Shown: in pieces, positions 1-64,000 of the stretch
Numbering within the stretch: the first letter of the stretch is position 1
Layout of the letters: every line of letters starts with the position of its first letter
Assembly (NCBI GenBank): GCA_009778065.1
Contig: WRKM01000005.1
Location: 26,267-90,266, forward strand
DNA: 64,000 nt
DNA from: Oscillospiraceae bacterium
GTDB lineage: Bacteria; Bacillota; Clostridia; Oscillospirales; Ruminococcaceae
Direction: 5' to 3'
The notes under the pieces: generated by a model
Seen by the model: only the letters and a program-made list of their open reading frames with translations
Told to the model about the DNA's origin: nothing
Databases searched by the model: none
Made by a program: the position numbers and the translations under genes

Positions 1-25
1 TTCGGGTTAAAACATGATTTCTTTA

Positions 26-54
26 TTGACAAATGAGCCATAAAAGGTTATACT
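26..54 (+). promoter_or_regulatory. sigma70/sigmaA promoter of secA
   Basis: TTGACA (26-31), 17-bp spacer, TATACT (49-54). Confidence 0.85.
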
Positions 55-89
55 ATTTAGTGTATCAACTTCTTGAAAGGAACGACAAA

Positions 90-2807
90 ATGGGTCTGTC
101 AAATCTAATTTTCGGAGATTATTCAAAAAAAGAGCTTAAAAGAATGGAACCGCAGAAAGTAAAGACGCTTGAGCTTGAGGCGGTTTATGAGAAAATGAGC
201 GATAAAGAGCTTCAGGGGCAGACGGAGATTCTCAGAAAACGCCTTGCCGATGGAGAAACCCTTGACAATATATTGCCCGACGCTTTTGCGGTCTGCCGAG
301 AGGCGATGTGGCGCGTTATTGCAATAAAACCTTATCCCGTGCAGATTCAGGGCGGAATTGTGCTTCATCAAGGCAGAATCTCCGAAATGAAGACGGGCGA
401 AGGTAAAACCTTCGTAGCGGCATTACCATCGTACCTGAACGGTCTGACGGGTGAGGGCGTACACGTCGTCACGGTCAACGATTATCTTGCAAAACGCGAC
501 AGTGACCAAATAGGTAGGGTGCATCGCTTTTTAGGGCTGTCCGTAGGTGTGATTGTGCATGAAAAGGACAACGACGAGCGTAGAGAGGCGTATGCCGCAG
601 ATATAACCTACGGTACAAACAACGAGTTAGGCTTTGATTATCTGCGCGATAATATGTGTGTACGGAAAGAGGACAAGGTTCAGCGCAGTCATCATTATGC
701 GATTGTGGATGAGGTCGATTCGATTTTGATTGACGAGGCGAGAACACCGCTCATTATTTCGGGGCGAGGCGATAAATCCTCGGAAATCTATCAGCAGGCG
801 GACAAGCTCGCACGTAGGTTGAAAATGGTTAAGGTTGTGGAACTCGACAGTAAGGAAGACCACGATGATTATAAGGGTGATTTTATTGTTGACGAAAAAG
901 CAAAAACCGCGACACTCCTTCCGGGCGGAGTCAAGAAGGCTGAAGAGTTCTTTTCGGTAGAAAATCTCATGGATTCTGATAACATGACGCTCTTGCATCA
1001 TGTAAATCAGGCTATACGCGCCCACGGTATAATGAAAAACGATGTGGATTATATAGTAGACGATGGTGAAATCGTGATAATAGACGAGTTCACGGGGCGT
1101 AAAATGCTGGGGCGGCGTTTTAACGAGGGGCTTCATCAGGCAATAGAAGCCAAAGAAGGTGTAAAAATTAAAAACGAGAGCAAGACGCTCGCGACAATTA
1201 CGTTCCAGAATTACTTCAGGCTCTACGGCAAACTTGCGGGTATGACGGGTACTGCCATGACCGAAGAGCAGGAGTTCAGAGGTATTTATAACCTCGATGT
1301 AATAGAAATCCCCACCAATAAGCCTATTGTACGCTTCGACCGTGAAGACCAGGTGCTGAAGAACGAAAGAGGAAAGTTCACGTCGGTTATCGCTCAGATA
1401 AAAGAATGTCACGAAAGAGGACAACCTGTGCTTGTGGGTACTATTTCTATAGAAAAATCCGAGTTTCTATCAAAACTGCTCAAGCGCGAGGGGATAAAAC
1501 ACGAGGTACTAAACGCAAAAAACCATGAGCGCGAGGCAGAAATTGTAGCGCAAGCGGGTAAGAAAAATGCCGTCACCATTGCCACTAATATGGCAGGACG
1601 CGGCACTGACATAATGCTCGGAGGTAACCCCGAATTTCTCGCTAAAGCTCGCATGAGAAAAGACGGAATAGAAGAAGACCTAATCATAGAAGCCACAGGG
1701 TTTGCAGAAACCGATGATGAACAAATCCTGCACGCACGCGAACTTTATAAAAAATACAATGAGAAATACAAAGAGGAAATAACCGAAGAAGCCGCGGCGG
1801 TAAAAGAAGCGGGCGGTCTGTTTATACTCGGTACGGAAAGACATGAGTCAAGGCGCATCGACAATCAGCTTCGCGGGCGTTCCGGTCGTCAGGGAGACCC
1901 GGGCGAGAGCAGATTTTTCATTTCGCTTGAAGATGATTTAATGCGTATATTCGGCGGCGAAAGAATACAGGGTATGATGGAAACCCTCAGAATTGATGAA
2001 GACATGCCGATTGAAAACAAGATACTCACAAAAACCATAGAATCTTCGCAGAAGAAAATAGAGGGTCGGAATTACTCCATCCGTAAAAATGTACTCGACT
2101 TTGACGATGTAATGTCACAGCAGAGAACGACTATTTATAATCAGCGTTCTGCGGTGCTTGACGGAGGCGATGTAAGTGACAAAATACGCTCTATGATACA
2201 GGAAACTATAAACGACGCCGTGGATACTTTCTGTCAGGGTGATGTCGCCGACGACTGGAATCTCACGGGCTTGCGCGAAAGTTGGTCGGGGGTACTGACT
2301 AATTCTTCAGATTTTAAATACACAAGAGACGAGATGAACGAAATAACCCGCGAGGATATAAAAGTAGAGCTTCAAAAACGCGGATTGGTGCTTTATGAGA
2401 AGCGTGAAGAAGAATACGGTGAGGAAATCATGCGTGAACTCGAACGGGTGATTTTACTGAAGAACGTAGACACAAAATGGATGGACCACATAGACGCAAT
2501 GACCGATTTAAAACAAGGGATTTATTTACGCTCGTTTGCACAAAGAGACCCCGTCGTTGAATACAGACACGAAGGTTTTGCTATGTATGACGAGATGATA
2601 GCTTCAATACGCGAAGACACGGTAAGGATGATACTAACGGCGCGAATCAGGCGCGAAATCCCCCTGCAAAGGGTGCAGGTAATGAAGCCTGATGCGGCGA
2701 ACGCAGGAGCGCAGACAACGATGAAAAAAACTGCGGGTGATAAAGTGGGGGTAAATTCGCCCTGTCCGTGCGGAAGCGGAAAGAAGTATAAAAAGTGTTG
2801 CGGTTAA
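90..2807 (+). CDS. secA: Preprotein translocase subunit SecA
   Basis: Motifs EMKTGEGKT, VTVNDYLA, DEVDSILIDEARTPLIISG, QLRGRSGRQGDPG and C-terminal SEC-C CPCGSGKKYKKCC. Start moved from 33 to ATG 90, which follows the SD GAAAGGA and lies downstream of the promoter. Confidence 0.98.
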   Translation: MGLSNLIFGDYSKKELKRMEPQKVKTLELEAVYEKMSDKELQGQTEILRKRLADGETLDNILPDAFAVCREAMWRVIAIKPYPVQIQGGIVLHQGRISEMKTGEGKTFVAALPSYLNGLTGEGVHVVTVNDYLAKRDSDQIGRVHRFLGLSVGVIVHEKDNDERREAYAADITYGTNNELGFDYLRDNMCVRKEDKVQRSHHYAIVDEVDSILIDEARTPLIISGRGDKSSEIYQQADKLARRLKMVKVVELDSKEDHDDYKGDFIVDEKAKTATLLPGGVKKAEEFFSVENLMDSDNMTLLHHVNQAIRAHGIMKNDVDYIVDDGEIVIIDEFTGRKMLGRRFNEGLHQAIEAKEGVKIKNESKTLATITFQNYFRLYGKLAGMTGTAMTEEQEFRGIYNLDVIEIPTNKPIVRFDREDQVLKNERGKFTSVIAQIKECHERGQPVLVGTISIEKSEFLSKLLKREGIKHEVLNAKNHEREAEIVAQAGKKNAVTIATNMAGRGTDIMLGGNPEFLAKARMRKDGIEEDLIIEATGFAETDDEQILHARELYKKYNEKYKEEITEEAAAVKEAGGLFILGTERHESRRIDNQLRGRSGRQGDPGESRFFISLEDDLMRIFGGERIQGMMETLRIDEDMPIENKILTKTIESSQKKIEGRNYSIRKNVLDFDDVMSQQRTTIYNQRSAVLDGGDVSDKIRSMIQETINDAVDTFCQGDVADDWNLTGLRESWSGVLTNSSDFKYTRDEMNEITREDIKVELQKRGLVLYEKREEEYGEEIMRELERVILLKNVDTKWMDHIDAMTDLKQGIYLRSFAQRDPVVEYRHEGFAMYDEMIASIREDTVRMILTARIRREIPLQRVQVMKPDAANAGAQTTMKKTAGDKVGVNSPCPCGSGKKYKKCCG

Positions 2808-2934
2808 TTGGCGTTTTATTGTAATCGGTATTCGCTTATGTGTTTAAAACATTTTTCACAAAAAACTGTCGAAGGACATAAAATGAAAATGCGGAAGAAG
2901 GGGTAATTATACCCGTCTTATCGCTTGATATAAA

Positions 2935-2971
2935 CGTGCGTCGGAGGCGAAAGCGTCTGACGCACGATTTT
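2935..2971 (+). terminator. Intrinsic terminator-like hairpin after secA
   Basis: CGTGCGTCGGA (2935-2945)/TCTGACGCACG (2956-2966) stem with an inner GC-GAAA-GC tetraloop, then ATTTT. Confidence 0.7.
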
Positions 2972-3016
2972 CATAAAAATATCAGATTAATTTGGGAGAA
3001 AGCGCCGAACCCCCAC

Positions 3017-3045
3017 TTGATAAAACAGGGAGAATGTGTTATAAT
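3017..3045 (+). promoter_or_regulatory. sigma70 promoter with extended -10
   Basis: TTGATA, 17 bp, TGn-TATAAT. Confidence 0.8.
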
Positions 3046-3075
3046 TAAAGAAAACAAAAAAATGAGGTAAATATT

Positions 3076-4251
3076 ATGTTAAATTTCAGCTTTTGTTCTC
3101 CGACGCATTTTGAATTCGGTAAGGGTACGGAAAAGGAAACAGGTGCGTTGATAGCGCGTTTCGGGGGTAAAAAAATCTTGCTTCATTACGGCGGCGGTTC
3201 GATTAAAAAATCGGGACTGTACGATAGGGTGACGGCGAGTTTACGCGAGAGCGGTTTGGCGTTTGTGGAGCTTGGCGGTGTAGTGCCGAATCCGGAAAGC
3301 GGATTGGTCTATAAGGGTATCGAGCTGTGCAGAAAAGAAAATGTAGATTTTGTACTTGCGGTCGGCGGCGGCTCGGCTATTGATTCGGCTAAAGCGATTG
3401 CGGCGGGTGCGGTTTACGATGGCGATTTTTGGGACTTTTTCGAGGGTAAAACTATCGAAAAAGCTCTGCCCATAGGTGTAATCCTGACGCTTGCGGCGGC
3501 GGGAAGCGAAGGCTCGTCAAACTCCGTTGTAACAAACGAAAAAACCAACGAAAAGCGCGGTTGTTACGGTGAGGTTATTCGTCCTCTCTTTTCGATTCTT
3601 AATCCGGAGCTTACGCAAACTTTACCGCACTATCAAACGGCGGCGGGTGCGACCGATATTATGGTACACGTTATTGAGCGGTATTTTTCAAACACAAAGG
3701 AAGTTGAGATAACCGACCGCCTTTGTGAAGCCGTGTTGAAAACCATGATTTATGAAACTCCGCGTGTCCTCGAAAATCCCGACAATTACGAAGCCCGCGC
3801 CAACATAATGTGGGCGGGCATGGTAGCGCATAATAATCTCTGCGGCGTAGGGCGAGAGCAGGACTGGGCAAGTCATGGGATGGAACACGAGTTGTCTTCG
3901 TTTTACGGTGCAACGCACGGAGCGGGTTTAGCGGTTATCTGTCCCGCATGGATGAAGTTTGTGAGTCGTGTTAATCCCGCTAAATTCATACAATTCGCCG
4001 TCCGCGTCTGGAATTGTCAGATGAATTTCGAGCATCCGGAAATAACTGTACGCGATGGGATTGAACAATTCGAGAATTTTCTGCGTAAAATCGGTATGCC
4101 GTCCTCGATAAAGGAATTCGGTGCTAAAGAAGAGGATATTCCGAAATTGGCGCGTCATATCGGTAGGGTAAGCGAAAGCGAAAAGAACTTCGGTGGATAT
4201 GTAAAGTTGAATTTAAGTGACGTTGAAGAAATCTACAGATTGGCGTTATAA
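3076..4251 (+). CDS. Iron-containing alcohol dehydrogenase (NADH-dependent butanol dehydrogenase type)
   Basis: YGGGSIKKSG, LAVGGGSAIDSAK, H..EHELS and HGAGLA metal-binding motifs. Confidence 0.92.
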   Translation: MLNFSFCSPTHFEFGKGTEKETGALIARFGGKKILLHYGGGSIKKSGLYDRVTASLRESGLAFVELGGVVPNPESGLVYKGIELCRKENVDFVLAVGGGSAIDSAKAIAAGAVYDGDFWDFFEGKTIEKALPIGVILTLAAAGSEGSSNSVVTNEKTNEKRGCYGEVIRPLFSILNPELTQTLPHYQTAAGATDIMVHVIERYFSNTKEVEITDRLCEAVLKTMIYETPRVLENPDNYEARANIMWAGMVAHNNLCGVGREQDWASHGMEHELSSFYGATHGAGLAVICPAWMKFVSRVNPAKFIQFAVRVWNCQMNFEHPEITVRDGIEQFENFLRKIGMPSSIKEFGAKEEDIPKLARHIGRVSESEKNFGGYVKLNLSDVEEIYRLAL

Positions 4252-4254
4252 ATT

Positions 4255-4716
4255 TTACAGCACCTTTAAAATCGGATAGCTGTGAACATAATCTTTAATA
4301 TGCGCGGGGTATTTTAAAACCCGCGCTTTTATTTTATCAGTAAGTTGTGAACCGACAAACTCCGAAAGTTCACAAAGCGTTTTTTCACCTACTTTTTTGC
4401 ATAACGGGGAGACGGTAATCACAATAAACTCACCGAGCTTCATAGCGCGAAAAGGCCAGAGCTTACAATCAAAAGGGCGGTCGTCCCCGAGCTTGCAACC
4501 GTTTTTATCCAAAGCGGGGCAAAAATATAAGCCCTTTTCGTCTCGGTTTAACTTAAAAACGCGGTTATCTCCGATTAAATTAAAATCGTATTTACCGCTT
4601 ATTAATTGCGCCAAATCATCGTCAATTACGGGGACTTCCCAGAACTCGCCCTCATAAAAGTTACAACAGAGCTTACATTCGGCACAGTCATTTTCACTTA
4701 AAAGCCTATCAAGCAT
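4255..4716 (-). CDS. YkgJ-family cysteine cluster protein (putative Zn or Fe-S binding)
   Basis: CxxCxxCC near the N-terminus, then CPAL...C...RPFDCKLWPF. Confidence 0.75.
   Translation of the reverse strand: MLDRLLSENDCAECKLCCNFYEGEFWEVPVIDDDLAQLISGKYDFNLIGDNRVFKLNRDEKGLYFCPALDKNGCKLGDDRPFDCKLWPFRAMKLGEFIVITVSPLCKKVGEKTLCELSEFVGSQLTDKIKARVLKYPAHIKDYVHSYPILKVL
4302..4335 (+). terminator. Terminator of the ADH gene, lying inside the convergent YkgJ CDS
   Basis: GCGCGGG (4302-4308)/CCCGCGC (4320-4326) followed by TTTTATTTT. Confidence 0.7.
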
Positions 4717-4742
4717 AATGATTAAATTTCGCAGAAGCGGTC

Positions 4743-6014
4743 CTATAACCCCGATAACAGGGTATTAATCCGCTCAACAAACCCTTCTTTTATATTTACT
4801 TCAGACTTTTCGCCGTCTTTCATGTTTTTTATAAAAGCAAAACCGCTCTCAAGCTCATCACTTCCCAAAACCATCGAGAACCGTGCGCCGATTTTATCTG
4901 CGTATTTCATTTGCGCGCCGAGACCTCTGCCCGTGAGGTCGGTTTCTGCCCAAAAACCACATTCACGGAGCTTTTTTACAAGCCCTGCACCCACCGTTTC
5001 AGCCGCTATATCAAGGGCGGCGATATAAAGGTCACAGGTCTTCGGCGGTGTGAAGCCGAGTCCCTCGGTCTGCATAATCATAATGAGTCTTTCGAGACCC
5101 ATTCCAAACCCTAAACCCGACACGGGATTCCCGCCGATTTCTTCAATCAAACCATCGTAACGTCCGCCCGCGCAAAACGTATCCTGCGCGCCGAGACTAT
5201 CAGATTTAAACTCGAAAACTGTGTTTGTATAATAATCTAATCCGCGTACCAAACGCGGGTTTTCGACATAATCTATTCCGAATCCGGAAAGCGAGGACTT
5301 AACAGACTCAAAATGCGGTACACACTTGCCGCAGAGATTGTGCGTTATTACAGGCGCGGTCTTATTTATTTCGCGGCAACTCCCGTTTTTACAATCAAGG
5401 AGGCGCATGGGATTTCGTAGGAGTCTTTCGGCGCATAGCGGACATAAATCTTTATTATTATAGAACTTAATCAATTCGCTTCTATATTCATTGCGACATT
5501 CGGGACAGCCGATACTGTTTATTTCGAGGCGAATATTTTTTAAGCCGAGCTGTGTGAAAATATCGCTTGCAAGGCAGATTACCTCCGCATCGGATAGCGG
5601 CTTTGTCGCACCGTAAAACTCCACGCCAAACTGTCTGTGTTCGCGAAGTCTGCCGCTTTGCGGTGCTTCGTAACGAAAACAGCTCGTGTAGTAGAATAGC
5701 TTGAGCGGTAACGCTTGACCTAAAAGCCCGTGTTCAATCGCCGCCCGCGCCGCACCGGCAGTTCCCTCGGGTTTAAGGGTCAGGCTTCGCCCTTTCTTGT
5801 CGTTAAAGGTATACATTTCTTTTTGAACAACATCGGTCGTACCCCCGATACCGCGCTGAAAAAGCTCGGTATGCTCGAAGGTCGGTGTGCGTATTTCTTT
5901 ACAGCCATAACTTTCGGCAACGGTTTTAGTAATTTTTTCGATTGTGTGCCACTTAAATATATCCGCAGGGAGTTTGTCTTCAGTACCTCGCGGGGCTTTG
6001 GTGATGAGGGGCAT
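4743..6014 (-). CDS. hisS: Histidine--tRNA ligase
   Basis: PRGTED, IRTPTFEHTELF, FRYEAPQSGRLREHRQFGVE, LVRGLDYY, GGRYDGL. Confidence 0.97.
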   Translation of the reverse strand: MPLITKAPRGTEDKLPADIFKWHTIEKITKTVAESYGCKEIRTPTFEHTELFQRGIGGTTDVVQKEMYTFNDKKGRSLTLKPEGTAGAARAAIEHGLLGQALPLKLFYYTSCFRYEAPQSGRLREHRQFGVEFYGATKPLSDAEVICLASDIFTQLGLKNIRLEINSIGCPECRNEYRSELIKFYNNKDLCPLCAERLLRNPMRLLDCKNGSCREINKTAPVITHNLCGKCVPHFESVKSSLSGFGIDYVENPRLVRGLDYYTNTVFEFKSDSLGAQDTFCAGGRYDGLIEEIGGNPVSGLGFGMGLERLIMIMQTEGLGFTPPKTCDLYIAALDIAAETVGAGLVKKLRECGFWAETDLTGRGLGAQMKYADKIGARFSMVLGSDELESGFAFIKNMKDGEKSEVNIKEGFVERINTLLSGL

Positions 6015-6044
6015 GGTTGTTCTCCTTTAATGGTTTGAAAATAT

Positions 6045-6068
6045 GAAAACGCCGCCCATAGGACGGCG
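6045..6068 (-). terminator. Terminator-like hairpin between mgsA and hisS
   Basis: Minus strand CGCCGUCC-UAU-GGGCGGCG followed by UUUUC. Confidence 0.6.
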
Positions 6069-6083
6069 GTTGTCAATTGTCCG

Positions 6084-6482
6084 TCACACCTTTATAAATT
6101 CTCTCCAGTCCAAGTCGCCGCGTTCAAGCGCATGTATCAAGGCTTCTCCTGTCGCTATGTTAGTAGCAACGGGGATATTACGCACATCACAAACGCGAAG
6201 AACATTCATATCGTTAGGCTCGCTTGACTTTGCGCTGATAGGGTCACGGAAGAAGAAAAGCACATCTATCTCATTGCAGGAAATACGTGCGACAATTTGC
6301 TCCGCACCGCCCTGAGAGCCGCCTAAATATCGTTGTATTTGCAGTCCGGTCGCTTCCTTGACTAACTTTCCCGTTGTCCCTGTGGCACATAAATTGTGCC
6401 GTGATAAAACTCCGCTGTATGCTATACAAAACTGGACCATTAATTCTTTTTTTGAGTCATGAGCGATTAACGCTATGTTCAT
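6084..6482 (-). CDS. mgsA: Methylglyoxal synthase
   Basis: IALIAHDSKK, ATGTTG, FFRDP, P.ATNIAT. Confidence 0.96.
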   Translation of the reverse strand: MNIALIAHDSKKELMVQFCIAYSGVLSRHNLCATGTTGKLVKEATGLQIQRYLGGSQGGAEQIVARISCNEIDVLFFFRDPISAKSSEPNDMNVLRVCDVRNIPVATNIATGEALIHALERGDLDWREFIKV

Positions 6483-6669
6483 AATATTCTCGCTTTCCTT
6501 TATACATGATTATATTTTTCACTTTAATATGTTTTATTGCTCCAACTATCATTATATCATAAAATTTCTCATTTTAAAATAGAAAAAGAGTATATAATAT
6601 AAAAATCGTGAAATTATTAAAATTCGAGCAATAAAAATTGTAAATAATGCACAAACAGGAGGGAAGATT

Positions 6670-8799
6670 CTATCCACCCAAAAGTCTAAGCCTTTTTTCC
6701 TCGTCCCACTGTTTCCACGGAGAGACAACTAACCCGTCCTCGTTTATGTCAGGCTCATAAGCGTCATAAAAGTATGAGTCTATTATATTACGTACAAGGT
6801 TACGGCTGAATTCACTGTTTTCGATTATTACGGCAAAGGCGATTTCGGGGTCGTCCTCAGGATAATAACCCATAATTACCGAATTATAGGTATCGTTTAC
6901 CGCTTGCGGCGTCCCTGTCTTAACAGCCGCCTTTGAGGGCAGATAGATGAGCTGTGACGTTCCGCCGACAGGCCAGAGAAGAGAATCGCCGACAGTGACC
7001 ATACCGTCATGAACCGCAGACCAAACGTCAGGACGGTCAGCGGCATAGGTAGAAACAACCTGCGGTTCGGTTTTATAGACAAGCTCCGTAAAATCATAGT
7101 TCCATACAGAGTCCACTAAAAAAGGTTTATATCTGACGCCGTGATTAGCTATAGTCGCCGCCGCAACGGCAAGGTGCAAGGGGGTGACTAAGGTTTCAGA
7201 CTGCCCGATTGCCGCCTGAATAGTGTCGCCGTCTGAGAGCGGATGCCCCATAAGCTGTTCGTAAATTTCGGGGGTCGTCATTCTGCCGGTTAGCCCACCT
7301 GTTTCGAGTCCTAAGTTCACGCCGATACCAAGGGCGTTAGTACATTCAACGAGTGCATCAATTCCCATTCTCCTGCCTATGTCGTAGTAATATATATTAC
7401 AGGAAACCCGAAGAGCGTTAACCACGTTCATAGCCCCATGCCCGCCGCGCAGGTGACAGTGCGGCTGATAATCATCGAAGAATGTGTATGTGCCGCCGCA
7501 TGGAACAGTGGAATTACGGTTAACTATGTTGTTGTTAAGCCCTGCAACGGATGTGACAGGCTTAAATGAAGAACCCGGACGGTATAATCCCGAAGAAGCG
7601 CGGTTGAGCAGGGGGGTGAGTTCGGCGTTCAGCACGGTCTCATAATTAAGGATATAATCATTAATGTCATATGTCGGATAAGAAGCAAGACCGAGTACCC
7701 GTCCTGTTTTTACATGAATCACAGCGACCGCGCCGCCCTGACTGTTTATACCGCGCATGTTATACCTTGTGTCGCTGTAGGTTTGGTCAAGGGTGCGAAG
7801 CCAGTATATGTGATTTTGGAGCATGGTCTGTAAATCCTGTTGAAAACGGCTGTCTATAGTTAGTTTTATACTGTTTCCCGGTTTTGTTGAAACCGTTATT
7901 TCATCGGAGAGTGCGACCCCTTGAAGATTTCTTTCTATTGTACGAATACCGTTATCGCCGCGTAATATACTTTCCATAGAAAGCTCAATGCCGGTTTTCC
8001 CTATTGTATCGTTAAGACTGTAGCCCTGTTCTTTGTACTCGGTATATTCTTCTGCGGAAATACGCCCGATAGAACCGCGGGTGTGTGCCATTACGCCACT
8101 GTCTAAGTAAACACGCATGGGTTCTTCGACAATGTCTACACCCGGAAGACTTACACTGCGTTCTTTTAGCGCAACTAATGTGTCGAAGGATATATCCTCC
8201 GCTAATGTAAATCTGTTATGCTGTGAAAAGTCGCGTAATTTCATTTCATAGCGTACACCCGCTACGGCGCGTGCGGTCTCAGGCTCATAATCGGTTATTT
8301 CATAATTGTCAAATAACGCTTTTATGCAGTTTTCTACAGACGCATCAATATTTACGCCTATCCCGCGTTTAAAGTCTTCTATTTCTCCCTCGCTTACATC
8401 TAAGAATGAGAAAGGCGCGGTCATGGTGATAGGTACGCTGTCTAACCATGTTTCATTATTTTCATCAAGAATCAAAAGGGTACGCCTGATGACTTCGTTT
8501 TCGCCCCCGATAGGAAGAAAGGCTCTTTGTACAATAACCTTGTATACAATATTGTTAGTGTTAAGCAACCTGCCCTCAGAATCGACAATCTGTCCTCGCG
8601 CCGCTTGAATTGATTGGGTGGCGGTAAAGCTTCGCTCTGCCAAACCCGCATAATATGCACCGTCAACAATCTGGATTTTCATAAGTCTCGTCAAACCCAA
8701 AAACCCAAACACAATCATCACAGCTATTAAAACCGCGAAACGAAACAGGAAATTCAGCTTTTCGAGTTTTTTCTCACCGGGTAATTTAGGAAGGTTCAT
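6670..8799 (-). CDS. mrdA: Penicillin-binding protein 2 (class B, elongasome)
   Basis: N-terminal TM helix, AARGQIVD, PGSSFK (SxxK), SCN (SxN), KTG; directly after mreD. Confidence 0.88.
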   Translation of the reverse strand: MNLPKLPGEKKLEKLNFLFRFAVLIAVMIVFGFLGLTRLMKIQIVDGAYYAGLAERSFTATQSIQAARGQIVDSEGRLLNTNNIVYKVIVQRAFLPIGGENEVIRRTLLILDENNETWLDSVPITMTAPFSFLDVSEGEIEDFKRGIGVNIDASVENCIKALFDNYEITDYEPETARAVAGVRYEMKLRDFSQHNRFTLAEDISFDTLVALKERSVSLPGVDIVEEPMRVYLDSGVMAHTRGSIGRISAEEYTEYKEQGYSLNDTIGKTGIELSMESILRGDNGIRTIERNLQGVALSDEITVSTKPGNSIKLTIDSRFQQDLQTMLQNHIYWLRTLDQTYSDTRYNMRGINSQGGAVAVIHVKTGRVLGLASYPTYDINDYILNYETVLNAELTPLLNRASSGLYRPGSSFKPVTSVAGLNNNIVNRNSTVPCGGTYTFFDDYQPHCHLRGGHGAMNVVNALRVSCNIYYYDIGRRMGIDALVECTNALGIGVNLGLETGGLTGRMTTPEIYEQLMGHPLSDGDTIQAAIGQSETLVTPLHLAVAAATIANHGVRYKPFLVDSVWNYDFTELVYKTEPQVVSTYAADRPDVWSAVHDGMVTVGDSLLWPVGGTSQLIYLPSKAAVKTGTPQAVNDTYNSVIMGYYPEDDPEIAFAVIIENSEFSRNLVRNIIDSYFYDAYEPDINEDGLVVSPWKQWDEEKRLRLLGG

Positions 8800-8807
8800 A
8801 AATTCTC

Positions 8808-9386
8808 CTAATCATTATTTTCAGATTCTTCAATTTCGGGGAACCTTTCTTTTTCCTGCTCCCTGAAACGCGAAGAAATAGCTCTTATTATAAAATACAC
8901 AGCAGGCGAAAGTAAAACTGCCGTCGAATATGACGGTATTATGTAACGAGTTAAAATTATATCGGAGTTAGGCTCGTCCCAGATTAAGTGGTTGAAAAAG
9001 TATTCCATGAACGCCATTATGAAACAAGTGACAGCCACCATCCACAGGTGGTTAATAAAATTAGGACGCATGAGGTGCATTATGAGCAAAGAAACCGCTA
9101 AAGCACACGGCATAAGCCATATGCTCGACATACCGAAAAGGTTGCCGCAGGCAACATCTAATACAAGACCGCAAAAAGCCCCAAAAAGCGCGCTCCCGAA
9201 CTCCCGCTCAAACATCGACACGGCAAGCACGAGCGGAATCACTAAGAGCGGTTGCCAACTTGAGAAAAAACCGCCCGTCATAAGCATATAAAACAGAATT
9301 AAAAGCAGAATATAGCACGTCCAACGGAGAAATGATTTTTTCGCTAAACGGCGTTTATGACCTAAACCGAGTCCCGAATACATCAC
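8808..9386 (-). CDS. mreD: Rod shape-determining protein MreD
   Basis: Multi-TM protein with GAFCGLVLD; position in mreBCD-pbp2. Confidence 0.85.
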   Translation of the reverse strand: MMYSGLGLGHKRRLAKKSFLRWTCYILLLILFYMLMTGGFFSSWQPLLVIPLVLAVSMFEREFGSALFGAFCGLVLDVACGNLFGMSSIWLMPCALAVSLLIMHLMRPNFINHLWMVAVTCFIMAFMEYFFNHLIWDEPNSDIILTRYIIPSYSTAVLLSPAVYFIIRAISSRFREQEKERFPEIEESENND

Positions 9387-10231
9387 GGAGTAACCCCCTG
9401 CCCCTCAAAAGAGGTTATTACAAACACGTCGGTAATACGTAATATGTTCTCGGACGGCTCTATTTCTGCGAGAAGAGAAAGTCCGTTTTCGTGCGGGAAA
9501 ACCCTGACAACGGCACCCACGATAAGACCGGCGGGATACATACTTCCGCCTGAAGTAACCAAGACGTCGCCGACCTTCAGTCCGCTGTCTAATTTAACAT
9601 GCCTCATCAGACACCTTCGGTCTGATGAATATAAAATATCGTTTTCGATTATTCCTACTACGCCTCCGGACGCAGTTTTCACGCCTATATTTATTTCGGT
9701 TGATAAAATCGTTTTGACCCTTGAATAAGTAGGTGCAACCTCTGAAACTATACCGACCAAGCCTACCTCGGTGATTACGGGGTCATCGGGCTTTATACCG
9801 TGGTTTGAGCCTTTGTTAACAGTAAAATCCCCCGAAATGCTCATTGCTTCGTGTGCGATTACCGCCGCGGGTAGTGAAAGAGTAAGGTCATCTCGCTCGG
9901 CGACGATTCCGAGCATTTCATGCAGACGCTCATTTTCTTCTATCAGGGCTTCTTTATCCATAATCTGCGCATACAACTCGGTTAGACGGCGATTTAGGTC
10001 ATCGTTTTCTTTTTTATATTTATCGGCGTTTACAAGTTTGTCAAGTGTGCCGCTGACCCAATCGGAAATGGAGGTCGCCGCAGACGAAAAAGGACGGGTT
10101 ACAGTACGAAGAATGGTTTCAGGAAGACCGACCACACCCGAACTCATAGCCGCTTGAAGCATCAGCCCGAAAAGTAAGGCGAAAACGCAAAGCAATACTT
10201 TAAATCTGGCACTTTTTATAAAATCTTTCAG
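9383..10231 (-). CDS. mreC: Rod shape-determining protein MreC (probable CTG start at 10231)
   Basis: TM helix, coiled coil (ENERLHEML), NKGSNHGIK, GDVLVTSGG..YPAGL. The frame stays open up to CTG 10231, which sits 8 nt after AGGAGG. Confidence 0.9.
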   Translation of the reverse strand: MKDFIKSARFKVLLCVFALLFGLMLQAAMSSGVVGLPETILRTVTRPFSSAATSISDWVSGTLDKLVNADKYKKENDDLNRRLTELYAQIMDKEALIEENERLHEMLGIVAERDDLTLSLPAAVIAHEAMSISGDFTVNKGSNHGIKPDDPVITEVGLVGIVSEVAPTYSRVKTILSTEINIGVKTASGGVVGIIENDILYSSDRRCLMRHVKLDSGLKVGDVLVTSGGSMYPAGLIVGAVVRVFPHENGLSLLAEIEPSENILRITDVFVITSFEGQGVTP

Positions 10232-10234
10232 CCC

Positions 10235-11083
10235 TTACGCCTCCTCTCCGTTATTGTATGACGGGATTATATCAATGACGACTATTTCGGGCGGGTTAAA
10301 AATACGCGGAATCAATCCGGAATTAAGAGCCAATCCTCTGCTGATTATCATTGTTCTGTTGAACTCAACATACATTCCCGCCGTGTATTTAGGAAAAAGC
10401 CCCTGATTGGGCGAATATATACCATCCACTATGTACGGTATCCTCCACTGACCGCCATGAACATGACCCGCTAACATTAAATCAAACTCATAAACAGACA
10501 CCTGCTCGAAGCGTTCCGGTCTGTGGTACAAAAAGAGGGTTAACAGGCTGTTGTCTATATCCGAAAACGCACTGTTTAACTGTTCTCTGCCTACTGACGG
10601 GTCATCTGCGCCGCAGATATTAATTAGCTGTCCGTTTACGCTGACGACTTCATTTTTTCCGTCTAAGACAGATACGCCGTAACCGATAAATATATCTTTA
10701 GGCGAACCCGACTTGCTCCCTTTTATTTCATGGTTTCCCGTTACATAAAAGCAGGGATATTTGTCGGCTATGCCTTCAAGCAGTTTGATTGTACCCGTGT
10801 GGCGGACTCTATTGTCGGCTATATCTCCCGCCATTAGAATCAAGTCGGGATTTTGCCGCGTTATTTCTTCTATTAATATTTCCTGCTCTTTCCCGTAAAG
10901 GTGGCTGTGCAGGTCAGCTAAAAGCACAACCCTGAAAGGCTGTTCTATTTTATCGCTTCGGAAAGTATAATAAGTCACCGAAAGCTCATGGTCAACCGCA
11001 ACAAACAAAAACACGCCGGTTAAGATAATTCCTCCGGCTAAGAAAATAAATCTCTTTTTCAATTTAAATCTTATTTTTTTCAT
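10235..11083 (-). CDS. Metallophosphoesterase (YkuE/calcineurin-like) with N-terminal membrane anchor
   Basis: DLH, GD, GNHE, HRP and GHVHGGQ motifs. Start probably ATG 11083; the ORF track starts at 11134, inside mreB. Confidence 0.88.
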   Translation of the reverse strand: MKKIRFKLKKRFIFLAGGIILTGVFLFVAVDHELSVTYYTFRSDKIEQPFRVVLLADLHSHLYGKEQEILIEEITRQNPDLILMAGDIADNRVRHTGTIKLLEGIADKYPCFYVTGNHEIKGSKSGSPKDIFIGYGVSVLDGKNEVVSVNGQLINICGADDPSVGREQLNSAFSDIDNSLLTLFLYHRPERFEQVSVYEFDLMLAGHVHGGQWRIPYIVDGIYSPNQGLFPKYTAGMYVEFNRTMIISRGLALNSGLIPRIFNPPEIVVIDIIPSYNNGEEA

Positions 11084-11111
11084 GCTCTGCTCGGAACAGT
11101 CACAAACTTCC

Positions 11112-12131
11112 TCAATATCTTGCGTCGTCTTCATTAAGAACGTCTAACAACTTATCTATATTTTCGAGAACCTTACCCGTGCCTTCCGCTACACAGTCTA
11201 TCGGTCTTTCTGCGATTTTTACGGGCATACCTGTTTCTGCGTGAATCAGTAAATCCAAACCCTTTAAATTCGCGCCGCCGCCCGCGAGCATTATACCCGT
11301 GTCTATAATATCAGAGGCAAGCTCGGGCGGAGTTTTTTCGAGCGTAACCTTGACCGCCTCAATTACGTGACTGAGCGGTTCTCCGAGTGCTTCGCGGATT
11401 TCTTCACTTGTGACGGTGATGTTTTCGGGCAACCCATTTAGGAGATTACGCCCTTTTATATCCATGACCGGCTCGTTATCCGAGAGCGGGTATGCGGAGC
11501 CTATACCGATTTTTAAGTTTTCGGCAGTCCGTTCTCCGATTAAAAGATTATATTTTTTCTTGATGTAGTTTATAATTGCCGAATCAAACTCATCACCCGC
11601 GACCCTGACTGATTTCGACGTTACTATACCGCCGAGCGATATAACAGCAACCTCGCTCGTGCCGCCGCCTATATCCACTATCATACTGCCGGTAGGCTCT
11701 GCAACGGGCAAACCCGCACCAATTGCCGCCGCCATAGGTTCTTCTATTATAGAAACACGCTTGGCGCCTGCGTTTTGCGTAGCTTCTTTAACGGCTCTGC
11801 GTTCTACAGCCGTAACGCCCGACGGGATGCAGATAATGACCCTCGGTCGTGCGAAAGAACGTCCGCGCATCGCTTTTTTAATAAATGCCTGTAACATGCT
11901 TGTCGTCATATCGAAATCAGCAATAACGCCGTCCTTTAGCGGTCTGACCGCAACAATAGAACCCGGAGTTCTGCCTATTACGTCTTTCGCCTCTTGCCCG
12001 ACATAACGAACCCTGTCGTGTTTTACATCCACCGCCACTACACTTGGCTCGCGTATGATTACGCCCTTTCCTCTCATGTAAACTAAGGTGTTAGCTGTCC
12101 CTAAATCAATTCCGATGTCTTTTGAAAACAT
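11112..12131 (-). CDS. mreB: Rod shape-determining protein MreB
   Basis: [36 protein letters not shown]. Confidence 0.98.
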
Positions 12132-12196
12132 TTTTAATCCTCTCTTTTTATAAATCTTGTCTTAAATGGAGTCCTTTCTTTTGCTTGTCTTACAAT

Positions 12197-12225
12197 ATTA
12201 TAGCACGAATTGGCTCATGTTACAA
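12197..12225 (-). promoter_or_regulatory. sigma70 promoter of mreB operon
   Basis: Minus strand TTGTAA, 17 bp, TATAAT. Confidence 0.75.
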
Positions 12226-12254
12226 CATTTATTTCATAAATTTTACCGTTTTTT

Positions 12255-12689
12255 TTAAGCTCCGGTCGAACCAAAGCCGCCATCCCCCCGTTCAGTAACG
12301 GAAAGCTCGTTGTCAATTGAAAATTCTGCCGTACAAAAAGGCATAACAACAAGCTGCGCAATCCTGTCACCGTCGCCTATTTCAAAGGCGTCTGTACCAT
12401 GATTAATTACAGGGATTTTAAGCTCACCCCTGTAGTCGCTGTCAATCACCCCTACACAATTTGACAGAGATACGCCATGTTTAGAGGCAAGAGAACTTCT
12501 CGGAAAAATAAAGCCGCCGAAGCCTTCGGGTATTTCCAAACTGAGTCCGGTCGGAATCAATTCGCGTCCCGATGGCTCAAGCCGAACAGTATGCTCAATA
12601 CGTGCAAATAAATCAGCCCCCGCACTCCCCGATGTCGCACGGAAAGGCAGTTTAGCGTTCTCGTTTAGTTTTTTTACTTTGATGTTCAT
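12255..12689 (-). CDS. dut: dUTP diphosphatase
   Basis: SAGADL, PRSSL, GVIDSDYRGE, RIAQL, RGDGGFGSTG. Confidence 0.97.
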   Translation of the reverse strand: MNIKVKKLNENAKLPFRATSGSAGADLFARIEHTVRLEPSGRELIPTGLSLEIPEGFGGFIFPRSSLASKHGVSLSNCVGVIDSDYRGELKIPVINHGTDAFEIGDGDRIAQLVVMPFCTAEFSIDNELSVTERGDGGFGSTGA

Positions 12690-12690
12690 G

Positions 12691-13458
12691 CTATTTTATC
12701 CTTTCGCAGTACAGACCGCGCGTGAACTTTCCGTACATGTCTTTTGGAGAACGGTTCTGCTTATATTGACTTAATATGTCCGAAATGTTTTCGTCTGTGA
12801 ATTTTAAAACGCAAAAATCCGCGCTTTTGTCCATTATTTTATCACTGACAACGAGCGGGACGGGATTTAAAATCTCGACCTCTCCCCATCTGCAAAGTGT
12901 TTGAAGCTTATTTCCGAGCCTGTCTGTAAGTTCGGTACAGCCTTGCCGTCCGCACAGCTTACTGTCCTTTACGGGACAGCGGCGTGTTACCATGAGCGGT
13001 ATTTTTCCGTAGGCGATAAACCCCATCGGTATGCGGCGGATAATTCTCTTCATTCCGACGAACGAGAGTTCCACCGAAAAAATACCGTCAGCAAGTTCCA
13101 TATCCTCATATTGTTTCAGGGCAAGGCTGTTTGTGATGTTAAGCCGAAATCCGCCGCAAGGATTCAATCCCGCGCTTTTTATAAGCTCAATATGCCCTAA
13201 GGTATGCGCCAATACGTTTTTAAACCCTAACTTACGAAGAATCGACAGTTTTTCTGCGGTTACAGATTCGTTACCACCTAAAAAAACAGGCGGGATAAGG
13301 ATTATGCGCGGCTTATCGAGTTCATTCATTGCTGTCGGGAAAACAGAGTCTTTCCCTGCACAGAAAAATTCCATAGGTGCGTAGATGTATTCAAAATCGG
13401 CGATTGCCGCCGCTTCGGTAAGCTGTTCTGTTTTCGTTATTTCTGCTCTGTATTTCAT
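12691..13458 (-). CDS. Stand-alone protein resembling the C-terminal barrel of long U32-family (RlhA-like) proteins
   Basis: GFRLNITNS, SVELS, AYGKIPLM..RRCP and terminal FTRGLY resemble C-termini of clostridial U32 proteins found next to dut. Has its own ATG and SD (AAAGGG). Confidence 0.6.
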   Translation of the reverse strand: MKYRAEITKTEQLTEAAAIADFEYIYAPMEFFCAGKDSVFPTAMNELDKPRIILIPPVFLGGNESVTAEKLSILRKLGFKNVLAHTLGHIELIKSAGLNPCGGFRLNITNSLALKQYEDMELADGIFSVELSFVGMKRIIRRIPMGFIAYGKIPLMVTRRCPVKDSKLCGRQGCTELTDRLGNKLQTLCRWGEVEILNPVPLVVSDKIMDKSADFCVLKFTDENISDILSQYKQNRSPKDMYGKFTRGLYCERIK

Positions 13459-13467
13459 ATACCCTTT

Positions 13468-14994
13468 CTACAACAACGGCGCAAATACTTTCAACAACGA
13501 ACACAGTAACTGCTTTGCGAACGGTGTGTTTTCAATCTGCGCGAGCGTAACCATGTTCGACTGCGAAAGTGCGTTTTCAAAGGAAGCCTTCGCCTGCATT
13601 ACCGCCTTTGAGCCGTAAAGCCATACCCCATTTTCAAAATGCAGATAAAAGCTCCGAAAATCAAAGTTGGCGGTACCGACTATGGCTTTTTCATCGTCGG
13701 AGACTATTGTTTTATTGTGTATAAAGCCCGGAGAATACTCATATATGTTTACTCCTGCTTGGACTAAATCGTTGTAATTTGACTGTGTCATACAGTAAAC
13801 CAACTTTTTATCGGGGGTGCCGGGTGTGATGATTTTCACATCAACCCCGCTTTTTGCGGCGCGTATAAGCGCGGATGATACATTCTGGTCAATAATTAAA
13901 TACGGCGTACAGATATAAACGTACTTTGTCGCGTTTGCTATTATATTGATATAAGCGCTTTCACAGATTAAATCCTGTATAAGCGGTTCGTCAGAAAAAG
14001 GAATAACATAACCGTCATGATTGGCGCGAAATACCGCCATGTATCTGTCATAGTCGGGCGGCTCGGAGGTCGCAAACGTCCACATCTGTAAAAACATAAC
14101 GGTGATTCTGTTCACTGCGTCGCCGCGGAGCATGATTCCGCTGTCCTGCCAATGCCCGAATCGGTCGTTTATACCTATATACTCGTCCGCTATGTTTATT
14201 CCGCCTGTGAAGGCGGTTTTTCCGTCTATTATACATATTTTTCTGTGGTCTCGGTAGTTCAGAAACTTGTCGAGTGAGGGTTTATACGGATTAAACACTG
14301 CGGCTTTAAAGCCTAACTTGCGTAGTTCTTGCGAGAATGTAGGCGATACGCCGCTGATTGCCGAACCCATATCGTCATACATCACACGGATTTCAACTCC
14401 ATGGCTTTGCTTTTCGGCGAGGATGTACTTAATTGTTTCCCACATTTCACCTTCGTTTATAATAAAATATTCAATGAAAATGAATTTTTTTGCTTTTTTG
14501 AGTTCCGTAACAAGCTTTTCAAAAAACAGGTCGCCGGGGGTTAAGTATTCCGTTTCAGTAAACTCGAAAACATCGGTTTTTGAGCTTTTAATAATATAAA
14601 ACGCCTCCCGCGCTATATGCGGAGCCATGGCATCGAGCCGCGCCAAAAGCTCGGTATTTGATACAAGAAATTCTTCCGCACTGTTGTATGCGCGGGTTAA
14701 TTTCTCGGTATTTTTCCTGTTCAGATGAGTACGCCCGAACATGATATAAAAAAGTGCGCCGCAAACAGGAATAGCAAGCACGGGAATAAGCCATGCGATT
14801 TTAAACATCGGGTTATAGTTGCGATTTATTATACCTATCACAATTATTATGTTGGATAGTAAAAATAAAAAGAAAACAGGCAAAAACAGCTGTGATAAGA
14901 AGATTACCACCGAGGCTACAAGTGCGATTTCGATAAACATCAATGCGCTGACTAAAAAAGCGCGGCTTGTCAGTAAACTGAAGAATTTTTTCAT
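13468..14994 (-). CDS. cls: Cardiolipin synthase
   Basis: Two HKD-type motifs (HRKICIID, HNKTIVSD) and N-terminal TM helices. Confidence 0.93.
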   Translation of the reverse strand: MKKFFSLLTSRAFLVSALMFIEIALVASVVIFLSQLFLPVFFLFLLSNIIIVIGIINRNYNPMFKIAWLIPVLAIPVCGALFYIMFGRTHLNRKNTEKLTRAYNSAEEFLVSNTELLARLDAMAPHIAREAFYIIKSSKTDVFEFTETEYLTPGDLFFEKLVTELKKAKKFIFIEYFIINEGEMWETIKYILAEKQSHGVEIRVMYDDMGSAISGVSPTFSQELRKLGFKAAVFNPYKPSLDKFLNYRDHRKICIIDGKTAFTGGINIADEYIGINDRFGHWQDSGIMLRGDAVNRITVMFLQMWTFATSEPPDYDRYMAVFRANHDGYVIPFSDEPLIQDLICESAYINIIANATKYVYICTPYLIIDQNVSSALIRAAKSGVDVKIITPGTPDKKLVYCMTQSNYNDLVQAGVNIYEYSPGFIHNKTIVSDDEKAIVGTANFDFRSFYLHFENGVWLYGSKAVMQAKASFENALSQSNMVTLAQIENTPFAKQLLCSLLKVFAPLL

Positions 14995-16187
14995 AGCTTA
15001 AATGATTTGCGTTTTTTGAGGGCGTATTCCTTAGTGACAGACTCGTAGATTTTAAGAATATCTTTCGCCATATTTTTACAATTTGCGTCAACAATGGAAT
15101 TTCGGGTTGATTCTCCGAGTTTGGTAAACTTTTCTTTCGGCAGGTTGCGTAGTTTTTTAAGAAGCTCGTACATCTCATATCCGTTGTTAAAGTTGTAACC
15201 GTTTACACCGTTTACTACCTGCCCTGCATTCAACTCATCGCGAATATGAAGCACAGGCAACTTCATTGCCATAGCCTCAAGCATAGATATAGAGTTCGTG
15301 TCCGAAAGAGAGGCGGTAATATAAGCATCACAGGCGGCGTAATACGGGGGGAGAAGTTCATGCTCAACCTTACCCGCAAGAAGTACGCTGTTCGAGACGC
15401 CATATTCGTTAATCTCGTTTTCGTGCTGAGTGAAAAAAGGACCGTCTCCGATTATGAGCAGTTTCAATTTATCATCGGGTCTGACATGGTCTGCCCATTC
15501 CTTTATCAGCCAAGAGATATTTTTTTCTTTTCCGAGCCGTCCGCAAAAGCAGAAAACAGTATCATCTACATCGAAACCGAAACTCTCCCGAAGTTTTCCC
15601 CCCTCTGCCGCATCAACAGCCTCAGGATTAAAAACATCTATTTCGACGGGGTTCGGGATTACATTTATGTGCTTTTTAACGCCGCACTTTCTGAAAAAGT
15701 CTTCAACCTTTTTTGACGGACCGGTAATCGCCGCAGATGCACTCGCTAAAGCCCTGGCATAGTTGTATGATGCGCGTGTAACGAATTTGCAAAAATGCTT
15801 GTTGGCGACGTAATAAATATAATCCTCATACATGGTGTGCAGGGTGTAAACAAGCGGGATTTTTAAAAATTTAGCTATGAGTATACCGGACATACCTATA
15901 CCAAATTCGTTGTGTATATGAATTATATCCGGATTAAATTCCCGAATTCCGCGAAGACGCTCCGCACTGATTGGGGAGGCTATGTCGTAGTTATAAATCT
16001 TACGGATTTTGACCGCAGGGCAGTACATTACGTCTCCGTCGATTTGGTGTTTTTTGACGCTTGAGTCTGCCGTAACGATAAGAACCCTGTGTCCAAGTTC
16101 TTCAAGCCCCTCTTTGAGGGACTTAACATGGGTAACCACGCCGTTTATGGTCGGGAGATAGGTCTCGGTAAAAAGAGCAATTTTCAT
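14991..16187 (-). CDS. GT4 glycosyltransferase (diacylglycerol glucosyltransferase-like)
   Basis: MKIALFTETYLPTINGV, H..YE.Y.HY-like segment, GRLGKEKN, LEAMA; start ATG 16187. Confidence 0.88.
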   Translation of the reverse strand: MKIALFTETYLPTINGVVTHVKSLKEGLEELGHRVLIVTADSSVKKHQIDGDVMYCPAVKIRKIYNYDIASPISAERLRGIREFNPDIIHIHNEFGIGMSGILIAKFLKIPLVYTLHTMYEDYIYYVANKHFCKFVTRASYNYARALASASAAITGPSKKVEDFFRKCGVKKHINVIPNPVEIDVFNPEAVDAAEGGKLRESFGFDVDDTVFCFCGRLGKEKNISWLIKEWADHVRPDDKLKLLIIGDGPFFTQHENEINEYGVSNSVLLAGKVEHELLPPYYAACDAYITASLSDTNSISMLEAMAMKLPVLHIRDELNAGQVVNGVNGYNFNNGYEMYELLKKLRNLPKEKFTKLGESTRNSIVDANCKNMAKDILKIYESVTKEYALKKRKSFKL

Positions 16188-16219
16188 AATAACCACCGTA
16201 AAAACTCTAAGTATTAGAT

Positions 16220-16248
16220 AGTATATCATACTTTACAGCTTTTGGCAA
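16220..16248 (-). promoter_or_regulatory. sigma70 promoter of GT4-cls operon
   Basis: Minus strand TTGCCA, 17 bp, TATACT. Confidence 0.7.
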
Positions 16249-16259
16249 GATTTTTCTTC

Positions 16260-16288
16260 TTGAAAAAAGGAAAAATTTATGATAAAAT
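16260..16288 (+). promoter_or_regulatory. sigma70 promoter upstream of GNAT leader
   Basis: TTGAAA, 17 bp, TGn-TAAAAT. Confidence 0.7.
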
Positions 16289-16294
16289 GATTTT

Positions 16295-16439
16295 ATTCCC
16301 TTAATTATTACTTTGGAAGTTAACAGTAGACATTTCCTCTGTGTTTCTCCCGCCGAAGGCGGGGGAAACACGAAAAATACTTTTCCTGCTGTTTGGCGCA
16401 GGAGTAATAAAAGGTTATTAAATATCGGAGAGTATAATT
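16295..16439 (+). promoter_or_regulatory. Structured 5' leader (or sRNA) ahead of GNAT gene
   Basis: 14-bp hairpin 16341-16371, CCTGC/GCAGG hairpin 16385-16402, closing helix TTATTACT (16305-16312)/AGTAATAA (16403-16410). Confidence 0.45.
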
Positions 16440-17318
16440 ATGTATAAGGAATTTTTTAATATGTATAACAGGTGCTTCCCTGAATTTAAGATGAGGGAGG
16501 GCGTGTTTTACGATTGGTTAAAACCGGAAAAAGCGCATATAATCCGCAATTCAGAGGGCGGTAACGAGAAACTTACAGGTTTCGCTTTAATCCACGGTAA
16601 CTCAATCGCGCTTTTATGCGTCGATAAAAAATACAGACGAAGAGGCTTCGGGAGCAGGCTTTTGAAGGAGTCTGAAGAATATATAAAACAAAAAGGCGCG
16701 GATAGGATTATACTCGGGCATGGTGTGCATTATGTGTTTCAGGGGGTACCTTTAAGCGGTGACGTTGAAAACAAAGAAAAAAACGAAGACTCGGCGGCGG
16801 TTGATTTTTTTAAGAAAAGAGGTTACGAAGCCGAGTGGGTGAGCGTTAACATGGAAATGAGGCTTGCGGATTTCGATATTTCCGCACTTGCGATTCCGCC
16901 GAAACCCGATTCTGTGAGTTTTCGGTTTGCCGATTATTCATATAATTCAGACAGAACCGCCCTGCTTGCCGCTGTGGAAGATGCGGATTCGGGCTGGGTC
17001 GGCATTTTTGAGGACTGCGCAGACCCTGTTATGCTTGCGGTCATTAATGATGAGATAGTCGGTTTTCAAATTTTGGCTCCGATAGGTGCGCGATTTTCTC
17101 CGCAGGGTGAAAAAGCCGCATGTATCGGTTGTGTCGGTGTTATAAAAAAAGCGCGGAAACTCGGCATAGGCAGACAGATGGTGGCGGAGGGTATAAACTG
17201 GTTAAAAGGTCAAGGTTGTACGTCAATAGAACTGCGTTATGTTGAACTATTTGACTGGTATAGAAAATTAGGTTTTTATATAATGGGCAAACAGTGGATG
17301 GGAGAAAAGATACTATGA
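16440..17318 (+). CDS. Tandem-domain GNAT N-acetyltransferase
   Basis: Two acetyl-CoA motif A copies (VDKKYRRRGFG, VIKKARKLGIG). Confidence 0.85.
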   Translation: MYKEFFNMYNRCFPEFKMREGVFYDWLKPEKAHIIRNSEGGNEKLTGFALIHGNSIALLCVDKKYRRRGFGSRLLKESEEYIKQKGADRIILGHGVHYVFQGVPLSGDVENKEKNEDSAAVDFFKKRGYEAEWVSVNMEMRLADFDISALAIPPKPDSVSFRFADYSYNSDRTALLAAVEDADSGWVGIFEDCADPVMLAVINDEIVGFQILAPIGARFSPQGEKAACIGCVGVIKKARKLGIGRQMVAEGINWLKGQGCTSIELRYVELFDWYRKLGFYIMGKQWMGEKIL

Positions 17319-17338
17319 TTTTTTTAAAGACGGTTTGA

Positions 17339-17354
17339 TGAAAAGCGTTTAGCA
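17339..17354. promoter_or_regulatory. Possible LacI-family/cre-like operator
   Basis: TGAAAAGCGTTTAGCA with CG centre, about 60 bp upstream of the sugar ABC promoter. Confidence 0.35.
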
Positions 17355-17413
17355 ATCATAAACAAAGAATCATTTTTACAGTTGTAACAACTCCCAAATA
17401 TTCCCATTAGAGC

Positions 17414-17442
17414 TTGAAAAAATTTGTATTCTGGTGTATAAT
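17414..17442 (+). promoter_or_regulatory. sigma70 promoter of sugar ABC operon
   Basis: TTGAAA, 17 bp, TATAAT. Confidence 0.8.
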
Positions 17443-17497
17443 TATGTAAGGCGGAACAAACAACCATATCAAACACAATTTAAAGGAGGACAAAATT

Positions 17498-18736
17498 ATG
17501 AAAAAGCTATTAACACTGATTCTCGCGTCCGCGATGATACTGTCTGTTGCGGGATGCACGCAGAACGATTCCGGAAGCGAGACAAACGCAGGCAGCGGAA
17601 CAGGCGGCGGAAATGTCGAGGTCACCCTGAGAGTGTGGGCTTCTCAAGAAGACCAAGGGTTAACTCGTGAGCTTGCCGATAAGTTCATTGCCGCAAATTC
17701 GGACAAGAAAATCACAATCGAACTCGGCGTAGTAGGAGAACCTGATGCGTATGCCACCTACAGCGAAGACCCGGAAGCCGCCGCCGATGTATTCTTCTTC
17801 CCGAACGACCAACTTCGCAGTTTCGTGACGGCAGGAGGACTTTATGAGGTTACGCGCAACAAGGACGAAATTGTTTCACGTAACATAGAAAGTTCTATAG
17901 AAGCCGCCACCTTCGACGGAAAGCTTTACGGCTACCCCATGACCGCCGATAACGGGTATTTCCTTTACTACGACAAGTCGGTGCTTTCTGAAGAAGACGT
18001 TAAGTCTCTTGACAGAATCATAGAGGTTTCAGAAGCCGCAGGTAAGAGGGTATTCATGAACCTCGACGACAACGCTTGGTACTTAGCCTCGTTTTTCCTT
18101 GGTGCGGGTTGCACATTGGTGATAGGCGAGGACGGCAGACAGATTTGTAATTTTAATAACGCCGACGGTCTTGCCGCCGCAAAAGCAATACAGGCGTTCA
18201 CCTCAAGTTCCGCATACATAAACGGTGACGACAGTGTGCTTAAAGGCGGTATAGGCGGAACAATTTCGGCGGGCGTATCAGGCACATGGAACGCACAGGA
18301 TATCTCCGATGTGTTAGGTGAAAACTACGCCGCAACGAAGCTCCCGACCTTCACAATGGATGGCAGACAGGTACAAATGGGTTCATTCGGAGGCTATAAG
18401 TTAGTGGGGATTAACTCGCTGATAACCGATGCCGACAAATTAGTCACGGCAATGGATTTTGCCGACTTCCTCACCAACGAAGAAAGCCAAGTCGAACGGT
18501 TTAAACAACGCGCTATGGGTCCGTCTAACATTAACGCGGCGGCCGACTCCGCAGTTCAGGAAAACATAGCTTTAGCCGCGCTTGCAATGCAGGCTCCCTT
18601 TGCGACTTCTCAAAACGATATTAACAATAACACCTTCTGGGGTCCCGCAGGTGCGTTCGGAACAGCAATGGTTAACGGCGACACCACCGACCTTCAAACC
18701 TTGCTGGACAACATGGTGAATCAAATCCAAGAATAA
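17498..18736 (+). CDS. Sugar ABC transporter substrate-binding lipoprotein (maltose/maltodextrin type)
   Basis: Lipobox VAGC, ADVFFFPNDQL, GKLYGYP, SGTWNA. Confidence 0.9.
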   Translation: MKKLLTLILASAMILSVAGCTQNDSGSETNAGSGTGGGNVEVTLRVWASQEDQGLTRELADKFIAANSDKKITIELGVVGEPDAYATYSEDPEAAADVFFFPNDQLRSFVTAGGLYEVTRNKDEIVSRNIESSIEAATFDGKLYGYPMTADNGYFLYYDKSVLSEEDVKSLDRIIEVSEAAGKRVFMNLDDNAWYLASFFLGAGCTLVIGEDGRQICNFNNADGLAAAKAIQAFTSSSAYINGDDSVLKGGIGGTISAGVSGTWNAQDISDVLGENYAATKLPTFTMDGRQVQMGSFGGYKLVGINSLITDADKLVTAMDFADFLTNEESQVERFKQRAMGPSNINAAADSAVQENIALAALAMQAPFATSQNDINNNTFWGPAGAFGTAMVNGDTTDLQTLLDNMVNQIQE

Positions 18737-18750
18737 TCTCATAGTTTCCG

Positions 18751-18797
18751 AGGGGGTGAGTTATGTTGAGGCTGTTGCGTAAACAAATTCACCCCCT
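18751..18797 (+). terminator. Intercistronic hairpin after SBP gene (partial terminator or mRNA stabiliser)
   Basis: AGGGGGTGAGTT (18751-18762)/AATTCACCCCCT (18786-18797), then TTCCTT. Confidence 0.6.
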
Positions 18798-18833
18798 TTC
18801 CTTATCATTTTAATACATTCGGAGGGAATAAAA

Positions 18834-20240
18834 TTGACAAAACAACAAAATACCGGTGTAAAGAAAAACGCCCGGAAAATAAAAGCCCATGCAAATAATA
18901 AAGAGAGTATTACCTCTTTAAACGCCCTTGTCCACGGGAACGCCCGCACAAGGCTCTCGTTAGTCATATCGGGTTTCGGAAACATAATGTACGGACAGAT
19001 AATAAAAGGCTTGCTTTTCCTCGGGTTCCAATTCTCTGTACTGTTCATTTTTATCTCGTTCGGAATGGAATACGTGAGTAAAATAAACACCCTCGGAACG
19101 GAGACTATGAGAAGTGAATATAATGACGCTCTCGATATTTTCGTCAATGTTCCGGGGGATAACTCGCTCAAGATTCTGTTGTATTCCATTTTTGCCGTCG
19201 CTATATTAGTGGTCGGTATAACACTTCAGCTTGCATCGGTGAAATCATCATACGCCACTCAGCTTGACGTGAAAAGGGGTAAACAGCCGAACAGTTTTGC
19301 GGCAGATTTACGCAGTATGCTTGATAAAAATCTTCATACAACATTACTTACTCCGCCTTTTCTCGGCGTCGCCGCATTTACCCTGCTCCCTATCATTTTT
19401 ATGATACTTTTGGCATTCACAAATTTTGACCGCGACCATCAGCCGCCGGGTAATTTGTTTACGTGGGTAGGCTTACAAAACTTCATAGATGTTTTAAATT
19501 TCGGCGGTACAAAGGGCAATACGTTCTTCGGGGTTTTGGGTTGGACATTGGTTTGGGCTGTGTTTGCAACCTTTCTGAACTACCTTTTCGGTATGGTTGT
19601 GGCTTTAATGATTAACAAAAAAGATATAAGGCTTAAAGGTCTTTGGAGAACCTGCTTTGTAATCGCTATCGCTGTTCCGGGGTTTGTGACGTTACTTTTC
19701 ATGCGTCAGATGCTCTCGGAAATGGGTACAGTCAATGTTATACTGCAAAGTTGGGGATTTGAGCCGGTTAATTTTCTGCGGAACACAATGAACGCCCGCC
19801 TGACCGTTATAGTTGTAAATCTGTGGATAGGTATACCTTACACCATGCTGATTACCTCCGGTATACTCATGAATATACCTAAAGATTTATACGAGGCGTC
19901 TAAAATAGACGGCGCAGGACCGCTACGGCAATTCAGGTCTATTACGTTACCTTATATGTTAGCTGTCACCACTCCCTACTTAATAACACAGTTTATCGGA
20001 AACCTTAATAATTTTAACGCGATTTTCTTCCTTACGCAAGGAGGACCGCCCGTAACCGATTATTACAACGCCGGAAAAACCGACCTGCTTATTACATGGC
20101 TGTACCGACTGACGGTAAGTTTCGGGGATTATAATATTGCCAGCGTTATCGGTATAGTTACCTTTGTCATCTGTGCGTCGATTTCACTCATTACGTTTAA
20201 TATTTTGGCGTCCGCTAAAAAGGAGGAGACTTTCTCGTGA
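18834..20240 (+). CDS. Sugar ABC permease (MalF-like)
   Basis: Multi-TM; EAA loop DLYEASKIDGAG; TTG start after GGAGGG. Confidence 0.92.
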   Translation: MTKQQNTGVKKNARKIKAHANNKESITSLNALVHGNARTRLSLVISGFGNIMYGQIIKGLLFLGFQFSVLFIFISFGMEYVSKINTLGTETMRSEYNDALDIFVNVPGDNSLKILLYSIFAVAILVVGITLQLASVKSSYATQLDVKRGKQPNSFAADLRSMLDKNLHTTLLTPPFLGVAAFTLLPIIFMILLAFTNFDRDHQPPGNLFTWVGLQNFIDVLNFGGTKGNTFFGVLGWTLVWAVFATFLNYLFGMVVALMINKKDIRLKGLWRTCFVIAIAVPGFVTLLFMRQMLSEMGTVNVILQSWGFEPVNFLRNTMNARLTVIVVNLWIGIPYTMLITSGILMNIPKDLYEASKIDGAGPLRQFRSITLPYMLAVTTPYLITQFIGNLNNFNAIFFLTQGGPPVTDYYNAGKTDLLITWLYRLTVSFGDYNIASVIGIVTFVICASISLITFNILASAKKEETFS

Positions 20241-21082
20241 AAACAAGAAATATTATTACTAACACCTTAGTTTATTTCGTCCTTGCCGTGCTTTCGGTTA
20301 TTTGGCTGCTCCCGATTGCCTACCTTGTGATGACTTCGTTCAGAGGCGAATCGGGTGCATGGTTAGACGGGTATGTTATTCCGAAAGAGTGGACATTCGG
20401 TAATTATACAAAACTGTTCACCGACACAACGCTGTTTAATTATCCGCGTTGGATGCTTAACACGGTCGTCGTCGCAATTTGCAGTTGCGTCATTTCAACC
20501 TTTTTCGTGTTGTTTACGGCTTATTCCTTCTCGCGTCTGCGGTTTCGTATGCGCCGTCCGCTCATGAATGTGGTGCTTGTGTTGGGAATGTTTCCCGGGT
20601 TTATGAGTGTCATTGCCATATATCATCTGATTAAGCTAATCGGACTTGAACAGTCGTTAATCGCGCTTATACTCATATACTCAGGCGGCGCGGCGCTTAC
20701 GTATTACATAATGAAAGGCTTCTTTGATACAATACCAAGAGAACTCGATGAAGCCGCCTACCTCGACGGATATACAAAGTGGCAGATATTTATAAAAATA
20801 ACGCTTCCGCTTTCTCGTCCGGTCATCACGTACACGGTACTCACCACTTTTATCGCGCCTTTTGTTGACTTTATTATCGCAAGCGTAATTATGAAAGATA
20901 ATTACAACAACTTTACTATAGCTCTCGGTCTGTTCCGTATGCTTGAACGCGAAAATGTATTTAGGTGGTATACGGCTTTCTGTGCGGGTGCGGTGCTAAT
21001 ATCCATTCCGATTGCCGCTTTGTTTCTTATCATGCAAAAGAATTATGTCGAGGGTATTACAGGAGGCTCTGTTAAAGGTTAA
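20237..21082 (+). CDS. Sugar ABC permease (MalG-like)
   Basis: EAA loop ELDEAAYLDG; multi-TM. Confidence 0.92.
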   Translation: MKTRNIITNTLVYFVLAVLSVIWLLPIAYLVMTSFRGESGAWLDGYVIPKEWTFGNYTKLFTDTTLFNYPRWMLNTVVVAICSCVISTFFVLFTAYSFSRLRFRMRRPLMNVVLVLGMFPGFMSVIAIYHLIKLIGLEQSLIALILIYSGGAALTYYIMKGFFDTIPRELDEAAYLDGYTKWQIFIKITLPLSRPVITYTVLTTFIAPFVDFIIASVIMKDNYNNFTIALGLFRMLERENVFRWYTAFCAGAVLISIPIAALFLIMQKNYVEGITGGSVKG

Positions 21083-22656
21083 TGAAAAAAAAGATTGCTT
21101 TATTTTTAGCCGCATGTACAACGGTTTTGTCAGCCTGCCGAAATAACGTGAAAACCGTACAAGAAAGTCTCACATGGCAGGAACGGCTTTCTGTTGAAAT
21201 GGTTGGAGACGCGCTTGCGGGTGAGGTTCCCTCTCCCGCAGACCGCCCCGACGAAAACGGGCGTACATGGTATCAGGTATTTGTTTATTCTTTCTGTGAT
21301 TCCGACGGTGACGGTATAGGAGATTTAAACGGTGTTACCGAGCGTCTCGATTATATCGCTTATACCGGATTTGACGGGATTTGGCTTTCACCTATTCACA
21401 CGTCAGCCACTTATCACAAATATGACGTTGACGATTATTACTCAATCGACCCCGCCTACGGTACTATGGAGGACTTTGAGCAGTTAGTCAGCGCATGCCG
21501 CGAACGCGGTATAAAATTAATCCTCGATTTGGTAATCAACCATACCTCAATTGACCACCCGTGGTTTAAAAACAATCCGGAATACTACAATATCTTAGAC
21601 GCTCCCGGAAACGGTAACTGGAAGGCACTTCCCGATGGGCGGTATTATGAATGTCAATTCTGGGACAGGATGCCTGATTTAAACCTTGAGAGCGTTGAGG
21701 TCAGAGCCGAGCTTGAAAAGGTTTTCGAGTTTTGGTTAAACAAAGGGGTAGATGGTTTTCGTTTAGATGCCGTAGGGGAATATATTTCAGGGAACACGGC
21801 GAAGAATATAGAGGTACTGACATGGATAAACGATGCGGTAAAGGGGATAAAACCGAACGCTTATTTAGTCGGTGAGTTCTGGAATACGACGGATGCGGTC
21901 TACCTTTATTATCAAAGCGGTGCAGACAGCTTTTTCGCTTTTCCTTTTGCGGGGGCTGACGGAATCATCGCAAGAACTCTGCTTAGGGATTTATCTGCGG
22001 CAGGGTATTTAAACAGGGTTGTATCCGCGCAGAATACTATTTTGGAAAACAACCCCAACGGAACCGCCGCACCTTTCTTTACGAATCACGATATGGCAAG
22101 GGCGTCGGGGTTTTTACGCCGTGACGGAAACCTGATAAAGACCGCGTGGGGGATGTCCCTCATGCAACCCGGCGATGCTTTTGTGTACTATGGAGAAGAA
22201 CTCGCGATGTCGGGTTCGGGCAAGGATGAAAATAAACGTGTGCCGATGCTTTGGACAGCTGATGAAACAGCCCGCGGTATGACTGCGGGACCGCCTGCGA
22301 TGGACAGCGTCTCACATTCATTTCCGCCCGCCATAGAACAAATCGGAGATGAAGACTCCGTGTATTCGTATATAAGAAAAGCCGTACTGTTACGTGCAAA
22401 ATATCCGTCCATAGGACGCGGCGATATAAAAGTCTTAGAGTTGAGTTTAAGCGGCGATGCCGCTGAAAACGCAGGGGCAGTTTCGAGAACATGGAACGGC
22501 GAAACGATATTTATTTATTATAATATATCGTCCGAGACGCTGAACCTGCCCTCGCAGGGTCAGCTTACCGACTATTTGTCCGCGACAGGCTCCGCAGTAA
22601 TTCAAGGTGACAGCGAACTGCTGTTACCCGGATATACTATCGCAATAACAAAATAA
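21082..22656 (+). CDS. GH13 alpha-amylase-family lipoprotein
   Basis: Lipobox LSAC, DSDGDGIGD, LDLVINH, DGFRLDA, GE, NHD. Confidence 0.9.
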   Translation: MKKKIALFLAACTTVLSACRNNVKTVQESLTWQERLSVEMVGDALAGEVPSPADRPDENGRTWYQVFVYSFCDSDGDGIGDLNGVTERLDYIAYTGFDGIWLSPIHTSATYHKYDVDDYYSIDPAYGTMEDFEQLVSACRERGIKLILDLVINHTSIDHPWFKNNPEYYNILDAPGNGNWKALPDGRYYECQFWDRMPDLNLESVEVRAELEKVFEFWLNKGVDGFRLDAVGEYISGNTAKNIEVLTWINDAVKGIKPNAYLVGEFWNTTDAVYLYYQSGADSFFAFPFAGADGIIARTLLRDLSAAGYLNRVVSAQNTILENNPNGTAAPFFTNHDMARASGFLRRDGNLIKTAWGMSLMQPGDAFVYYGEELAMSGSGKDENKRVPMLWTADETARGMTAGPPAMDSVSHSFPPAIEQIGDEDSVYSYIRKAVLLRAKYPSIGRGDIKVLELSLSGDAAENAGAVSRTWNGETIFIYYNISSETLNLPSQGQLTDYLSATGSAVIQGDSELLLPGYTIAITK

Positions 22657-22689
22657 TAACGGAAATAAAACAATCGGGAGGTCAGGTTT

Positions 22690-24252
22690 ATGTCAGACTG
22701 GCTCAAAACAGCGATTTTCTATGAAATTTATCCTCAGAGTTTTTATGATACAAATAAAGACGGTATCGGAGATTTACCCGGAATCACAGAAAAGCTCGAT
22801 TATATAAAGGATTTAGGTTGTAACGCCCTATGGATTAACCCGTGCTTTGAATCGCCTTTTTTTGATGCGGGCTATGACATTTCCGATTATAAAAAAATTG
22901 CACCCCGTTACGGGAGCAACGAGGATATGTATCGGTTGATTGAAGAGGCTCATAAACGCTCTATTCGTGTTTTACTCGATTTAGTTCCGGGTCATACATC
23001 AATAGAGCATGAATGGTTTAAGCGGTCAATGAAATCTGCGGAATCCAAGGACAACCCTTATTTAAAACGCTATATTTGGACAGAAACACCGTGGGAGAAT
23101 TTTCAAGGAATAGAGCATATTTTCGGAGCTCTTAACGGGATTTGCGACAGGGGTTCGGTTGCTGTGAACTTCTTTTCAACCCAACCTGCTTTAAACTACG
23201 GGTTCGCAAATCCCGATAAAGAAAAACCCTGGCAATCGGCAGTCGATTCTCCCGAAGCGAGGGCAACCCTCTCTGATATAATGGACGTAATGCGGTTTTG
23301 GTTGTCTGCGGGATGCGACGGATTCCGTGTCGATATGGCTCATTCTCTCATTAAAGGCGACACGGATTATTCCCATGTCATATTGCTCTGGCAGGAAATC
23401 CGCGCTTTTCTTGATGAAGAGTTTCCTCATTCGGTTTTGGTTTCGGAGTGGGGAAAGCCTGATTTATCGTTAAAAGCGGGATTTCATATGGATTTTCTAT
23501 TGCATTTCGGTCCCTCGCATTATGTTAATTTGTTCCGTGAAAACCCATTTTTTTCGGGAGAAGCGAGAGGCGACTTAAAGGAGTTTATAAGATATTATAA
23601 AAAGGTTTGTAAAGAGGCTGACGGCAGAGGTCTAATATGTATACCGTCGGGAAATCACGATATGCCTCGTATTTCTCATAAACTTACGCCCCATGAAATA
23701 AAACTTGCCTTTGTTTTTATTTTAACCGTTCCGGGTGCACCCTTTATATACTACGGGGATGAAATAGGAATGAAATATCTTGACGGTATACCCCCGGTCG
23801 AAGGGGGTTACGAAAGGACGGGTTCGCGTTCTCCCATGCAGTGGGACGAAAGCCCGAACGCAGGATTTTCCGCCGCCGCTCCCGAAAAACTGTATATCCA
23901 AACAGACACCGATGAAAATCGCCCCAACGTGAAGCAACAGTCAGCAGACAGCAATTCCATCCTGAATGAAGTCAAGCGGCTGATTAATCTGCGAAAAGAT
24001 AATGCGATGCTCGGAAATATGCCGCCGATTGAATTTATCACGGCGGGCGAGGCGGGAGAACCGCTGATATATTCAAGGGGAGACGGAAAGGATAAAGCGT
24101 ATATTGCGATAAACCCCGCGCTAAATGCCGTAAAGGCAAAACTTTCGGAAGCTGTAAGGCTCGTTTATACCCTCGGTGAAAAACCGATTATATCAGAAGA
24201 CGGTATTCTATTACAGCCGCAAAGTGCGGTAGTTTTGATGGGAGTGGATTGA
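22690..24252 (+). CDS. GH13 cytoplasmic alpha-glucosidase/amylase-family protein
   Basis: FYEIYPQSFYD, LDLVPGH, DGFRVDMA, SE, GNHD. Confidence 0.9.
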   Translation: MSDWLKTAIFYEIYPQSFYDTNKDGIGDLPGITEKLDYIKDLGCNALWINPCFESPFFDAGYDISDYKKIAPRYGSNEDMYRLIEEAHKRSIRVLLDLVPGHTSIEHEWFKRSMKSAESKDNPYLKRYIWTETPWENFQGIEHIFGALNGICDRGSVAVNFFSTQPALNYGFANPDKEKPWQSAVDSPEARATLSDIMDVMRFWLSAGCDGFRVDMAHSLIKGDTDYSHVILLWQEIRAFLDEEFPHSVLVSEWGKPDLSLKAGFHMDFLLHFGPSHYVNLFRENPFFSGEARGDLKEFIRYYKKVCKEADGRGLICIPSGNHDMPRISHKLTPHEIKLAFVFILTVPGAPFIYYGDEIGMKYLDGIPPVEGGYERTGSRSPMQWDESPNAGFSAAAPEKLYIQTDTDENRPNVKQQSADSNSILNEVKRLINLRKDNAMLGNMPPIEFITAGEAGEPLIYSRGDGKDKAYIAINPALNAVKAKLSEAVRLVYTLGEKPIISEDGILLQPQSAVVLMGVD

Positions 24253-24259
24253 ACACGGT

Positions 24260-24904
24260 ATGAATGAATTGCAGAAAATATATCAAACCTTGCTTACCCG
24301 TTACGGCGATTTAGACTGGTGGCCTACAGTGACGGGTTCGCCTTATGAAATAATCGTCGGTGCGGTACTTACACAGAATACTGCATGGCATAATGTAGAA
24401 AAGGCGATTAGTAACTTTAAAAATAACTTAACACCTCAAATCGTCTCAAGCATGAATATGACAGAGCTTGCCGAAATTATTCGTCCTGCGGGATTTTTCA
24501 ATCAAAAAGCGGTCTATTTAAAAGAGATAACCAAATGGTATGCGGGATATAACTTTGACGCCGCCGCCGTTAGGCGTGATTCTCCCGAAGAATTACGGGC
24601 AGGGCTTTTAAAGGTAAAGGGCGTAGGAAAAGAAACAGCTGACTCGATTTTATTATACGCTTTCGGGTTTCCGACTTTTGTTACAGATGCTTATACAGTC
24701 AGGCTTTGTGAGCGTTATCCGATAAACGTCGAAAAAAATTATGACATGATTAAAGCGTGTTTTGAGGAGGCTCTGCCTAAGAGCGAAAAGGTTTATAACA
24801 ATTACCATGCCCTCATTGTAATAAACGGGAAGAACCATTGCCGAAAAAAGCCCGTTTGTAACGGCTGTCCGCTTTTTAGCGGATGTAAGAGGAAAAATAT
24901 TTGA
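24260..24904 (+). CDS. Endonuclease III-related HhH-GPD glycosylase with 4Fe-4S loop
   Basis: GAVLTQNTAW, VKGVGKETAD, C-terminal C-x6-C-x2-C-x5-C. Confidence 0.88.
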   Translation: MNELQKIYQTLLTRYGDLDWWPTVTGSPYEIIVGAVLTQNTAWHNVEKAISNFKNNLTPQIVSSMNMTELAEIIRPAGFFNQKAVYLKEITKWYAGYNFDAAAVRRDSPEELRAGLLKVKGVGKETADSILLYAFGFPTFVTDAYTVRLCERYPINVEKNYDMIKACFEEALPKSEKVYNNYHALIVINGKNHCRKKPVCNGCPLFSGCKRKNI

Positions 24905-24929
24905 CAATCTGCTGTTTTTGTTGTATAAT
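24901..24929 (+). promoter_or_regulatory. Consensus sigma70 promoter of bioY, overlapping the upstream stop codon
   Basis: TTGACA, 17 bp, TATAAT. Confidence 0.85.
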
Positions 24930-24961
24930 CTACCTATTAAAAAGATTCGGAGACATATTCT

Positions 24962-25525
24962 ATGAACAAAATAAAATTTTCAACCCGAAACATTTGCCTA
25001 ATCGGGATTTTTGCGGCGGTTATAGCCGTCATGGCACAAATCAGTTTTCCCTTACCCGGAGGTATACCCGTTACATTACAGACTTTTGCGATTATGCTTG
25101 CGGGGATTGTACTCGGTGCAAGAAAAGGGGCGGTTGCTGTTTTAGTATATGTATTGCTCGGTGCGGTCGGCGCACCTGTTTTTGCGGGATTTGGCGGAGG
25201 ACTCGGTATTATCGTCGGCAGAACGGGCGGATTTATTGTTACGTTCCCGCTGTTAGCGTTATGTGCGGGAATCGGCGAGGGAATGTACAGCCGCGGACGC
25301 GCCATCGGCAAGGTTTGGCTTTTTTCATGGCTCGCCGTAGGTGTTTTGGTTAATTATCTGTTCGGGTTGCTGTGGTTTAGTCATATTACATCTTTCGATT
25401 TGCTGACCTCATTATCCTATTGTATTGTCCCTTTTATTCCGGGGGATGCATTGAAGCTGATTTTGGCGGCTGTCGCGGGAAGGCAGTTAAAAACCGCACT
25501 TTTAAAAGGCAAGGTAATTGTATAA
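24962..25525 (+). CDS. bioY: Biotin transporter S-component BioY
   Basis: PVTLQTFA, YVLLGAVGAPVFAG, TGGFI, PFIPGD. Confidence 0.95.
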   Translation: MNKIKFSTRNICLIGIFAAVIAVMAQISFPLPGGIPVTLQTFAIMLAGIVLGARKGAVAVLVYVLLGAVGAPVFAGFGGGLGIIVGRTGGFIVTFPLLALCAGIGEGMYSRGRAIGKVWLFSWLAVGVLVNYLFGLLWFSHITSFDLLTSLSYCIVPFIPGDALKLILAAVAGRQLKTALLKGKVIV

Positions 25526-25535
25526 TACAAAAAAC

Positions 25536-25568
25536 ATGCTGTTGACCGTTTCTAACGGTTAACAGCAT
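25536..25568. terminator. Bidirectional hairpin between convergent bioY and serine hydrolase
   Basis: 15-bp stem ATGCTGTTGACCGTT-TCT-AACGGTTAACAGCAT. Confidence 0.7.
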
Positions 25569-26511
25569 TAAAATCGGCGACCTGCTCGTATATGTCTCGC
25601 GCCATTGCAATAATGGCGGGGCGGGCGGCGGAGTAGGTATGCTCAGAATACGGCGAGAATGAATAAAAAACAAGTGCGTAAGCAAACTCAATTTTATTAT
25701 CGGAATCATAACTTATAACAATTGCCATGTCGTGGTCAGCCGTGTCGTCTCCGTCAACGAAAGAACCCGTCTTATTAGCCACCTTGACACTCGCAATATC
25801 AGCGGTGGCGGCGGGTATTTTATCGCGTGAATACGTAGTACCGAACATTATTTCAAGCATTCGGTCATAAGGCTCTTCGTCCTTGTTCCGATAAAGCTTA
25901 ACTAAGAAGTCAACCGTGTCTTCCACACTTGTTTGGTTATATTTGTTTTCGTGGTTATATCCTCTCCAGTCGGAATAAAGACGAGTATGCTTATAATTGT
26001 CCTGAAGCCATTCATCTATAGCGGCACGTCCGAAACGCGCTATTATCGAACCCGTGCTTTCGTTGCATGAAACTTGAATCATTTGGTTTATCAGAGTCAG
26101 CAGAGTTGTACCGTCTACTATTTCGTCAAGGCTTGCGTTTCCCGCTTTAACCTGCAAAAAGGCGTATTCCATGACCATGGCTTTTATTGTACTCGCGGGA
26201 TGAATAGTACCCGGGTCGTCTTCGTATCTGTAACCGTTCGGGTCCATTAAATCCGCCATACCGATATAAACCTTTCCGTGTTCTTCGCCAAGCAGTTTTT
26301 TTGCGTTTGTTATATAATCCGGCGGCGGTATCTTGTTTACGGGGGGGTCTTCGGATGAGGGTTCTTCTGTTTTATTAATTTCGCTGTCGGACGTAGGGGT
26401 ATTAACGGTCAGTCCACCGCTCTCAACCTTCAGTTCTTTCCCACAGCCCGGTATACATATCATCCCGAAAATTAATGCCGCCGTTAATGGAACCGATACG
26501 AGTTTTTTCAC
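25552..26511 (-). CDS. Serine hydrolase lipoprotein, class A beta-lactamase/PBP-like fold
   Basis: Signal peptide ending IPGC, ASTIK (SxxK), SCN, KTG. Confidence 0.85.
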   Translation of the reverse strand: MKKLVSVPLTAALIFGMICIPGCGKELKVESGGLTVNTPTSDSEINKTEEPSSEDPPVNKIPPPDYITNAKKLLGEEHGKVYIGMADLMDPNGYRYEDDPGTIHPASTIKAMVMEYAFLQVKAGNASLDEIVDGTTLLTLINQMIQVSCNESTGSIIARFGRAAIDEWLQDNYKHTRLYSDWRGYNHENKYNQTSVEDTVDFLVKLYRNKDEEPYDRMLEIMFGTTYSRDKIPAATADIASVKVANKTGSFVDGDDTADHDMAIVISYDSDNKIEFAYALVFYSFSPYSEHTYSAARPAIIAMARDIYEQVADFNAVNR

Positions 26512-26724
26512 ATTTCGTTCCCCTTTAATTTAATATCTTTAATTTTATCATATGCAGGCGTCTTTTTCTATTTGCGATTTGCACATAAACGGACGCATGA
26601 ATATATAGTATATGTATATATTGCACAAAAGGCTTGTTAAGCTTTAAAAAACCTTTTCAACCGCAAAAAAATATGTTATAATAAAAAAGTGTTTTTGTAA
26701 CTTAATAAAAATAAAATATGGAAA

Positions 26725-28467
26725 GTGGGAAAAAGAATGAAAGAACTGCTTCTTGGCAATCATGCGATTGCCACGGGTTTGTATGAAGCCGGTGTAGAGC
26801 TTGTTTCAAGCTATCCCGGAACACCCAGCACTGAAATAACCATGTACTGTGCGAATTTTAAAGACGAGGGGTTGTATGCCGAATGGTCGCCTAATGAAAA
26901 GGTCGGCGTGGAGGTCGCATTCGGAGCGAGCTTAGCGGGTGCGAGGGCGTTTTCGGGCATGAAACACGTGGGACTCAATGTTGCCTCAGACCCGTTGTAC
27001 ACAGCATCGTATACGGGCGTTAATGCGGGTTTGGTTTTAGCCGTGGCGGATGACCCCGGAATGCACTCGTCACAAAATGAGCAGGACTCACGAAATCACG
27101 CAATCGGTGCGAAGGTACCTATGCTTGAGCCATCGGACTCCAAAGAATGTCTCGAATTTACAAAGCTGGCGTTTGATATATCGGAGGAATTCGATACTCC
27201 TGTGTTAATCAGGCTATCCACAAGAATATCTCACTCCCAGGGGATAGTGGAAAAAGGCGAGCGTAAGGTTATAAATAAAGAGCCGTATAAAAAAGACATA
27301 CAAAAATATGTAATGATGCCCGCTCATGCCAGACCTAAGCATAATATGGTTGAAGAGCGTACAAGAAAACTTACGGAATACGCTGAAACCTCTCCGCTCA
27401 ATACTGTGGAGATTAATGAAAATGCTGAATTCGGTATAATTACATCGGGTATAGCCTACCAATACTCAAAGGAAGCCTTCGGCGACAGCGCGAGTTATTT
27501 AAAGCTCGGTCTCGTAAATCCGCTACCCGTAAAACTGATAAAGGATTTCGCCGCAAAAGTAAAAAAGCTTTACATAGTAGAAGAGCTTGACCCCGTTATT
27601 GAAACCCACTGTCGTTTTATAGGACTCGACCCGATAGGAAAGTCTCTTTTCACTAATATAGGCGAGTTCTCACAGAACTATTTGCGTGAGAGAATAACAG
27701 GTAAACAACCCGAGTACAAAGAATTTTCCGAAGCTGTTCCCGTTCGTCCGCCCGTGCTTTGTGCAGGGTGTTCGCACAGAGGGGTGTTTTACGCGCTGAG
27801 TAAGCTCGGCGTGGTGGTGAGCGGAGACATTGGCTGTTATACACTCGCGGCGACGCCGCCCCTTTCCGTTATGGATTCGGTAATCTGCATGGGCGGCGGA
27901 ATCAGCGTGGCTCACGGCTTCGTTAAAGGCAGACCCGACTATGCAGATAAGACTGTAGGCGTTATGGGTGATTCGACCTTTATACACAGCGGTATTACGA
28001 GCCTTATTGACATTGCGTATAATAGGAGTAACACGCTCATACTGCTTCTCGATAACAGAACCACGGGTATGACGGGGCATCAGAATAACCCGGGTAACGG
28101 GCTTGACATTTATGACGAACCCGCTCCCGCAGTTGACTTTGAGGCACTTTGCAAATCCATAGGTATAAACAGAGTTACCACGGTTCGACCCGATAATATT
28201 GAAAGGGTAGAAAGTGTTTTGAAAGAATATTTAGCTCTGACTGAACCCGCCGTTATTATATTTAAAATGCCCTGCGCGCTTTTAAAAACCTCAAAGCATA
28301 ATCCGCCCGTAAAATGCGACACGGAGAAATGCACGGGTTGCAGACTTTGTATGAGAATCGGTTGTCCCGCTTTATCCATAAAAAATAAAAGAGCAGTCGT
28401 CAACAACACCCTTTGCGTAGGATGCGGACTATGTTCGCAGTTGTGTAAATTTAACGCCTTTTCGTAA
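26725..28467 (+). CDS. iorA: Indolepyruvate:ferredoxin oxidoreductase alpha subunit
   Basis: SSYPGTPSTE, MKHVGLNVA, LCAGCSHR, GDIGCY, GDSTFIHSG, two C-terminal 4Fe-4S motifs; start may be ATG 26737. Confidence 0.95.
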   Translation: MGKRMKELLLGNHAIATGLYEAGVELVSSYPGTPSTEITMYCANFKDEGLYAEWSPNEKVGVEVAFGASLAGARAFSGMKHVGLNVASDPLYTASYTGVNAGLVLAVADDPGMHSSQNEQDSRNHAIGAKVPMLEPSDSKECLEFTKLAFDISEEFDTPVLIRLSTRISHSQGIVEKGERKVINKEPYKKDIQKYVMMPAHARPKHNMVEERTRKLTEYAETSPLNTVEINENAEFGIITSGIAYQYSKEAFGDSASYLKLGLVNPLPVKLIKDFAAKVKKLYIVEELDPVIETHCRFIGLDPIGKSLFTNIGEFSQNYLRERITGKQPEYKEFSEAVPVRPPVLCAGCSHRGVFYALSKLGVVVSGDIGCYTLAATPPLSVMDSVICMGGGISVAHGFVKGRPDYADKTVGVMGDSTFIHSGITSLIDIAYNRSNTLILLLDNRTTGMTGHQNNPGNGLDIYDEPAPAVDFEALCKSIGINRVTTVRPDNIERVESVLKEYLALTEPAVIIFKMPCALLKTSKHNPPVKCDTEKCTGCRLCMRIGCPALSIKNKRAVVNNTLCVGCGLCSQLCKFNAFS

Positions 28468-28518
28468 AAATAAAACAGAAATAAAATTATAAAATTAATT
28501 GTATACGGAGGAAATGTT

Positions 28519-29649
28519 ATGGAATCGAATAAAAAGTTAAATCCTGCGGGGCTTCTGTTTTTGCTGATAGGAACAGCTGTTACGGGTTCAATAATCAGCT
28601 TTGTTTATCTGTTGATAAACCGGTATTCCCCGTATATTCAACTTTGTGTATTATCAGCGGCTTTTTTCGGCATTTTAGTGGGCGTTGTCGTAAAGCTGAT
28701 TATTAAACTGTTTAAAATAAAGTCAGTTGCACCCGCTGTTCTCGCCGTTATTTTGGGTTGTTTTGGGTTTTCGTATTTTAAATGGGCTTTATATGTTGCG
28801 ACCGACGCTTCAAGCGAGTTCAGTGAGAGCTACATTTATTGGTACGCGCATTATTTTGTTGATGACTTTTTGGACGAGGACGGAAATCTTTATTCCGATT
28901 CTGAACTACAGGATATTATTACCGACATGAGAGAAATGAGTGCATATGATTATATAATAGCATATGGGCAGGAAGATTTATGGGACCTCAAATCGTGGGC
29001 TGATGAAGATTTACAGGTATTAAAAAACGAGAGCTTCTATTCCTACTGCGGACACGATATATACTTATCCTCCGGTTCAATCCCCGCCGCCGCCGGAACT
29101 GTAAAAGATGAGTACGGCTACAGTTGGTATAACTATTATCTGTATTTCAATGAGCATTACGATTATCCTACGGCGACTTATTATATGGCAAATCCGGGCG
29201 AGTTGTTTGATACGATAGTCAAAATAAACGCCGAGGGACGTTGGGGGTTCACCGACGCCGATTCTAACGTGAACGGTTTATTTCTCTGGGTTTTATGGGC
29301 GGCTGAGTTTATTATAATATGTTTTATCGCCGTAGTTATGGTACCCGCAGGAATCAAGGCGCTTGAACCGCCCGTTGCGGAAACCGCGCTTGAGGGAATG
29401 AGAATAAATCAAAACAATCCGCCTGTAAAAGGTTCGGTAAGTCAAACGGCATGGAACAGTGACGGTATCGGGGGTGCATCACCAAGCACAGAAGACGACA
29501 CAGATGAATTCGGCAGACCTATAGCGCAGGCGGAGAAGTATCCCGCTATGCCGCCTATACCGCCTGCAACAAGCACATCTAATGTTCAAACCGATGAATT
29601 TGTTGATGAGTTCGGCAGACCAATGGCAGAACCTGACCCGAAATATTAG
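28519..29649 (+). CDS. Hypothetical membrane protein with Tyr/Asp-rich extracellular domain and repeated DEFGRP tail motif
   Basis: Three N-terminal TMs and one late TM; GGAGG SD; no family recognised. Confidence 0.75.
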   Translation: MESNKKLNPAGLLFLLIGTAVTGSIISFVYLLINRYSPYIQLCVLSAAFFGILVGVVVKLIIKLFKIKSVAPAVLAVILGCFGFSYFKWALYVATDASSEFSESYIYWYAHYFVDDFLDEDGNLYSDSELQDIITDMREMSAYDYIIAYGQEDLWDLKSWADEDLQVLKNESFYSYCGHDIYLSSGSIPAAAGTVKDEYGYSWYNYYLYFNEHYDYPTATYYMANPGELFDTIVKINAEGRWGFTDADSNVNGLFLWVLWAAEFIIICFIAVVMVPAGIKALEPPVAETALEGMRINQNNPPVKGSVSQTAWNSDGIGGASPSTEDDTDEFGRPIAQAEKYPAMPPIPPATSTSNVQTDEFVDEFGRPMAEPDPKY

Positions 29650-29660
29650 GAGTAAATCGT

Positions 29661-30734
29661 ATGAAGGCAAGAGTTATAGAGATAGTTCCCGAAATAACGC
29701 TCTCCGTGGGTATGATAGTAAAAAACGAGGAAAAAAATCTCCCCGCCACACTTGACGCGCTTAAACCGCTCTTAGACAGCGTAAAAAGCGAACTCATCAT
29801 AACAGATACCGGCTCGAGCGATTCGACTGTAGAAATAGCCAAGCGTTATACCGATAAAATCCTGCATTTCAATTGGGTCGGCGATTTTGCCGCCGCGAGG
29901 AATGTCGGTTTAAAAGCAGCGACAGGCGAATGGTTTATGTTTTTAGATGCGGACGAGGTTTTTGATAGTGATATAAGTGAGATGACGACGTTTTTTAATA
30001 ACAGAGAATTAAGCAAGAAATATAATTCAGCCACGTTTCAGCGGAAGGATTACACCGATGCAGACAAAAAAACCTGGACTACTTTTGCGGCATACAGGAT
30101 AGCCCGCAGACATTCCGGTCTGCGTTTTGTCGGTAAGATACACGAGAATTTGTCGCCCTTTTCTGAGCCGATGTACACATTCGGTACCTTTGCCGAACAC
30201 ACGGGATATACCTACGAAACCGAGGAACAAAGAGAAGCCAAAAGAATAAGAAACCTTAAACCGATTGAAGAGATGGCGAAAAAATTCCCCAATGACCTGA
30301 GAACATTAATTTATCTCTACATAGGTCTCCCACCCGGTGAGAAAGAAGCCTGTTTATACAAAATCTTGAAAATCGCGAGAGCCAAAAAAGACGATTATGC
30401 AGAACCTGCGTTTTTAGAGGCTGTAAGATATTATTACAGTGAAGGTAATTTATCAAAAACGCTCGAATACGCTGATGAGTATTTACATCTGTTTGAAAAC
30501 AGAAAAACGTCTGTATTGCTTGACATCTACGCAATAAAATCTGCCGCACTTTCTAATTTAGGTGAAAACGAACAGGCGATTATCGGATATGAGAAGTATT
30601 TAGAATACTATAATATGTATGCGGCAGGAGGGTTAAGCAAGGCAAACGAGAGAAAAATCGCTTTAATCTTTTCTGATAAAGCGCATTGTGACTTGATTAA
30701 AACAAGGGTAGCCGAGCTTAAATCACAGATATAG
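29661..30734 (+). CDS. GT2 glycosyltransferase with helical/TPR-like C-terminus
   Basis: MIVKNEE, DTGSSD, DFAAARN, FLDADE, HENL. Confidence 0.88.
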   Translation: MKARVIEIVPEITLSVGMIVKNEEKNLPATLDALKPLLDSVKSELIITDTGSSDSTVEIAKRYTDKILHFNWVGDFAAARNVGLKAATGEWFMFLDADEVFDSDISEMTTFFNNRELSKKYNSATFQRKDYTDADKKTWTTFAAYRIARRHSGLRFVGKIHENLSPFSEPMYTFGTFAEHTGYTYETEEQREAKRIRNLKPIEEMAKKFPNDLRTLIYLYIGLPPGEKEACLYKILKIARAKKDDYAEPAFLEAVRYYYSEGNLSKTLEYADEYLHLFENRKTSVLLDIYAIKSAALSNLGENEQAIIGYEKYLEYYNMYAAGGLSKANERKIALIFSDKAHCDLIKTRVAELKSQI

Positions 30735-30743
30735 GAGAAGAAT

Positions 30744-31289
30744 ATGATTTATACTTTTTTAGCCGAAGGGTTTGAAGAAATTGAAGCCTTAACCCCCGTT
30801 GATTTACTCAGAAGAAAAGGGAAAGAGGTAATAACTGTCGGCGTCGGCGGAAAAAACATGACAGGTAGGAGCGGTATAACGGTTATCGCCGATACTGTTA
30901 TTGATGAAATTGTATTAAACGATGAAGTAGAAATGATTTTTCTGCCGGGCGGAATGCCGGGTACGGAGAATCTCTATTCCTCCGTTAAGGTCAGAGAGGC
31001 TGTTTCTTATTGTTTTAATCATAATATTTTTATAGCCGCTATTTGTGCCGCACCTTCAATTTTGGGACGTATGGGGCTTCTCAAAAATAATGTAAAAGCG
31101 ACCTGCTACCCCGGCTTTGAAAAATTTCTTGAGGGTGCGAGTATCAGCAGTGACTCTGTAGTCAGAGACGGTAAAATTATTACCGCAAAAGGTGCAGGAG
31201 TTTCTGTAAAATTCGCATTAGAGCTCGTGCGGGCACTTTGCGGTGATAAAGAAGCAGAAAGCCTCGGCAATAGTATAATATATGAATAA
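30744..31289 (+). CDS. DJ-1/PfpI (YajL/ThiJ-like) protein
   Basis: GFEEIEA, LPGGMPG, AAICAAP. Confidence 0.92.
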   Translation: MIYTFLAEGFEEIEALTPVDLLRRKGKEVITVGVGGKNMTGRSGITVIADTVIDEIVLNDEVEMIFLPGGMPGTENLYSSVKVREAVSYCFNHNIFIAAICAAPSILGRMGLLKNNVKATCYPGFEKFLEGASISSDSVVRDGKIITAKGAGVSVKFALELVRALCGDKEAESLGNSIIYE

Positions 31290-31836
31290 AACCGAACTGC
31301 GTAAAAAAATCTTGCAAAAACGTGAGACATGCCCCGAAAAAGAACGATTGATTTTAAAAAACCTGCTGTCCATGAAAGAGTTCGAGGAAGCGGAATTAAT
31401 ACTGACATATGTTTCTGCCGCAGGCGAAATTGATACGCGAGAACTGATAAATAGGTGTTTTGAATACGGAAAAAGGGTCGCAATACCAAAAATCACAGAT
31501 TCACAGACAGTTCGTTCTATGGCGTTTTTCGAGATAGAATCGTTACATGGACTCGCACGAGGCAAATTTGGTATTTTAGAGCCTGATATTTCTTATACAG
31601 AAGCGCAAATTAATAAAAACGCCCCTTTCACCTTTTGCGTAACACCGGCGTTAGCATATAACACGAGTGGTTTTCGCTTAGGACGCGGCGGCGGATTTTA
31701 TGACCGATTTTTAGCTGATTATAACGGGACGAGTGCGGGCTTGTGCTATGAGGAGAATATTAAAGATTTTCCTGTCGAGGCGCATGATGTTCCCGTGAAT
31801 TTCATCATTACGGAAGGAGGGGTTATTGTTGTTTGA
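31282..31836 (+). CDS. 5-formyltetrahydrofolate cyclo-ligase
   Basis: GKFGILEP, RLGRGGGFYDRFL. Confidence 0.93.
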   Translation: MNKTELRKKILQKRETCPEKERLILKNLLSMKEFEEAELILTYVSAAGEIDTRELINRCFEYGKRVAIPKITDSQTVRSMAFFEIESLHGLARGKFGILEPDISYTEAQINKNAPFTFCVTPALAYNTSGFRLGRGGGFYDRFLADYNGTSAGLCYEENIKDFPVEAHDVPVNFIITEGGVIVV

Positions 31837-33283
31837 GGACAAAACAGGTGTTTTTACGTTAAACGAAGCCGATAAAGAAGATAGAAGCGAAGAAAATACC
31901 CTCGCTTCCATATTCTCGAAAAAAAACGGTGTTGTCCCGACGGGGCTGTCCATGGCGCATGAAAAGACTGCTGTCATGGATAGGATTCAGGCTCCGAAGC
32001 CGTCTCCCCCCCGAGTAGCGATGCCCGTACCGGAAGAGGAAGAAGATGACGGGCAACCATACTATGTAGAAAACACCGCTTTTAAAAAGGCTGTAAAAAA
32101 ACGTAAGAAAGTGCATCTGCGTGAGCAGAAAATCAGGCAGATGAAAGCACAGCAGAGCAGAAAGACCTTCGCGTATGTTTTTGGCGGAATAGTGCTTGTG
32201 ATTTTTATTATTACCGTGTCTTCGTATTTATCTTACTATATAGTGCATTATTCGCTTGACTTTACGGGCATTACGAGAAACGAGTTCGGAATAGACTTAG
32301 AAATACCGCCTGACTCTACCACGGAACAAATTGCGGAAATTCTCTATCTGAGCGGAATTATAAACCGTCCTGAGTTTTTTGTGTTGTATTCCCAGTTGTC
32401 GGGATATGACGGAAAATATAACGACGGACTCTTTCACCTCGAATCCTCAATGTCCTACGGTACAATCGTCAGAACGCTTCAAAATACGACCGCACCGAGA
32501 GAAACGGTGTGGGTGACAATACCCGAAGGCTTGACGGCGGAGCAGGTTGGGCTTCTGCTTGAGGAAAACTATGTCTGCCTTGCCTCGGATTTTGAAAAGT
32601 TTTACAGGGAGAAACAGAACGTTTTCAGTTTTGAACTCCGCATATTTGAGAGCAATAATAAGTTTTATCAGCTTGAGGGTTATCTTTTTCCTGATACTTA
32701 TGAATTTTTTGTGGTTGAGGCTTTGCGTGACGGCGAGGACATAGATTCTCTGCGCGAGGCAGAAAGACAGGCTCTTGAGAATTATGCGAAAACTGCCGCA
32801 TATAAGATGTTCGACAACTTCAATTCGATGATTACACGCGAAATGTATAAAACAATGCACGAGCAAGGATTGAGTCTTGACGAAGTGATAACGCTGGCTT
32901 CTATGGTTCAGGCGGAGGCGGCGTATATTGAGGATATGCGGTTGGTAGCGTCGGTATTTAAAAACAGAATGAATAACAGTGAGAATTTTCCGTATTTACA
33001 GTCAGACCCGACAAGTTATTATGTCAGAGATTCTATCAGACCGCACGTACCGTCTCGAGAGGTCATATTGTATCAAGCTTATGATACCTATGAGTCGCCC
33101 GGACTGCCGCCCGGTCCGATAAACAACCCCGGAATCTATGCGATTACGGCGGTTTTGGAGGCATCCGCCGATAGCAGATATTTTTATTTTAATGCTAATA
33201 TCGAAACAGGCGAAGTATTCTTTGCCGCTACTTTAGCCGAGCATGAAGCAAATCTTGCGCGCGTAGAGGCGCAGGTGGGATGA
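31826..33283 (+). CDS. mltG: Endolytic transglycosylase MltG
   Basis: VTIPEG, LEGYLFPDTYEF, LASMVQAEA, GLPPGPINNPG. Confidence 0.92.
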   Translation: MLFEDKTGVFTLNEADKEDRSEENTLASIFSKKNGVVPTGLSMAHEKTAVMDRIQAPKPSPPRVAMPVPEEEEDDGQPYYVENTAFKKAVKKRKKVHLREQKIRQMKAQQSRKTFAYVFGGIVLVIFIITVSSYLSYYIVHYSLDFTGITRNEFGIDLEIPPDSTTEQIAEILYLSGIINRPEFFVLYSQLSGYDGKYNDGLFHLESSMSYGTIVRTLQNTTAPRETVWVTIPEGLTAEQVGLLLEENYVCLASDFEKFYREKQNVFSFELRIFESNNKFYQLEGYLFPDTYEFFVVEALRDGEDIDSLREAERQALENYAKTAAYKMFDNFNSMITREMYKTMHEQGLSLDEVITLASMVQAEAAYIEDMRLVASVFKNRMNNSENFPYLQSDPTSYYVRDSIRPHVPSREVILYQAYDTYESPGLPPGPINNPGIYAITAVLEASADSRYFYFNANIETGEVFFAATLAEHEANLARVEAQVG

Positions 33284-33308
33284 CTTTTGAGTAAAGTGAG
33301 TATAAAAA

Positions 33309-34541
33309 GTGAGCAAAGAAAACCTAAAAAATAAAACAAGCTTAGAACTGCTTTCCCCGGCGGGAAGCCCTGAAAGCTTGAAAATGGCTGTTCTTTACGG
33401 TGCTGATGCCGTCTATCTCGGCATGAAAACATTCGGGATGAGAGCGACTCCCGAAAATTTTGACTTTGATGAATTATGCGAAGCTGTTAAATTTGCACAC
33501 GCACATAATGTCAAGGTTTATCTAACGTGTAATATAATACCCACAAACGCAGAAGCCGATGAATTTCCCGAATTTATAAAACGCGCCGAAAAAACGGGTA
33601 TAGATGCGGTTATTGTTTCGGATTTGGGAATACTTGAAGCCGTGAAACAAAACGCGCCTTCTCTTGACCTGCATATATCGACACAAGCAGGCGTCAATAA
33701 TTATGCCGCCGCAAACGCTTTTTATAAACTTGGGGCTAATCGCGTTATTTTAGCACGGGAAACGCCGCTTAAAGAAATCGCCCGTATTCGCGAAAACACA
33801 CCGCCGGAGCTTGAACTTGAAGCCTTCGTACATGGTGCGATGTGTGTATCGTTTTCGGGGCGGTGTTTGCTGTCGCAATATCTCATAGCCAGGGATGCAA
33901 ACCGAGGCGAGTGCGCCCAGCCATGCCGCTGGGGTTATTATCTTTCGGAAGAAAAGCGAGAGGGGCAGTATTTTAAAATCGAAGAGGAAGAGCGAGGTTC
34001 TTTTATACTTAACGCAAAAGATTTATGTATGATTAGGCATTTAGAGAAAATAAAAGACGCAGGGGTCAGCTCGTTTAAAATCGAGGGTAGGGCAAAATCG
34101 GCGTATTACACTGCGATTATCACGAACGCTTACCGCGCCGCACTTGACGCACTTAAAAAGGGGGAACCCGTTCCGGAATGGGCGGTCAGAGAAGTTGGCA
34201 CCGTAAGTCACAGAGAGTACTGCACGGGGTTTTATTTAGATAAAACCGACGCTGTTCAGCTTTATGAAGACGGCGGTTATGTAAGGGAATATGATTTTAT
34301 AGGGGTGGTAAACGCCTGTAATGACGGCGTTGCGGATATTACGCAGAGAAATTATTTTGAGAAAGACGACGAGATTGAAGTAATCGCGCCGAAATCTCCG
34401 CCGCAAAAGCTGATAATAAAATCTATGAGAAACGAAAAAAACGAGCCTGTCAAAATCGCGAACAAGGCGACTGAAAGGCTGTTTGCAGATGTGGATATTG
34501 AATTAAAACCATATTCGGTTTTAAGAAAAAAGTTGCTATAA
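33309..34541 (+). CDS. U32-family protein (TrhP/YegQ-like tRNA hydroxylation)
   Basis: ELLSPAG, GADAVYLG, HGAMCVSFSGRC, RGECAQPCR, KIEGR. Confidence 0.92.
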   Translation: MSKENLKNKTSLELLSPAGSPESLKMAVLYGADAVYLGMKTFGMRATPENFDFDELCEAVKFAHAHNVKVYLTCNIIPTNAEADEFPEFIKRAEKTGIDAVIVSDLGILEAVKQNAPSLDLHISTQAGVNNYAAANAFYKLGANRVILARETPLKEIARIRENTPPELELEAFVHGAMCVSFSGRCLLSQYLIARDANRGECAQPCRWGYYLSEEKREGQYFKIEEEERGSFILNAKDLCMIRHLEKIKDAGVSSFKIEGRAKSAYYTAIITNAYRAALDALKKGEPVPEWAVREVGTVSHREYCTGFYLDKTDAVQLYEDGGYVREYDFIGVVNACNDGVADITQRNYFEKDDEIEVIAPKSPPQKLIIKSMRNEKNEPVKIANKATERLFADVDIELKPYSVLRKKLL

Positions 34542-35081
34542 CCTATTCATATCAGAAATAAACATAGTCATGATTTTTCTTATTATATCAAGCGGTCTTT
34601 CTAAAAACCTGCGTTGAATATCGAGTGCGCCTTCTTCGGAGGGCGCGTATAAATTTATTTCCATTATATCGGGACCGCCGAATTCGTTTAAAAACCGTAT
34701 ATTAAAATTATAACCTTTCTCACGTTTTTGAACCTTCCAGCTTACGGTTTTTTTAAGCTCTATTTCTGCGAGAATTCGCTTACCCTCGCGAAGGGAGGTC
34801 TCGCGTATTTCAGGAGGAACGGAGCCGGCTTCTGCGGCAATAGTGCGTCCTTCGCTGTTGATTTCAAAAAAGCGTTCGTCCTTTCTCGCGACAAAGCTTG
34901 CGAGTTTTTTATTCTCTAAAATCCCGAACGCCTCCGTCATATCGAAATGGTTTACCGTTTCGTTCAGCGTTAATATCTTTGTGAGTTGATATTCGGTTAA
35001 AGGTCCGAGTTCATTTAATAAATAGCAGATTAAAACTGTTATTTTAAAAGAATCGGTCAGCGTTATTTTATTAGAAGCCAT
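34536..35081 (-). CDS. DUF4364-family protein
   Basis: Winged-helix-like N-terminus; C-terminal MEINLYAPSEE segment typical of the family. Confidence 0.65.
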   Translation of the reverse strand: MASNKITLTDSFKITVLICYLLNELGPLTEYQLTKILTLNETVNHFDMTEAFGILENKKLASFVARKDERFFEINSEGRTIAAEAGSVPPEIRETSLREGKRILAEIELKKTVSWKVQKREKGYNFNIRFLNEFGGPDIMEINLYAPSEEGALDIQRRFLERPLDIIRKIMTMFISDMNRL

Positions 35082-36613
35082 TATTTCTTCACCTCTCTCA
35101 TCGTTTTGTTCTTAAGGAAAATAAATAACTTAGGGGATAATCTTTTTATAAATCTTTTTGTCTTGATAAATACATCTTCCTTTAATTTTGCTGTTTTATA
35201 GAGGAATTTTCGCGGATAGTTTTTCGCGGTTATTTTCTTATCGAGTGCGGCTTCTTTTTTTGCCGCTTTTTCAGGTGGCAGTGCGTATATGGCGCGATAT
35301 TTTTTCACAAGTTTATTAAAATTAAACGCCATATATAAAATATCATACTTAGGATATTCGGGCATTCTCAGCTGAACAGGGTCGCTCGGTTCAACACCGG
35401 GGACGATAAACCCTGCGTCACGCGCCGTTTTTTCTAAAATAGTCATCGGATACGGATAGAATATGTTAGGAATGACCTTATCCACCGAGAGGCGTGCGTT
35501 AAGCTTAACGGTTTCGAGTGAAAGCGCTAAGGTTTCATGAGGGAGACCGACTATATTATAAGTAAGGGTGGTCATTTTATATTTTTTAAACCACTCGGCG
35601 ACCTTTATCATATGTTCGTTTTTCATGGCACGATGAAGATATTTTTTCCTAAATTCTTCGTTACCGCTCTCAAGTCCGATGTCAATCATGTAGCAACCGC
35701 CGTCTTTGAGCATTTTCACCATTTCTTCGTCAAGGATGTCAAAGCGCAGGTTACAGTTAAAAGGCAGACGGATTTTTTCAATATAAAGCGGCATAAATTC
35801 GTAGAACCAGTCCTTGTACATATTAAAAATAGCGTCACGAAACTCGATGTATTTTATGAAAGGATATTTTCGGAGTAAAAGCTCTAAAAGCTCAATAGCT
35901 TTTTCGGGACTGCGAAAACGGCAATATTTTTCCTTGTTGGGATAAATGTTGCGAAATTGCGAATTTCCGCAATAGGTGCAGGAAAAAATACACCCGCGCG
36001 AAAGCATAACCATAGCGGTAAAATTTTTTGAGCGGTCTAAGTTTGTAAAATCGAAAAGCTCAAAATCGGGGAAAGGTAACGAGTCCAAGTCTTCTATTAA
36101 AGGTGCGACGGGGTTGGTTATGACACTGCCGTCCATATTCCAATAGGTACTCTCAATACCGGTAAGCGGAGTGTTATCCCGCAAACCGTTCATAATATTA
36201 AGAATCGGAAATTCACCCTCGCCAACGATAACAACGTCAATCCCGCGTATTTTTATACATTCATCAGGCACGAGAATAGCGTGATACCCGCCGATTGCCA
36301 CTATAGTTTTCGGAAGTCCCGAAGCCGCCAACTCATCGTCAAGCCAACCCGCCATTTCCTCAATAAAAGGAATAGCGGTAGTTCTGGCGGAAAAACCGAT
36401 TACGTCTGCGCTGTGTTCTTTAATTTTAGAGACGAATTCATTTTTGTCGGGCATATAGAGCATATGATAAAGACGTACATCGTAGCCGGCTTGTTTAACT
36501 ACTGCGGAAATAGATGCTAAACCCTCGCTGTAATTTCCGAATTTGTTTTTGTTATGCTTATCCTCTTCAAGAAAGTCAGGGTAGACTAATAATAGTGTCA
36601 GGGGTTTTTCCAT
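35081..36613 (-). CDS. B12-binding domain radical SAM protein
   Basis: N-terminal B12-binding fold (GGYHA, VGEGE) and SRGCIFSCTYC (CxxxCxxC); start ATG 36613. Confidence 0.9.
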   Translation of the reverse strand: MEKPLTLLLVYPDFLEEDKHNKNKFGNYSEGLASISAVVKQAGYDVRLYHMLYMPDKNEFVSKIKEHSADVIGFSARTTAIPFIEEMAGWLDDELAASGLPKTIVAIGGYHAILVPDECIKIRGIDVVIVGEGEFPILNIMNGLRDNTPLTGIESTYWNMDGSVITNPVAPLIEDLDSLPFPDFELFDFTNLDRSKNFTAMVMLSRGCIFSCTYCGNSQFRNIYPNKEKYCRFRSPEKAIELLELLLRKYPFIKYIEFRDAIFNMYKDWFYEFMPLYIEKIRLPFNCNLRFDILDEEMVKMLKDGGCYMIDIGLESGNEEFRKKYLHRAMKNEHMIKVAEWFKKYKMTTLTYNIVGLPHETLALSLETVKLNARLSVDKVIPNIFYPYPMTILEKTARDAGFIVPGVEPSDPVQLRMPEYPKYDILYMAFNFNKLVKKYRAIYALPPEKAAKKEAALDKKITAKNYPRKFLYKTAKLKEDVFIKTKRFIKRLSPKLFIFLKNKTMREVKK

Positions 36614-36659
36614 TTTTAACAAGTCCTTCTTACTTTTTTATAATTATACCGCTGATTTA

Positions 36660-36688
36660 ATTATACAATATTAATTATCATAAGTCAA
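36660..36688 (-). promoter_or_regulatory. sigma70 promoter of radical SAM gene
   Basis: Minus strand TTGACT, 17 bp, TATAAT. Confidence 0.8.
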
Positions 36689-36723
36689 GGAAGAATATGG
36701 TAAAATCGTTTGCAAAATCGTTT

Positions 36724-36752
36724 GCATACAGTAAAATACCCTCGCATATAAT
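36724..36752 (+). promoter_or_regulatory. sigmaE-type sporulation promoter of yaaL-bofA
   Basis: GCATACA, 14 bp, CATATAAT; matches the Bacillus sigmaE consensus, and bofA is sigmaE-controlled in B. subtilis. Confidence 0.65.
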
Positions 36753-36803
36753 TAAAGGACAACCCCGTATACGGGAGAAATACAAAACAGGACGGCGTGA
36801 ATT

Positions 36804-37076
36804 ATGTCGAAAAAAAGTACGATAAGTAACTCAAAAAAAGAGGATAATTCAGAGAGGGAGAGTCTGCGTTCAGAAATTTACATATTAAATGAGAGAATAA
36901 AGATTCAAGAGTTGGAGTTCAACTTAGTCGAGGACGAAGACCTTATTGATGCCCTGATTTATGAACAGATGGCTTTACAGTCGCGGTTTGCTTGCCTTAT
37001 GAAACGGGCGCGTGAGTTAAAGCTTGAGGTCAGTCCTTTTGACCGCTTTGTAACCGAAACGGACGGGAAGCTATGA
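36804..37076 (+). CDS. yaaL: YaaL/DUF2508-family protein
   Basis: FNLVEDEDLIDALIYE..AL..R...L.KRARE; immediately before bofA. Confidence 0.8.
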   Translation: MSKKSTISNSKKEDNSERESLRSEIYILNERIKIQELEFNLVEDEDLIDALIYEQMALQSRFACLMKRARELKLEVSPFDRFVTETDGKL

Positions 37077-37112
37077 TTTTGCGCCTCACGAGTATAAATA
37101 AGGGGGACAGGT

Positions 37113-37367
37113 ATGCTTGATACGATTTTTCTGCTTTTCGGTGTTGTTTTACTGCTCAATTTTATTAAGGTGCTGATAAAAAGCCGCTCACCGCTCAAAA
37201 AAGCCGCTTTTTCGATGATGGCGGGCGTCGGAACTCTCGCCGCCGCAAGCCTGCTCGCGGGGCTTTTAGAACTGCAACTCTCCGTAAACACCTATACGGT
37301 TTTTGTCGCACTCGTTTTAGGCACACCGGGCGTCATCTTAGTTTTATTAAAAATGTTTTTTATATAA
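37113..37367 (+). CDS. bofA: Pro-sigmaK processing inhibitor BofA family
   Basis: Small hydrophobic protein with SVNTYT...LG.PGV. Confidence 0.85.
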   Translation: MLDTIFLLFGVVLLLNFIKVLIKSRSPLKKAAFSMMAGVGTLAAASLLAGLLELQLSVNTYTVFVALVLGTPGVILVLLKMFFI

Positions 37368-37388
37368 ATATCATTATTTGTGTATGTT

Positions 37389-37411
37389 TGCCGCTCAAAG
37401 AGCGGCATTTT
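37389..37411 (+). terminator. Terminator after bofA
   Basis: TGCCGCTC-AAA-GAGCGGCA then TTTT. Confidence 0.75.
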
Positions 37412-37444
37412 TGCAATAAAAAACGAAAACGAAGATTTTTCCGC

Positions 37445-37473
37445 TTGAAAAAAATAAAAATATATGATATAAT
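37445..37473 (+). promoter_or_regulatory. sigma70 promoter of DRTGG/hydrogenase module
   Basis: TTGAAA, 17 bp, TGn-TATAAT. Confidence 0.8.
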
Positions 37474-37532
37474 TTAAAAACAGGCTGTTAAACTAAAAAA
37501 ACAAACTTAACAAGAGAAAGGTGAATCTACTT

Positions 37533-37940
37533 ATGACAATCGGTGATATTAAAAAGCTTCTTGAATGTGAAGTCCTCTGTTGCGACGACAGACTCGAAAG
37601 CGAGGTGCATACTGCTTGCGGCTCGGATATGATGAGCGATGTGCTTGCCTTTGTAAAAGACCAGGCGGTACTGCTTACGGGGCTTTTAAATCCCCAGGTG
37701 GTCAGGACTGCGGAGATGATGGATATTATATGTATCGTATTCGTAAGGGGGAAAAAGCCCGATGATGCGGTGGTCAGTCTTGCCGCACAGAAAAATATAG
37801 CCATCCTATCTACTGCGAACCGTATGTTTGAGGCGTGCGGTGTTCTGTACGAAAGCGGTCTGCGCGGAGGCATTTCCTCAGGCGGGGTCGGTTGTTCTGC
37901 GGGGGGGTGCTTAGATGAGTGCGCTTACATTGCATTATGA
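37533..37940 (+). CDS. DRTGG domain protein
   Basis: ACGSDMMSDVL, LLTGLLN.QVVRTAEM; ATG 37533 after GAAAGGTG. Confidence 0.88.
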   Translation: MTIGDIKKLLECEVLCCDDRLESEVHTACGSDMMSDVLAFVKDQAVLLTGLLNPQVVRTAEMMDIICIVFVRGKKPDDAVVSLAAQKNIAILSTANRMFEACGVLYESGLRGGISSGGVGCSAGGCLDECAYIAL

Positions 37941-38340
37941 CGTACCCGGTGATGATTTCACAAGAGCGGGTGAGGCAAGCTCGGATATAAAAAACAAGCT
38001 CAAACAAATGGGTATTTCACCCGATGTAATACGGAATGTCGCGATAGCGACATACGAAGGTGAGATAAACATGGTAATCCACGCAAACGGCGGTACAATA
38101 GATGCGGCTATCGATGCGGAATCAATCACCTTGACGATTAAAGACACAGGCGGCGGTATTCCCGATGTCGAACTTGCGATGCAGGAGGGGTATACCACGG
38201 CGCAGGAGCATATACGCGCACTCGGCTTCGGAGCGGGTATGGGACTCCCGAATATGAAAAAATACACCGATGAATTTAATATTACTTCAGAGGTTGGCAA
38301 AGGCACTGAGGTTATAATGAAGGTATATCTCAGCAAATAA
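37915..38340 (+). CDS. Anti-sigma-factor-like Ser/Thr kinase (HATPase_c)
   Basis: EGEINMVIHA, D.GGGIPD, GFGAGMGL, G.GT. Confidence 0.9.
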   Translation: MSALTLHYDVPGDDFTRAGEASSDIKNKLKQMGISPDVIRNVAIATYEGEINMVIHANGGTIDAAIDAESITLTIKDTGGGIPDVELAMQEGYTTAQEHIRALGFGAGMGLPNMKKYTDEFNITSEVGKGTEVIMKVYLSK

Positions 38341-38361
38341 TAAATAACAAATTGAGAAGAG

Positions 38362-39684
38362 ATGATTAATTTGCTTAAACAAACTGAAAAATACGATAGT
38401 TTTTTTCATTCGATACGTCTTGACAGGGAACTGTGCAGGGGATGTATAAACTGCCTTAAACGCTGTCCCACAGAGGCTATTCGCGTCAGAAAAGGAAAAT
38501 CGAGGATAAAAAAGGAGTACTGTATTGATTGCGCCGCCTGTATTCGTGTTTGCCCGCATCATGCGAAAAAAGCGACGTTTGATTTACTCGACTCTATGGC
38601 GGATTATGAGTATAAAATTGCATTACCGCCGCCGGAGTTATACGCGCAGTTTAATAACCTCGAAGAAAAGTCCTTGGTTTTAAACGCGCTTCTTTCCTTT
38701 GGCTTTGACGACGTTTATGAAGTAGCCGCGGCGGCGGAATTAGTGTCGGAAATCACCCGAAAGCTGTTAAAAGATGAGAAAACTCGGCTTCCGGTGATTA
38801 CATCGGCATGTCCGTCCGTTATGCGGCTGATACGTGTAAAATTCCCTAACTTAGTAGAGAATATATCGCCCGTAGTTTCGCCCGGTGAAATGGCGGCAAA
38901 TGCCGCAGTAAGACGCGCCATGCTCAGAACACGGCTTCCGCGAGAGAAAATCGGCGTATTTTTAATCTCCCCATGCCCCGCAAAGGTGACGGATGTTTAC
39001 GCCCCGCTCGGCGTTAAAAAATCACAGATTGATAAGGCGGTCGCACTTAGTGATATATATCCTAAGCTATTACCGCTGATGAAGGAAATCGCCGCTTCAG
39101 GACGCGATAATGAACTTCCCGAGGAAATAAATAAAGCGGGCAGAATAGGCGTAAGTTGGGGCGGACACGGCGGAGAAGCGGGCGGACTGCTCACAGATAA
39201 ATACTTGGCTGTTGACGGGATTGAAAATGTTATAAAAGCACTTGAGGACCTTGAGGATTCAAAGTTTAAAGACCTTGAGTTCATTGAGCTTAATGCCTGT
39301 AGCGGCGGTTGCGTGGGCGGGGTTCTCGCGGTCGAAAACCCGTATATGGCTAAGGTTAAGCTTAATATACTGCGTAAGTATCTGCCTGTTTCCGGTACTC
39401 GTATAGACGAGGCGGTTCCGTCATACGCTTATCACGATGAAAAAATAGAGTTTCAGCCGGTTTATCAGCTCGGTGAAACGCTCGCAGAGTCTATAGGTAT
39501 TATGAAAACAGTTGACGAGCTTATAAAAAAGTTTCCGGGGCTTGATTGCGGCTGTTGCGGCGCTCCGACCTGCCGCGCTCATGCGGAAGATGCGGCTCGC
39601 GGCTTGGCAAGCGAGAAAGACTGCATACACATTTTAAGAAAATACTTAAATAAATCGGGGGGACTGACAGAATATGAAAATTAA
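38362..39684 (+). CDS. [FeFe]-hydrogenase-like protein, putative sensory type (2x4Fe-4S, H-cluster domain, C-terminal FeS)
   Basis: Two CxxCxxCxxxCP motifs; H-cluster motifs TSACP, PCPAK, ELNACSGGCVGG; C-terminal DCGCCGAPTC. Confidence 0.88.
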   Translation: MINLLKQTEKYDSFFHSIRLDRELCRGCINCLKRCPTEAIRVRKGKSRIKKEYCIDCAACIRVCPHHAKKATFDLLDSMADYEYKIALPPPELYAQFNNLEEKSLVLNALLSFGFDDVYEVAAAAELVSEITRKLLKDEKTRLPVITSACPSVMRLIRVKFPNLVENISPVVSPGEMAANAAVRRAMLRTRLPREKIGVFLISPCPAKVTDVYAPLGVKKSQIDKAVALSDIYPKLLPLMKEIAASGRDNELPEEINKAGRIGVSWGGHGGEAGGLLTDKYLAVDGIENVIKALEDLEDSKFKDLEFIELNACSGGCVGGVLAVENPYMAKVKLNILRKYLPVSGTRIDEAVPSYAYHDEKIEFQPVYQLGETLAESIGIMKTVDELIKKFPGLDCGCCGAPTCRAHAEDAARGLASEKDCIHILRKYLNKSGGLTEYEN

Positions 39685-40003
39685 GGATTTAGTAAAGAGT
39701 ACGGGCTTTGAGGTTGTAAACGAGGGCGACTTCGACAGAGAGGTAAGCGGCGTTTATTGTTGCGACCTTTTAAGTTGGGTTATGGGACGCGCACCTGCTG
39801 ACAGCGCGTGGCTTACGGTTATGGGAAATATGAATGCCGTGGCTGTGTCGGTTTTAGCAGACATATCGGTTATAGTTTTTGCCGAAAACTCGGCGGTAGA
39901 CCCGACCGCTATTGCAAAAGCGGCAGAGCAGGGCGTTAGTCTGCTTAAAACAAATAAACCCGCTTTTGAGGCGGGATTGTTAATAAACGAGCTGTTGAGT
40001 TAA
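39674..40003 (+). CDS. DRTGG-like domain protein
   Basis: YCCDLLSWVMG, WLTVMGNMNAVAV. Confidence 0.85.
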   Translation: MKIKDLVKSTGFEVVNEGDFDREVSGVYCCDLLSWVMGRAPADSAWLTVMGNMNAVAVSVLADISVIVFAENSAVDPTAIAKAAEQGVSLLKTNKPAFEAGLLINELLS

Positions 40004-40006
40004 AAA

Positions 40007-40741
40007 ATGATTGAACTGAGTTATGATTTACATATTCACTCCTGCCTCTCTCCTTGCGGGAGTGATGAATCCACACCCTCTAATGTAGCGGGTTTAGCTT
40101 CGCTTCTTGAGTTAGATGCGGTAGCTCTGACAGACCATAATACCTGTAGGAACTGTCCCGCTTTCTTTAAAGCGGCAGAGATTGTTTCACAGACAGGTGA
40201 ACATGAGATTATCCCCATTGCGGGGATGGAACTGACGACAGAAGAAGAAATACACGTACTCTGTCTCTTCGCGGAACTTAAAGCCGCGATGGATTTTGAT
40301 GAGTACGTGTATTCGTTGCTGCTACCGATAAAAAATGATACAACCATTTATGGAAGACAGCTCATAATGAACGAATCGGATATAATAATCGGCGAGGTTG
40401 AAAACTGTCTTATAAACTCTGTTTCACTCGACTTATATTCCTTGTCGGGTGAGGTAAAGAGCAGGGGAGGGGTCATTATCCCCGCCCATATAGAACGAGC
40501 GGCTTTCAGCCTAATATCTTCCTTAGGGTTTGTCCCTGACGACTGCGGTTTTAATTGCGTTGAAATACGTTATAAAGAAGCAGTCGAGAATCTGAAAGAA
40601 AAGCATGAGTATCTGCGAGAATGTAAAATCATACATAACAGCGATGCACATTTTTTAGAAGAATTATCACTGCCCGAAAACAAACTCAGAGTAACAAAGA
40701 GGAGTGCGAAAGGGGTTTTAGACGCGCTTTCGGTCCTTTAA
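40007..40741 (+). CDS. PHP-domain phosphoesterase
   Basis: DLHIHSCLSPC, TDHN, PAHIER, SDAH. Confidence 0.9.
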   Translation: MIELSYDLHIHSCLSPCGSDESTPSNVAGLASLLELDAVALTDHNTCRNCPAFFKAAEIVSQTGEHEIIPIAGMELTTEEEIHVLCLFAELKAAMDFDEYVYSLLLPIKNDTTIYGRQLIMNESDIIIGEVENCLINSVSLDLYSLSGEVKSRGGVIIPAHIERAAFSLISSLGFVPDDCGFNCVEIRYKEAVENLKEKHEYLRECKIIHNSDAHFLEELSLPENKLRVTKRSAKGVLDALSVL

Positions 40742-40747
40742 ATTCAT

Positions 40748-42397
40748 TTATCCGAGAATTATATCCAACATCTGACCAACATCTTTTTTCCCTAAAAAGA
40801 CCCTCTCGTCATCTGTTATGATAACGGGAACGCTCTTTATATTATAGCGTGATATTAATTCGGGGAAACGATGGACATCAATCATAGCCGCCGAAACATT
40901 TTGGTTACGAGCGGCAATAAGCTGTGCGGAAGTCACTGTTTCGGGGCATAGGGGACACGACAGCGAAACGCACACCCGAATGTCGTACCGTTTGTTAATT
41001 CCGTCGATTCGTTCGGTAATATGCGGCTCAACCTTTTGTCCGGGACCTGCCGCGTTATAAAGTGCGAATACAAAGGAATTAAACTCATGCCCGCCCGGTA
41101 CGCCGTGAAATGTAATCCCCGTGAAACTGCCGTCGTCTTTAAAAATAGCAAGCGCAGGGTATAAATCAAACGAGAGATTAACATCCTCCTTTTTATATTC
41201 CCGTAGAGAGATTTTGTCGGACAACACGCTGAATTCCTTCGCAAATTGGAGCATTTCATTTTGAAACGCACCTTTTTCCGGTTCATTTGCGGTTATTACC
41301 GCTATGGTGACAGGATTTTCAAACTTATCGAACAAGGGGATTAACTGCTCCTTAATATCGCTGTCAATAAAGGATTCGGACATGCTGTTATCATCATTGT
41401 CATTATTATCGTCGCCGCTTGATTGACTGATTTTAATACCGAGTTGTTCTTTTTTAACCTCGACAAAACGCTCTATACTTGTTGACGCAATCGCACCATC
41501 GCTTACAGCTGTGACAAGTTGGCGCAGACGCTTAGGTCTGATGTCTCCTGCGGCATACACACCCTCTATGTTGGTTTTCATATCTTCGTCCGTTACTAAA
41601 TAGCCGTATTCATCCATGTCTAATATACCCTTGAACAAATCGCTGACAGGCTCGTATCCGACAAAGACAAAAACACCAAAACTGTCGTTCGGGTCGGCGG
41701 GTTCATATACCCATTCTTCTTTTGTCGCGTTGTTTATGAACCTCGCTTTTTTCGGAACCGCATCGCCTGTTAAAGAAAGCAGTTCTGTATTGAAGAACAC
41801 TTCGATTTTATCGTTGGTGAGTGCCTTATCCGCAATTGTCTTAGAACAAGTGAATTCGGGTTCGCGTGCGATTATCATTACTTTTTTTGCAAAGCGGGTC
41901 AGAAAAACAGCTTCTTCCGCCGCCGCAAAACCCGCGCCGATTACAAAAATGTCCATTCCCGTAAAAAATTCGCCGTCACAGGTGGCGCAATAAGCCACCC
42001 CGTGTCCTGTAAACTCCTTTTCACCCTCAAATCCGAGAGAGCGCGGTTTCGCCCCTGTAGCGACTATTACGGCAACGGATTTTAAAGTTTTACCGTCGGA
42101 TGAAACGACCTCTTTTATATCGTTTTCAAAATTAATCTTCACTGCATCGGCAGATGTAAATGAAACTCCAAAATTCAGAGCCTGCTTTTTCATGGTCTCT
42201 GCGATTGCCGCACCGTTTGTTTTGGCTATACCCGGATAATTGACGACTTCGGCGGTTATACCGATTTGCCCTCCGGGGGTTTCACCTTCAAAAACTAACG
42301 CTTTAAGTTTTGCGCGTCCTGCGTAAAGAGCGGCGGCGAGTCCCGCAGGACCCGCGCCGATTATAATTAAGTCGTATAAATTTTCCATAATCTTCAC
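40748..42397 (-). CDS. ahpF: AhpF homolog: thioredoxin reductase domain plus C-terminal thioredoxin-fold domains
   Basis: GAGPAGL, YCATCDG, AAGD; C-terminal GVPGGHEF and CPLC; follows ahpC. Confidence 0.88.
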   Translation of the reverse strand: MKIMENLYDLIIIGAGPAGLAAALYAGRAKLKALVFEGETPGGQIGITAEVVNYPGIAKTNGAAIAETMKKQALNFGVSFTSADAVKINFENDIKEVVSSDGKTLKSVAVIVATGAKPRSLGFEGEKEFTGHGVAYCATCDGEFFTGMDIFVIGAGFAAAEEAVFLTRFAKKVMIIAREPEFTCSKTIADKALTNDKIEVFFNTELLSLTGDAVPKKARFINNATKEEWVYEPADPNDSFGVFVFVGYEPVSDLFKGILDMDEYGYLVTDEDMKTNIEGVYAAGDIRPKRLRQLVTAVSDGAIASTSIERFVEVKKEQLGIKISQSSGDDNNDNDDNSMSESFIDSDIKEQLIPLFDKFENPVTIAVITANEPEKGAFQNEMLQFAKEFSVLSDKISLREYKKEDVNLSFDLYPALAIFKDDGSFTGITFHGVPGGHEFNSFVFALYNAAGPGQKVEPHITERIDGINKRYDIRVCVSLSCPLCPETVTSAQLIAARNQNVSAAMIDVHRFPELISRYNIKSVPVIITDDERVFLGKKDVGQMLDIILG

Positions 42398-42399
42398 CT

Positions 42400-42963
42400 C
42401 TACAGCTTCCCGATTAGGTCAAGACTGGGTTTTAAAGTTTTTTCGCCCGGCTTCCACTTTGCGGGACATACCTGGTCGCCGTGTTCTGCGACGAACTGCG
42501 CGGCTTGCACCTTGCGAAGCAATTCGGAGGCGTTGCGTCCGATACCGAGGTCGTTAATTTCATATGCAACGATTTTCCCCTCGGGATTCACTATAAAAGT
42601 ACCGCGAAGCGCGAGTCCCGCTTCGGGGATAAGGACGTCAAAATCCTTTGAAAGTGCGTGAGTCGGGTCGGCAAGCATGAAATATTTAATTTTCTTGATT
42701 GTGTCTGACGCATCATGCCACGCCTTATGTACAAAATGGGTGTCGGTAGATACGGAGTAAATCTCGCATCCTATTTCTTTAAAACTGTCATGTATGTCGG
42801 CTAAATCGCCGAGTTCTGTAGGACATACAAAGGTAAAGTCAGCGGGGTAGAAAACAAATACACCCCATTTACCCAAAACGTCCTGCTTAGTTATCGCGCT
42901 GAACTGACCGTCTGCGAAAGCTTGTACGTTGAAATCGCCGATTTCTTTTCCGATAAGAGCCAT
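42400..42963 (-). CDS. ahpC: Alkyl hydroperoxide reductase subunit C (2-Cys peroxiredoxin)
   Basis: FYPADFTFVCPTE and VCPAKW; real start ATG 42963 after AGGAGG. Confidence 0.97.
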   Translation of the reverse strand: MALIGKEIGDFNVQAFADGQFSAITKQDVLGKWGVFVFYPADFTFVCPTELGDLADIHDSFKEIGCEIYSVSTDTHFVHKAWHDASDTIKKIKYFMLADPTHALSKDFDVLIPEAGLALRGTFIVNPEGKIVAYEINDLGIGRNASELLRKVQAAQFVAEHGDQVCPAKWKPGEKTLKPSLDLIGKL

Positions 42964-42997
42964 GATGAATCCTCCTGTTGTCTTTATTTTTTTAAGT

Positions 42998-43033
42998 AAA
43001 AATGACTGCCGCACAATGAAAAAAGTGCGGCAG
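42998..43033 (-). terminator. Terminator-like hairpin just upstream of the ahpC RBS
   Basis: Minus strand CUGCCGCAC-(10 nt)-GUGCGGCAG followed by UCAUUUUU. Confidence 0.6.
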
Positions 43034-43200
43034 CCGCGAACCGCTAACGCCGTGGCATGGTACATAGAACCCGCGAAACCGCAGGGTGGGTAAAAATCGC
43101 CTGTAGGTTCACGCTCCCTTCGTCCATCGGCAAAAACGAGTTTTCGCCGACGGGAGGTCTGCAATCCGCTGACAGAGCTGAAATCCCATATTATAGGTGT
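43034..43200 (-). ncRNA. Structured RNA, 6S RNA (ssrS)-like candidate or ahpC leader
   Basis: Minus strand CCCACCCUGC...GCGGGUUC...CACGGC resembles the 3' strand of Firmicutes 6S RNA as I recall it; promoter-like elements upstream and terminator downstream; no SD-supported ORF. Confidence 0.45.
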
Positions 43201-43269
43201 TGGATTATAATAACCATACTTTAACGCACGAAGCAGTCAATAAGCTGAAAGCCGCAACCGGAGCCGCAA

Positions 43270-43584
43270 CTAAAAGCCAAACTCGTCCGCGAGTTCTTCA
43301 AAACGCGCTAAGAACATATCACCGATTTTGTCGGAAAGAGCTTCGTCATCAACAGTTGAAAGAAAATATTCGCCGTCTTCTTCAATCTCTTGTAAAACAA
43401 TGAATTCCGTTTCGGCGTCTTCGTCCTCGTCCTCTTCGTCTGCATCTTCATCATAAAGGACAAGTGCAAGGTAGTTAACATTCTCATAGGTCAGCGCGTC
43501 AACTATCTCAAATTGCTCGCCGTCAAGCTCAACTAAATCGGGTTCGTATTCCTCAAAATCAGTTTTTTCTTCAAATTCAGCCAT
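43270..43584 (-). CDS. DUF1292 domain protein (acidic)
   Basis: FEIVDALTYENVNYLAL, highly acidic, LSTVDDE. Confidence 0.85.
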   Translation of the reverse strand: MAEFEEKTDFEEYEPDLVELDGEQFEIVDALTYENVNYLALVLYDEDADEEDEDEDAETEFIVLQEIEEDGEYFLSTVDDEALSDKIGDMFLARFEELADEFGF

Positions 43585-43614
43585 GTTTGTCCCTTTCGTT
43601 ATTTTGTTATGTTA

Positions 43615-43643
43615 ATTATACAATACATTTAAGGCTTTGTCAA
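43615..43643 (-). promoter_or_regulatory. Consensus sigma70 promoter of DUF1292 gene
   Basis: Minus strand TTGACA, 17 bp, TATAAT. Confidence 0.88.
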
Positions 43644-43741
43644 TAAGAAATACTGCATTTTTCCCCAATATTTTGAAAAAAACACGTCCATAACTGTCAG
43701 AAGTTATAAATAATTCTGAAAAAAATTGTGCAATATAACTG

Positions 43742-43770
43742 TTGACAGTTGTGTATAATTATGGTAAAAT
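43742..43770 (+). promoter_or_regulatory. sigma70 promoter driving the large non-coding unit
   Basis: TTGACA (43742-43747), 17 bp, TAAAAT (43765-43770); additional TATAAT at 43754 and 43770. Confidence 0.82.
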
Positions 43771-43776
43771 ATAATC

Positions 43777-44475
43777 ACGGAAGAAATTTCAAGAAAGTTA
43801 GACCCCGAAGGCGGAAAAAGCGGTAAAGAGTAACGATGGTGAAATTACCGTAAAGCTGTGGGAAAAGCGAGTAGGGAATGGCGCCGAGGCAGGGTCGGAG
43901 CGAGCGGTTGAACGAAGCTCTTAAAGTCACAGCAGGGTAGGCTGCGAGAAAGACCAAGATACATAGTTCTATACGATTAAGAGGATTATGTAAATATGAC
44001 CGAGAAAAGGAGGCGAGTCCAATGGATGCGGAAATCAAAGTGCCGAGCGTAGGTTGCGGCTCGCGCGACGATTAAGTTACATGTGAAATCGCAGATAAGC
44101 CGGAAAGCCCAAGCGGTGGGAAGGTTTAACGGATTTAAGGTCGGTACTTTTACCGGGATTATGCTTAAACGGACACGAACGCAATTACGTCGGCGATAAG
44201 GCTATAGGTGGGTGTCCTGTGTCGAAAGCAGGATATAACCGCAGAGGGTGTAAAGAAATCCGAAGCGGAAACCGCAAATAGGCTTGAAAATTTATATACC
44301 GGCAATTTTATGACAGCGCTTATGGACTTTTGGGAATAAAGTCTTTGAAGCGAGCCGGATTAACCGCCGAGGCGTTTAAATAAAAAATGTAAAGTTTCAA
44401 GTAACCCTTCTCGGAGGAGAAGAAAAATTAATATACTAACCCGCGCAGTCAAATTTAAAACTGCGCGGGTTTCAG
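43777..44475 (+). ncRNA. Candidate large (about 700 nt) structured ncRNA of unassigned family
   Basis: Bounded by a promoter and a 12-bp hairpin, no long + strand ORF, purine-rich, many helices (see findings); the next gene has its own promoter. Confidence 0.7.
44438..44473 (+). terminator. Terminator-like hairpin closing the large RNA
   Basis: Perfect 12-bp stem AACCCGCGCAGT (44438-44449)/ACTGCGCGGGTT (44460-44471); U tail is short. Confidence 0.7.
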
Positions 44476-44552
44476 CGTTACAGAATATTTTCGGCTATAA
44501 TTTAAGTTATCGTAAAATTCTTGAAAATCAAGTTAATATTTTCAAAAAACTA

Positions 44553-44581
44553 TAGCATTTTTTTAAAAAATATGTTATACT
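44553..44581 (+). promoter_or_regulatory. Extended -10 promoter of dnaD-loader operon
   Basis: TAGCAT, 17 bp, TGn-TATACT. Confidence 0.6.
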
Positions 44582-44623
44582 GACTTTAAAATGCACAAAA
44601 TCGAAAGGCGGTAAGTAAAGAAA

Positions 44624-45634
44624 GTGGGTTTTAAACTCAATCTCGGGGCATGGAATGACGTTTTCGCCGTTCCGTCGGTTGTCGTAGATAATTACATAAA
44701 ATTGGCAGGCGGAAACAATATTAAAGTCTTACTGTATTATTTAAAAAACGCGGGACGGGTTCTCTCGGTAGATGAAGTTTCACAAAAAACAGGCGTAAAC
44801 CCCGACGACATACAAGATGCCCTGCTTTTCTGGGAGCAGACGGGACTGCTGTGCTTTAATAAAAACGATATAGTTCCCGGCAATATACCGTTAAATAATG
44901 AAAATCCCTATATATCCGAGCATGAGCAAATCACCGTAAAACCGGAAAAAACAGAAACAACGCTTCGTTCTATAGCGGAAAGTCGAGTTCAACTCGAAAG
45001 AGAACCTCGATTTTGCCCTAAAGAAATAGCCCATTCTGTACGAGAAAACAAAGGCATGGACTTTCTTTTCAAGGGTTGCGAGAAAATTTTCGGCAGAACC
45101 CTCAAGCATAATGAGCAAAATTCACTCATGCTTATTACCGAGGAGACGGGAATTCCGGCAGAATGTACGCTTATGCTTGTTGACTATTGCTTTTCCATAG
45201 GGAAGCCGACCCCTGCCTACATGAAAGCGATAGCGGTAGATTGGCTCGAACGCGGGATAATGACTATGAGTGCGGTAGAGGACGAAATAAAAGTATTAAG
45301 AGAAATAAACAGCCTTGAAAACAGGTTAAAAAGGCTTTTCGAGATGAATAGCGCGTTTTCAAAAACACAAAAGGATTTCATAAAAAAGTGGAGCAACTTG
45401 GGTTATGGTGAAGAAATGCTCTCGGAAGCATACCAAATTACGCTCGACCAAACGGGTAAAGCGGCCTTTCCGTATATGAATAAAATTATAACCAAATGGA
45501 GCGAGAACGGCATAAAAACTAAAGAACAGCTCGAAAAATCACAAAAAGCCTACAATGAAAAGAATCAAAGCGCATCCGAAGCAAAATCATCTTTTGATTT
45601 GAATTTAATATCGAAGCTGATTAATGAGAAATAG
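44624..45634 (+). CDS. DnaD/DnaB_2 domain replication protein
   Basis: N-terminal FAVP..VVDNYIK, two DnaD-like repeats (YM.AIA.DW, FPYMNKIITKW). Confidence 0.88.
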   Translation: MGFKLNLGAWNDVFAVPSVVVDNYIKLAGGNNIKVLLYYLKNAGRVLSVDEVSQKTGVNPDDIQDALLFWEQTGLLCFNKNDIVPGNIPLNNENPYISEHEQITVKPEKTETTLRSIAESRVQLEREPRFCPKEIAHSVRENKGMDFLFKGCEKIFGRTLKHNEQNSLMLITEETGIPAECTLMLVDYCFSIGKPTPAYMKAIAVDWLERGIMTMSAVEDEIKVLREINSLENRLKRLFEMNSAFSKTQKDFIKKWSNLGYGEEMLSEAYQITLDQTGKAAFPYMNKIITKWSENGIKTKEQLEKSQKAYNEKNQSASEAKSSFDLNLISKLINEK

Positions 45635-45649
45635 GCGGTATGTAAAAGT

Positions 45650-46651
45650 ATGTATAACCAACCTAATCAAAGCTTTTACGAGTGTGCGGAGGCTGAAATA
45701 AAACGCCGCCGCGAAGTAAATACCGAAAAGCTGAATCTACGTAAACGAGAAATAGAAAAAATAATCCCCGAATACAAAGCGATTCGTCTCGAACTCATGA
45801 AAACGGGAGAGAGGCTTTACAGGATTATAATGTCTGCGGAAGATGCTGCAAAAAAGCTCGCAAGGCTTGAACGCGAAAACATAACAGCACAAGAGGCGAT
45901 TAAAGTATTACTCGTCGGAAACAAATACGCCCCTGACTACTTAGACGAGATTTATACCTGCCAAAAGTGCCGAGACACCGGGGTTTATCAAAATCGTCGT
46001 TGCTATTGCTTTAAAGAAATTGTAAAAAGACTTGCGGCTGACGAGCTTAATGCCTCTGCGCCGATAAAACTCAGTAGCTTTGAGACATTCGACATAAATC
46101 TGTACCCCGACCGTACCGATACCGATACGGGTATTAACATAAAAAATAAAATGATGCGAAACTTTAAGACATGCAAGGATTTTGCCGATAATTTTCATTT
46201 ACCGTGTACGGGTATCCTTATGTTCGGGAAAACGGGGCTTGGCAAGACGCATCTTTCTCTCGCCGTTGCAAAAACCGTGATTTTAAAGAATCACAGCGTT
46301 ATTTACGGCTCCGCACCCGACTTGCTCCGTAAAATTGAAAAGGAGCATTTCAGCCGCACGGCAGGCGACGACCGCTCAGATACGGCGGGACTGCTTCAAG
46401 AAGCGGATTTATTGATTTTTGACGACCTCGGTGCGGAATTTGAGAGCAGGTTCTATGTTTCTGCTTTCTACAATTTACTGAACTCTCGTATTAACGCCGG
46501 TTTACCGCTTATAATAAACACGAACCTGACAGAAAAAGAGTTGAAAGAACGCTACGGAGACCGTATTATGTCACGGCTTCTTACAATGGAGTGTTTAAAA
46601 TTTATAGGCGACGACATAAGAGTCGGTAAAAAATACGGAATCAGTGTGTAA
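45650..46651 (+). CDS. DnaC/DnaI-like helicase loader ATPase
   Basis: Zn motif CQKC.DTG...RCYC, Walker A GKTGLGKT, Walker B LLIFDDLG. Confidence 0.9.
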   Translation: MYNQPNQSFYECAEAEIKRRREVNTEKLNLRKREIEKIIPEYKAIRLELMKTGERLYRIIMSAEDAAKKLARLERENITAQEAIKVLLVGNKYAPDYLDEIYTCQKCRDTGVYQNRRCYCFKEIVKRLAADELNASAPIKLSSFETFDINLYPDRTDTDTGINIKNKMMRNFKTCKDFADNFHLPCTGILMFGKTGLGKTHLSLAVAKTVILKNHSVIYGSAPDLLRKIEKEHFSRTAGDDRSDTAGLLQEADLLIFDDLGAEFESRFYVSAFYNLLNSRINAGLPLIINTNLTEKELKERYGDRIMSRLLTMECLKFIGDDIRVGKKYGISV

Positions 46652-46672
46652 AATTTTTGAAAGGTTATAAAA

Positions 46673-47437
46673 ATGGAAAAAAAATTAAAACTCTATGGGT
46701 TTAACAACCTCACAAAATCCCTAAGCTTTAATATCTACGATGTTTGCTACGCAAAAACCGAGCGGGAGCAACGGGATTATGTCGCCTATATTCATCAGCA
46801 GTATAACTCCGAGCGTCTGACAAATATACTGACCAGTGTCACAGACATGATAGGAGCAAAGGTGCTTAATATATCCCGCGCAGACTATGAGCCGCAGGGT
46901 GCGAGCGTAACAATTCTGATTGCCGAGGAGAGCATGGTAAAGAATTTGGCGGGCGACACGGTAATAGGGCATCTCGATAAAAGCCATGTAACGGTTCATA
47001 CTTACCCCGAATATCACCCCGAGACGTTTTTGGCGACATTCAGGGTTGATATTGATGTTACTACCTGCGGTGAAATCACGCCGTTATCGACGCTTGATTA
47101 TCTAATCGGCAGTTTTGATTCGGATATAATCACAATGGATTATCGTGTACGCGGCTTTACAAGAGAGATAGAGGGGAAGAAGCTGTTTATCGACCACAAA
47201 ATTACGAGTATACAGGAATATATCGACCCTGCCACGATGAACAAGTACGATGCGGTGGATGTGAATGTCTATCATTCAAACATCTTTCATACAAAAATGC
47301 TTATTAAAGATATAGACCTGCAAAATTATCTCTTCAACGCAGATGTATACGAAATCCCACCTAAAACAAGACTTGGTATTATGAATAATTTAAGACAGGA
47401 GATGATTGAAATTTTTTCGGGGAGTAATATATACTGA
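46673..47437 (+). CDS. speD: S-adenosylmethionine decarboxylase proenzyme
   Basis: [37 protein letters not shown]. Confidence 0.95.
47404..47433 (+). repeat. 30-bp direct repeat, copy 1
   Basis: GATTGAAATTTTTTCGGGGAGTAATATATA, identical to 48277-48306. Confidence 0.95.
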
Positions 47438-48282
47438 TGGGTGAAAACAAAAAAAATAAAATAAAGATTTTTGAAGAAAATCGTGTCCGCGCCGTATGGG
47501 ATGAAGAAGCGGAGAAATGGTGGTTTTCTGTTGCCGATATTTGCTCTATTCTATCTGAAAGCTCTGATGGGCGTAAGTATTGGAGCGTGTTAAAGACGCG
47601 CCTTAAAAAAGAAGGAAGCGAGTTGACTACAATTTGTAGTCAACTGAAAATGGAGGCGGCAGATGGTAAAATGTACCTCACTGACGTTGCCGATACCGAG
47701 CAGGTTTTACGGCTTATTCAGTCAATTCCGAGCAAAAAAGCCGAACCTTTCAAGATGTGGCTTGCGAGAGTCGGGAATGAACGCATAGACGAAATCGTTG
47801 ACCCGGAGCAGTCAATAGACCGCGCTATACATAATTACCGCCGTCTTGGTTACAGCGAAAACTGGATTAATCAAAGAATAAAGTCAATAGAGGTTCGCAA
47901 GGCGTTAACGGACGAATGGGAAGCAAGCGGCGTTAGAGAAAGAGAAGAATACGCAGCACTGACAGATTTAATGAGCAAGACATGGAGCGGAATGACAACC
48001 GGGGAATATAAAAAATACAAAGATTTGAAAAAAGAAAATTTGCGTGATAATATGACTAATACAGAACTTATCCTTAATATGTTGGCTGAAGTCACAGCAA
48101 CCGAAATATCAATAATTGAACAACCCACAGGATTTAACGAAAGTGCCAAAGTAGCCGAGCGTGGTGCAAGTGCCGCTAAGGTCGCGCGTAATCAAATCGA
48201 AAAAGAAACAGGAAAATCTGCCATAAGTAGATTAAACACAAAAAATATAGGTCAGATAAAATTGATAGAGGAAACCGATTGA
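47437..48282 (+). CDS. Bro-N domain protein (phage antirepressor-like DNA-binding protein)
   Basis: VRAVWDEEAEKWWFSV.D, RKYWSVLK.RL, IQSIPSKKAEPFK.WLA. Confidence 0.88.
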   Translation: MGENKKNKIKIFEENRVRAVWDEEAEKWWFSVADICSILSESSDGRKYWSVLKTRLKKEGSELTTICSQLKMEAADGKMYLTDVADTEQVLRLIQSIPSKKAEPFKMWLARVGNERIDEIVDPEQSIDRAIHNYRRLGYSENWINQRIKSIEVRKALTDEWEASGVREREEYAALTDLMSKTWSGMTTGEYKKYKDLKKENLRDNMTNTELILNMLAEVTATEISIIEQPTGFNESAKVAERGASAAKVARNQIEKETGKSAISRLNTKNIGQIKLIEETD

Positions 48283-48306
48283 AATTTTTTCGGGGAGTAA
48301 TATATA
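48277..48306 (+). repeat. 30-bp direct repeat, copy 2
   Basis: Identical to 47404-47433; provides the GGGGAG SD for speA. Confidence 0.95.
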
Positions 48307-49752
48307 TTGAATCTTAACCAAAATCGTGCGCCTATAAAAGACGCGCTTGAAGAATTTGCTTCGCGGCGCGTGGTACCCTTCGATGTACCGGGGCATAAAC
48401 GCGGCAGAGCCAACAAGGAGCTTACTGACTTCCTCGGTAAGCAGTGCATGAGTATAGACGTTAATTCAATGAAGCCGCTTGATAATATCTGTCATCCCGT
48501 TTCGGTAATAGCTGAGGCGGAAAAGCTTGCGGCGGCGGCTTTTAATGCGAGGAACGCTTTTTTCATGGTAGGCGGAACAACTTCTTCTGTTCAGGCTATG
48601 ATTTTTGCAACGACAAAATGCGGGGATAAACTTATTCTTCCGCGAAATGTCCACAGAAGCGTAATTAACGCACTTGTTCTAAATGGCGCGGTGCCTGTCT
48701 ATGTAAATCCGAAAGTCAACAGAGGCTTAGGCATTTCTCTTGGAATGTCGCTCGAAGATGTCAAAAAGGCAATCGCTGAAAATCCCGATGCTAAAGCGAT
48801 TTTGGTTAATAACCCGACATATTACGGCATCTGTTCAAACTTAAAAGAAATCTGTAGAATAGCCCATGAAAATAACATGCTCGTCCTTGCAGACGAGGCA
48901 CACGGTACACATTTTTATTTCGGTGAGAATTTACCCGTCTGCGCTATGAACGCAGGGGCAGATTTCGCCTCGGTAAGTATGCACAAATCAGGCGGTTCTC
49001 TCACGCAAAGCTCGTTTTTATTGACGGGCGAAAACGTAAGCGAGGGTTATGTCAGGAAGGTGATTAACCTTACACAAACGACTTCCGGAAGCTATCTTTT
49101 AATGAGTAGTCTTGATATTTCACGTAAGAACTTAGCCCTCAACGGAAAAGAAATATTTAAAAAAATAGCCGAACTCGCCGAATATGCGCGTGATGAAATA
49201 AATCAAATAAGCGATTATTATGCCTACTCGAAAGAAATAATAAACGGAGACTCTGTTTTTGATTTTGATATTACGAAGCTTGCGATAAATACGCTTGAAA
49301 CAGGGCTTGCGGGGATTGAGGTTTATGACTTATTGCGTGATGATTATGATATTCAAGTTGAATTCGGAGACATAGGAAACATTTTAGCCTACATTTCGGT
49401 AGGAGACAGAGAACGAGATTTAGAGCGTTTAGTCGGCGCGTTATCGGAAATCCGCCGCCGCTTCAAACGCCCCGGGACAGGTATGCTGACGCAAGAGTAT
49501 ATAGAACCCATTGTTGAAAAAAGCCCTCAAGAGGCGTTTTACGCATCGAAGACCTCATTGCCTCTAAAAGAAACAATAGGAAGAGTGTCATGCGAATTTG
49601 TAATGTGCTACCCGCCGGGGATTCCGGTTTTAGCCCCCGGAGAGAGCATAACCGCAGATATTATCGAATATATAATGTATGCGAAAGAAAAAGGATGTTT
49701 TATGATGGGTCCCGAAGACGAAGCGATAGAGAGAATTAATGTCATACACTGA
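48307..49752 (+). CDS. speA: Orn/Lys/Arg decarboxylase (PLP-dependent), probable arginine decarboxylase
   Basis: FDVPGHK, GGTTSSV, DEAHG, SMHKS, TTSGSY, YPPGIP; TTG start. Confidence 0.88.
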   Translation: MNLNQNRAPIKDALEEFASRRVVPFDVPGHKRGRANKELTDFLGKQCMSIDVNSMKPLDNICHPVSVIAEAEKLAAAAFNARNAFFMVGGTTSSVQAMIFATTKCGDKLILPRNVHRSVINALVLNGAVPVYVNPKVNRGLGISLGMSLEDVKKAIAENPDAKAILVNNPTYYGICSNLKEICRIAHENNMLVLADEAHGTHFYFGENLPVCAMNAGADFASVSMHKSGGSLTQSSFLLTGENVSEGYVRKVINLTQTTSGSYLLMSSLDISRKNLALNGKEIFKKIAELAEYARDEINQISDYYAYSKEIINGDSVFDFDITKLAINTLETGLAGIEVYDLLRDDYDIQVEFGDIGNILAYISVGDRERDLERLVGALSEIRRRFKRPGTGMLTQEYIEPIVEKSPQEAFYASKTSLPLKETIGRVSCEFVMCYPPGIPVLAPGESITADIIEYIMYAKEKGCFMMGPEDEAIERINVIH

Positions 49753-49785
49753 TTCATTTTGCGCATAAAGTATTGAGGAGTAGAT

Positions 49786-50199
49786 ATGTGGATTTTATAT
49801 GCTTTTCTTGCCGCATTTTTTGCCGCGCTTACTTCTATATTAGCCAAAATGGGTATCGAGAACGTCAATTCTAATTTAGCGGTTGCAATCAGAACGGTCG
49901 TTGTGTTAATAATGGCGTGGGGTATGGTTTTCATCACAGGCAAGCAAACCGAGATAGTTAATATCACACAAAAAAGCTGGCTCTTTTTGGTTCTTTCGGG
50001 ATTCGCCACGGGTTTGTCCTGGTTGTTTTTCTTCAAAGCTTTGCAAGAGGGCGAAGCCTCAAAAGTTGTCCCGATTGATAAATTCAGCGTCGTTATAACC
50101 ATGTTCCTTGCGGTAATAATTTTAAACGAGACCCTAACTCCCAAAACAATTATAGGGGGAGTCCTCGTAACAGTCGGTACTCTTTTGTTTGTTTTGTAG
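49786..50199 (+). CDS. EamA/DMT-family small transporter
   Basis: FAALTSILAK, AIRT, ASKVVPIDK; about 5 TMs. Confidence 0.9.
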   Translation: MWILYAFLAAFFAALTSILAKMGIENVNSNLAVAIRTVVVLIMAWGMVFITGKQTEIVNITQKSWLFLVLSGFATGLSWLFFFKALQEGEASKVVPIDKFSVVITMFLAVIILNETLTPKTIIGGVLVTVGTLLFVL

Positions 50200-50216
50200 T
50201 ACATGAGGAGGTCAAT

Positions 50217-51080
50217 ATGGACTTATGGTTCAGCGAATATCACGCAGAAGGCGTGCGGCTTTCAATAAAAGTCGCAAAACAGCTCCACTCAGAGCAGAGT
50301 GACTTTCAACAAATAGACGTGTTTGATTCAGAGGAGTTCGGGCGTTTTTTGACCCTTGACGGGTTTATGATGTTGACTGAGCGAGATGAGTTTATATATC
50401 ACGATATGATAGTCCATGTTCCGTTGGCTGTCAATCCCGAAATCCGAAAGGTGCTTGTAATAGGCGCGGGCGATGGCGGAGCGGTCAGGGAACTGTGCAG
50501 ATATAAGTATATCGAAAAAATTGATTTGGTGGAAATAGACCAACGGGTGGTTGAAATAAGTAAGCAATACCTGCCGTCTACAGCATGTAGCTTCGATGAT
50601 GAGCGTCTAAGCATATACTATCAGGACGGTCTTAAATTCATCAGGAAATGCTATGATTTTTATGATTTAATTATAGTGGATTCGACTGACCCCTTCGGTC
50701 CGGGTGAAGACCTGTTTACAAAAGAGTTTTACGGAAACTGTTTTAAGGCTTTAACCGATTACGGAATCATGGTGAATCAGCATGAAAGCCCGTTTTATAA
50801 AAATGACGCAAACGCTATGCAACGCGCCCATAAAAGAATTACGGAAACATTTCCGATTAGTAAAGTTTATCAGGCGCATATTCCGACATATCCGTCGGGA
50901 CACTGGCTTTTCGGATTCGCTTCTAAAAAATTGCATCCGATTAACGACTTAAATCCTGCCTCGTGGAACAGCCTGGGTTTAGATACAAGGTATTATAACA
51001 CACAGTTGCATTACGGATGTTTTGCACTGCCGACTTATGTGGAGGAGATGTTGCGAAATGTTGAAAATGAAAAAGAATAG
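50217..51080 (+). CDS. speE: Polyamine aminopropyltransferase (spermidine synthase)
   Basis: LVIGAGDGG, VEID, DSTDP.GP. Confidence 0.95.
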   Translation: MDLWFSEYHAEGVRLSIKVAKQLHSEQSDFQQIDVFDSEEFGRFLTLDGFMMLTERDEFIYHDMIVHVPLAVNPEIRKVLVIGAGDGGAVRELCRYKYIEKIDLVEIDQRVVEISKQYLPSTACSFDDERLSIYYQDGLKFIRKCYDFYDLIIVDSTDPFGPGEDLFTKEFYGNCFKALTDYGIMVNQHESPFYKNDANAMQRAHKRITETFPISKVYQAHIPTYPSGHWLFGFASKKLHPINDLNPASWNSLGLDTRYYNTQLHYGCFALPTYVEEMLRNVENEKE

Positions 51081-51915
51081 CGACACCTTTATCGGGTGTA
51101 CCTGTGAGTATGATGAAGCGTCTGTAGTGCTTTTCGGCGCGCCTTATGACGGTACGACCTCAAACCGTCCGGGAGCGCGTTTCGGAGGTGCGGCTATCAG
51201 GCGCGAGTCGCAAGGACTCGAAACTTTCAGCCCGTATCTTGAGCGTGATTTGTCGGAGCTGAAAGTCTTCGACGGCGGGGAATTAGAATTATCTTTCGGT
51301 GCGCCTGTCCCTGTGCTTAAAACTATTTACAACTACACAAAGCAAATTATCAACAGCGTAAAAATCCCCGTCATGCTCGGCGGTGAGCATTTAGTCACCC
51401 TCGGGGCTGTCCGTGCAATTGTTGAAAAATATTCCGATTTGGTTATAATCGACTTTGACGCACATATAGATTTACGCGATGAATACATGGGGCAAAAGCT
51501 CTCGCATGCCTCGGTAATTCGCAGATGTTATGAATTAACGGGAGACGGCAGGATTTTTCAATTCGGTGTTCGTTCAGGCGATAAAGCGGAGTTTGAATGG
51601 GGAAAAGAAAAAGTTTTTACGCAGAGATTCACGTTAGACGGACTTGAGAGCGTGATAAAAAAGATAAACAAGAAGCCTGTATATTTCACGATTGATTTAG
51701 ATGTACTCGATAGCGCGGTGTTACCCGCGACAGGCACTCCGGAAGCGGGCGGAATCAGCTTTAATGAGATTTTGGACGGAATAAAAAAAGTATGCAGGTT
51801 AAATATTGTAGGTTGCGACCTGACCGAGCTTTCACCGCCTTACGACCATACAGGAGCTTCAACGGCGACAGCTTGCAAGGTTCTGCGGGAATTACTTTTA
51901 AGTCTTAATGTGTAA
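51058..51915 (+). CDS. speB: Agmatinase
   Basis: GGEHL, DAHIDLR, DLDVLD, TGTPE.GG; start ATG 51058 after GGAGGAG. Confidence 0.93.
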   Translation: MLKMKKNSDTFIGCTCEYDEASVVLFGAPYDGTTSNRPGARFGGAAIRRESQGLETFSPYLERDLSELKVFDGGELELSFGAPVPVLKTIYNYTKQIINSVKIPVMLGGEHLVTLGAVRAIVEKYSDLVIIDFDAHIDLRDEYMGQKLSHASVIRRCYELTGDGRIFQFGVRSGDKAEFEWGKEKVFTQRFTLDGLESVIKKINKKPVYFTIDLDVLDSAVLPATGTPEAGGISFNEILDGIKKVCRLNIVGCDLTELSPPYDHTGASTATACKVLRELLLSLNV

Positions 51916-51927
51916 AGGTAAAAGAAT

Positions 51928-52722
51928 ATGTCAAAGAAAAGAATTGCAGGCGGAGAGTATTATTTTCTGTTTTCAATGACCGTGCTTTTTCGCGTGGCTT
52001 TTTTCCTTTTATCCGGCGATGTGTTTGACAGGCTTTTTGAGATTGACAGGCAAAACAGCTTTATCGGAATCTTCACCGAGTACGCCGCACAGTACAATGA
52101 AATCATGTACGACCTCGGTATATCGGACTTTTTGTTGTTTGAATTATTGATAGTCATAATTATCGGATTCCATTATAAAGGGAAAGAACGGTTTTTCAAA
52201 ACTCTGTCGATTAGTTGGACATGCTTGTTTACAGTACTTGTTTCGCATCTGCTGATGATTTTTTTATATAAACCGGGAGGACTTAATCTCGGGACAGCCT
52301 ATATAATAGCACTCAGAATTGCAGAGCCGTTAATTATTTATATTATTCCTGCCGGAGTATTTATCGCACTTATTTTTTTCGTAAAGCCGAAGAAGATAAG
52401 CTTGTATATAAAAAACTCACTCCTTAAACCGACAAGCATGATATTCTTATTCTTAAGCTTTGCTTTGGTTGCGATTTATACCGTATCACTTGTAATAATA
52501 AACCGCAGGCTTTCTTACCTGAAAGACGCTGTGTTTCTGAATCCGATTTATTTGGACGAGCTTTACGATTTGGTTGATTTAATTGCGGATATAGAAATCG
52601 CTTATTTCGCATTGAATTCAATTCTTCTGTGCGGGATTATGATGTGCTTTTATAGAGGTGTGAGGATAACCGATAAAACATTAAAACTAAAATACAAATA
52701 TAAAAAGAGAGGTAAAAATAAC
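51928..52722 (+). CDS. Multi-TM hypothetical segment with no stop codon, in frame with downstream dehydrogenase
   Basis: 265 hydrophobic codons continue without a stop into ATG 52723. Confidence 0.6.
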
Positions 52723-53928
52723 ATGAACGGAAGATTATTAATTATCGGCGCGGGCGGCGTTGCGAGTGCGGCTTTTGCAAAATGCTGTCAGAATGACAAG
52801 GTGTTTAAAGAAATCATGCTCGCCAGCCGCACAAAATCTAAGTGTGACGAACTCGTTACCAAATGGGAGAGTACGACAAGCGCGAAACTTTTTACGGAAC
52901 AGGTTGACGCGGATAACACAGCAGAATTAATAACGCTGATAGAGAGATTTAAGCCCGACGTTGTCTTAAACCTTGCACTGCCTTATCAGGACTTGACAAT
53001 TATGGATGCCTGCCTTGCTACAAAGACGCATTATGCAGATACCGCGAATTATGAGCCGCTCGATACCGCAAAGTTCGAGTATAAGTGGCAATGGGCGTAC
53101 AAAGAACGCTACGAAGAAGCGGGTATAACCGCACTCCTCGGAAGCGGATTCGACCCCGGTGTAACAGGCGTTTTCTGTGCCTATGCGATGAAACATTATT
53201 TTGACGAGATTCATTATATAGACATTCTCGATTGTAACGGCGGCGACCACGGTTATCCGTTCGCAACTAATTTTAATCCCGAAATTAATATCCGCGAGGT
53301 CAGCGCGAACGGACGTTACATGGAAAATGGTATATGGATTGAAACAAAACCCATGGAAATAAAGCGTGAGTATGATTTTGAAGAAGTCGGAAAAAAAGAT
53401 ATGTATCTGCTCTATCATGAAGAGCTTGAATCTCTCGCAAAGAACATTAAAGGTTTAAAACGTATTCGCTTTTTTATGACGTTCGGACAGAGCTATCTTA
53501 CTCATTTGAAATGCCTCGAAAATGTAGGTATGACCTCGATTGAGCCGATTAACTATGAAGGTAAAGAGATAGTACCGATTCAATTCTTAAAAGCCGTGCT
53601 ACCCGACCCCGCGTCGCTCGGACCGCGTACAAAGGGAAAAACCAACATCGGCTGTATTATGCAGGGCATAAAAGACGGCAAGCCTTTAAATTATTATGTC
53701 TATAATATCTGCGACCATGAGGAGTGTTATAAAGAAGTAGGGACACAGGCAATTTCGTACACAACGGGCGTTCCGGCTATGATTGGCGCAATGCTCTTAA
53801 TGAATGGCGAGTGGCGCAAACCGGGGGTTTATAACACTGAAGATTTTGACCCTGACCCGTTTATGGACGCGCTTAATAAGTGGGGCTTACCGTGGAAAGA
53901 GAGCTTTGAACCTATTTTAGTGGAGTAA
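52723..53928 (+). CDS. Carboxy(nor)spermidine synthase (saccharopine dehydrogenase family)
   Basis: IIGAGGVA, NLALPYQDL, GSGFDPGVT, NFNPEINIRE; own SD GAGGT 9 nt upstream; next to nspC. Confidence 0.93.
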   Translation: MNGRLLIIGAGGVASAAFAKCCQNDKVFKEIMLASRTKSKCDELVTKWESTTSAKLFTEQVDADNTAELITLIERFKPDVVLNLALPYQDLTIMDACLATKTHYADTANYEPLDTAKFEYKWQWAYKERYEEAGITALLGSGFDPGVTGVFCAYAMKHYFDEIHYIDILDCNGGDHGYPFATNFNPEINIREVSANGRYMENGIWIETKPMEIKREYDFEEVGKKDMYLLYHEELESLAKNIKGLKRIRFFMTFGQSYLTHLKCLENVGMTSIEPINYEGKEIVPIQFLKAVLPDPASLGPRTKGKTNIGCIMQGIKDGKPLNYYVYNICDHEECYKEVGTQAISYTTGVPAMIGAMLLMNGEWRKPGVYNTEDFDPDPFMDALNKWGLPWKESFEPILVE

Positions 53929-53935
53929 TAGAAGA

Positions 53936-55081
53936 ATGAATAAATGGCTTAAAAGCTTAAAAACCCCCTGCTATGTTATTAACGAAGCGGCTTTAATAAA
54001 TAATCTTAAAACCCTCAGCGATTTAGAAATCAGCACAGGTTGCAAGGTTTTACTTGCTCAGAAAGCGTTTTCGGCTTTTGCGTTTTATCCGTTGGTTGCA
54101 AAATACATCAGCGGAACAACGGCAAGCGGAATTTTTGAAGCCCGTCTCGCTCATGAGGAAATGCAGAACAAGGAAAACCATGTCTACTCCCCTGCATATA
54201 AAGAAGACGAACTTAAAGAACTCGTTAAAATCTGCGACCATATTATTTTTAACTCGCCTGAGCAGTGGCAGAAATTTAAAAAGCTTATCCCCGAAAACGT
54301 AAGCGCGGGACTTCGCATTAACCCCGAATTAAGCACACAGGGCGGCGGAATCTATGACCCCTGCGCTCCTTTTTCGAGGCTCGGTTCTACATTGAAAAAT
54401 ATACAGGGCAAAGACCTCGGCGGAATTGAGGGACTGCATTTTCATACGCTGTGTGAACAGGATTCAGACGCCCTCGAAGTAACGCTTGATGAAGTGATTA
54501 AGAAATTCGGGGATTTGTTTCCCATGCTGAAATGGGTGAACCTCGGCGGAGGTCATCATATAACCCGCGAGGGTTATGACATACGGCGGCTTGAAAAGTG
54601 CATAGAGCGTGTTATGAAATACGGGTTGGACGTGTATATTGAGCCGGGGGAGGCTGTAGCGCTTAACGCCGGTTGGCTCGCCGCGAGCGTGCTTGATATT
54701 ATTAATCATGTTGGTGACGACGAGCGGCGTATGATTCTTGCGGTTTTAGACGCTTCAGCGGCATGTCATATGCCCGATGTGCTTGAAATGCCTTATACTC
54801 CTAAGATTATTGGCGCAAAAGAAAAAGGTGAAGGGAAATTTAATTATCGTTTTACGGGCAACACCTGCCTTGCCGGTGATATAATAGGTGATTACAGCTT
54901 TGAATATGAGTTGAAAGAGGGCGATAAGCTTTTGTTTTGCGACATGGCAATATACTCAATGGTTAAAAATAACACCTTCAATGGTATTCCGCTTCCGTCA
55001 ATTGCAGTTTTACGGGAAAACGGCGAACTTGAAACAATAAAGCATTTCGGATATTCTGACTTTAAGAACAGATTATCATAG
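53936..55081 (+). CDS. nspC: Carboxynorspermidine decarboxylase
   Basis: LLAQKAFS, LHFHTLCEQ, GGGHH, EPGEA, HMPDVLEMPY. Confidence 0.95.
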   Translation: MNKWLKSLKTPCYVINEAALINNLKTLSDLEISTGCKVLLAQKAFSAFAFYPLVAKYISGTTASGIFEARLAHEEMQNKENHVYSPAYKEDELKELVKICDHIIFNSPEQWQKFKKLIPENVSAGLRINPELSTQGGGIYDPCAPFSRLGSTLKNIQGKDLGGIEGLHFHTLCEQDSDALEVTLDEVIKKFGDLFPMLKWVNLGGGHHITREGYDIRRLEKCIERVMKYGLDVYIEPGEAVALNAGWLAASVLDIINHVGDDERRMILAVLDASAACHMPDVLEMPYTPKIIGAKEKGEGKFNYRFTGNTCLAGDIIGDYSFEYELKEGDKLLFCDMAIYSMVKNNTFNGIPLPSIAVLRENGELETIKHFGYSDFKNRLS

Positions 55082-55086
55082 AAAAA

Positions 55087-55111
55087 CCGCCCTTACTTTT
55101 TAAAAGGGCGG
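55087..55111. terminator. Hairpin between convergent nspC and XRE genes
   Basis: CCGCCCTT/AAGGGCGG stem; A-run on the left makes it a stronger terminator for the minus strand. Confidence 0.65.
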
Positions 55112-55164
55112 CGAATCTTTATTCACAGCATTGATAGTATATCGCAGGGTGGTAGCACACTTCT

Positions 55165-55575
55165 TTACATTTTTCGCTTATTTTTAGCATCGAAATATAT
55201 TTCTGTTACACAGTTAAATAAAGCTTGTTTGTCTTCCTCCGACAATTTATCTCCGTCGAAAAGCTCGCGCGTTTTGTCTATATAAAACATAGCGTCTAAA
55301 ATTCCGCGACCCTCAGATGTCGCACCGAAGTAAAACCGCTCCTCACTCGTAAGGACAAGACTCTTTGCATCGTCGGTTAGAAAAACTATGTCCGTGTCTA
55401 ATTCTTCGGCGATTTTAAGAAGCACCGACTTTTTGGGTGCGCGGGAGCCGGAGATATAATTAGCGAGTGCACGGTAGGTTATTCCGATTTTATCGGCGAA
55501 CTCGGTTTTTTTCATACCGCCGCGCCGAATAAGGACTTCAAGTTTTTCGCTGAATTTCATAGTTGCACCTCTCAT
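55165..55575 (-). CDS. XRE-family HTH transcriptional regulator
   Basis: EFADKIGITYRALANYISG.R.P HTH; C-terminal LF.G..LSEEDK. Confidence 0.88.
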   Translation of the reverse strand: MRGATMKFSEKLEVLIRRGGMKKTEFADKIGITYRALANYISGSRAPKKSVLLKIAEELDTDIVFLTDDAKSLVLTSEERFYFGATSEGRGILDAMFYIDKTRELFDGDKLSEEDKQALFNCVTEIYFDAKNKRKM

Positions 55576-55590
55576 AGTGTTCGTAATTAT

Positions 55591-55618
55591 ATTATAGCAT
55601 GAACAAAAAAAATGTCAA
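55591..55618 (-). promoter_or_regulatory. sigma70 promoter of XRE gene
   Basis: Minus strand TTGACA, 16 bp, TATAAT. Confidence 0.8.
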
Positions 55619-55697
55619 TACGTATAAGAAAAAATTATAATATACGTATAATATGCAAAAATAACATAATAATATGCAAATAATGTTATATTATTCC

Positions 55698-55725
55698 TTG
55701 ACAAAACCTAAAAATAATGTATAAT
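55698..55725 (+). promoter_or_regulatory. sigma70 promoter of GNAT-GNAT-arg operon
   Basis: TTGACA, 16 bp, TATAAT. Confidence 0.8.
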
Positions 55726-55766
55726 ATTCAGTATGGAGTAAGATTGATTTAGAAAACGGAGGAAAA

Positions 55767-56192
55767 ATGGAACTAAAAACTTTTACGATGTCAGACTATA
55801 ATGAGGTATATGCGTTATGGCGCAGTACAAAAGGTATATGCTCATGCGAGAAGTGCTTATCGCTTGACACGGAAGAAAAGGTGGCGAAATTTCTTGAAAG
55901 AAATCCCGATACTTGTTTTACGGCGGTAAGTGAAGGAGAACTCGTCGGCGCGATTTTAAGCGGACATGATGGCAGAAACGGATTCATTTATCACCTTGCG
56001 GTTGCGGAAAAAGTTCAAAAACAAGGGATAGGTAAAGCGTTGGTAGAAAAAGCGAAAGCCGCATTAAAGCGAGAGGGCATAAATAATATAATGTTATTTG
56101 CTTTAAAAGAAAATAAAGGCGGAAACATCTTTTGGGAGAAAAGCGGATTTGAGGAAATGGATAATGCTTATGCGCGTAAATTAAATGTGTGA
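55767..56192 (+). CDS. GNAT N-acetyltransferase (YpeA-like)
   Basis: FLERNP..CF.A, GHDGRNGFIYHLAV, QKQGIG. Confidence 0.9.
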   Translation: MELKTFTMSDYNEVYALWRSTKGICSCEKCLSLDTEEKVAKFLERNPDTCFTAVSEGELVGAILSGHDGRNGFIYHLAVAEKVQKQGIGKALVEKAKAALKREGINNIMLFALKENKGGNIFWEKSGFEEMDNAYARKLNV

Positions 56193-56218
56193 AAAGCAGA
56201 GGAAGGATACTATGAAGA

Positions 56219-56650
56219 ATGAAATATAAATTTGATAATACTATAACCTTTGAGGATTATACAGCACTGCGCGAGGCTGTAGGTTGGCGCAAAATCAGCA
56301 AGCGGCAGTTTGAACTCGGACTAAAAAACGCGCATTATATCGCAGTCGTTAAAAACGATAATAATAGAGGCATAGGCATAATAAAAGGACTCGGTGACGG
56401 TGGATACTACTGGCTTTTATCGGATTTAATAGTTCATCCCGATTATCAGGGGTTAGGTTTCGGCAGGAAATTAGTCGAAGGATTTTTAAAGCATGTTGAC
56501 GTTTCGGCGGAAAAGGGCGAAAATCTTCATATAACATTGGCTTCATCAAAAGGTAAAGAACCTTTTTATGAAAAATTCGGATTTAAAACTCGCCCCTTTG
56601 CAGAAGGGATTCAAGGCGCGGGAATGAGCATGAATTATGAAAAAATATAG
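56219..56650 (+). CDS. GNAT N-acetyltransferase
   Basis: VHPDYQGLGFG, FYEKFGF. Confidence 0.9.
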   Translation: MKYKFDNTITFEDYTALREAVGWRKISKRQFELGLKNAHYIAVVKNDNNRGIGIIKGLGDGGYYWLLSDLIVHPDYQGLGFGRKLVEGFLKHVDVSAEKGENLHITLASSKGKEPFYEKFGFKTRPFAEGIQGAGMSMNYEKI

Positions 56651-56679
56651 TTATGCGTTGTGTGTATGAAAGGAAAATT

Positions 56680-57582
56680 ATGAAAGTTTTTATCGACGGC
56701 GAATCGGGGACTGTCGGACTGCAAATATATGAGCGGCTCGAAAACAGAAGCGATATTGAGCTTCTTAAAATCGCACCCGAATTAAGCGAAAATGCCGATG
56801 AACGCAAGAAATTTTTAAATGCGGCTGATTTTGTGTTTCTGTGTCTGCCCGACGAAGCGGCAAAGCAATCGGTCAGCTTAATTAACGAAACAGGAAACAC
56901 AAAAACCCGTATAATCGATGCTTCAACTGCCCACAGAACCCATCCCGACTGGACTTACGGGTTTCCCGAACTTTCAAAAGAGCGTGAAGAAGAAATTCGT
57001 ATATCTAAGCGGGTCGCAACACCGGGATGTTATGCGAGCGGATTTGTCGCTTTGGTTTATCCGCTTGTTAAAGCGGGGATAATCAAACCCGATTTTCCTG
57101 TATACTCGTATGGAATTTCCGGTTACAGCGGTGCGGGAAAAGCGTTTATCGAAGAATACAAAAAGGCGGACGAAAGAATCCCGGCTAAGCTTTACGCCTT
57201 AGACCAAAATCATAAGCATCTCCCCGAAATGGAAATGCACGGCGGTCTTACTTTAACTCCGATGTTTAACCCTGTCATAGATAATTTCTACAGCGGAATG
57301 GTCGTAAACGTACCTTTACAGACCTGCGGAAAATTCGGTATAGAAGAAGTTTCAGATGTATATAAAAAGCATTATATCGGTGGTCGGGTGAAATTTAAGG
57401 GTATTAATGCGAATGACGCACCTCTTTTTGCAGTAAATGAGTTAAGCGGCTCTGACGATATGGAGATTTATGTATTCGGAAGCGATGAAAGAATACTGCT
57501 CACCGCGAGATTCGATAATTTGGGTAAAGGTGCGAGCGGTGCGGCGGTACAGTGCTTTGACATTATGAAAGGAAAAGAATAA
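56680..57582 (+). CDS. argC: N-acetyl-gamma-glutamyl-phosphate reductase (short type)
   Basis: FIDGESGTVGL, ATPGCYA, DNLGKGASGAAVQ; start ATG 56680. Confidence 0.93.
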   Translation: MKVFIDGESGTVGLQIYERLENRSDIELLKIAPELSENADERKKFLNAADFVFLCLPDEAAKQSVSLINETGNTKTRIIDASTAHRTHPDWTYGFPELSKEREEEIRISKRVATPGCYASGFVALVYPLVKAGIIKPDFPVYSYGISGYSGAGKAFIEEYKKADERIPAKLYALDQNHKHLPEMEMHGGLTLTPMFNPVIDNFYSGMVVNVPLQTCGKFGIEEVSDVYKKHYIGGRVKFKGINANDAPLFAVNELSGSDDMEIYVFGSDERILLTARFDNLGKGASGAAVQCFDIMKGKE

Positions 57583-58823
57583 TGATAGAATTTGAAAACC
57601 TGACCTCCGTCTATGGCGGCATCTGTGCCGCAAAGGGCTTCACTGCGGGAAGTGTCCGTGCGGGAATAAAAGAGAGCAGTGAAAAAGACGACTTGGCTAT
57701 GATTTATTGCGTAAAACCGTGTACAGCGGCGGCTGTTTATACGACAAATGTTGTTAAAGGCGCGCCGATTGCTGTTACGAAGAACCATTTAAAAGACGGC
57801 AAGGCACAAGCCGTAATCGTAAATTCGGGAAACGCAAATACATGTAACGCTAATGGTGTCGAAATAGCGGAACTTATGTGTTCACTGACGGCTGAAAACT
57901 TAAGAATAAAGAAGGAAGACGTTATAGTAGCTTCCACGGGCGTTATTGGTCAGCAATTATTACCCGAACCGTTTGAAAAACACATACCGTTGTTGGCTGA
58001 GAGTTTAAATGAGGTCGGCAGTACCGATGCCTGTAGAGCAATCATGACCACCGACACAAGGATTAAAGAATTTGCGTTTGAATTTGAGCTTGGCGATAAA
58101 CTCTGCCGCATAGGCGGTATTTCAAAAGGGAGCGGAATGATTAATCCCGATATGGCGACATTGCTCGTATTTATAACCACCGATGCGGCGGTTTCTTCAC
58201 CGATGCTGTTACGGGCGTTACGCGATGCAAACGAGATTTCATATAACCGTATAAATATAGACGGAGATACATCCACCAATGATATGGCGGCAATAATGGC
58301 GTCGGGGCTTGCCGGAAATGAAGAGATAACAAACGAAGATGAGGATTATGAAATATTTTTCAACGCGCTGTGTGCTGTCATGCTTAATCTTGCGCGTGAA
58401 ACGGCAAGAGACGGGGAAGGTGCGACAAAGTTAATTGAATGTGCGGTCTTTAACGCGCCGAGTGAAAACGCCGCCGCACTCATATCGAGGGCTGTAATTT
58501 CATCGAGCCTTGTTAAAGCCGCTGTTTTTGCGGCAGATGCGAACTGGGGCAGGATTTTATGCGCGGCAGGGTATTCAGGTGCAGAGTTTGACCCGCATAA
58601 GGTTTCGGTAAAAATACTTTCGGAGAACGGTAGCGTCAGTGTTTGTGAAAACGGTGTCGGAACGAGTTATTCAGAGGAAGAAGCACACGATGTACTGAGT
58701 GCTGACGAAATCACAATTGTTATAGACTTAAACGAACAAGACAGCGAACTTAATCAGTCAATAGCCTGGGGTTGCGACCTTACATATGATTATGTGAAAA
58801 TTAATGCGGAATATCGCACGTAA
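57582..58823 (+). CDS. argJ: Ornithine acetyltransferase / N-acetylglutamate synthase
   Basis: NSGNAN, ASTGVIG, KGSGMINPDMAT, DGDTSTND, DGEGATK. Confidence 0.96.
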   Translation: MIEFENLTSVYGGICAAKGFTAGSVRAGIKESSEKDDLAMIYCVKPCTAAAVYTTNVVKGAPIAVTKNHLKDGKAQAVIVNSGNANTCNANGVEIAELMCSLTAENLRIKKEDVIVASTGVIGQQLLPEPFEKHIPLLAESLNEVGSTDACRAIMTTDTRIKEFAFEFELGDKLCRIGGISKGSGMINPDMATLLVFITTDAAVSSPMLLRALRDANEISYNRINIDGDTSTNDMAAIMASGLAGNEEITNEDEDYEIFFNALCAVMLNLARETARDGEGATKLIECAVFNAPSENAAALISRAVISSSLVKAAVFAADANWGRILCAAGYSGAEFDPHKVSVKILSENGSVSVCENGVGTSYSEEEAHDVLSADEITIVIDLNEQDSELNQSIAWGCDLTYDYVKINAEYRT

Positions 58824-58850
58824 CGGACAGTTGACAGGAAGGGAGAAAAA

Positions 58851-59702
58851 ATGATTGACAATAACACCCGCGCAAATATTTTAATTGAAGCTCTGCCTTA
58901 TATTCGGCAGTATTCGGGTAAAATAATTGTAATAAAATACGGCGGCAACGCAATGATTAACGATGAGCTTAAACAGGCGGTCATGTCGGATATTGTTTTA
59001 TTGTCGCTTTGCGGAATTAAAATTGTACTGGTTCACGGCGGCGGTCCCGAAATAAACTCAATGCTTGAAAAAATCGGAAAGAAGCCGCGGTTTATAAACG
59101 GACTTCGATATACCGATAAAGAAACCGCCGAGATAGTACAAATGGTACTTTGCGGAAAGGTAAACAAGGATTTGGTGGATTTACTGTATTCGCACAAGGG
59201 AAGGGGTATAGGGCTTTGCGGACTTGACGGCGGCTTGTTCAAAGCCGAACAGCTATCTGAAGATTTCGGCTATGTCGGAGAAATAACAAAGGTGAACCCA
59301 AAAGTGTTAACCACGGTCTTAGATAACGGCTATATTCCGGTAATAGCGACGGTCGCAGGCGGAAAAAACGGAGACATATTTAATATAAATGCCGATACAG
59401 CCGCTTCCGAGATAGCCTCTGCGGTAGGCGCGGATAATCTGATTTTGATGACAGACGTTAAAGGTATTTTAGAAAACGTGGAAGACGAAAACTCCTTGAT
59501 TTATAACATAAATCTGAGCGAAGTGCCTCTCTTAAAAGAACGCGGAATCATCACCGGCGGCATGATTCCGAAAATCGACTGTTGCGTTGAGGCAGTGAGA
59601 CGCGGAGTGAAAAAAGCGAATATAATAGACGGCAGGATTCCGCACTCAATTCTGATTGAGTTGTTAACCGACAAGGGTGCGGGAACGATGATAATTAAAT
59701 AG
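58851..59702 (+). CDS. argB: Acetylglutamate kinase
   Basis: VIKYGGNAM, VHGGGPEI, NINAD, GGMIPK. Confidence 0.96.
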   Translation: MIDNNTRANILIEALPYIRQYSGKIIVIKYGGNAMINDELKQAVMSDIVLLSLCGIKIVLVHGGGPEINSMLEKIGKKPRFINGLRYTDKETAEIVQMVLCGKVNKDLVDLLYSHKGRGIGLCGLDGGLFKAEQLSEDFGYVGEITKVNPKVLTTVLDNGYIPVIATVAGGKNGDIFNINADTAASEIASAVGADNLILMTDVKGILENVEDENSLIYNINLSEVPLLKERGIITGGMIPKIDCCVEAVRRGVKKANIIDGRIPHSILIELLTDKGAGTMIIK

Positions 59703-59718
59703 GGTAAAGGAGACAAAC

Positions 59719-60891
59719 ATGACTACTATAGAAAAAACCGACAAACACATAATGAGGTCTTACGGGCGGCTTCCGCTCGCAATAGAAAGCGGTAGCGGCG
59801 CATTAGCCACAGCCGAGGAAGGTAAGCAGTACATCGACTTCGGTTCGGGTATAGGCACAAACTCGCTCGGCTACTGCGATAGCGACTGGGCTAAAGCGGT
59901 CAGCAAGCAGGCTAAGACCTTGCAACACAACTCGAATTACTATTGTAACAAGCCGGGTGCGGAGTTTGCAGAGAGGCTCTGCGCTGTCACGGGATATACA
60001 AATATGTTTTTCGCAAACTCCGGTGCAGAAGCGAACGAATGTGCCATTAAAATCGCACGGAAATACAGCTTCGATAAATACGGAAAGAATCGTCACACAA
60101 TAATTACTCTGACAAATTCTTTTCATGGCAGAACTTTAGCGACTTTATCGGCTACGGGGCAGGAGGATATGCACAATTATTTCTTTCCGTTTGCCGAGGG
60201 GTTTGTCCATGTCGAGGCAAATAATATTGATGACTTAAAAACAAAGTTTGATTCTCATAACTCCGAAATCTGTGCGGTCATGATTGAGTATATTCAAGGT
60301 GAGGGCGGCGTAGTGGAGCTTGAACAGGGCTTTGTTGACGAAATCTTTAAAATCTGTGCAGTACGTGATGTTTTAATTATCGCAGACGAAGTGCAGACGG
60401 GTGCGGCTCGGACAGGAAAATTCTTAGCGGGTGAGCATTACGGAAAGAGAGCGGATATAACGACCCTCGCAAAAGGCATAGGCGGCGGTTTACCGCTTGG
60501 AGTATGCCTTGCAAACGAAAAATGTGCGGGCGTTCTGACAGCGGGGACGCACGGCTCTACCTACGGCGGAAACCCCGTGGTCTTAGCGGGTGCATTGGCG
60601 GTGCTGAAAAAGACGTCGAAACCTGAGTTTTCAAACGAAGTAACAGAAAAAGGCGAATACATAAGGGAGAAGCTACAGGGCTTGGACGAGGTTGTTTCGT
60701 TCAGCGGAAAGGGTTTAATGCTCGGAATAACGCTGAAAAATAAAAAAGCCCCCGACGTCTTAAAAGACGCGCTTCAAAAAGGCTTGTTAACGCTGACGGC
60801 AAAAGAAAAATTAAGACTGTTACCACCGCTGAACATTGATTATGACAGCCTTGATAAAGGGCTTGAGATTTTAAAGGAAATACTTGGATAG
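59719..60891 (+). CDS. argD: Acetylornithine aminotransferase
   Basis: NSGAEANE, FHGRT, DEVQTG, AKGIGGG, HGSTYGGNP. Confidence 0.94.
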   Translation: MTTIEKTDKHIMRSYGRLPLAIESGSGALATAEEGKQYIDFGSGIGTNSLGYCDSDWAKAVSKQAKTLQHNSNYYCNKPGAEFAERLCAVTGYTNMFFANSGAEANECAIKIARKYSFDKYGKNRHTIITLTNSFHGRTLATLSATGQEDMHNYFFPFAEGFVHVEANNIDDLKTKFDSHNSEICAVMIEYIQGEGGVVELEQGFVDEIFKICAVRDVLIIADEVQTGAARTGKFLAGEHYGKRADITTLAKGIGGGLPLGVCLANEKCAGVLTAGTHGSTYGGNPVVLAGALAVLKKTSKPEFSNEVTEKGEYIREKLQGLDEVVSFSGKGLMLGITLKNKKAPDVLKDALQKGLLTLTAKEKLRLLPPLNIDYDSLDKGLEILKEILG

Positions 60892-60903
60892 GAGGTTCTT
60901 TTT

Positions 60904-61173
60904 ATGATGTACCCTTATATAACCTTAGCAGATGAGACTTTAATAACACATTCGCACCTCAAAGAAGAAAACGGTTTAAAAATTGTAGACGTTCACTTTG
61001 AACGCCCTATTGAAAGCGGTTTTGATTCGGCGAGAATAAGCTTGCCGTCTTATAGATGGATTATGAGAGAAGGTTTTACGGACGATGAAATAAAAGAGTT
61101 TGAAAGCATAACATCGAGTAACGCTCATTTATTTTATAAGTACGCAGAAGAGGGAGGACACGGACTTGCCTAA
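60904..61173 (+). CDS. Small hypothetical protein of the type I recall lying upstream of DUF4160 genes
   Basis: MMYPYITL.DET.I.HS...HFE.P...GF..A...LPSY.W; GGAGG SD. Confidence 0.7.
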   Translation: MMYPYITLADETLITHSHLKEENGLKIVDVHFERPIESGFDSARISLPSYRWIMREGFTDDEIKEFESITSSNAHLFYKYAEEGGHGLA

Positions 61174-61204
61174 GTTATTTACAATCAACAAGAAAGGAAA
61201 CTAA
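61166..61204 (+). pseudogene. 12-codon remnant resembling a DUF4160 N-terminus (MPKLFTI...)
   Basis: TTG start 8 nt after GGAGG, overlapping the upstream stop; ends 1 nt before the argF ATG. Confidence 0.4.
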
Positions 61205-61205
61205 T

Positions 61206-62108
61206 ATGAAACATTTACTTAAAATGCTCGATTTGGACGGCAAGGAAATCATCGAAATATTAAACTTAGCCGACCAGTTAAAATATGAGCAGAAACACGG
61301 AATCCCCCACAAACACCTCGCGGGGAAAACTCTCGGCATGATTTTTGAAAAAGCCTCAACACGGACGCGGGTCTCGTTTGAGACAGGAATGTACCAACTC
61401 GGCGGTTACGCACTGTTTTTATCATCGCAGGAACTGCAAATGGGCAGGGGAGAGCCGATAGAAGACACGGCGCGGGTTCTGTCACGGTATCTTAACGGTA
61501 TAATGATTAGGACGTTTAAACAAGAGGACGTAGAGTCACTCGCAAAATACGGCTCAATCCCTGTTATTAACGGGCTTACAGACACTTCGCACCCGTGCCA
61601 GGTCTTAGCGGATTTAATGACGGTTCGCGAGTATAAAAATAAGCTTGAGGGGTTAAAGCTCTGCTTTATCGGGGATGGACACAATATGGCAAACTCGCTT
61701 ATCGTGGGTTGCTTAAAGGTAGGTATGAAGGTGAGCGTGGCTACCCCCGAAGGCTACGAACCCGCAAAAAGCGCGTTGGACTTTGCAAAAGACTTTGAGG
61801 ATTTTGAGCTGTTACGCGAACCGCTCAAAGCCGCAGAAAACGCCGATGTTCTTGTCACCGACGTCTGGTCTTCAATGGGGCAGGAGGAAGAAGCCGACAA
61901 GCGCAAAAAAGATTTCGCAGGCTTCCAGATAAATGAGCAAACGATAAACGCCGCAAAATCCGATGTTATGGTTCTGCACTGCCTGCCTGCACATAAGGGC
62001 GAGGAGATTACCTATGAGGTTTTTGAAAACCATGCAAAAGCGATTTTTGACGAGTCGGAAAACAGGCTTCATGCACAGAAAGCGGTTATGGTAAAATTAA
62101 TGGGATAA
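61206..62108 (+). CDS. argF: Ornithine carbamoyltransferase
   Basis: ASTRTRVSFE, HPCQ, HCLP. Confidence 0.97.
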   Translation: MKHLLKMLDLDGKEIIEILNLADQLKYEQKHGIPHKHLAGKTLGMIFEKASTRTRVSFETGMYQLGGYALFLSSQELQMGRGEPIEDTARVLSRYLNGIMIRTFKQEDVESLAKYGSIPVINGLTDTSHPCQVLADLMTVREYKNKLEGLKLCFIGDGHNMANSLIVGCLKVGMKVSVATPEGYEPAKSALDFAKDFEDFELLREPLKAAENADVLVTDVWSSMGQEEEADKRKKDFAGFQINEQTINAAKSDVMVLHCLPAHKGEEITYEVFENHAKAIFDESENRLHAQKAVMVKLMG

Positions 62109-62123
62109 TTTTCACAAAAAGGC

Positions 62124-62152
62124 TTGCATAATTTTTAAAATTATGTTATAAT
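62124..62152 (+). promoter_or_regulatory. sigma70 promoter of hpf
   Basis: TTGCAT, 17 bp, TGn-TATAAT. Confidence 0.75.
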
Positions 62153-62193
62153 TAAACTATAAAATAAGCGTATACAAAGGAGAATAAAAACAC

Positions 62194-62715
62194 ATGGACG
62201 TAAAAGTAACCGCAAAGAAAATGCAGGTTGACGGCTTGATGGAATACGCCCAAGCGAAGCTGAAAAAACTTGAGAGATTCTTCGGAAAAGATTTTGACGC
62301 AAAAATAACGGCATCTACACAGCGCGGTATGATTACCCTTGAGCTTACCGTACAGCACGAAAGCTTAGTATTCAGAGCGGAACAATCGGCACAGGATAAA
62401 AACAACGCTTTAGACGCCTGTATTGACAGGATTATAAGACAGATTCGCAAAAATAAAACAAAAATCGAAAAGCGATTACACGAAACTGCATTTAATGCCG
62501 ACTTCGTAGATGAGGTTGAGGAACAATCGACCTACGAAATTATCAGGAAAAAGCCGGTCATTCTACATCCGATGAGTGTAGACGAAGCGATTTTACAAAT
62601 GAATATGGTAAGCCATAATTTCTTTATGTTCAAAAATGGCGACAGCGGTGAGATTAATGTGGTTTATAAGCGTAAGGACGGGCATTATGCCGTGCTTCTT
62701 CCGACTAAGGATTAG
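62194..62715 (+). CDS. hpf: Ribosome hibernation promoting factor (long HPF/RaiA)
   Basis: RQIRKNKTK, PMSVDEAILQM.M..H.FFMF, VVYKRKDG.Y. Confidence 0.94.
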   Translation: MDVKVTAKKMQVDGLMEYAQAKLKKLERFFGKDFDAKITASTQRGMITLELTVQHESLVFRAEQSAQDKNNALDACIDRIIRQIRKNKTKIEKRLHETAFNADFVDEVEEQSTYEIIRKKPVILHPMSVDEAILQMNMVSHNFFMFKNGDSGEINVVYKRKDGHYAVLLPTKD

Positions 62716-62730
62716 ACGGAGATTAGGTGA

Positions 62731-64000
62731 TTAGACATATCTGCTCGCCTGTGCTGACCACATTTCGTTGTACTTCCCGTTTAAATGTAACAGCTCTTCA
62801 TGAGTTCCCTCTTCAATAATTTCACCTTTGTCGAGCATGAAAATCTTATTGGCGTGCTTGGTAGTTGACAGGCGGTGTGAGATAAAGACAACGGATTTAT
62901 CTTTCGCCGCCATATTCATTGAGCGGTTCATCTGATACTCGGCAATCGGGTCAAGCGCACTCGAAGGCTCATCGAGAATAATTAAGTCAGATGTTTTATA
63001 AAAGACTCGTGCTGTCGCGAGTTTTTGGCTTTCGCCGCCCGATAAAGCTGTCCCGTCCTCTTCAAATTCGCGCGTGAGCGGGGTGTTAAAGCCTTCGGAC
63101 ATTTCGAGCAGACGGGATTTAAAACCGCTTAATTCTACTGCACTTGTCATTAAACTATCGGCATCAGGCAGAGTGGAGATTAAGTCCATAGCTATATTCT
63201 CGGCGACAGAGGCGGCGTAAATCCTGAAATCCTGGAAAATAGTGCCGATTTTTTGCCGATATTCATCTAAATTAAAATCACGAATATCGATACCGTCAAG
63301 CAGTATTATACCTTCAACAGGGTCATACAAGCGCATTAAAAGCTTAATTAACGTCGTTTTACCCGCACCGTTATAACCTACGAGTGCGATTTTATTAAAC
63401 GGTTCTATAACAAGATTTATATTTTTCAGAATATAATCCTGTTTATCTGTGTAGCAAAAAGATACGTTCTTAAACTCGATTGTCTTTATGTCTTTAGGTA
63501 CAGGCAGATTTTTACTGCTGACAATTTTATTTTCGTAGTTCGTGAAAGTACGGATTTTATCAATATACAGCGCGTTTTCCATAGCACTCGGAAGAAGCTC
63601 GGAAAGCACAATCATTCCGCGTCTCATAGACCACACGGCGTTATGCAAAACGAACATTGTGCCGAAGGACATAGTCTTACGCAAAACAGTCATAAAGACC
63701 AAATATGTAAGATACAAGCCGTCAAAAATAAAATCACTGAAAGCGTATTCAGATAAAAAGCTGAGTACGAATTTTTTCTTTGATATGCCTTTATGAATTT
63801 TATAAATCTCATCGTTTGTTTCGTCGAACTCTTTGTGCAGACCTTTTGTGACTTTTTTGTTTAGTCTGAGTTCTTTTGCATAATCGTTTAAATAAAAAAC
63901 ACGGTGAATGTATCCGCGCTTGCGGACAAAAGGCATCTCGGATATACGCGCTTTAAACTGTAATTTATTTATCGCCCTGCCGATTAAAACCCTCGCAATA
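62731..64000 (-). CDS. ABC exporter, permease plus ATPase (5' end beyond window)
   Basis: GYNGAGKT, LSGGESQ, ILDEP, SHR; the frame is open to the window edge. Confidence 0.9.
   Translation of the reverse strand, partial: IARVLIGRAINKLQFKARISEMPFVRKRGYIHRVFYLNDYAKELRLNKKVTKGLHKEFDETNDEIYKIHKGISKKKFVLSFLSEYAFSDFIFDGLYLTYLVFMTVLRKTMSFGTMFVLHNAVWSMRRGMIVLSELLPSAMENALYIDKIRTFTNYENKIVSSKNLPVPKDIKTIEFKNVSFCYTDKQDYILKNINLVIEPFNKIALVGYNGAGKTTLIKLLMRLYDPVEGIILLDGIDIRDFNLDEYRQKIGTIFQDFRIYAASVAENIAMDLISTLPDADSLMTSAVELSGFKSRLLEMSEGFNTPLTREFEEDGTALSGGESQKLATARVFYKTSDLIILDEPSSALDPIAEYQMNRSMNMAAKDKSVVFISHRLSTTKHANKIFMLDKGEIIEEGTHEELLHLNGKYNEMWSAQASRYV

Follow-up and report, generated by a model that had tools for sequence, protein, structure and literature searches.

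What is encoded by about 700 nucleotides that carry a promoter at one end and a terminator at the other and hold no long open reading frame? The question is raised by a locus in a window of 64,000 nucleotides, the whole stretch of Oscillospiraceae DNA analysed here. A sequence-only reading had proposed a large structured RNA that stands alone and may be undescribed, and this proposal is supported: a discrete transcription unit, homologues with significant covariation and no Rfam match at gathering score were found. We consider it highly probable that positions 43777-44474 of the + strand are the gene of a stand-alone structured non-coding RNA of a new family, whose members have so far all come from a single Oscillospiraceae lineage of the termite gut.

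Boundaries and transcription of the unit

The consensus promoter that had been read ahead of the unit is present on the + strand at 43742..43770. It is of the sigma-70 type (score 11/12) and is composed of a -35 box TTGACA (43742-47), a 17-nt spacer, a TG dinucleotide (43762-63) and a -10 box TAAAAT (43765-70). A metatranscriptome contig (run X2) starts exactly at 43777, 7 nt past the -10 box, and both the -35 box and a -10 region TATGGTAanAT are kept in those homologues whose promoter was aligned. Further upstream on the same strand, the intergenic alignment contains a conserved block, TATAAATAAT (43705..43714), which reads (A/T)ATAAACAAT in the homologues and lies about 60-70 nt before the RNA start; this could be an UP element or the site of a regulator.

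The RNA gene itself (43777..44474, + strand), delimited by the RNA contig start and by an alignment of 11 sequences, begins with ACGG and comprises the body and the terminator. It is present in a single copy in the window (43777-44482 by nhmmer). The longest + strand open reading frame within 43777-44475 encodes 43 amino acids, in agreement with the absence of a long frame claimed before, and no long frame is conserved in the unit. The GC hairpin that had been taken as its end (44438-44471) was also found; it has 11-12 bp and a loop of 10-12 nt, and with its short U run it forms an intrinsic terminator at 44438..44474 on the + strand. This helix (helix 15 of the consensus fold) is 100% paired, shows compensatory changes at three pairs and is kept in 11/11 homologues; an automated scan did not report the terminator because of its short T run and a loop of more than 8 nt. 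The orientation of promoter and terminator, the G-U pairs described below and one contig end are the basis on which strand, precise 3' end and transcript size are inferred. A "gene" recorded in IMG at 43761-44339 with a 21-residue product, at first sight perhaps an entry of the tmRNA type, consists of an ATG, 21 codons and a TAA, and was rejected as an artefact of gene calling.

Transcription of the unit is seen in assembled RNA contigs. The stretch 43777-44402 is covered by contigs of metatranscriptomes, and on the flanking genes there is at most one short contig of low depth, so that the unit is a discrete one, as had been suggested. In four termite-gut metatranscriptomes (X4-X7), word depth, read from assembled contigs and summed on conserved blocks over many family members, peaks at values between 608 and 17,163 on the RNA and does not exceed 253 on the flanks. 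Each of these runs yields 23-86 contigs on the stretch, many of which are variant family members matching the conserved blocks, and in one 395-Mb run the unitigs of the core reach a depth of 7,500-8,000. In DNA metagenomes the gene and its flanks are evenly covered, at about 20x. The RNA is among the most abundant transcripts of termite-gut RNA samples.

Homologues and consensus fold

Eleven distinct homologues were collected, with lengths of 470-838 nt, all from metagenome-assembled genomes (MAGs) or metagenomes of termite-gut Oscillospiraceae. Promoter and terminator are kept in every one of them, and the order of the locus is a DUF1292 gene, the RNA and dnaD-dnaC-speD. Compared with the window, the homologues are 69-77% identical in nucleotide sequence in the core and 84-93% in the 3' blocks; for the adjoining dnaD, an essential gene, the identity is 63-69%. 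Synteny counts as weak evidence because the 11 sequences belong to one narrow clade.

A scan of genome contigs with exact patterns returned four termite Oscillospiraceae MAGs (WRCY01, JAITFZ01, WQYC01 and JAITFV01) and two chance matches, and scans of metagenome contigs returned nothing beyond loci already known. These patterns are too strict, in that three homologues (L060, L061 and L063) differ within the 3' pattern, and the family is undercounted; the narrow distribution is established for near-identical sequence only and may partly be an artefact of the patterns. A search for related loci in genome contigs starting from DnaD found nothing, and the more distant DnaD homologues (at most 46% identity) are not preceded by a large intergenic region; therefore the family is not extendable by synteny.

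The consensus fold of the 11-sequence alignment contains 102 pairs, and 96% of the cells are paired. Double (compensatory) changes occur at 23 pairs versus 6.2±2.0 in shuffled alignments (0/500 shuffles), and slid controls give only 0-8 such pairs. The homologue and covariation check that the sequence-only reading had suggested is therefore positive, with one further covarying helix in the 5' domain beyond the count for the consensus fold; some helices are invariant across the 11 sequences and carry no covariation signal. Many of the invariant pairs are G-U, which are A-C mismatches on the opposite strand, and therefore the + strand is fixed; the earlier argument that G-U pairs favour an RNA structure is borne out in this way. 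Folding energy alone does not discriminate, because the reverse strand scores nearly alike (MFE z-score -4.3, reverse strand -4.1); covariation does.

The 5' domain (43781..43999, + strand) is missing from the homologue L061 and is for this reason considered dispensable. It contains a hairpin at 43821-43850 surrounding the invariant UAACGAUGGUGAAA, a covarying helix at 43905-43909/43940-43944, whose pairs 43906-09/43940-43 alternate among GC, AU and GU, and a covarying hairpin at 43960-43992. The last of these had been found by eye, as had CGAGC/GCUCG (44044-44063), UCGGUA/UACCGG (44141-44156) and CCGGC/GCCGG (44299-44358), and all four turned out to be conserved or covarying. The by-eye helix AUGGU/ACCGU stood in part: its UGGU/ACCG pairing (43837-43850) is present in 97.5% of cells, but it competes with the covarying CGGUAA/UUACCG (43821-43850). 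GCAG/CUGC can form in the window and is not conserved, with 44% of cells paired.

The core (44000..44182, + strand), some 180 nt enclosed by long-range pairings and defined by alignment and covariation, is conserved in all homologues. Its CCG (44000-02) pairs with CGG at 43778-80, the domain is closed by GCG 44013-15 and CGC 44180-82, and GUCC/GGAU (44017-27) is invariant. Three hairpins follow, at 44040-44068, 44082-44139 and 44141-44156, the second of which is long (helix 9) and has compensatory changes at seven pairs. A helix between UAAGC (44096) and GCUUA had been proposed here and is not conserved; GCUUA (44163-67) really pairs with UAAGU (44073-77), and this helix is 100% paired.

Between the core and the 3' domain lies a lineage-variable insertion (44183..44282, + strand), which amounts to between 0 and about 110 nt in the homologues and carries in the window a hairpin with an 8-nt loop, GUAAAGAA, at 44250-44257. 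The same loop is found 12 times in 8/11 RNAs, on different peripheral hairpins.

The 3' domain, again defined by alignment and covariation, is a three-way junction (44283..44401, + strand). It is composed of a near-invariant A/U-rich helix (44285-44297/44387-44399), a variable-length arm closed by CCGGC/GCCGG (44299-44303/44354-44358), inside which the segment 44304-44353 is a second lineage-variable insertion, and a hairpin at 44360-44379, together with the invariant block GCGUUUAAAUAAAAAAUGUAAAGUUUCAAG. The helices seen by eye within 44183-44282 and 44304-44353 thus belong to insertions that vary among lineages. A long-range closing helix, 43784-93 with 44283-93, had been suggested by eye; it is paired in 80% of cells, its distal half does not hold, and 44285-44297 pairs better with 44387-44399 (95.5%). 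Diverged RNA contigs share only two blocks of this junction, and the arm between them measures 90 nt instead of 69 nt. A variable tail hairpin (44407-44422) and a conserved A/U-rich tract, AAAAAUUAAUAUA, complete the body before the terminator (44407..44437, + strand).

Small reading frame, neighbouring genes and known RNA families

The alternative that survives best, which we nevertheless judge improbable, is a dual-function RNA or small mRNA, in which the transcript would serve partly or mainly to produce a 17-residue peptide, MDAEIKVPSVGCGSRDD, and its structure would control translation or stability. The reading frame lies inside the core (44022..44075, + strand), and a GGAGG-like purine tract is placed 7-9 nt before an invariant AUG (in the window, GGAGG at a distance of 8 nt). 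Its length is 17 codons in 9/11 homologues and 20 in the other two, the frame is retained in 10/11 with the stop kept through exchange of TAA and TGA, codon 4 is GAN (E or D) throughout, and the variable positions show a mild third-position excess (10 third, 5 first and 7 second). Against this, the stretch contains three indels, each of 1 nt (two in the homologue L050, one in L004), and the peptide of L050 is frameshifted past residue 10 while the RNA hairpin is still kept. The 9 nt that separate the tract resembling a Shine-Dalgarno (SD) sequence from the AUG, and most of the frame, are invariant or covary as the helix 44040-44068, which points to a constraint at the RNA level; some 90% of the conserved RNA is found beyond the frame, and the peptide is too short for a homologue search. 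A known example of a dual-function RNA is RNAIII of S. aureus, 514 nt long, which encodes delta-haemolysin (hld). The RNA described here resembles it in being abundant, in the range of half a kilobase, rich in hairpins and provided with a short SD-preceded frame, but differs from it because the frame tolerates frameshifting indels, conservation is mostly structural and no quorum-sensing locus is adjacent.

The neighbouring genes suggest a second alternative. On the - strand, the divergent DUF1292 gene (43270-43584) has its own consensus promoter (43615-43643) and keeps its place in every homologue locus for which the flanks were read. Downstream on the + strand are a dnaD-like gene with a DnaB_2 domain (44624-45634) and a dnaC/dnaI-like ATPase gene (45650-46651); these neighbours have a promoter of their own, and their position is the same in every homologue locus that was read. 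The RNA is encoded on the same strand as dnaD and directly upstream of it, in 11/11 loci, and in several homologues the terminator is only about 45 nt from the dnaD start. It could thus be a long 5' leader or cis-regulator of dnaD-dnaC-speD, with transcription stopping at 44471 and signal-dependent read-through, the abundant RNA being a stable terminated or processed leader. We regard this as quite unlikely. The separate dnaD promoter previously noticed at 44553-44581, past the terminator, is there in the window, and in five homologues such a promoter (TTGACT, 17-nt spacer, TATAAT or TATACT) is nested in the RNA terminator; therefore the RNA is not simply a leader. Furthermore, no contig joins the RNA and dnaD, and dnaD has a depth near zero versus hundreds to thousands for the RNA. 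Known attenuators come nowhere near a length of 470-840 nt, three domains and ornate arms of variable size, and such an upstream region is lacking in more distant dnaD homologues. An origin of replication was also considered for the locus and rejected: DnaA boxes are not enriched (20 versus 13.6±4 expected), and only one is near the RNA.

A third possibility, for which we see very little room, is a diverged or rearranged housekeeping RNA (RNase P, tmRNA, 6S or SRP), or OLE, ROOL or GOLLD, beyond the reach of the Rfam models. Housekeeping RNAs would be expected to reach an abundance of this order, and the strings GAGUCC, GGUGAAA, AGCAAGG and GCUUA presumably recall conserved regions of RNase P, whose P4 helix is formed by CR-I (GAGGAAAGUCC) and CR-V (..GGCUUA). 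These strings are nevertheless out of order, two of them sit in the 5' domain, which is missing from L061, and in every sequence the partner of GCUUA 44163-67 is 44073-77, which is not P4-like. No family of Rfam 15 matched at gathering score in the whole window and 10 homologue loci, and this check could have made the RNA a known one. With permissive filters and E<=10, only chance or terminator-type matches were obtained in three family members (the window, L061 and L060), and none to RNase P, tmRNA, 6S, SRP, OLE, ROOL or GOLLD. ARAGORN found no tmRNA and Rfam gave no tmRNA match; likewise, there was no Rfam match of the RNA to a riboswitch or T-box. For group II introns nothing was found at gathering score, with only a D1-D4-3 match at chance level (E=9.2) in L060, and no reverse transcriptase (RT) reading frame is present at the locus. 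The statement that hallmarks of tmRNA, RNase P, SRP, T-box and group II introns are missing thus agrees with an Rfam search that gave no match beyond chance or terminator-type ones.

Least probable of all is the RNA of a mobile element or prophage (guide or omega-type, or phage-borne as many ROOL and GOLLD copies), for which speak the JGI label "DnaD/phage-associated family protein" of neighbouring DnaD homologues, a BRO-N domain gene 3 kb downstream and the many variant copies in community RNA, and against which stand one copy per locus and per 64-kb window with single-copy DNA depth, no adjacent transposase, integrase, RT or nuclease gene, a chromosomal housekeeping context (ahpCF, dnaD/dnaC, polyamine synthesis), only chance matches of patterns A and C and none of the core pattern B in IMG/VR viral contigs, and no match in distant blastn searches of INPHARED phages and PLSDB plasmids.

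Relation to large structured RNAs and possible action

To our knowledge, only a handful of bacterial non-coding RNAs exceed 400 nt besides rRNA, RNase P, tmRNA and self-splicing introns. OLE, GOLLD and ROOL belong to these, and each of them brought unexpected biology or architecture, namely membrane RNPs and RNA-only nanocages. A stand-alone structured RNA, the reading that we prefer, invites a comparison with all three.

OLE RNA (RF01071) has about 600 nt, occurs in anaerobic and extremophilic Bacillota and forms an RNP with OapA, OapB and OapC (PMC12054373, PMC12286853). The two RNAs have in common their size class, a Bacillota host, a multi-domain ornate fold, very high expression, a non-coding nature and an unknown biochemical function. 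However, the RNA of the termite-gut lineage does not match the OLE model in sequence or structure, has neither oapA nor an isoprenoid operon nearby, is a separate unit with its own promoter and terminator and has so far been seen in this one lineage. That the context is unlike the usual OLE locus had been noted before, and the neighbours DUF1292, ahpC/ahpF, dnaD, dnaC-like and speD agree with this.

ROOL RNA (RF03087, mean 581 nt) is typically found near tRNAs, often in prophages (PMC5737381), and forms RNA-only nanocages (PMC12286853). It is similar in being large and ornate, in its gut or rumen hosts of the Clostridia type, in its several multistem junctions and variable peripheral arms, and in having no known function. 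In contrast, the RNA described here matches neither the ROOL model nor a phage, ARAGORN finds no tRNA gene in the 64-kb window, and long invariant blocks are present, whereas ROOL has few highly conserved nucleotides. GOLLD RNA, of about 800 nt, is associated with phages and tRNAs and assembles into a 14-mer nanocage (PMC12286853); the fold is ornate in both cases and the size overlaps that of our largest homologue (838 nt), but there is no match to the GOLLD model and no phage or tRNA association, and the host group is different. Finally, the raiA motif RNA, of about 200 nt, is found in Firmicutes and Actinobacteria, with an abundance near that of rRNA and tRNA in C. difficile (PMC12968392). 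It is likewise a stand-alone, extremely abundant structured RNA of Clostridia whose function is unknown, but it is much smaller and widespread (more than 2700 species), and its model does not match here.

In the literature, no description of the RNA or of DUF1292-linked RNAs was found. The RNA is thus new at the level of the family, with no match in Rfam or the literature, and its general character is that of the orphan large ornate RNAs.

By analogy with OLE, ROOL and GOLLD, the RNA might act in trans through its fold, either by scaffolding proteins or by building an RNA-only assembly, a suggestion that we make tentatively and with some doubt. The GUAAAGAA loops could be interchangeable modules for tertiary or intermolecular docking, and the invariant junction strands could form a functional or binding site. 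It probably works neither as a leader nor as an mRNA, and probably not by base-pairing with mRNAs either.

A broader reading is that the RNA founds a new class of ornate bacterial RNAs of large size (0.47-0.84 kb), unrelated to OLE, ROOL, GOLLD and RNase P, counted among the most abundant non-ribosomal transcripts of the termite hindgut, with its own recurring GUAAAGAA octaloop as a tertiary module and with a new biochemical function, in RNA-only or RNP assembly or in catalysis, specific to fibre-degrading Oscillospiraceae; taken as a whole this is plausible, and we lean slightly against it. A further unrelated class would offer structural biologists a new natural fold, attractive for its strong covariation, long invariant junction strands, modular loop motif and housekeeping-like expression. 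For microbiologists it would be a highly expressed and unexplained gene of a gut lineage that is key to lignocellulose degradation, and in the metatranscriptomes of termite guts it would reveal a major component that lacks annotation.

Signals and setting of the RNA gene

We establish the RNA encoded at 43777-44474 (+ strand) as a separately transcribed, highly structured and very abundant family, matching nothing described. Its setting is chromosomal: on the left lies the divergent DUF1292 gene (43270-43584, - strand) with a consensus promoter at 43615-43643 (-), and on the right a DnaD-like gene (44624-45634, +), followed by genes for a DnaC/DnaI-like ATPase and SpeD and by a polyamine-synthesis cluster; ahpC/ahpF are found farther left than DUF1292. 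The 64-kb window contains no tRNA genes, no DnaA-box cluster was found in it, and no transposase or integrase lies near the RNA gene.

The promoter proposed by the sequence-only reading (TTGACA, a 17-nt spacer and TAAAAT; 43742-43770, +) is present with a score of 11/12 and carries a TG two bases 5' of the -10 box, and the proposed 12-bp GC hairpin is found as an 11-12 bp, G+C-rich terminator followed by UUU (44438-44471, +); both are conserved in the homologues. The ~700 nt indeed lack a long + strand ORF, the longest between ~43777 and 44475 being 43 aa, and this strand is strongly purine-rich (GC skew ~+0.35, AT skew ~+0.3). The JGI public annotation records here a 579-nt "gene" (43761-44339, +; 2246-2824 in locus L001) with a product of 21 residues; it was rejected as a protein or tmRNA tag (ATG at 43761, 21 codons, then TAA) and is an artefact of gene calling in a purine-rich RNA.

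Other elements were observed in the neighborhood. An (A/T)ATAAA(T/C)AAT element at 43705-43714, ~60-70 nt 5' of the RNA start and between the two divergent promoters, is conserved in every aligned homologue and could serve as an UP element or bind a shared regulator. The ~290 nt from the ahpC start to the DUF1292 stop (42979-43269, -) are G+C-rich (up to 54%), hold several terminator-like hairpins (43027-43085), are covered by contigs at depth 150-250 in one metatranscriptome and have no Rfam match; they may encode a small RNA or form a structured leader of ahpC. A gene with a phage antirepressor-type BRO-N domain (47437-48282, +) sits between speD and the polyamine cluster's arginine/ornithine decarboxylase gene, a position that holds other genes in the homologous loci read.

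Consensus fold and covariation

Thermodynamics by itself proves little, because the MFE z-score of the RNA (-4.3) is close to that of its reverse complement (-4.1). The consensus fold (RNAalifold, 11 sequences) comprises 15 helices and 102 pairs, with 96% of the alignment cells paired; 23 pairs are changed on both sides, a count not attained in any of 500 shuffles (6.2±2.0), and slid-partner controls gave 22.6-41.8% of cells paired and 0-8 both-side-changed pairs. Read from the opposite strand, a number of invariant G-U pairs (44017/44027; others in 44082-44139 and 44285-44399) would become A-C, which fixes the RNA to the + strand. In metatranscriptome run X1, a co-occurring strain variant converts the G-U pair 43966/43986 into A-C (G>A with T>C), together with a change of the U-G pair 43968/43984 to U-A; replacement of G-U by A-C is an isosteric wobble substitution sometimes found in structured RNAs.

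At the 5' end, CGG (43778-80) pairs invariantly with CCG (44000-02), 43884-86 being an alternative partner of CGG, and encloses the 5' domain (43781-43999), in which a further helix (43905-43909/43940-43944) alternates among GC, AU and GU. The core (44000-44182), closed by GCG/CGC (44013-15/44180-82), contains the invariant GCGAGUCCAAUGGAUG, a hairpin at 44040-68, the helix 44073-77/44163-67, a long covarying hairpin (44082-44139) and a hairpin at 44141-56. After a lineage-variable insertion (44183-44282) comes a 3' three-way junction, composed of a near-invariant A/U helix at its base (44285-97/44387-99), a variable arm and a hairpin (44360-79), and then, in order, a hairpin of variable form in the tail, a conserved A/U tract and, last, the terminator. 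Among the helices previously drawn by eye, that at 43960-92 is conserved or covarying, and those at 44044-63, 44141-56 and 44299-44358 are likewise supported by the alignment. UGGU/ACCG (43837-50) is compatible with the alignment but rivalled by a covarying CGGUAA/UUACCG, while three others fail: GCAG/CUGC pairs in 44% of cells, the GCUUA assigned to UAAGC (44096) has 44073-77 as its actual partner, and the closing helix 43784-93/44283-93 shows uncompensated changes in its 5' strand, 44285-97 pairing instead with 44387-99.

The 8-nt loop GUAAAGAA, with U-A or C-G as its closing pair, recurs on differing peripheral hairpins; 8 of the 11 RNAs carry it, 12 times in all (44250-44257 in the window and 11 others in L002, L004, L006, L049, L050, L060 and L061). 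Such a distribution is what one would expect of an exchangeable module for tertiary contacts, and the octaloop, which we know from no other RNA, may be a new motif of this kind.

The transcript might instead serve a 17-codon ORF (44022-44075), which has a GGAGG upstream and is kept in 10 of the 11 sequences; this is quite improbable, as all three of its indels are single bases, it is frameshifted in L050, and the region behaves as an RNA helix.

Expression and the boundary with dnaD

In two termite-gut metatranscriptomes containing this very strain, assembled, unstranded contigs span 43777-44402, and the rest of the 3-kb stretch has a single contig, short, of low depth and located in the ahpC leader (43152-43237). 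One RNA contig starts exactly at 43777. Four other metatranscriptomes (X4-X7) place 23-86 contigs per run on this stretch at >=85% identity, many being diverged family members on conserved blocks. Word depth on the RNA peaks at 17,163 in X4, 3,381 in X7, 2,947 in X6 and 608 in X5, depths on shared blocks being sums over variants; flank depth is <=253 everywhere and ~0 on dnaD. Core unitigs have a depth of 7,500-8,000 in a 395 Mb run. DNA metagenomes, used as a control at one homologous locus, cover gene and flanks evenly at ~20x, and the excess in RNA runs therefore reflects RNA abundance and not copy number. The contig data agree with the discrete transcription unit first proposed; its 3' end could lie at the 44471 terminator or, after processing, near 44402-44422.

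It is unlikely that the RNA is a dnaD leader: it has its own terminator, no RNA contig connects it with dnaD, and the separate dnaD promoter already suspected lies 3' of that terminator and is nested inside it in five homologues. In these (L006 2411-2465; likewise L009, L049, L061 and L063) the -35 TTGACT occupies the hairpin loop and, 17 nt on, the -10 box (TGnTATAAT or TATACT) follows the U run; because of this nesting, RNA termination and dnaD initiation may be coupled. In L060, ~500 nt extra between terminator and dnaD (1990-2500) contain long G+C-rich inverted repeats (GGGGCGTGATGTCCCCCGCC... / AAGCGGGGGATATGCCCCCGCTT...) and look like an inserted repeat element.

Family relations, distribution and possible role

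Rfam 15 (4227 families), searched with cmscan at gathering score over the whole window and ten homologous loci, gave no match for the RNA, the sole match being an unrelated tRNA in L002; at E<=10 with permissive filters, the window RNA and the smallest and largest homologues gave chance or terminator-type matches only. ARAGORN found no tmRNA, and literature searches found no published description. The RNA, earlier called possibly undescribed, is new at the family level; its general character places it with the orphan large ornate bacterial RNAs, a very small group. It is unlikely to be a diverged RNase P or another housekeeping RNA, given that no model matched at E<=10, that the strings suggestive of RNase P are misordered and partly dispensable, and that GCUUA is occupied in a different helix. 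A mobile-element or phage RNA is also unlikely, since the single-copy gene sits in a housekeeping context, blastn gave no match in collections of phages and plasmids, and pattern scans of IMG/VR gave chance matches or none.

Relatives sharing 55-73% identity with the neighboring DnaD derive from termite-gut Oscillospiraceae, and their contigs share the order DUF1292 (-), a 0.7-1.6 kb gap, dnaD, dnaC-like and speD, with differing gene content outside this block; the large upstream gap is absent at DnaD homologues of <=46% identity. Three more species-representative MAGs, likewise of termite-gut Oscillospiraceae, were recovered by scanning for the best-conserved 3' block. The 11 distinct homologues (470-838 nt) keep the promoter (-35 box; -10 region TATGGTAanAT), the start (ACGG...) and the terminator; L061 is without the entire 5' domain and L060 has additional arms. 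Identity to the window is 69-77% in the core and 84-93% in the 3' blocks, compared with 63-69% in the adjacent essential dnaD gene. A 31-mer index of public runs returned termite-gut samples only, whether the query was the whole RNA, its conserved 3' block or its core; exact-pattern scans are too strict (three true members fail the patterns), and this narrow range is a lower bound. The acidic DUF1292 protein, from the only consistently linked non-replication gene, is an obvious candidate partner for the RNA.

Long invariant junction strands, covarying helices, peripheral arms that vary, can be dispensed with and carry a recurring loop module, and housekeeping-level abundance point to a compact folded molecule that would work in trans as a scaffold, in the form of an RNP or an RNA-only assembly. 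This is the same role proposed for OLE, ROOL and GOLLD (PMC12286853, PMC12054373, PMC5737381). The known range, one termite-gut lineage, tempers but does not remove the interest of this family for RNA structural biologists and gut microbiologists.

Follow-up and report, generated by a model that had tools for sequence, protein, structure and literature searches.

The speD-speA junction of a termite-gut-type Oscillospiraceae lineage is a cargo hotspot resembling a minimal mobile element, and in the 64,000-nucleotide stretch of DNA analyzed here (the window) it is occupied by a single Bro-N gene lying between two direct copies of the 3' end of speD. Homology-anchored import, in which a donor speD tail and the cargo were brought in together and the recipient tail was kept, stands in our judgement about an even chance of being the way in which this gene arrived.

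All genes of the window locus are located on the + strand. A DnaD/DnaB_2-like gene (44624-45634; Pfam DnaB_2, E=1.5e-29) and a DnaC/IstB-like helicase-loader gene (45650-46651; Pfam IstB_IS21/Bac_DnaA) precede speD, which encodes an S-adenosylmethionine decarboxylase of 254 aa (46673-47437; Pfam AdoMet_dc, E=1e-13) and forms the left anchor of the hotspot. The Bro-N gene follows (47437-48282, 281 aa; Pfam Bro-N, PADLOC PDC-S13, and phrog_15286), and the right anchor is an Orn/Lys/Arg decarboxylase gene of the speA type (48307-49752, 481 aa; OKR_DC_1, E=1e-69), whose N-terminus can be aligned with relatives from the first codons on. Downstream of speA, the polyamine operon spans 49786-55081 and includes genes assigned from the ORF list and precomputed Pfam results for the same contig, namely EamA (49786-50199), spermidine synthase (50217-51080), a member of the agmatinase/arginase family (51022-51915), and saccharopine/carboxynorspermidine dehydrogenase (51928-53928), as well as a putative carboxynorspermidine decarboxylase of ~381 aa (53936-55081), named from a reading of its sequence without a profile scan. 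The pair of DnaD-like and DnaC-like genes is also present 5' of speD in the relatives L164, L166-L171, and L177. A reading of the IstB-like gene as an IS21 element was rejected, as both are core genes, the DnaC-like one being a conserved companion of the DnaD-like one in all relatives.

The exact 30-mer GATTGAAATTTTTTCGGGGAGTAATATATA occurs at 47404-47433 and 48277-48306, with no third copy in the 64 kb when up to three mismatches are allowed and with no occurrence in 100 dinucleotide-preserving shuffles (chance expectation 0). Aligned without gaps, the repeat extends past the exact 30 bp through the speD TGA to a length of 34 bp (47404-47437 and 48277-48310, both on the + strand; period 873 bp), the sole mismatch being C/T at position 31. 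Copy 1 comprises the final 11 codons of speD and its TGA, whereas copy 2 is a displaced speD tail containing the Bro-N stop (GAT TGA), a remnant TAT TGA, and the speA TTG start. The non-duplicated insert between them (47438-48276, + strand) consists of 839 bp, all of which is Bro-N coding sequence. The Bro-N ATG begins at the A of the speD TGA (TGATG), the Bro-N stop falls inside copy 2, and the speA start overlaps the remnant TGA of copy 2 (TTGA). A GGGGAG Shine-Dalgarno motif, as read from the sequence, is located on the + strand of each copy, at 47419-47424, 12 nt 5' of the Bro-N ATG, and at 48292-48297, 9 nt 5' of the speA TTG. Three claims of an earlier note on this DNA are thus borne out: the repeats with their period of 873 bp, which are unique in the window and recovered in two assemblies; the single-gene nature of the insertion at the speD-speA junction, with ends that fit the Bro-N ORF exactly; and the supply of GGGGAG by each repeat to the gene that follows it. 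The GC content is 41.2% in the insert versus 41.6% and 43.7% in the flanks. No convincing promoter or terminator of its own was found in the insert, and terminal inverted repeats are absent from it (best end match 15 of 40 positions). A possible promoter inside the repeat (TTGAAA-N18-TATAYT, 10/12) was dismissed as a chance match, since the region contains 20 such matches when 15 would be expected by chance, and since its -10 element coincides in part with the start codon. Searches of Rfam with positions 43000-52000 gave no match in the repeat or its surroundings, the sole signal being a sub-threshold 6S match elsewhere.

The Bro-N protein matched Pfam PF02498 over residues 17-110 (E=4e-12), PADLOC PDC-S13 over residues 5-274 (E=3e-127), and phrog_15286 (E=2e-121); Pfam gave Bro-N only, and the NCBIfam scan gave nothing. 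The AlphaFold2 model (pLDDT 72) consists of a winged-helix-like N-terminal domain and a helical C-terminal domain, and its best PDB match in Foldseek was the DNA-binding protein DdrC (E=1e-4, TM 0.36-0.48), while a search of the PDB by sequence returned only a spurious match to a carbohydrate-binding module. No catalytic domain was detected in the protein. A free-standing homing endonuclease is not supported, as no nuclease domain (such as GIY-YIG, HNH, or LAGLIDADG) was found by Pfam, by NCBIfam, or in the predicted fold. The product is predicted to be a DNA-binding passenger and not a recombinase. The PDC-S13 family is spread across phyla and embedded in unrelated operons, its other settings including type I restriction-modification loci, and the C-terminal tails differ among homologues. 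The window protein matches PDC-S13/phrog_15286 proteins over its full length and resembles them in being operon-embedded; in contrast to PDC-S13 genes in defence loci, it is encoded inside a housekeeping polyamine operon. PDC-S13 is a candidate family with a putative anti-phage role: our literature search returned no paper naming it or describing its function and nothing relevant on Bro-N with direct repeats or target-site duplication, and a paper on 'embedded' defence genes mentions neither Bro-N nor duplications. A phage origin of the gene was rejected: members of the Bro family are uncommon in collections of phages and plasmids, with four fragmentary matches among 50,697 phage records, nine full-length matches among 72,556 plasmids, and 22 loci across 2.9 million viral contigs.

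In agreement with the earlier note, no integrase or transposase was found within about 5 kb on either side of the insert, where the neighbours are AhpC, DUF1292, the DnaD-like and DnaC-like genes, and the polyamine genes, and no recombinase was among the best 25 Pfam families listed for the rest of the window. A degenerate pattern of the speD tail, used to search for attP, had 0 matches in the 2.9 million viral contigs of IMG/VR, and no inverted repeat or attC-like palindrome was found within or across the repeats. A transposon or insertion sequence is not supported, as no transposase gene was found in the insert or within about 5 kb of it, terminal inverted repeats are missing, and the duplication length is not fixed (34 bp here, 22-264 bp elsewhere). 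An integron gene cassette is likewise not supported, as there is no attC-type palindrome at the repeats and no integrase gene near the site.

SpeD homologues in Oscillospiraceae MAGs share 88-95% amino acid identity with the window protein. The junction was compared in 12 related loci, which derive from 10 SpeD proteins and have SpeD at 85-95% amino acid identity. The region between speD and speA differs among them, with no fewer than eight kinds of content and one empty site. The contents are a relB-yafQ toxin-antitoxin pair (L164), a truncated Bro remnant with other small ORFs and a toxin-antitoxin pair (L165), a 195-aa ORF (L166), CBM_4_9 (L167), CBM/LRR cargo with or without DUF4258 and an antitoxin (L168 and L169), a 122-aa ORF (L170), two DUF3137 genes with LemA (L171/L172), LRR_5 (L177), and AIM24 (L175/L176). 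The empty site with which the earlier note had proposed to compare the window is represented by L173/L174, where speD runs straight into speA. The cassette genes belong to the Pfam families Bro-N, RelB/YafQ, CBM_4_9, LRR_5, DUF4258, DUF3137, LemA, and AIM24, or to none, and precomputed Pfam results revealed no mobility genes among them. A second copy of the speD tail is missing in eight other cargo variants at this site. The left junction, TAC-TGA-TG, is common to the window and the Bro-bearing L165, whereas the right junction is peculiar to the window. The Bro remnant of L165 shares 84% protein identity with the window gene; its nucleotide identity of 77% corresponds to the divergence of the genes on either side (81% and 77%). 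The duplicated segment shows the highest synonymous-site conservation in speD (0.74 versus 0.52 ± 0.08; top 3 of 244 windows along the gene), while speD as a whole is only 77-81% identical to its relatives at the nucleotide level, and the tail is therefore the best available homology anchor. A mosaic scan of speD against the relatives, all of them ~20% diverged, gave 65-90% identity throughout with no donor tract visible.

A second cargo is likewise enclosed by duplicates of the speD tail. In L164, relB-yafQ lies between 36-bp copies whose left boundary is 2 nt from that of the window. Copy 1 is identical to the allele of L171 (36/36) and copy 2 to the allele of L169 and L177 (36/36). The promoter of the pair begins 5 nt after copy 1 and the cargo stop lies 3 nt before copy 2, so that in L164, as in the window, no more than 0-3 nt between the repeats are left unoccupied by cargo. 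The earlier note had proposed to look for similar duplications at close Bro-N homologues, and host gene-end duplications of 22-264 bp do flank ~7% of 147 Bro-N loci, with more than 90% of the loci having no flanking repeat. At an ungapped score of at least 18, 8 of the 77 genome loci had flanking repeats, compared with 0 of the 124 shifted controls; the same threshold gave a weak excess in metagenome loci (3 of 70, versus 2 of 46 controls). The flanking repeat of L119 was rejected as a duplication, as it consists of CRISPR repeats. Depending on the locus, the duplicated signal is a Shine-Dalgarno sequence (window), a start codon (L010/L110), a promoter-like region (L077), or a terminator (L057). 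In six independent coding repeat pairs flanking such cargo (window, L164, L016, L069, L010, and L075), 28 of 42 mismatches occur at codon position 3 (binomial p=1e-5), and 22 codon differences are synonymous versus 12 non-synonymous. Because the mismatches concentrate at synonymous third positions, the copies appear to have diverged as functional alleles before they were joined. The truncated repeat copy of L016, 270 bp in length, contains no stop codon. The repeat of L069 may partly be a multi-copy intergenic element. The window copies differ at a single, synonymous site, and the allele argument is therefore carried mainly by the other loci. Lineage-specific GAA and ATA variants are present in both window copies, which indicates either a very close donor or duplication in situ.

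From the observed anatomy, the hotspot, the recurrence with a second cargo, and the allele-like divergence of the copies, we infer the following donor, joint, and order of events for homology-anchored import. The Bro-N DNA would derive from a close relative in which the gene was already located directly 3' of speD with the junction TAC-TGA-TG. The left end would have entered by homologous recombination inside speD or its unusually conserved tail, and at the right end the Bro-N 3' end would have been joined illegitimately 34 nt 5' of the recipient speD stop. An equivalent route would be the single-crossover integration of an 873-bp circle composed of a speD tail and Bro-N. The final order would be donor tail, Bro-N, and recipient tail, copy 1 presumably being the donor-side copy and copy 2 the original tail of the recipient. 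The donor tail would supply Bro-N with a ribosome-binding site and with stop/start coupling to speD and, since the ribosome-binding site of speA lies inside the speD tail, the retained copy would keep speA translated. Excision by recombination between the repeats is plausible; in an excised or empty allele GGGGAGTAATATATAYTGAATCTTAACC would be joined directly to upstream speD, and an 873-bp circle, if it exists, would carry the junction GAGGAAACC-GATTGAAATTTT...TATATACTGATGGGTGAA. That the copies seem to have diverged as working genes in different genomes argues for homology-anchored import rather than staggered cutting. Against it, neither a donor nor a same-species empty allele was found among the available relatives, and the right-hand joint gave no demonstrable microhomology, the C-terminal tails of Bro-N homologues being variable. 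Random illegitimate joining would, moreover, not lead one to expect left boundaries as close to each other as those of the window and L164. The lack of repeats at more than 90% of Bro-N loci and the weak excess over controls in the metagenome set likewise count against this route.

The duplication of one speD segment around two cargos, with left boundaries only 2 nt apart, favours site-specific docking, in which the ~35-bp speD tail would be an att-like site and a trans-acting recombinase would move small integrase-less cassettes (Bro-N and relB-yafQ) in and out. The unusual synonymous-site conservation of the tail and the reduction of the cassettes to minimal functional units point in the same direction, and the window and L164 cargos are reminiscent of chromosomal integron cassettes, where promoterless ORFs occur beside toxin-antitoxin pairs with their own promoter. 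Nevertheless, we consider docking rather improbable: an integrase is absent near the site, IMG/VR contains no match to the tail, the repeat is neither palindromic nor attC-like in structure, eight other cargo variants lack the second tail, and the repeats beside Bro-N relatives elsewhere (22-264 bp) consist of unrelated host sequences. Equally speculative is the wider proposal that PDC-S13-type genes and toxin-antitoxin pairs are integrase-free 'operon-docking cassettes' with the ~35-bp Shine-Dalgarno-bearing tail as a reusable docking and excision site. If true, the duplication would be part of the mechanism, entry would take place at the stop/start overlap of coupled housekeeping-operon genes, and the system would be the counterpart of an integron array, located on the chromosome and embedded in operons. 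The lineage-specific variants shared by the window copies, which differ by one base, would also be expected from an in-situ target duplication, where a staggered break with nicks ~34 nt apart is filled in, a foreign fragment is ligated, and selection preserves the speA ribosome-binding site; the expression signals duplicated at several loci (window, L010/L110, L077, and L057) point the same way. This explanation is doubtful in view of the third-codon-position bias and synonymous excess between copies, the identity of the L164 copies to two natural alleles, repeat lengths of 22-264 bp that follow no fixed ruler, and the lack of a nuclease or transposase gene nearby. The target duplication by insertion machinery claimed earlier is thus probably not the origin of the repeats, given the L164 allele matches and the third-position mismatch bias in the six pairs.

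Flanking duplications of variable length in the absence of any recombinase could also be produced by a replication template switch, where the nascent strand leaves at the speD stop, copies Bro-N elsewhere, and re-anneals 34 nt upstream. Short motifs shared at the junctions (TGATG and GATTGA) are possible microhomologies, although the Bro-N C-terminal tails are variable among homologues. Both copies would then stem from one template, which leaves the allele-like divergence unexplained, and we regard a template switch as unlikely. The earlier note had also allowed for the scar of a larger element, such as a prophage or ICE that targeted the speD 3' end and decayed to one gene between attL and attR. 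Direct repeats of gene 3' ends are typical of integrative elements, and Bro-N/antirepressor genes and toxin-antitoxin pairs are common among their accessory genes. However, Bro-N coding sequence, whose start and stop overlap the repeats, accounts for every one of the 839 non-duplicated bases, the cargo of L164 is equally tight between its repeats, no viral contig carries the speD tail, and the Bro family is rare in phages, all of which makes such a scar highly unlikely. Finally, the window stems from a metagenome assembly, where a mis-join could have created repeat and insert. The JGI assembly 3300002469 has the same structure with both repeats and 3 mismatches in 8765 bp, all of them outside the repeats, and the ENA MEGAHIT assembly ERZ27257348 likewise has the same structure with both repeats. 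Because these two assemblies from different pipelines agree, though both are possibly from the same reads, an artefact is very unlikely; with intact and precisely coupled ORFs, a 30-bp repeat shorter than a read, and the same architecture found independently in L164, it is hardly credible.

Minimal mobile elements (Saunders & Snyder 2002) have been applied to Neisseria, for example MMEpheST (PMC1797815). They consist of alternative small cassettes, often restriction, defence, or toxin-antitoxin genes, at one syntenic position between two conserved genes, as at speD-speA. Mobility genes are absent, as they are from the speD-speA cassettes, and the cassettes are presumably exchanged through recombination in the conserved flanks. 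In contrast to the Neisseria type, the speD-speA site is located inside a translationally coupled operon of an uncultured gut anaerobe. A further difference is the 34-36-bp duplication of the upstream gene tail in two lineages here. To our knowledge, tail duplication is not part of the definition of minimal mobile elements. Homology-facilitated illegitimate recombination and Campbell-type insertion-duplication are laboratory phenomena in transformable bacteria, where one homologous anchor with an illegitimate joint, or the single crossover of a circle, can leave anchor sequence on both sides, one copy then stemming from the donor and the other from the recipient. Both phenomena are known experimentally, whereas the process proposed for the window is read from natural footprints. 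The order donor 3' end, ORF, and displaced resident 3' end as a remnant repeat is also that of the Allomyces mitochondrial atp6 insertion, a mobile ORF carrying a replacement end of the invaded gene. The Allomyces ORF is a homing endonuclease, whereas the window protein has no nuclease domain. With cis-mobilisable elements (CIMEs) and integron cassettes the speD-speA cassettes share small size, the lack of an integrase, repeat boundaries, a single orientation, and the occurrence of promoterless ORFs as well as self-promoted toxin-antitoxin pairs. They differ in that the repeat is host coding sequence, that no integrase, attI, or attC was found, and that most alleles are single-tailed.

The spread of single mobility-less accessory genes across phyla and into essential operons, which they enter without disrupting them, is poorly documented outside a few transformable pathogens. 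The footprint at the window and at 150-plus related loci suggests that a donor flank travels with the cargo and that the recipient copy stays behind as a direct repeat; often, what is duplicated is precisely the expression signal that would have been severed by the insertion. Should this hold generally, recent imports in metagenomes, along with their polarity and donors, could be detected from repeat pairs whose divergence is biased towards synonymous sites, and import of this kind would explain the frequent embedding of candidate defence genes in other operons.

The 30-mer GATTGAAATTTTTTCGGGGAGTAATATATA was found at 47404-47433 and again at 48277-48306, with no third site in the window at up to three mismatches, and it occurred in 0 of 100 dinucleotide-preserving shuffles. 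Ungapped extension brings each copy to 34 bp (47404-47437; 48277-48310), the two differing at position 31 alone (C/T). speD, Bro-N, speA and the two repeat copies lie on the + strand. Copy 1 comprises the final 11 codons and the TGA of speD (46673-47437; Pfam AdoMet_dc), and the A of this TGA is the first base of the Bro-N start (TGATG). The Bro-N ORF (47437-48282; PF02498 match, residues 17-110) terminates at GAT TGA within copy 2, which contains both this stop and a remnant TGA overlapped by the TTG start of the decarboxylase gene speA (48307-49752; OKR_DC_1). GGGGAG is located 12 nt 5' of the Bro-N ATG and 9 nt 5' of the speA TTG. The structure is identical in the JGI assembly and the ENA MEGAHIT assembly. 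The anatomy given in the earlier note was correct in all details checked, and its interpretation finds partial support: the reading as an insertion with a translation-preserving duplication was borne out. The proposal that the insert is the scar of a larger element was not, as its 839 non-duplicated bases are Bro-N coding sequence throughout. Both copies also contain a sigma-70-like pattern (47406-47435 and 48279-48308; TTGAAA, 18 nt, TATACT or TATATT; 10 of 12 positions); since its -10 element runs into the following start codon, the match is probably fortuitous.

Two other features were observed in the window. A full-length, sub-threshold match to 6S RNA (43034-43242, - strand; 30.4 bits, gathering score 46.4, E=0.0035) lies directly upstream of an AhpC-like gene, and a long TTG ORF at 42400-43164 probably over-extends into it. 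The saccharopine/carboxynorspermidine dehydrogenase ORF at 51928-53928, called as 666 aa, has about 265 residues of hydrophobic, membrane-like sequence added N-terminally to the usual GAGGV NAD-binding start; a fusion or a wrongly called start may account for this.

Gene neighbourhoods were compared for ten SpeD proteins of 85-95% identity, all from Oscillospiraceae MAGs with sample and isolate names of the kind used in termite-gut MAG sets. In these speD-speA relatives (L164-L177), speD is followed by a RelB/YafQ toxin-antitoxin pair (L164), an N-terminally truncated Bro-N homolog with two small ORFs, a DUF4258 remnant and a zinc-finger antitoxin (L165), a 195-aa membrane ORF (L166), a CBM_4_9 protein (L167), a CBM/LRR protein with DUF4258 and antitoxin (L168) or with a 330-aa ORF (L169), a 122-aa ORF (L170), two DUF3137 genes and LemA (L171/L172), AIM24 (L175/L176) or an LRR_5 protein (L177), while the site is empty in L173/L174, with the decarboxylase gene directly after speD. 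Varied cargo between two conserved genes, here speD and the decarboxylase gene, is the hotspot pattern of the 'minimal mobile element' described for Neisseria (PMC1797815, citing Saunders and Snyder 2002). In L165:930-2290 (ENA ERZ27257320 k141_2610602) several cassettes are stacked at the site: the first 71 Bro-N codons are replaced by a 114-bp segment in which the palindrome TGACAAATTGTCA occurs twice, and downstream of the Bro-N remnant come a 57-aa ORF, a DUF4258 toxin gene that is broken and, abutting speA, an intact zinc-finger antitoxin gene.

The same speD tail is duplicated around the toxin-antitoxin pair of L164, as a 36-bp repeat (3730-3765 and 4441-4476) beginning 2 nt upstream of the window's repeat boundary. 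Here too the cassette is reduced to a minimal unit: a TTGACA...TATACT promoter with a palindromic operator starts 5 nt downstream of copy 1, and 3 nt separate the toxin stop from copy 2. Two sites distinguish the copies (TTT/TTC and TGA/TAA), copy 1 having exactly the speD tail allele of L171/L172 and copy 2 exactly that of L169/L177. At L164:4476-4556, a 26-codon small ORF (MKNFKKREQFIKACFNNYPYDEDCHA) shares bases with both the displaced speD stop (TAATG) and the start of speA (ATGCTTAA), and may either serve speA as a leader or coupling ORF or be left over from an older cassette. Copy 2, the small ORF and speA together look like the recipient's original junction.

The window Bro-N protein gave full-length matches to the PADLOC candidate model PDC-S13 (E=3e-127) and matched phrog_15286 (E=2e-121; function unassigned there), with no match in NCBIfam. 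In its AlphaFold2 model (pLDDT 72) a small alpha/beta domain at the N-terminus is followed by a helical C-terminal domain, and the sole meaningful PDB matches were to DdrC, a Deinococcus DNA-damage-response DNA-binding protein (E about 1e-4, TM 0.36-0.48); profile and structure searches gave no sign of a nuclease, transposase or recombinase. The family is very large: a 90%-clustered set holds over 8,000 homologs of 72-83% identity, and at 50% identity there are 870 clusters (E<=1e-30). Members occur in Spirochaetes, Proteobacteria, Bacteroidota, Firmicutes, candidate phyla radiation (CPR) bacteria and archaea, and are rare in phage, plasmid and viral-contig collections. Direct neighbours of 131 scanned proteins represent about 100 different Pfam families per side, including restriction-modification, Fic or PIN proteins as well as tRNA synthetases, epimerases and oxidases, mostly co-oriented and separated by short or negative gaps. 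Where copies from different contexts are compared, their nucleotide similarity typically starts at the ATG and is lost 20-60 nt short of the stop codon. Bro-N behaves as a passenger gene, exactly the size of its ORF, embedded repeatedly in unrelated operons. ORF-exact embedding like that in the window was seen in three genome MAG loci (L019, L052 and L054), where Bro-N abuts or overlaps its neighbours at the start (all three) and at the stop (L019 and L052) (gaps about -4 to 0 nt, counted from match start) and no flanking repeat was detectable.

Upstream and downstream flanks of 147 Bro-N loci were scanned for ungapped similarity, with shifted controls. Scores of at least 18 were obtained for 8 of 77 genome loci (controls 0/124) and 3 of 70 metagenome loci (controls 2/46), one of the three being a CRISPR array. 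In metagenome contig JGI24702J35022_10055731 (L119:1-2109), a Bro-N (PDC-S13) homolog at 356-1210 lies inside a CRISPR array, with repeats GTCGCGCCCCATGCGGGCGCGTGGATTGAAAC at 65-68-bp spacing on both sides and degenerate gene-adjacent copies. The duplicated flanks are host sequence of 22-264 bp: the 3'-terminal 36 nt of serS (L075), a stop codon with terminator (L057), hsdS from its ribosome-binding site through codon 6 (L010/L110), a regulator gene from an upstream region through codon 25 (L069), codons 1-90 of a radical-SAM gene (L016), and a 59-bp stretch immediately 5' of the Bro-N start that recurs upstream of a helicase gene (L077), read by eye as the helicase promoter region. Each such locus has one complete gene and one truncated copy, and the duplicated piece is often an expression signal that the insertion would otherwise sever. 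At most loci of the family no repeat could be detected, so the duplication is a by-product that arises occasionally and is not required. A Chitinophagaceae MAG (L059:3434-5813) carries a 107-aa N-terminal Bro-N fragment and, about 1.5 kb downstream, a full gene flanked by a 61-bp repeat; the N-termini are nearly identical, and the locus looks like a larger partial tandem duplication.

If the duplication were made in place, the truncated copy would be expected to decay neutrally. Over six independent coding repeat pairs, third codon positions account for 28 of 42 mismatches (binomial p=1e-5 vs one third), the codon differences are 22 synonymous vs 12 non-synonymous, and the 270-bp truncated copy of L016 contains no stop codon or frameshift. 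This means that the copies diverged inside working genes of different genomes and that one copy came with the cargo; the concentration at third positions also makes a transposase-type target duplication improbable. The cargo may have been imported by one crossover within the conserved flank plus a single illegitimate joint, or a circle carrying flank and cargo may have integrated by a single crossover, and either route would keep the recipient's own flank copy. Random illegitimate joining offers no explanation for the near coincidence of the duplication boundaries in the window and L164, so that site-specific, att-like docking at the speD tail is kept as a live alternative, although no integrase was found near the site and no attP (speD tail) in viral contigs.

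For import anchored in flank homology, the duplicated tail is the best-conserved speD stretch at synonymous sites (0.74 vs 0.52 +/- 0.08) in a gene otherwise 77-81% identical between these lineages, and is therefore its best near-identity stretch as a potential recombination anchor. The final 33 nt of speD (window 47402-47434; same segment in L164-L177) show the top synonymous conservation among about ten lineages otherwise about 20% diverged. As the tail is conserved whatever gene follows, some constraint beyond coding acts on it, be it ribosome-binding site, recombination anchor or other. The Bro-N remnant of L165 is the closest relative of the window Bro-N over the region covered (84% aa), and the left junction TAC-TGA-TG is common to both. 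Since the remnant is as diverged at the DNA level (77%) as speD (81%) and speA (77%), Bro-N was probably placed behind speD before the two lineages split. The right junction is seen in the window only, and both window copies carry the derived GAA and ATA variants, which indicates a duplication younger than that split. The single mismatch is synonymous (TAC in copy 1, TAT in copy 2) with both states seen in relatives, and evidence of allelic origin within the window itself is this one base. Copy 1 and Bro-N would be donor DNA from a close relative, and copy 2 and speA the recipient's original overlapping junction.

Because a scan of the insert gave no promoter or terminator of its own, Bro-N is predicted to be transcribed with the polyamine operon and would be translated through coupling to speD, while the speA ribosome-binding site should be preserved because copy 2 is retained. 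If the 30-bp exact repeats recombined, a clean junction would be restored and an 873-bp circle released. The window locus is a minimal-mobile-element hotspot with an insertion-duplication footprint, both of known kinds.
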